Source: Candidatus Micrarchaeia archaeon (GTDB lineage Archaea > Micrarchaeota > Micrarchaeia > Micrarchaeales > CABMGC01). From it: a stretch of DNA of 12,288 nt. The DNA lies in NCBI GenBank assembly GCA_049966395.1, contig JBMFUT010000021.1, forward strand, positions 1 to 12,288, written 5' to 3'. The position numbers were made by a program, and so were the translations under genes. The notes under the pieces are model-generated. The model was not told the DNA's origin and made no database searches. It saw only the letters and a list, made by a program, of their open reading frames with translations. Below, one piece after another: positions 1-12,288 of this stretch (positions are counted from its first letter, which is position 1; each line of letters starts with the position of its first letter).

Positions 1-16
1 GCACTTTAACTCTCAT
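1..16 (-). CDS. Possible 5' end of a gene continuing off the window (MRVKV...)
   Basis: ATG at 16 on the minus strand, 43 bp after the acnX stop, open to the window edge. Only five codons are visible. Confidence 0.25.
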
Positions 17-59
17 GCCTCTTTATGCCTGCGGCTTTATTATTTGGTGCGTTACTGCT

Positions 60-1541
60 TCACTTTTCTATTATGCTGTTTATTATGCTCTCGGCAGTGT
101 CAAAGACGACGTTTTGCTTGCAGAACCTCGGCAAGTATTTTGCCGCCTTTCCGGAGTTTGTGGCGGTAGTCTTGAAGCCTATCTCCTCTATTGGCGAAAC
201 GACCATGCACGTGTCTGCGGCTATTGTGCCGCCGGCATCCTCTATAATCTTGGCGTAGCCGACGTTCTCCGCAAGGTCCTTGACAGCCCTCGATGTGGAT
301 ATCCAGAGCGTTACTCCCTTCCTTATTTTCTTGCCTTCCAGGAGGTGCGCTATTTCCTTTATCTCGTTGAGCGTTGCGTGGGGGCAGCCGAACGCGACAA
401 AGTCCAGATCTTCTGGTCTTCCTGTATTAAGCTTCTCCTTTGCGTCGTTCAGCTCATTTTTCGTTATCTCTACTCTCTCCTCTACTCCCTCAAGGCTTAT
501 CATCCTGTTCTTCGCTTCTGGCGTCACTCCTTCTATATGATATAAGTCTATAGATCCCGAAGCCGCTCCCGCTGCTCCAAGCACCTTGAACTCCTCTACA
601 GTAGGCATCCTCTTTATGCCAGTGATGTAAGGTATGCGGCCTTTCGCAATTTCGCCAATCCTGTAGCCAAGCAGGCCGAAGTCGACAGTGCCGTTGAGTT
701 CTGTATCGACTTTCACCATAATCTTAGGATTCCTGTTCTCCTGGAAGTGCAGGCCGTATCTTGGCCCGTATCCTGCAATCGCGTAAAGCAGAGTGCTGAG
801 CCCAGATTCCCTGTTGGTCCTTATGCCGAGCACGGAATTGACGTATGCTATGGCGGACGACTCCGAGAAAAAGGCGTCGGTGAAAGGAGGCGGCATTTCC
901 CCTACGAGATAAGGAGTGCACGTTATGGTGGGTATGGCGCCCATCTTCATGTATATTTGCAATATCTCTATCTGCTTAGCCGCGAAATCTTCTGATATGC
1001 CCTGCTTCCTCCAGTCCCTCATGTCCATGCCTGCGGGGTTTATGGTCACGTGGCTTGCCCTGAACTTGTACTTGCTTCCGAGGCGCCTTCTGAGCTCCAA
1101 TCCGGTGTCAGTTATGGTCTTGTACGACACTCCTGAAATCTGCACGTAGTCCGCGGGTATGAATTCGTCGGTGCCGAGGAGCTCGCCGGCCCTTGCGAGG
1201 AATTCTGCTATTTCTGGATCTATGCCAAGTCTTTCTATTCTGCTCCTGTCTACCGCTTTCTTCTTTGATCCATTTATCTCTATGTCTATCTTTCCCAGTA
1301 TTGCGCCCCACATCGTTATCGGGTCCGCCTTGTCTATTATGATCTTGCTCGGGCCGAAGCCGTTTGCTGCAAGGTTGACTATCCTATCTGAACCCACTGT
1401 TGATCCGGAAGCAGAAGGGAAATGCAGGATTTTCCCTGCAATGCTCTTTCCGTAGAGCTCGTGGCCCTTGTTTATCACGACGCCGTTCCTGTCCAAGTCG
1501 TCAAGCCACGATATCTGCTGCTTTGTTTCAAGTTCTTCCAT
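60..1541 (-). CDS. acnX: Aconitase X family protein, DUF126 (small/swivel subunit) fused to DUF521 (large subunit); probable phosphomevalonate dehydratase (PMDh)
   Basis: The N-terminal ~85 aa carry DUF126 motifs (HELYGKSIAGKILHFP, GSTVGS, GAI). The remainder carries DUF521 motifs (QISGVSYKTI, INPAGMD, TCTPY, ESSA, NSVLG.RTNRE, GCPH, DTCMVVSP, TNSGKAA.Y), including three Cys at the expected Fe-S ligand motifs. Start placed at ATG 1541; TTG 1553 is the alternative. It lies 15 bp downstream of the UbiD gene. Confidence 0.9.
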   Translation of the reverse strand: MEELETKQQISWLDDLDRNGVVINKGHELYGKSIAGKILHFPSASGSTVGSDRIVNLAANGFGPSKIIIDKADPITMWGAILGKIDIEINGSKKKAVDRSRIERLGIDPEIAEFLARAGELLGTDEFIPADYVQISGVSYKTITDTGLELRRRLGSKYKFRASHVTINPAGMDMRDWRKQGISEDFAAKQIEILQIYMKMGAIPTITCTPYLVGEMPPPFTDAFFSESSAIAYVNSVLGIRTNRESGLSTLLYAIAGYGPRYGLHFQENRNPKIMVKVDTELNGTVDFGLLGYRIGEIAKGRIPYITGIKRMPTVEEFKVLGAAGAASGSIDLYHIEGVTPEAKNRMISLEGVEERVEITKNELNDAKEKLNTGRPEDLDFVAFGCPHATLNEIKEIAHLLEGKKIRKGVTLWISTSRAVKDLAENVGYAKIIEDAGGTIAADTCMVVSPIEEIGFKTTATNSGKAAKYLPRFCKQNVVFDTAESIINSIIEK

Positions 1542-1556
1542 TTCACCAACCAAGCG

Positions 1557-2834
1557 TCACATGTCAACCTTTTTCATCTTGAGCTCCTTTTCCTTAGGCA
1601 CGTCGAGAGGCCTTGTGGCGTCTATGCAGAGCTTGCTCCCGGTGCCGTCAGGAGCGGCCATTGGGTCAAGGCTGGATCCCTTCACGTTGCGCATCACAAG
1701 CTCCTTGCCGGCATCCCAGTACATTGTCACTGCGTAATTGACTTCATTCGGGTTGGTAACGTCTATGTCTTCGTCTACTATTGTAATCTTCTTGAGGCTC
1801 TTGTGGCCCCTTATGGCTGCGTCTATCGCCTTCCTCGGGTCGTCTTCGCTTTTCTTCCCTATGGATATCGCGGCGTCGAGCCATCCGCTCCCGCCCTCTG
1901 TAAGGTAGACGCCCTTCACGTCTATGCCCTCGTTCTTCAGCGCCATGTATATTGTCGGAGTCCTCGGAGCGCCCATGAGAAGCTTGTGCTCGTTGCCTCC
2001 GGGAAGCAGCGCGTGATATATCGGATTTTTCTTCAATGCTATCCTGTCGACCGCAAAGACGGGCTGCTCCCTGACAATATCGTAGGTCTGCGTAAGATCG
2101 ACAAAAGGCCCTTCCTTTGCAACCTCGTCATGCAGTATTTTTGCCTCTATGACTATTTCAGAATCTGCGGGATACTCGCTGCTGTTTGTCCTCGCCTTTA
2201 CCACTTCGACTCCGTTTTCAAGCGCAGAGGCAATTCCAAGCTCGTAAAAGCCCCTCTCCACGCTCGTTGCCGCGGCTATCAGGACCCCGGAGCTGTTGCC
2301 TATGGATATCGAAACGTCAACGTCTTCGCCGTGTTCCTTTGCGTCCATGTACATAGTGTGCAAATCCCTCTTCTCCACAAGCCTGCCCACGAGCCTGTCG
2401 CTTCCAATCCTTGCGAGCCTGTGGAAGGAAATGTTTCTCGATCCGTTCCTGGCCGCGAAGACAACTCCAGAAGTTATGTAAGCGCCCATGTCATTCGGGT
2501 AGTGGGTCAATATGGGCAGCATGTTGAGGTCAGGTTCCGCGTATTCGAAATCGCCGCTAACGAAATTTATGCTTCCCGGCGAGCCTATTGCGGAGCTTAT
2601 CCTTTCTATCCATCCCTCTTTTGTCGTGCCAACACTCTTGCACAGGAGGTCCATCCTGCTTAGCATGTTGCCGAGCACCGGGATGCTGCTGCCCTTCACG
2701 TTCTCGAAGAGCATTGGCTTACCGTCGTTTTTCCTGAGGCGCGAAGGTATTTCGTATTTTGGGCTCAGCTCCTCGCTGACCCTGAGCAGGTCTCCGTCGC
2801 TTTCAAGCAAAGAAATAATATCTCTGAACTTCAT
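1557..2834 (-). CDS. ubiD: UbiD-family prFMN-dependent decarboxylase; probable trans-anhydromevalonate 5-phosphate decarboxylase
   Basis: UbiD motifs FENVKG, LPILTH, GAYITSG, RNISFHR, EGPFVDLTQTYD, IVDEDID, GSSLDP and SKLCIDAT. The EGPFVD variant and 425-aa length fit the archaeal AMPD-like clade as recalled. It is adjacent to acnX. Confidence 0.9.
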   Translation of the reverse strand: MKFRDIISLLESDGDLLRVSEELSPKYEIPSRLRKNDGKPMLFENVKGSSIPVLGNMLSRMDLLCKSVGTTKEGWIERISSAIGSPGSINFVSGDFEYAEPDLNMLPILTHYPNDMGAYITSGVVFAARNGSRNISFHRLARIGSDRLVGRLVEKRDLHTMYMDAKEHGEDVDVSISIGNSSGVLIAAATSVERGFYELGIASALENGVEVVKARTNSSEYPADSEIVIEAKILHDEVAKEGPFVDLTQTYDIVREQPVFAVDRIALKKNPIYHALLPGGNEHKLLMGAPRTPTIYMALKNEGIDVKGVYLTEGGSGWLDAAISIGKKSEDDPRKAIDAAIRGHKSLKKITIVDEDIDVTNPNEVNYAVTMYWDAGKELVMRNVKGSSLDPMAAPDGTGSKLCIDATRPLDVPKEKELKMKKVDM

Positions 2835-2939
2835 GCAATTGCTTTTAAGTCGCAGCGCATCCTTTTAAACCATTATCCGCACTTAGACAAAAAACTTAGA
2901 TTCTATGGGATACTTTTTATTTTTTGCCAAAGATAAAAT

Positions 2940-3347
2940 TTGGATTCAGTGGACCAGAGAAAACTGTCCCTTGCGTTGGGAATCGTAGCAATAGCGGTGC
3001 TGCTTTACCTTTTCGCAAGCGAGCTCAATCCGCAAGTGCTCGTGTGCCCTTCAGCCGGCATAATAAACTGCGGCAGAGTGATAACGAGCAATTACAGCAC
3101 TATATTCGGCGTGCCAATATCTGTGCTTGGCATGCTGTGGTTTGCGGCGATGGTCTCTATATCATTCTCAAGGAAGAGCAAGTACCTTCAGCTGCTGATA
3201 CCATTGTGGGCCGCCGGCATTGTGTTCATAATATATCTGGTTTACACCGAACTTTTCGTTCTCCACGCCGTATGCCTGTACTGTTCATTCACCGATCTGC
3301 TGATACTGCTCATGGGCTTCCCTGCATTCAAGCTTGGAAGATCCTAG
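2940..3347 (+). CDS. Vitamin K epoxide reductase (VKOR) family membrane protein, stand-alone
   Basis: Four hydrophobic segments, loop cysteines in CPSAGIINC, V..S.YS..FGVP.S.LG motif and an active-site CLYC. Start is TTG 2940 or GTG 2949. Confidence 0.88.
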   Translation: MDSVDQRKLSLALGIVAIAVLLYLFASELNPQVLVCPSAGIINCGRVITSNYSTIFGVPISVLGMLWFAAMVSISFSRKSKYLQLLIPLWAAGIVFIIYLVYTELFVLHAVCLYCSFTDLLILLMGFPAFKLGRS

Positions 3348-3348
3348 T

Positions 3349-4632
3349 TCAAGCCTTGCTTATGGCACGGCCCAAAAGGCATCCTGCAGAGCTGCCTGTG
3401 ATCTTAGCGTTTACGAAGCTGCCGAGCTCGGCGTCATTTTCAAGTGCGACTTGGTTGTAATAAATGTCCCTGCCTTTCATGCTCCTCCCTCCCTCAGTGA
3501 CAAGCACCACTTCCTCTGAGCCTATGAAATTCTCCCTCGCCTTCGCCTGCACCTCGCGCACTAGCCTTGATGCATCTATGCTTCTTCTCTTTACGATGTC
3601 GTTGCCTAGTTGCTCAAGCATCGATGCCGGCGCATGGGGTCTTCTCCCGAATTTCGAAACATTAGTTATGCTCGGCTTTACCTTCCTTATCAGTTCAAGC
3701 GTTTCCTCGAAATCGCTCTCTGTTTCTGTCGGGTAGCCTACTATTATGTCGGTCGCGATGCTTATGTTTGGCATTTTGCTCCTGAACTCCTTGACGTAAC
3801 CAATGAAGTCGTCTACGCTGTACTTCCTATTCATCTCCTTTAGCACCTTGTCGCTGCCTGACTGCACTGGCAAATGGACGAACTTGTAGACTTTTTCGCT
3901 ATTGTATACATCTATAAGCCTGTCTATGTAGCGCCCGAGGTGCTCAGGATTTAGCATGCCCACCCTTATCATGAACCTTCCTTCTATCATCGAAGCCTTT
4001 GAAACAAGCTCAGCGATGTCTGTGCTTCTGTCCCTGCCGTAGGCTCCGGTGTCCTGCGATGTAAGCTCAATCTCTCTGGCGCCGCCTGCAACGCTGATTT
4101 CTATCGCCTTCAGTATCAGCTTTTCGGAGAAGCTGTTCAGGGGCCCTCTGGCGAATTTTGTCTCGCAGAACGAGCAGTTGCTGAGGCAGCCTTCGCTTAT
4201 AGGTATCTTTGCTATTGTGGAATATGAAATAGGGTACGAGAGCTTGTCGACCCTCGAATAGCCGTTTAGCACAGCCCTGCCGCCGCGCTCTATCTCTTCC
4301 ACAGCTGCCACAATGCTCCCGATGTTGCTCGTAGTCACTACGCTGGCTTCGGGAGCCACCTTCTCTATTTCGTCCTGGTTGGCGCTCGCCATGCATCCCG
4401 CAACTATCAGTTTGCCCTTGTAACCTTTGAGCCCCTTCAGCCTCTCTATTATCTTCTGCTCGGTGGGCGTCTTTACCGTGCAAGTGTTCACAATAAGCAT
4501 TTCCGCGTCTGTCTTTGCGTTGTGTGGCAGCACTTCTACGCTGTATCCTGCCCTTGCGAGTTCGGCCGCCATTATGTTGCTGTCTGCCTGGTTCAGCGTG
4601 CAGCCGTAGGTCTCTATTGCTATCTTCCGCAT
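3349..4632 (-). CDS. mtaB: Radical-SAM tRNA methylthiotransferase, archaeal MtaB/CDKAL1 type (t6A37 to ms2t6A37)
   Basis: UPF0004 N-domain (ETYGCTLN, VNTCTVK, VAGC), radical-SAM CxxxCxxC (GCLSNCSFC), QDTGAYG.D, RVGMLNP, HLPVQSGSD, TDIIVGYP and a C-terminal TRAM-like region. Start moved to ATG 4632 (MRKIAIETYGC); the ORF-track extension to 4668 runs through the promoter. Confidence 0.9.
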   Translation of the reverse strand: MRKIAIETYGCTLNQADSNIMAAELARAGYSVEVLPHNAKTDAEMLIVNTCTVKTPTEQKIIERLKGLKGYKGKLIVAGCMASANQDEIEKVAPEASVVTTSNIGSIVAAVEEIERGGRAVLNGYSRVDKLSYPISYSTIAKIPISEGCLSNCSFCETKFARGPLNSFSEKLILKAIEISVAGGAREIELTSQDTGAYGRDRSTDIAELVSKASMIEGRFMIRVGMLNPEHLGRYIDRLIDVYNSEKVYKFVHLPVQSGSDKVLKEMNRKYSVDDFIGYVKEFRSKMPNISIATDIIVGYPTETESDFEETLELIRKVKPSITNVSKFGRRPHAPASMLEQLGNDIVKRRSIDASRLVREVQAKARENFIGSEEVVLVTEGGRSMKGRDIYYNQVALENDAELGSFVNAKITGSSAGCLLGRAISKA

Positions 4633-4651
4633 GAAAATCGTTAAGATAGTA

Positions 4652-4677
4652 TTTTTATAGTTTGCCATCTATAAAAA
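4652..4677. promoter_or_regulatory. Two opposed TATA boxes forming a perfect 9-bp inverted repeat, for the divergent mtaB and zinc-finger genes
   Basis: TTTTTATAG at 4652-4660 on + and its reverse complement CTATAAAAA at 4669-4677, in the 69-bp gap between the two divergent starts. Confidence 0.55.
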
Positions 4678-4701
4678 GTTTATCATTCTATCTGTGGTTA
4701 T

Positions 4702-4896
4702 ATGAACTGCGAGAGATGCGGCGCCGAAATATACAAGTACAACGTGTGCAACTATTGTCATAGGAAAATATGCAACTCCTGTGTCAAGAGTTCCAGGCGA
4801 GTAAGCAAGACTGTCAGGCTAGTAATATGCAAGGACTGCTGGAGCGACATGGAGAAGAGGAAGGCATTCAAGAGCGCAAACAAGTCGACAGTCTAA
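4702..4896 (+). CDS. Small basic 8-Cys double zinc-finger protein (64 aa)
   Basis: Pattern C-x2-C-x9-C-x2-C-x4-C-x2-C-x15-C-x2-C. ATG start; fills the gap between mtaB and ileS and ends 2 bp from the ileS stop. Confidence 0.85.
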   Translation: MNCERCGAEIYKYNVCNYCHRKICNSCVKSSRRVSKTVRLVICKDCWSDMEKRKAFKSANKSTV

Positions 4897-4898
4897 GA

Positions 4899-7800
4899 TC
4901 ATTCCTTCTTTATTGCAGCTGCGACATTGCACCCTTCTATTTCAAACTCCTTGGATATGTCTGGGCTTTCGGGCTTTGCCTTCAGCTCCTTAGCGTTTAG
5001 CTCCTTGAGCACCTCTTTTTTTGCCTTTTCAAGGGCTTCTCCCAGCGCGCCTCCGGCATCCAACCAAAGCATTATCCTGTCGGCCTTCTTCAAGCCGAGC
5101 TCCTTTCTCATGAGCTGTAGCCTTCTTCCAAGCTCCCTGAGCATCGCCTCTTCGACAAGCTCCTTGCTGGTTTCTTTGCTCACGTATGCCGCGCCGTAGT
5201 CGAAAGGAACTGCGTCTTCGCTGTGCTGCAGCTCTACCACAGTGAAATCGCCTCTTCCTATGCTGAACACCCCTCTGGAAGTGCGGATCTCGTAGCTGCC
5301 TGAGCCCTCGATTCCCTTGAGCAGCTTCTCCGGGTCGGCAGAGGCTATAGCCTTGGCTATTTCTGGGGCATCTCCCTTGAACTTTGGCCCTAGCGCTGCG
5401 AAGTTGGGCTTCACCACCTTGTCAATCCTGGACACGACCTTCAAGTCAAGCTCTTTCGCGTTGGCAAGCTCCTCTACAATCGGCGCAAGCTTCTGAAGCG
5501 CGTTGTAAGATTGCTCGTCCCTTACTTCTACGAATGCCTTCGCGACAGGCCACCTGAGCTTTATGCCTGTCTTCTCCCTGCTGCTGAGCAGCGCGTTTAC
5601 TGCCTGTGTAGCTATTTCGAACTCCTTTTCAAGGTCGGCGTTTATCATTGTCTCGTTGGGTTTGGGCCACTTCTCCATAAATATGCTCTCCTTCATCCTG
5701 TAATCCTTGATGTAGATGCTTTCAGCAGCAAAAGGCGCGAAGACAGAAAGCATCACAAGCGAATTGTAGAACACCCAGTTTATCACTTCCATTGCCCTCT
5801 TTGCCTCCCTTTTGCCTAGAGCGAGTATCTTCTTCTTAGCAACCTTCAAGTATAACCTGCTGAAATCGTTAGTTACAAAATCCATTATCATGCCGAGTGC
5901 CTTGCTGTCGTCGTAAGAATCAAGGCTCTGCGTAACCCTTTTTATGAGCGAGTTTAGCCTGGAAAGAATCCATGCATCATCAGCATCTAGCCCTTCTATG
6001 CTTCTTGCGCTCTTGGGTTTGTGCTTCTTGACGCCTATTGCCCCGCCGTATTCCGCTATCAGGTTGCTTATGTTGTAGAGCAGCATTACAAAGCTTCTTG
6101 CCTCCGCTATCTCGGTCTTGCTGAAAGGCATGTCAAGCCAGTGCGTGTGCCTGAGGAACCAGAGCCTCACGCCGTCGGCGCTTGAAATCTTGAGAAGCTC
6201 TTCTAGGGAAATGTAATTGCCGAGGTGCTTGTGCATCTCCCTTCCGTCCTCCGCCAGCAGCATGCCGTCTACCGAAGCCTCGTCGAAAGGCCGCCTGTTG
6301 TATACGAGCACACCGCTCTTCAGCAGCGTTGAGAACCATCCCCTGAACTGGTCGTTGCCTTCTAATATGAAATCAGCAGGGTAGAGCCTCTTGAACTCGT
6401 CGTCTGTAAGGCTGGCCATGAAAGCTATACCAGAATCGAACCACACGTCTAGCACGTCAGGTATCCTGTGCATCTCCCCTCCGCACTTGGGGCATTTCAG
6501 CACTGCCCAGTCTACATACGGCCTGTGAAGGTCCTCGAGCATGTTGACCTCGTCAGGGTTTGCAAGCATCCCTTTCATTTCGTCCAAGGATCCAACAACT
6601 GCCGTTTCGCCGCATTTGTCGCACTTCCATATTGGAAGCGGTATTCCCCAGTACCTCTGCCTGGATATGCACCAGTCAGGAGAGTTTGCAAGCACGCTTT
6701 CTTCCCACTTCATTGCCTCGCGAGGATGCCACACAACCTTCTGGTTCTCTTGGATTATCTTGTCCTTTGCCTTGCCTATCTTGAGGAACCACTGCCCAGT
6801 GGCAATGAATATGAGCTTGTTGCCGCATCTCCAGCAATGAGGGTAACTGTGCCTTACAGTGCCATCGTCAAGAAGCGCGCCCAGCGTGGCAAGGTCTGCG
6901 GTTATCCTTTTGTTGGCCTCTTCCGGCACAGCGATTCCAGCATATGACCCCGCTTCGGCAGTATAAACGGCGTTTTCGCCAACAGGGGAAAATATAGGCA
7001 ACCTGTTTTCCCTGCCGAGGTTATAATCGTCTATGCCATGCCCAGGGGCAATGTGCACTAGTCCGGTTCCCTCGCCGACGCTTGCAAGCTTTGCGGATAG
7101 CAGCACCTTGTGATACTTCCTGAGCTTTTTCTGTTCTGGGACCTTTTCCTCAAGCGGATTTACGTAATATATGCCGTCAAGCTCGCTTCCGTAGAACTCG
7201 CTTTCAACAACGAAATTCTTTTCTGTGTCCGCGGCAACAGCGTCGAGCCTGTCCTTCGCGAAAATGTACTTGCTGCCTTCGGAAGAGGCGACGACATACC
7301 TGCCCTCGGGGTTTGCCGCAACCGCAACGTTGGCCGGAAGTGTCCACGGCGTGGTGGTCCATATGAGCAGGTAAGTGTTCTCGTCAATCTCTATGTCTGC
7401 CTTTGGCTTTGAAGCTGTTGCGTCAACCTTGAAGGCCACTATTATAGACGGATCGCTCTCGTCGCTGTATTCTACTTCCTGCGTGCCCGGCGCAAGGGAG
7501 GTTTGGCAATGAGGACAGTACGCTATAGTTCTCTTCTCGTTGTAGACGAAGCCCTTCTCGTGCATTTTCTTTATAATCTTCCAGGCGTTTTCAATGTATG
7601 TTCTGCTGCTCGGCAAATATGCGTTCTTGAAATCCATCCAGACCCCGAACCTTGAATAGTCCCTGCTCATCTTGAGCATCAGGGATGAGGTATACTCCTT
7701 GCAGGCCTTTATGAAGTTCTCTATGCCTACCCTCTCTTCTATTTCCCTCTTGTTTTTGATCTTGAGCAGCTCCTCCATTTTGTGCTCTATGGGCAGGCCA

Positions 7801-8042
7801 TGCACATCGTAGCCGGCCCTGTCGTGCACGTCGTAGCCCCTGAACCTTTTGTATCTAAGAAAGACGTCCTTCCTTACTTTGACCCACATCTGGCCAGGAT
7901 GAAGCTCCCCGCTAACGTACGGGGGGCCATCAAGGAAATAGAAAGGCTTCCTCCCTGCCAGCGATTTCTTTACCTTTTCATAAATGCCATTGTCTTCCCA
8001 GTATTTGAGCACCGCCTCCTCTTCCTTGTTCATGTCAAACAT
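4899..8042 (-). CDS. ileS: Isoleucyl-tRNA synthetase (type 2, archaeal/eukaryotic-like)
   Basis: FLDGPPY, GYDVHGLPIE, editing motifs WTTTPWTLP and GTGLVHIAPGHG.DD, YPHCWRC, DWCISRQRYWG.P.P, DVWFDSG, EG.DQ.RGWF and the type-2 C-terminal REL.RRLQ.MRK..GL...DRI. Start placed at ATG 8042, which has AAGGTG upstream. Confidence 0.97.
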   Translation of the reverse strand: MFDMNKEEEAVLKYWEDNGIYEKVKKSLAGRKPFYFLDGPPYVSGELHPGQMWVKVRKDVFLRYKRFRGYDVHDRAGYDVHGLPIEHKMEELLKIKNKREIEERVGIENFIKACKEYTSSLMLKMSRDYSRFGVWMDFKNAYLPSSRTYIENAWKIIKKMHEKGFVYNEKRTIAYCPHCQTSLAPGTQEVEYSDESDPSIIVAFKVDATASKPKADIEIDENTYLLIWTTTPWTLPANVAVAANPEGRYVVASSEGSKYIFAKDRLDAVAADTEKNFVVESEFYGSELDGIYYVNPLEEKVPEQKKLRKYHKVLLSAKLASVGEGTGLVHIAPGHGIDDYNLGRENRLPIFSPVGENAVYTAEAGSYAGIAVPEEANKRITADLATLGALLDDGTVRHSYPHCWRCGNKLIFIATGQWFLKIGKAKDKIIQENQKVVWHPREAMKWEESVLANSPDWCISRQRYWGIPLPIWKCDKCGETAVVGSLDEMKGMLANPDEVNMLEDLHRPYVDWAVLKCPKCGGEMHRIPDVLDVWFDSGIAFMASLTDDEFKRLYPADFILEGNDQFRGWFSTLLKSGVLVYNRRPFDEASVDGMLLAEDGREMHKHLGNYISLEELLKISSADGVRLWFLRHTHWLDMPFSKTEIAEARSFVMLLYNISNLIAEYGGAIGVKKHKPKSARSIEGLDADDAWILSRLNSLIKRVTQSLDSYDDSKALGMIMDFVTNDFSRLYLKVAKKKILALGKREAKRAMEVINWVFYNSLVMLSVFAPFAAESIYIKDYRMKESIFMEKWPKPNETMINADLEKEFEIATQAVNALLSSREKTGIKLRWPVAKAFVEVRDEQSYNALQKLAPIVEELANAKELDLKVVSRIDKVVKPNFAALGPKFKGDAPEIAKAIASADPEKLLKGIEGSGSYEIRTSRGVFSIGRGDFTVVELQHSEDAVPFDYGAAYVSKETSKELVEEAMLRELGRRLQLMRKELGLKKADRIMLWLDAGGALGEALEKAKKEVLKELNAKELKAKPESPDISKEFEIEGCNVAAAIKKE

Positions 8043-8119
8043 CAAGCGCACCTTAAGACTATCATTTATTATACAACTATTTAATAATTTTGTATGCAAT
8101 CTTTATGCGTGGTCGTAGC

Positions 8120-8755
8120 ATGAGAAGCGCAGATGCGGTAACGCTGCTTAGGGTGCCGCTGATATTGTTCCTGGCATACATGGTTTTCGTTAAATTCAGC
8201 GCTCTTGCCGACATAATACTAATGGCAATAATATTCGCAATGGACGCTCTCGACGGCTTCTATGCCGTAAAGGAAGCCGGCAAGGGATCAGTCAGCTTCT
8301 ACCAATATTTGAGCGCAGCCTTAGGCAATGCTGCCGCCAAGGCAAGGGTCTCTGCGCTTAAGAAAAAAATAAAGTCAATTGCGCCGTACGGCCCAAGGCT
8401 TGACGTAGCTGGGGACAGGGTAATAGAATACACTTTGTGGGTGCTGTTCACATACCTGCACATAGTGCCGTTGATAATACTGCTGCTGGTGGTAGTGAGG
8501 CATTCATTTGCCGACGCGCTAATGGGCGCAAGGGGGACCTCTTCGAAGATGAAGACAAAATTCGCATCTGTCATATATTCATCTAATTTGTGGCGGGGAG
8601 GCATAAACGTGGTAAAGTTCGTCACCTTTGCATACCTCGTCATGGTTTACGTTTCAGGCTATCCTATCGACATCGGATATATCCTGGTGGGAATACTTTT
8701 CACTTACATAATGCTGCGAGGCGCGGCTGAGATATACGAATCCCTGAAGGCATGA
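8120..8755 (+). CDS. CDP-alcohol phosphotransferase family membrane protein (phospholipid headgroup synthase-like)
   Basis: N-terminal AD.VTLLR (equivalent to PN.lT..R), split signature DALDG..A ... G..LD..GD, and multiple transmembrane segments. Start is ATG 8120 or 8105. Confidence 0.8.
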   Translation: MRSADAVTLLRVPLILFLAYMVFVKFSALADIILMAIIFAMDALDGFYAVKEAGKGSVSFYQYLSAALGNAAAKARVSALKKKIKSIAPYGPRLDVAGDRVIEYTLWVLFTYLHIVPLIILLLVVVRHSFADALMGARGTSSKMKTKFASVIYSSNLWRGGINVVKFVTFAYLVMVYVSGYPIDIGYILVGILFTYIMLRGAAEIYESLKA

Positions 8756-8764
8756 ATATCCTAT

Positions 8765-9397
8765 TCATTCAATGAGCATTGCGACTATTTCCTCGAAGAA
8801 GAAACGCGCCTTCTTTGTGGCTTCCACAGAATACCCAAGCGATTCGATAGCGTCAAGCAGCTTGTCGTATTCGCTTGCAGTGCTTGCGACGAGCACAGCC
8901 CTGCCGCCACGCTTGAGGTGCCCGCCAAGCTCCTCAAGGAACCTTATCGAGAGCTCTATGCCTTCCTCGCCTCCGTCCCATGCTCTCGACGCTTCGGGAT
9001 GGCGCTCGTCAGATTCCTCATGCCTGAGGTACGGCGCGTTGAATATCACGAGATCATAGCTTCCTTCTAAGTTCTGGAAGAGATCAGAAACCACAAACCT
9101 GCATGCGCAACCCTTCACGTGCTCCATGTTTCTGGCAAAGTTGGCCCTGGCAAGCGCAATCGCCTCGCTTCTGATGTCAGCGAATGTAACACTCTTAGCC
9201 TTTCCGCTCTTTGCACAAACAAGCCCTAGCACGCCCGTACCTGTGCCCACGTCAAGCACGTCTATTTCTTTGTCCTTCCGCTGCGAAAGGTATTCCTTCA
9301 CCAATTCAGCCGCAAGCAAGGAGTCGTCGGAGGGTTCGTAGACTTCATCTGAAACCTCTATCGAAAGACCCTCGAATTCCACCAATATCGCCTGCAC
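8765..9397 (-). CDS. HemK/PrmC (Mtq2)-related class I SAM-dependent methyltransferase
   Basis: VYEPSDDS.L, VLDVGTGTG, SDLF, DLVIFNAPYL (NPPY-like), WDGG.EG and a C-terminal FFE.I, typical of archaeal HemK-related proteins. The start is uncertain (GTG 9397, TTG 9385 or GTG 9382). The ORF-track extension to 9439 is a T-rich tract. Confidence 0.88.
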   Translation of the reverse strand: MQAILVEFEGLSIEVSDEVYEPSDDSLLAAELVKEYLSQRKDKEIDVLDVGTGTGVLGLVCAKSGKAKSVTFADIRSEAIALARANFARNMEHVKGCACRFVVSDLFQNLEGSYDLVIFNAPYLRHEESDERHPEASRAWDGGEEGIELSIRFLEELGGHLKRGGRAVLVASTASEYDKLLDAIESLGYSVEATKKARFFFEEIVAMLIE

Positions 9398-9399
9398 AT

Positions 9400-9452
9400 A
9401 AAAAGCGCAAAATAAGGAAAGAAAAACAAAAGAAAACAAAAAGTGGATAAAA
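9400..9452 (-). terminator. Oligo-T-rich tract; probable archaeal terminator of the DUF1059-like gene
   Basis: The minus strand reads ...CTTTTTGTTTTCTTTTGTTTTTCTTTCCTTATTTTGCGCTTTTT, starting about 20-30 nt after the TAA stop at 9471. Confidence 0.5.
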
Positions 9453-9470
9453 TGGCAGCATTAAGCGCGA

Positions 9471-9644
9471 TTACGCTTCTTTTATGGCCGCCTTTATCTT
9501 TGCCATTGTTGCCTTGTCTATCTTCTTCATGTTGTGCGCAGTCCTTGCGTGTTCTGCTATCTGTTTCATCAGTGCGTTTTCGTCCATTGCTGTCGCTTTG
9601 AAGTCACAATCCATCCCTATGTCTCGGCATGCAAAACTCTTCAC
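9471..9644 (-). CDS. DUF1059-like small metal-binding protein (57 aa), absent from the ORF track
   Basis: Manual translation: MKSFACRDIGMDCDFKATAMDENALMKQIAEHARTAHNMKKIDKATMAKIKAAIKEA*. It has the C-x6-C ... H-x4-H pattern and the I..AI end typical of DUF1059. GTG start with GGTGG 4 nt upstream, and a TTTTTATA box at 9677-9684 on the minus strand. Confidence 0.9.
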   Translation of the reverse strand: MKSFACRDIGMDCDFKATAMDENALMKQIAEHARTAHNMKKIDKATMAKIKAAIKEA

Positions 9645-9744
9645 AAAACCACCAGTATCGCTTAGCCCCGCTCAAATATAAAAATGCAGATGCCTTCCGC
9701 GGCAAGATTTTTAAAACAAACTTTTTTCGGAAAGGCATAAAAAG

Positions 9745-11550
9745 ATGCGCAGAGTAAGGAAAAAAGGTGATTCTCTGCTCTTCAACGATGTCGCGAAGCA
9801 CTACGAAAAGCTTGAAGGAATATCCTCAAGGCTGGCAATGATAGACGAGCTCACCGACATGTTCAAGAAAGTCGACAACAACGAGATTCGCAACCTCATT
9901 TACATAAGCCAGGGAATGCTTGGGCCCCCTTTCATGAGCCCGGAGACAGGCATAGCAGAGAAGTTTGCAGAAGAGGCCATAGCGCGCACTACCGGGTATT
10001 CAAAGGAAGAGGTAATATCAAGTTTCAGGAAGACCGGCGACCTTGGCGTCACTGCAGAGGAATTCATCACAAAAAGCAGGCTGAAGCCCATGGCGAAGAG
10101 GCGCCTCAGCATAAACGACATATTCGGCATAATGCAGAAGATAGCTGAGACGTCCGGCCAGGGAAGCCAGGACACCAAAATAAAGATGCTCTCGGAGCTT
10201 CTGGTCTCGTCAACGCCACTCGAGGCGAGGTACATAGTGAGATTCGCGCTAGGCACCTTGAGGCTAGGGGTGGGCGACGCCACAATACTAGAAGCGCTAT
10301 CAAAATCGAAGACCGGAGAAAGGTCGTTCAAGGAGAGCCTAGAAAAGGCATACAACATATGCAGCGACCTCGGCAAGGTAGGCGAAACCCTTTTCAAGGA
10401 GGGCGCAAAGGGCATAGAGAACTTCAAGGTGGAGCTATTTAGCCCTATAAGACCCGCTCTTGCAGAAAGGCTTCCAACTGCGGAGGAAATACTCGAGAGG
10501 ATGGGTGGAAAGTGCGCAGTGGAAAGCAAGTACGACGGCCTCAGGGCGCAGGTGCACATAGACAAGAAGGCGAAAAAGATAGAGATATTCTCCAGGAGGC
10601 TGGAGCGCCTGACATCAATGTTCCCGGAAATAGTCAAGGCCGCTCTCACAGAGGTAAACGCAAAGGAAGCGATACTAGACGGGGAGGCGATAGCCTACAA
10701 CGACGTGACCGGGGAGTTCAGGCCCTTCCAAGAAACCATACAAAGGAAGAGAAAGCACGGCGTAAAGGAGATGAGCGAGGAGCTTCCGCTGCACGTTTTC
10801 ACTTTCGATGTACTATACCTGAACGGTGAGAGCTATCTGCAAAAGCCCTACCACGAGAGGCGCAAAGCACTTGAATCGATAGTTGCTAATACCGGCACAA
10901 TGAGGATTGCCGACAGGACCATCGCGTCTACGCCGAAGGAGCTGGAAAACTACTTCCAGGATGTCGTGGGCAGGGGCCTGGAAGGCATAGTGGCAAAGGA
11001 CCTCAACGCGGAATACATTGCAGGCGCAAGGAAGTTCAGCTGGATAAAGATGAAAAGGAGTTACAGGGGGGAGCTTACCGATACGGTAGATATAGTCATA
11101 GTCGGCTACTACCTTGGCAAGGGGACGAGGGCGGAATTCCAGTTCGGAGGGTTGCTCTGCGCCACCTACAACGAGAAGAAGGATGTTTTCGAGACCATAA
11201 CCAAAATAGGCACTGGCTTTTCGGAGGCGCAGATGCAGGAATTCAAGGAGCTTCTTGACAAGATAAAAGTGAAGTCAAAGCCGGCCAGGGTTTCTTCGCT
11301 AATAGAGCCAGACTTCTGGGTTGAACCGAAGTACGTCATAACTGTAAAGGCTGACGAGATAACGAAATCGCCGATGCACACGTGCGGCAGGGAGAGGCAG
11401 GCGGATGGCACGGAGTTCGGCTACGCGCTGCGCTTCCCGAGGATTGTGGGCGACATAAGAAAGGACAAGAGCCCCGAAGACGCTACAACTACAAAGGAAA
11501 TACTTGAAATGTTCAACCAGCAGAAGAAGACAAAGATAGAGGACAGCTAG
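9745..11550 (+). CDS. lig: ATP-dependent DNA ligase, archaeal type
   Basis: N-terminal DNA-binding domain (GDLG, EARYIVR, LRLGVG), adenylation motif ESKYDGLRAQVH, ILDGE, FDVLY, EGIVAK, WIKMK, IGTGFS and LRFPR...IR.DK. Start is ATG 9745 or possibly CTG 9775. Confidence 0.97.
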   Translation: MRRVRKKGDSLLFNDVAKHYEKLEGISSRLAMIDELTDMFKKVDNNEIRNLIYISQGMLGPPFMSPETGIAEKFAEEAIARTTGYSKEEVISSFRKTGDLGVTAEEFITKSRLKPMAKRRLSINDIFGIMQKIAETSGQGSQDTKIKMLSELLVSSTPLEARYIVRFALGTLRLGVGDATILEALSKSKTGERSFKESLEKAYNICSDLGKVGETLFKEGAKGIENFKVELFSPIRPALAERLPTAEEILERMGGKCAVESKYDGLRAQVHIDKKAKKIEIFSRRLERLTSMFPEIVKAALTEVNAKEAILDGEAIAYNDVTGEFRPFQETIQRKRKHGVKEMSEELPLHVFTFDVLYLNGESYLQKPYHERRKALESIVANTGTMRIADRTIASTPKELENYFQDVVGRGLEGIVAKDLNAEYIAGARKFSWIKMKRSYRGELTDTVDIVIVGYYLGKGTRAEFQFGGLLCATYNEKKDVFETITKIGTGFSEAQMQEFKELLDKIKVKSKPARVSSLIEPDFWVEPKYVITVKADEITKSPMHTCGRERQADGTEFGYALRFPRIVGDIRKDKSPEDATTTKEILEMFNQQKKTKIEDS

Positions 11551-11678
11551 CGCCTGTGCCTGTTTATGTGGAAAAGGAAGTGGCTTGGATCCGTGAAGCT
11601 CGCCCCGCATACCCAGCACACGTAGCTCTTAGGCTTGGTTTCATGCATGTTGCGCCTGTTTGCAATAAGGTCAATCAT
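11547..11678 (-). CDS. Small C2H2 zinc-finger protein (43 aa)
   Basis: MIDLIANRRNMHETKPKSYVCWVCGASFTDPSHFLFHINRHRR matches Y-x-C-x2-C-x3-F-x5-(hydrophobic)-x2-H-x3-H. Its ATG lies 1 nt after the stop of the upstream gene (TAA-A-ATG), and its stop overlaps the ligase stop in CTAG. Confidence 0.72.
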   Translation of the reverse strand: MIDLIANRRNMHETKPKSYVCWVCGASFTDPSHFLFHINRHRR

Positions 11679-11679
11679 T

Positions 11680-11952
11680 TTACCACTTTCTAGACCTGTA
11701 AACATAATGGTTGGAAAGGACATCCGCGCCATTACCTATCTTGTTTACGATCCTGCCGACGCCATCGGAATTGCCCTTTGCAAAAACGAGGAAGCCGTAC
11801 TTGCCGCTTGTCAGGTGCACAGATTCGACACCCGCGCATGACGCCAGTTCTTTTGCCGCGCTTTCAGTGTCAAGGCCTTTTCTGGGTCTCAACAGTATCA
11901 GATCCCTTTCCAGCCATATTTTTTCGACTTTGTGCTTTGTTTCCCCCACCAA
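11680..11952 (-). CDS. Stand-alone Lrp/AsnC ligand-binding (RAM)-like domain protein with no HTH
   Basis: LILLRP...AAKELASCAGVESVHLTSGKYGFLVFAK resembles the RAM core (l...peV.e.y.vtG.yD.l..v). TTG start with GGTGA 4 nt upstream. Confidence 0.65.
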   Translation of the reverse strand: MVGETKHKVEKIWLERDLILLRPRKGLDTESAAKELASCAGVESVHLTSGKYGFLVFAKGNSDGVGRIVNKIGNGADVLSNHYVYRSRKW

Positions 11953-12167
11953 ACTATCACCAAATTCAATAGAGCCATGGCTGCCATTTATTGGCTATGC
12001 AAGCATAAGATGCGGGGATGGTGGTATAGTATTGCCATAAGAAAGTGGAGCGCGCCAGTGGAGAGTGGAGATCTATTAAAGCGCGCATCTTTCTAAGAAG
12101 CATAAGCCTATTTCCTCCCATGCCCCACACTGAAATCTATTGTGGAGGTATTTTAATATATATGTGG

Positions 12168-12228
12168 CTGGCATGTTTTTCATTGCATTAAAGCGCATGC
12201 CAGTAAAATCAATAATAATTTTGATTTT
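12168..12228. repeat. Two adjacent inverted repeats in the AT-rich intergenic region
   Basis: CTGGCATG (12168-12175) / CATGCCAG (12196-12203) centred on TGCA, and AAAATCAA (12205-12212) / TTGATTTT (12221-12228). Confidence 0.6.
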
Positions 12229-12288
12229 TGTTGCATGTCTGAATTTGAACATATAACAAAATTAACCTAAAACGCATAACATTTTATT

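What the first reader, a model, noticed from the sequence alone, without database searches (positions are those of the whole stretch)
60..1541. Single-chain, trimmed aconitase X: probable fused phosphomevalonate dehydratase
Seen: one uninterrupted ~493-aa ORF with DUF126 motifs followed by DUF521 motifs, with GSTVGS and the TCTPY, GCPH and DTC cysteines retained. Established: characterised archaeal PMDh (AcnX type II, e.g. Aeropyrum, Thermococcus, Methanosarcina) is a two-gene heterodimer, whereas the fused DUF126-DUF521 form (type I) is the bacterial/fungal cis-3-hydroxy-L-proline dehydratase. Inference: the large-subunit motifs (QISGVSYKTI, INPAGMD, DTCMVVSP) look like the archaeal type, so this would be an independent fusion. 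Compared with the family as recalled, the small domain seems to lack both the N-terminal G...G.A.G strand and the C-terminal ~30 aa, and the large subunit lacks its usual MYLT.EE start. This suggests a minimised one-gene PMDh of mechanistic and metabolic-engineering interest.
Basis: partly seen in the sequence, partly recalled or inferred. Interest (0 to 1): 0.75.

Follow-up and report, generated by a model that had tools for sequence, protein, structure and literature searches.

The report
One-gene, trimmed archaeal mevalonate dehydratase
This gene joins the two normally separate subunits of an archaeal lipid-precursor enzyme into one shortened chain found in over a hundred uncultured archaeal sequences, and it likely still works as phosphomevalonate dehydratase, which would give a simpler single-gene version of a step used in isoprenoid engineering.

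Summary
Confirmed and extended. Window 60-1541(-) is one open 493-aa frame: a trimmed aconitase X small domain fused in front of an archaeal-type large domain, directly behind a UbiD-family (AMPD-like) gene. It is not an assembly artefact: 109 full-length homologues (query included) were aligned, 67 of them 492 aa. All keep the [4Fe-4S] cysteines, catalytic serine and most substrate contacts of Thermococcus AcnX and lack the type I hydroxyproline-dehydratase landmarks. Large-domain trees put the fusions in one clade among split archaeal enzymes; grouping with type I is rejected (p-AU 0.009-0.010; small domain alone p 0.29). Source labels span Micrarchaeota, Thermoplasmata, Aenigmatarchaeota, two Asgard groups and Methanodesulfokora. 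The small domain lost about 14 N- and 26 C-terminal residues (four strands), and the uncovered sheet face turned polar. Domain order is the reverse of the usual large-then-small gene order. Side finding: UbiX, which makes AMPD's cofactor, was found in 0 of 11 Micrarchaeota genomes with the fusion but 29 of 29 with the canonical split enzyme. Activity is untested. Seven paper searches found no description; the scan's notes held no earlier report.

The parts
60..1541 (-). Single-chain aconitase X (493 aa from ATG; alternative TTG start at 1553), likely phosphomevalonate dehydratase
   Evidence: AlphaFold2 model mean pLDDT 95.5, pTM 0.93
1275..1541 (-). Trimmed small (swivel, domain 4) part, residues 1-89, equal to residues ~15-104 of the 130-aa split subunit
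   Evidence: model 1..91 on AF0055 15..105, rmsd 1.6
1401..1403 (-). Ser47 codon in GSTVG, counterpart of the proposed catalytic base Ser62(S) of Thermococcus AcnX
   Evidence: 109 of 109; PMC8184944
1206..1274 (-). Remodelled junction, residues ~90-112: short tether plus two helices predicted to occupy the place of the large subunit's N-terminal helices
   Evidence: landmark spacing 56 residues in 107 of 108 scored homologues versus 82 for split subunits end to end
63..1205 (-). Large part (domains 1-2-3), residues 113-493, with Cys208 (918-920), Cys386 (384-386), Cys445 (207-209), Glu227, Lys465, Tyr469
1557..2834 (-). UbiD-family decarboxylase, 425 aa, likely anhydromevalonate phosphate decarboxylase (AMPD); ends 15 bases before the ATG of the fused gene
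   Evidence: (TIGR00148 323 bits, cut-off 245)

Best explanation
The gene encodes a single-chain aconitase X, with a shortened small domain fused ahead of an archaeal-type large domain, that likely acts as phosphomevalonate dehydratase in the archaeal mevalonate pathway. Shown here: one open frame, the domain anatomy, the conserved residues, the neighbouring UbiD gene and the tree position. Inferred from the Thermococcus and Aeropyrum enzymes: Cys208, Cys386 and Cys445 hold a [4Fe-4S] cluster whose free iron, with Glu227 and Lys465, activates the C3 hydroxyl of mevalonate 5-phosphate; Ser47 removes the C2 proton; the backbone of Gly137-Val138-Ser139 with Thr142 and Asn168 holds the phosphate; the product trans-anhydromevalonate phosphate is decarboxylated by the upstream AMPD to isopentenyl phosphate, then used by IPK, IDI, a prenyl diphosphate synthase and GGGP synthase, all found in this genome. 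Inferred about origin: one fusion event from split archaeal genes, separate from the bacterial type I fusion; it needed a gene rearrangement because split pairs are nearly always large-then-small; once tethered, the small domain lost its outer beta layer and the uncovered face became polar. The two-gene cassette (AMPD plus fusion) has probably moved between lineages, including from Micrarchaeota-like into Thermoplasmata-like genomes.
For: Residues (numbering from PMC8184944, reference pair L159 is 88-89% identical to the Thermococcus small subunit, and scores 766 bits on the large): G48, V49, S50, N79, C110, E129, S130, S131, C283, C342, K361, Y365 (large) and L27, S62, T63, V64 (small) are each kept in 109 of 109 fused proteins; position 47 is A/S/G (split archaeal: A114, S51, V1 of 166); position 53 is T in 109 of 109 (split: S84, N41, T40, V1). 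Six type I references have D, I, W, C and S/N at 47, 50, 27(S), 63(S), 283. Context: AMPD-like gene directly upstream in all 26 other fused loci that have upstream DNA (21 after removing 3 duplicates and the window, L225, 4; some may be the same organisms); L067 also carries IPK and mevalonate kinase. Own genome: mevalonate kinase, IPK beside a prenyl synthase, IDI-2, GGGP synthase family; only one GHMP-N match, so no second route via a GHMP decarboxylase was found. Trees: fused clade 100/100 inside a 95/98 group of split archaeal large subunits, 98 SH-aLRT under the mixture model; AU p 0.0099 and 0.0090 against joining type I. Structure: confident model that superposes over 486 residues on the monomeric type I enzyme (Z 44.8, rmsd 2.4) and 377 on the Thermococcus large subunit (Z 43.0, rmsd 1.9). 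Hydropathy of eight alternating strand positions falls from +2.8 to -1.8 while the other face rises from +1.5 to +3.3.
Against: No activity data. The fused small domain carries changes at positions near the catalytic loop that are near-invariant in split enzymes (Y67 134 of 134 to D 105 of 109; G28-G29 to D-D; K60 to S). The partner UbiD differs at positions conserved in 96 split-locus AMPDs (E292T, H320D, W367Y, T371M, R372Y in query numbering). UbiX was not found in any of 11 distinct Micrarchaeota genomes with the fusion; HMG-CoA reductase in only 5 of 10 such genomes searched and not in this one; archaeal HMG-CoA synthase over cut-off in 0 of 4; IDI-2 over cut-off in 2 of 5. The small-domain tree is unresolved and does not reject joining type I (p-AU 0.29), although identity is higher to split archaeal subunits (33-46% versus 27-35%). 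The two faces in the hydropathy test were assigned by alternation after seeing the alignment, not from coordinates. Methanosarcina and Aeropyrum enzymes were not identified among the tree rows.
Confidence: 0.85

Rival explanations
1. The fused dehydratase and its UbiD partner have drifted together to a changed reaction or cofactor use: a different hydroxy-acid phosphate substrate, or a decarboxylase that no longer depends on UbiX-made prenylated FMN.
For: Both genes form their own long-stemmed clades with similar branching; clade-specific changes at conserved positions in both; UbiX not found in 11 of 11 Micrarchaeota carriers including one single-contig 776,853-base genome, while GGGP synthase is found in all 13 Micrarchaeales handles tested; upper-pathway genes patchy.
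Against: All listed mevalonate-phosphate contacts are kept; the UbiD keeps the N-x-S-x-H-R and E-G-P-F-x-D motifs seen in split-locus AMPDs; UbiX is also missing in two same-family genomes with a split enzyme, so the loss follows the lineage, not the fusion; the four Thermoplasmata-class carriers have UbiX, though also a second UbiD that could explain it.
Confidence: 0.11
2. [quoted passage not shown]
For: Same 4-1-2-3 single-chain order; best whole-chain structural match is the Agrobacterium type I enzyme; small-domain tree does not reject it.
Against: Lacks W35, T72, D203, I206 and C510 equivalents and has the C283 equivalent; NF051439 score 272.5 against cut-off 700; AU tests reject it for the large domain; neighbour is AMPD-like, whereas two of the plasmid type I loci sit by hydroxyproline epimerase genes.
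Confidence: 0.02
3. The fusion is an assembly chimera or a decaying gene.
For: The window's genome is a 34-contig, 89% complete assembly; no independent reads span the junction.
Against: 109 full-length homologues from several sources at 47-87% identity with near-constant length and junction spacing; intact in GTDB genomes.
Confidence: 0.01

Closest known systems
AcnX type IIb, phosphomevalonate dehydratase (Thermococcus kodakarensis 7CNR/7CNS; Aeropyrum pernix Ape_2087.1/Ape_2089; Methanosarcina mazei MM_1525/MM_1524)
   Same: Three cluster cysteines, catalytic serine motif, carboxylate, hydroxyl and phosphate contacts; AMPD-like neighbour; large domain 41% identical in structure alignment, rmsd 1.9; tree position among split archaeal large subunits.
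   Different: One chain instead of two; small part lacks about residues 1-14 and 105-130 (strands 2-4, 6-9, part of 12-19, 116-120, 125-128 of the modelled split subunit); N-terminal MYLT.EE motif replaced; Asn53 is Thr; Y67, G28-G29, K60 changed in most members; domain order opposite to the usual gene order.
[quoted passage not shown]
   Same: Single chain, domain order 4-linker-1-2-3, same overall predicted packing (Z 44.8, rmsd 2.4 over 486 residues).
   Different: About 65-70 residues shorter than the 558-565-residue type I chains; 26% identity; different cysteine set and substrate landmarks; junction spacing 56 versus about 100 residues; separate origin in large-domain trees.
Untrimmed large-small read-through fusions of AcnX seen here (P0162, P0170, P0174, P0179, P0185, P0212, P0230; Rhodococcus plasmid locus L150)
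   Same: Also single-chain AcnX; four of them (P0162, P0170, P0174, P0179) have GSTVG, TCTPY and GCPH.
   Different: Opposite domain order, full-length small domain (541-598 aa), scattered over the tree rather than joined to this clade.

Membership tests
AcnX type IIb (PMDh) | Cluster ligands Cys110, Cys283, Cys342 and no type I site-C cysteine | tested here: met
   C208, C386, C445 in 109 of 109; DTCMVV in 107 of 109
AcnX type IIb (PMDh) | Catalytic Ser62(S) with Thr63, Val64, Leu27 | tested here: met
   109 of 109 each
AcnX type IIb (PMDh) | Phosphate and hydroxyl site: Ala47-Gly48-Val49-Ser50, Asn53, Asn79, Glu129-Ser130-Ser131, Lys361, Tyr365 | tested here: met
   All invariant except position 47 (Ser in the query, as in 51 of 166 split enzymes) and position 53 (Thr, as in 40 of 166)
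AcnX type IIb (PMDh) | Large domain groups with archaeal split enzymes | tested here: met
AcnX type IIb (PMDh) | Two genes, heterodimer of large and small subunits | tested here: not met
   One frame; hence filed as a variant that works like type IIb, not a standard member
AcnX type IIb (PMDh) | Pathway partners AMPD, mevalonate kinase, IPK in the genome | tested here: met
AcnX type IIb (PMDh) | UbiX prenyltransferase partner for AMPD in the genome | tested here: inconclusive
   Not found in this 89% complete genome or 10 other carriers; present in 4 of 4 Thermoplasmata-class carriers
AcnX type IIb (PMDh) | Dehydrates mevalonate 5-phosphate with a [4Fe-4S] cluster | not testable with these tools
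   needs assay and EPR
AcnX type I (C3LHyp dehydratase) | Single chain, order 4-1-2-3 | tested here: met
AcnX type I (C3LHyp dehydratase) | Cys-X-Cys at 508/510 and no cysteine at the 449 site | tested here: not met
   DTCMVV and GCPH in the query
AcnX type I (C3LHyp dehydratase) | Pyrrolidine-binding W35, T72, D203, I206 | tested here: not met
   L13, V49, S136, S139 in the query
AcnX type I (C3LHyp dehydratase) | NCBIfam NF051439 above cut-off; common origin with type I | tested here: not met
   272.5 versus 700 bits; AU p 0.0099 and 0.0090 for the large domain; small domain alone inconclusive, p 0.29
AcnX types IIc-IIf (bacterial, unknown function) | Absence of the landmark residues of both known activities | tested here: not met
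   Type IIb landmarks present; the paper's Supplementary Fig. 8 was not read

The most novel reading that the evidence does not exclude
A horizontally mobile two-gene cassette in uncultured archaea carries a miniaturised one-chain phosphomevalonate dehydratase whose swivel domain has shed a whole beta layer, paired with a co-diverged decarboxylase that, in host-dependent Micrarchaeota, runs without any UbiX: either it needs no prenylated FMN, gets it from an unrecognised enzyme, or takes the cofactor from the host cell.
Probability: 0.3. Interest if true: 0.8.

Novelty: new variant of a known kind. Interest (0 to 1): 0.55.

Why it matters
Published schemes split aconitase X into single-chain bacterial/fungal hydroxyproline dehydratases and two-subunit archaeal PMDh (PMC8184944, PMC10040528); this family breaks that rule and would be misread by architecture alone. 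It is a natural deletion experiment showing which part of the swivel domain can go. PMDh is the oxygen-sensitive, putatively rate-limiting step of the ATP-saving archaeal pathway in engineered E. coli (PMC12547664), so a panel of 100+ one-gene variants with fixed stoichiometry is directly screenable; nothing here shows better oxygen tolerance. The missing UbiX in Micrarchaeota carriers raises a testable question about cofactor supply in symbiotic archaea.

Tried and rejected
Reads: three runs listed, shares 0.10, 0.07, 0.00, no RNA holder listed; contigs of two of them gave only short pieces and none spanned the junction: uninformative. Search for an untrimmed small-large intermediate using residues 1-125 of basal P0116 returned only P0116 and P0120 among 292 candidates: weak, no evidence either way. 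The idea that lost small-subunit strands are supplied by the linker: no homology found and the model shows helices there. The idea that the two split loci with small-before-large order (L174, L175) are the fusion's ancestors: they do not group with it. The idea that the fusion is a circular permutation of a large-small read-through fusion: those fusions are not sisters of this clade, so no support. A draw of 301 genomes from the phylum of G067 and 4 from its class held no fused gene. UbiX could not be tested in the metagenome records L061-L071. Whether the fused enzyme binds AMPD was not tested; no complex prediction was obtained. Scan notes: one unrelated hit by sequence, none by words.

Full report
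Observation. The minus strand holds one stop-free frame from 1553 (TTG) or 1541 (ATG) to the stop at 60-62. Numbering below follows the 493-aa ATG form (P0003), which is the public gene call. Pfam finds the AcnX swivel domain followed by the AcnX large domain, both far above cut-off. A 425-aa UbiD-family gene ends 15 bases upstream on the same strand. The other window genes are housekeeping: VKOR-like, MiaB-like methylthiotransferase, a class I (I/L/M/V) tRNA ligase, a HemK-like methyltransferase, an ATP-dependent DNA ligase. The genome is 693,655 bases, 89% complete; loci from genomes of the same family carry Ca. Micrarchaeota/Micrarchaeia titles and one identical-looking protein cluster is labelled Micrarchaeaceae.

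Not an artefact. The protein search listed 120 best hits; I aligned the 109 full-length ones (query included) and left out 11 partial or short ones. Lengths are 483-540 aa, 67 of them 492, and the spacing between a small-domain landmark and a large-domain landmark is 56 residues in 107 of 108 scored. Seven complete fused loci came from GTDB Micrarchaeota and 13 fused loci from 80 metagenome loci. In a draw of 201 genomes of the window's phylum, 61 had AcnX over cut-off and 8 of those (the window's genome included) had the long frame and late profile start of the fusion (G461, G576, G554 confirmed). Four of 401 genomes from the class of a Methanomassiliicoccales-titled record carry it (that this class is Thermoplasmata is recalled, and agrees with NCBI labels). 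The 50%-representative search added four full-length, 41-42% identical members of 482-504 aa and one partial; they have the same trimmed small-then-large layout and join the clade at SH-aLRT 97. Source labels in their clusters are Helarchaeota, Wukongarchaeota and Methanodesulfokora; another member is labelled Aenigmatarchaeota. These are depositors' labels on metagenome bins.

Which type. PMC8184944 (parts 1-5 of 7 of the main text read; supplements not read) lists the Thermococcus residues that bind the cluster and mevalonate 5-phosphate and the Agrobacterium residues specific for hydroxyproline. Using L159 as the numbering reference, all three cysteines, Glu129, Ser130, Ser131, Lys361, Tyr365, Asn79, Gly48-Val49-Ser50 and small-subunit Leu27, Ser62, Thr63, Val64 are present in 109 of 109 fused proteins. 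The two deviations in the query, Ser for Ala47 and Thr for Asn53, occur in 51 and 40 of 166 split archaeal-type enzymes. Six type I references from bacterial plasmids have the alternative residues; the C-W-C motif was matched in 4 of the 6 by my pattern. The type I model NF051439 scores 272.5 against a cut-off of 700. PMC10040528 (passages) shows the Aeropyrum enzyme uses [4Fe-4S] and describes type II as two subunits.

Trees. Large domain, 99 rows chosen from 221 by redundancy filtering: fusions one clade (100), type I one clade (100). Forty rows, careful search (bootstrap not fully settled): fusions 100/100, inside a 95/98 group with split subunits from Micrarchaeota, Thermoplasmata and Bathyarchaeia; joining them to type I is rejected, p-AU 0.0099, and 0.0090 with 28 rows under the mixture model. 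With the deeper members added, support for that wider group fell to 84, so the exact sister is open. Small domain, 45 rows: fusions one clade on a long stem, position unresolved, joining type I not rejected (p 0.29); mean identity is higher to 157 split subunits (33-46%) than to 6 type I (27-35%) for all nine fused rows tested. The AMPD-like neighbours of fused genes are also one clade (11 of 48 rows, 100), with high-GC loci nested next to a Micrarchaeota locus as in the dehydratase tree, which suggests the pair travels together; direction of transfer was not formally tested.

Anatomy of the trimming. The AlphaFold2 model is confident throughout, junction included. It aligns 1..91 on AF0055 residues 15..105, 96..491 on the Thermococcus large subunit 1..386, and 1..493 on type I 23..558; Foldseek aligns 89 columns on the 131-residue Thermococcus small chain at rmsd 1.2. 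A model of the split small subunit (rmsd 0.6-0.8 to the crystal) shows that residues 1-14 and 105-130 contain four strands, part of a fifth and a short helix. Positions 17, 19, 53, 55, 81 and 103, mostly hydrophobic in 134 split subunits, are mostly E, R, V/T, H/Y, K/R and E in the fusions; mean hydropathy over eight alternating positions drops from +2.8 to -1.8 and over the other eight rises from +1.5 to +3.3. I read this as loss of the covering beta layer with resurfacing; faces were assigned by alternation after seeing the data, not from coordinates. Residues 90-112 show no sequence homology to either lost segment but are predicted to take the place of the large subunit's first helices.

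Origin. Among loci holding both split genes, order was large-then-small in 89 of 89 and 73 of 75 (duplicates not removed). The fusion is small-then-large, so simple stop-codon loss cannot explain it; duplication or rearrangement followed by deletion is my inference. Simple read-through (large-small, untrimmed) fusions exist separately: seven among the 18 representatives I examined of 150 listed, and one Rhodococcus plasmid locus.

Pathway context. The genome has mevalonate kinase, IPK next to a prenyl diphosphate synthase, IDI-2 and a GGGP synthase family gene. HMG-CoA reductase, archaeal HMG-CoA synthase and UbiX were not found (a UbiX HMM from 14 loci also found nothing in six frames). Across relatives, PF02441 was found in 29 of 29 Micrarchaeota genomes with a canonical split enzyme (29 chosen of 52 such genomes), in 0 of 13 handles with the fusion (11 distinct genomes; one has only a 3' fragment of the gene; one is a single 776,853-base contig) and in 0 of 2 same-family genomes with a divergent split enzyme. 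GGGP synthase was found in all 13 Micrarchaeales handles tested, so assembly gaps are an unlikely general cause, but these genomes are kin and the loss follows the lineage. The four Thermoplasmata-class carriers have UbiX and a second UbiD. PMC12547664 (passages) states that AMPD needs prenylated FMN. HMG-CoA reductase was found in 5 of 10 distinct fused genomes searched. PMC8975820 (passages) reports an incomplete, different mevalonate route and host dependence in Ca. Micrarchaeum harzensis. Uptake of mevalonate or cofactor from a host is therefore plausible but inferred.

Literature. Seven searches (listings and abstract starts seen) and passages of five papers gave no mention of a single-chain archaeal PMDh. 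PMC11052028 (passages) treats it as AcnX1 plus AcnX2 and has no occurrence of 'fused' or 'fusion' in its main text. The library lacks most subscription papers, including the original pathway papers, and supplements were not read; databases already label some members 'aconitase X' or 'predicted aconitase/predicted aconitase with swiveling domain'.

Verdict. Real, conserved and apparently undescribed: a new architectural variant of a known enzyme, likely with the known chemistry (0.85). Interest 0.55, raised by the clean miniaturisation, the wide and patchy spread, direct testability in existing E. coli strains and the missing UbiX; limited because the predicted reaction is already known.

Noticed in passing
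G000, G010, G016, G030, G036, G461, G576, G554, G062, G064, G021, G467, G013: AMPD-like UbiD gene but no detectable UbiX/PF02441 gene in these 13 Micrarchaeales genomes, against 29 of 29 other Micrarchaeota with split AcnX; AMPD adjacency was not seen for G021, whose contig starts inside the gene.
   Followed up: partly
window 1557-2834 (-): The UbiD beside fused genes has clade-wide changes at positions conserved in 96 split-locus AMPDs (R61M, E292T, H320D, E366N, W367Y, A370T, T371M, R372Y, S392M, T399G) while keeping the catalytic motifs.
   Followed up: partly
P0162, P0170, P0174, P0179, P0185, P0212, P0230; L150:958-2721: Separate, untrimmed large-small AcnX fusions; the cluster of P0170 includes a Promethearchaeota-labelled protein; several origins likely.
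   Followed up: partly
L011, L023, L034 (GTDB records titled Methylomirabilota, Acidiferrales, Gemmatimonadota): Bacterially titled bins with AMPD, large and small AcnX genes in a row and a mevalonate kinase over cut-off in the genome: either the archaeal pathway in bacteria or archaeal contigs in the bins.
   Followed up: no
L224 (G467) and L043 (G013): Same-family relatives, one in the same genus as two fused carriers, have a split AcnX and AMPD that group with Thermoproteota-phylum sequences, suggesting a separate acquisition.
   Followed up: partly
L174, L175: The only two split loci with small-before-large gene order among those examined.
   Followed up: partly
G576 (single contig, 776,853 bases): Has mevalonate kinase, AMPD-like gene, fused AcnX and GGGP synthase, but no HMG-CoA reductase, archaeal HMG-CoA synthase, IDI-2 over cut-off or UbiX was found.
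   Followed up: partly
window 8090-8755 (+): Membrane protein with a weak CDP-alcohol phosphatidyltransferase match (18 bits, cut-off 22), no NCBIfam hit; possibly a lipid head-group enzyme.
   Followed up: no
L223:1896-3431: Split large subunit frame of 512 aa, about 120 longer than usual, with a separate small subunit gene behind it.
   Followed up: no
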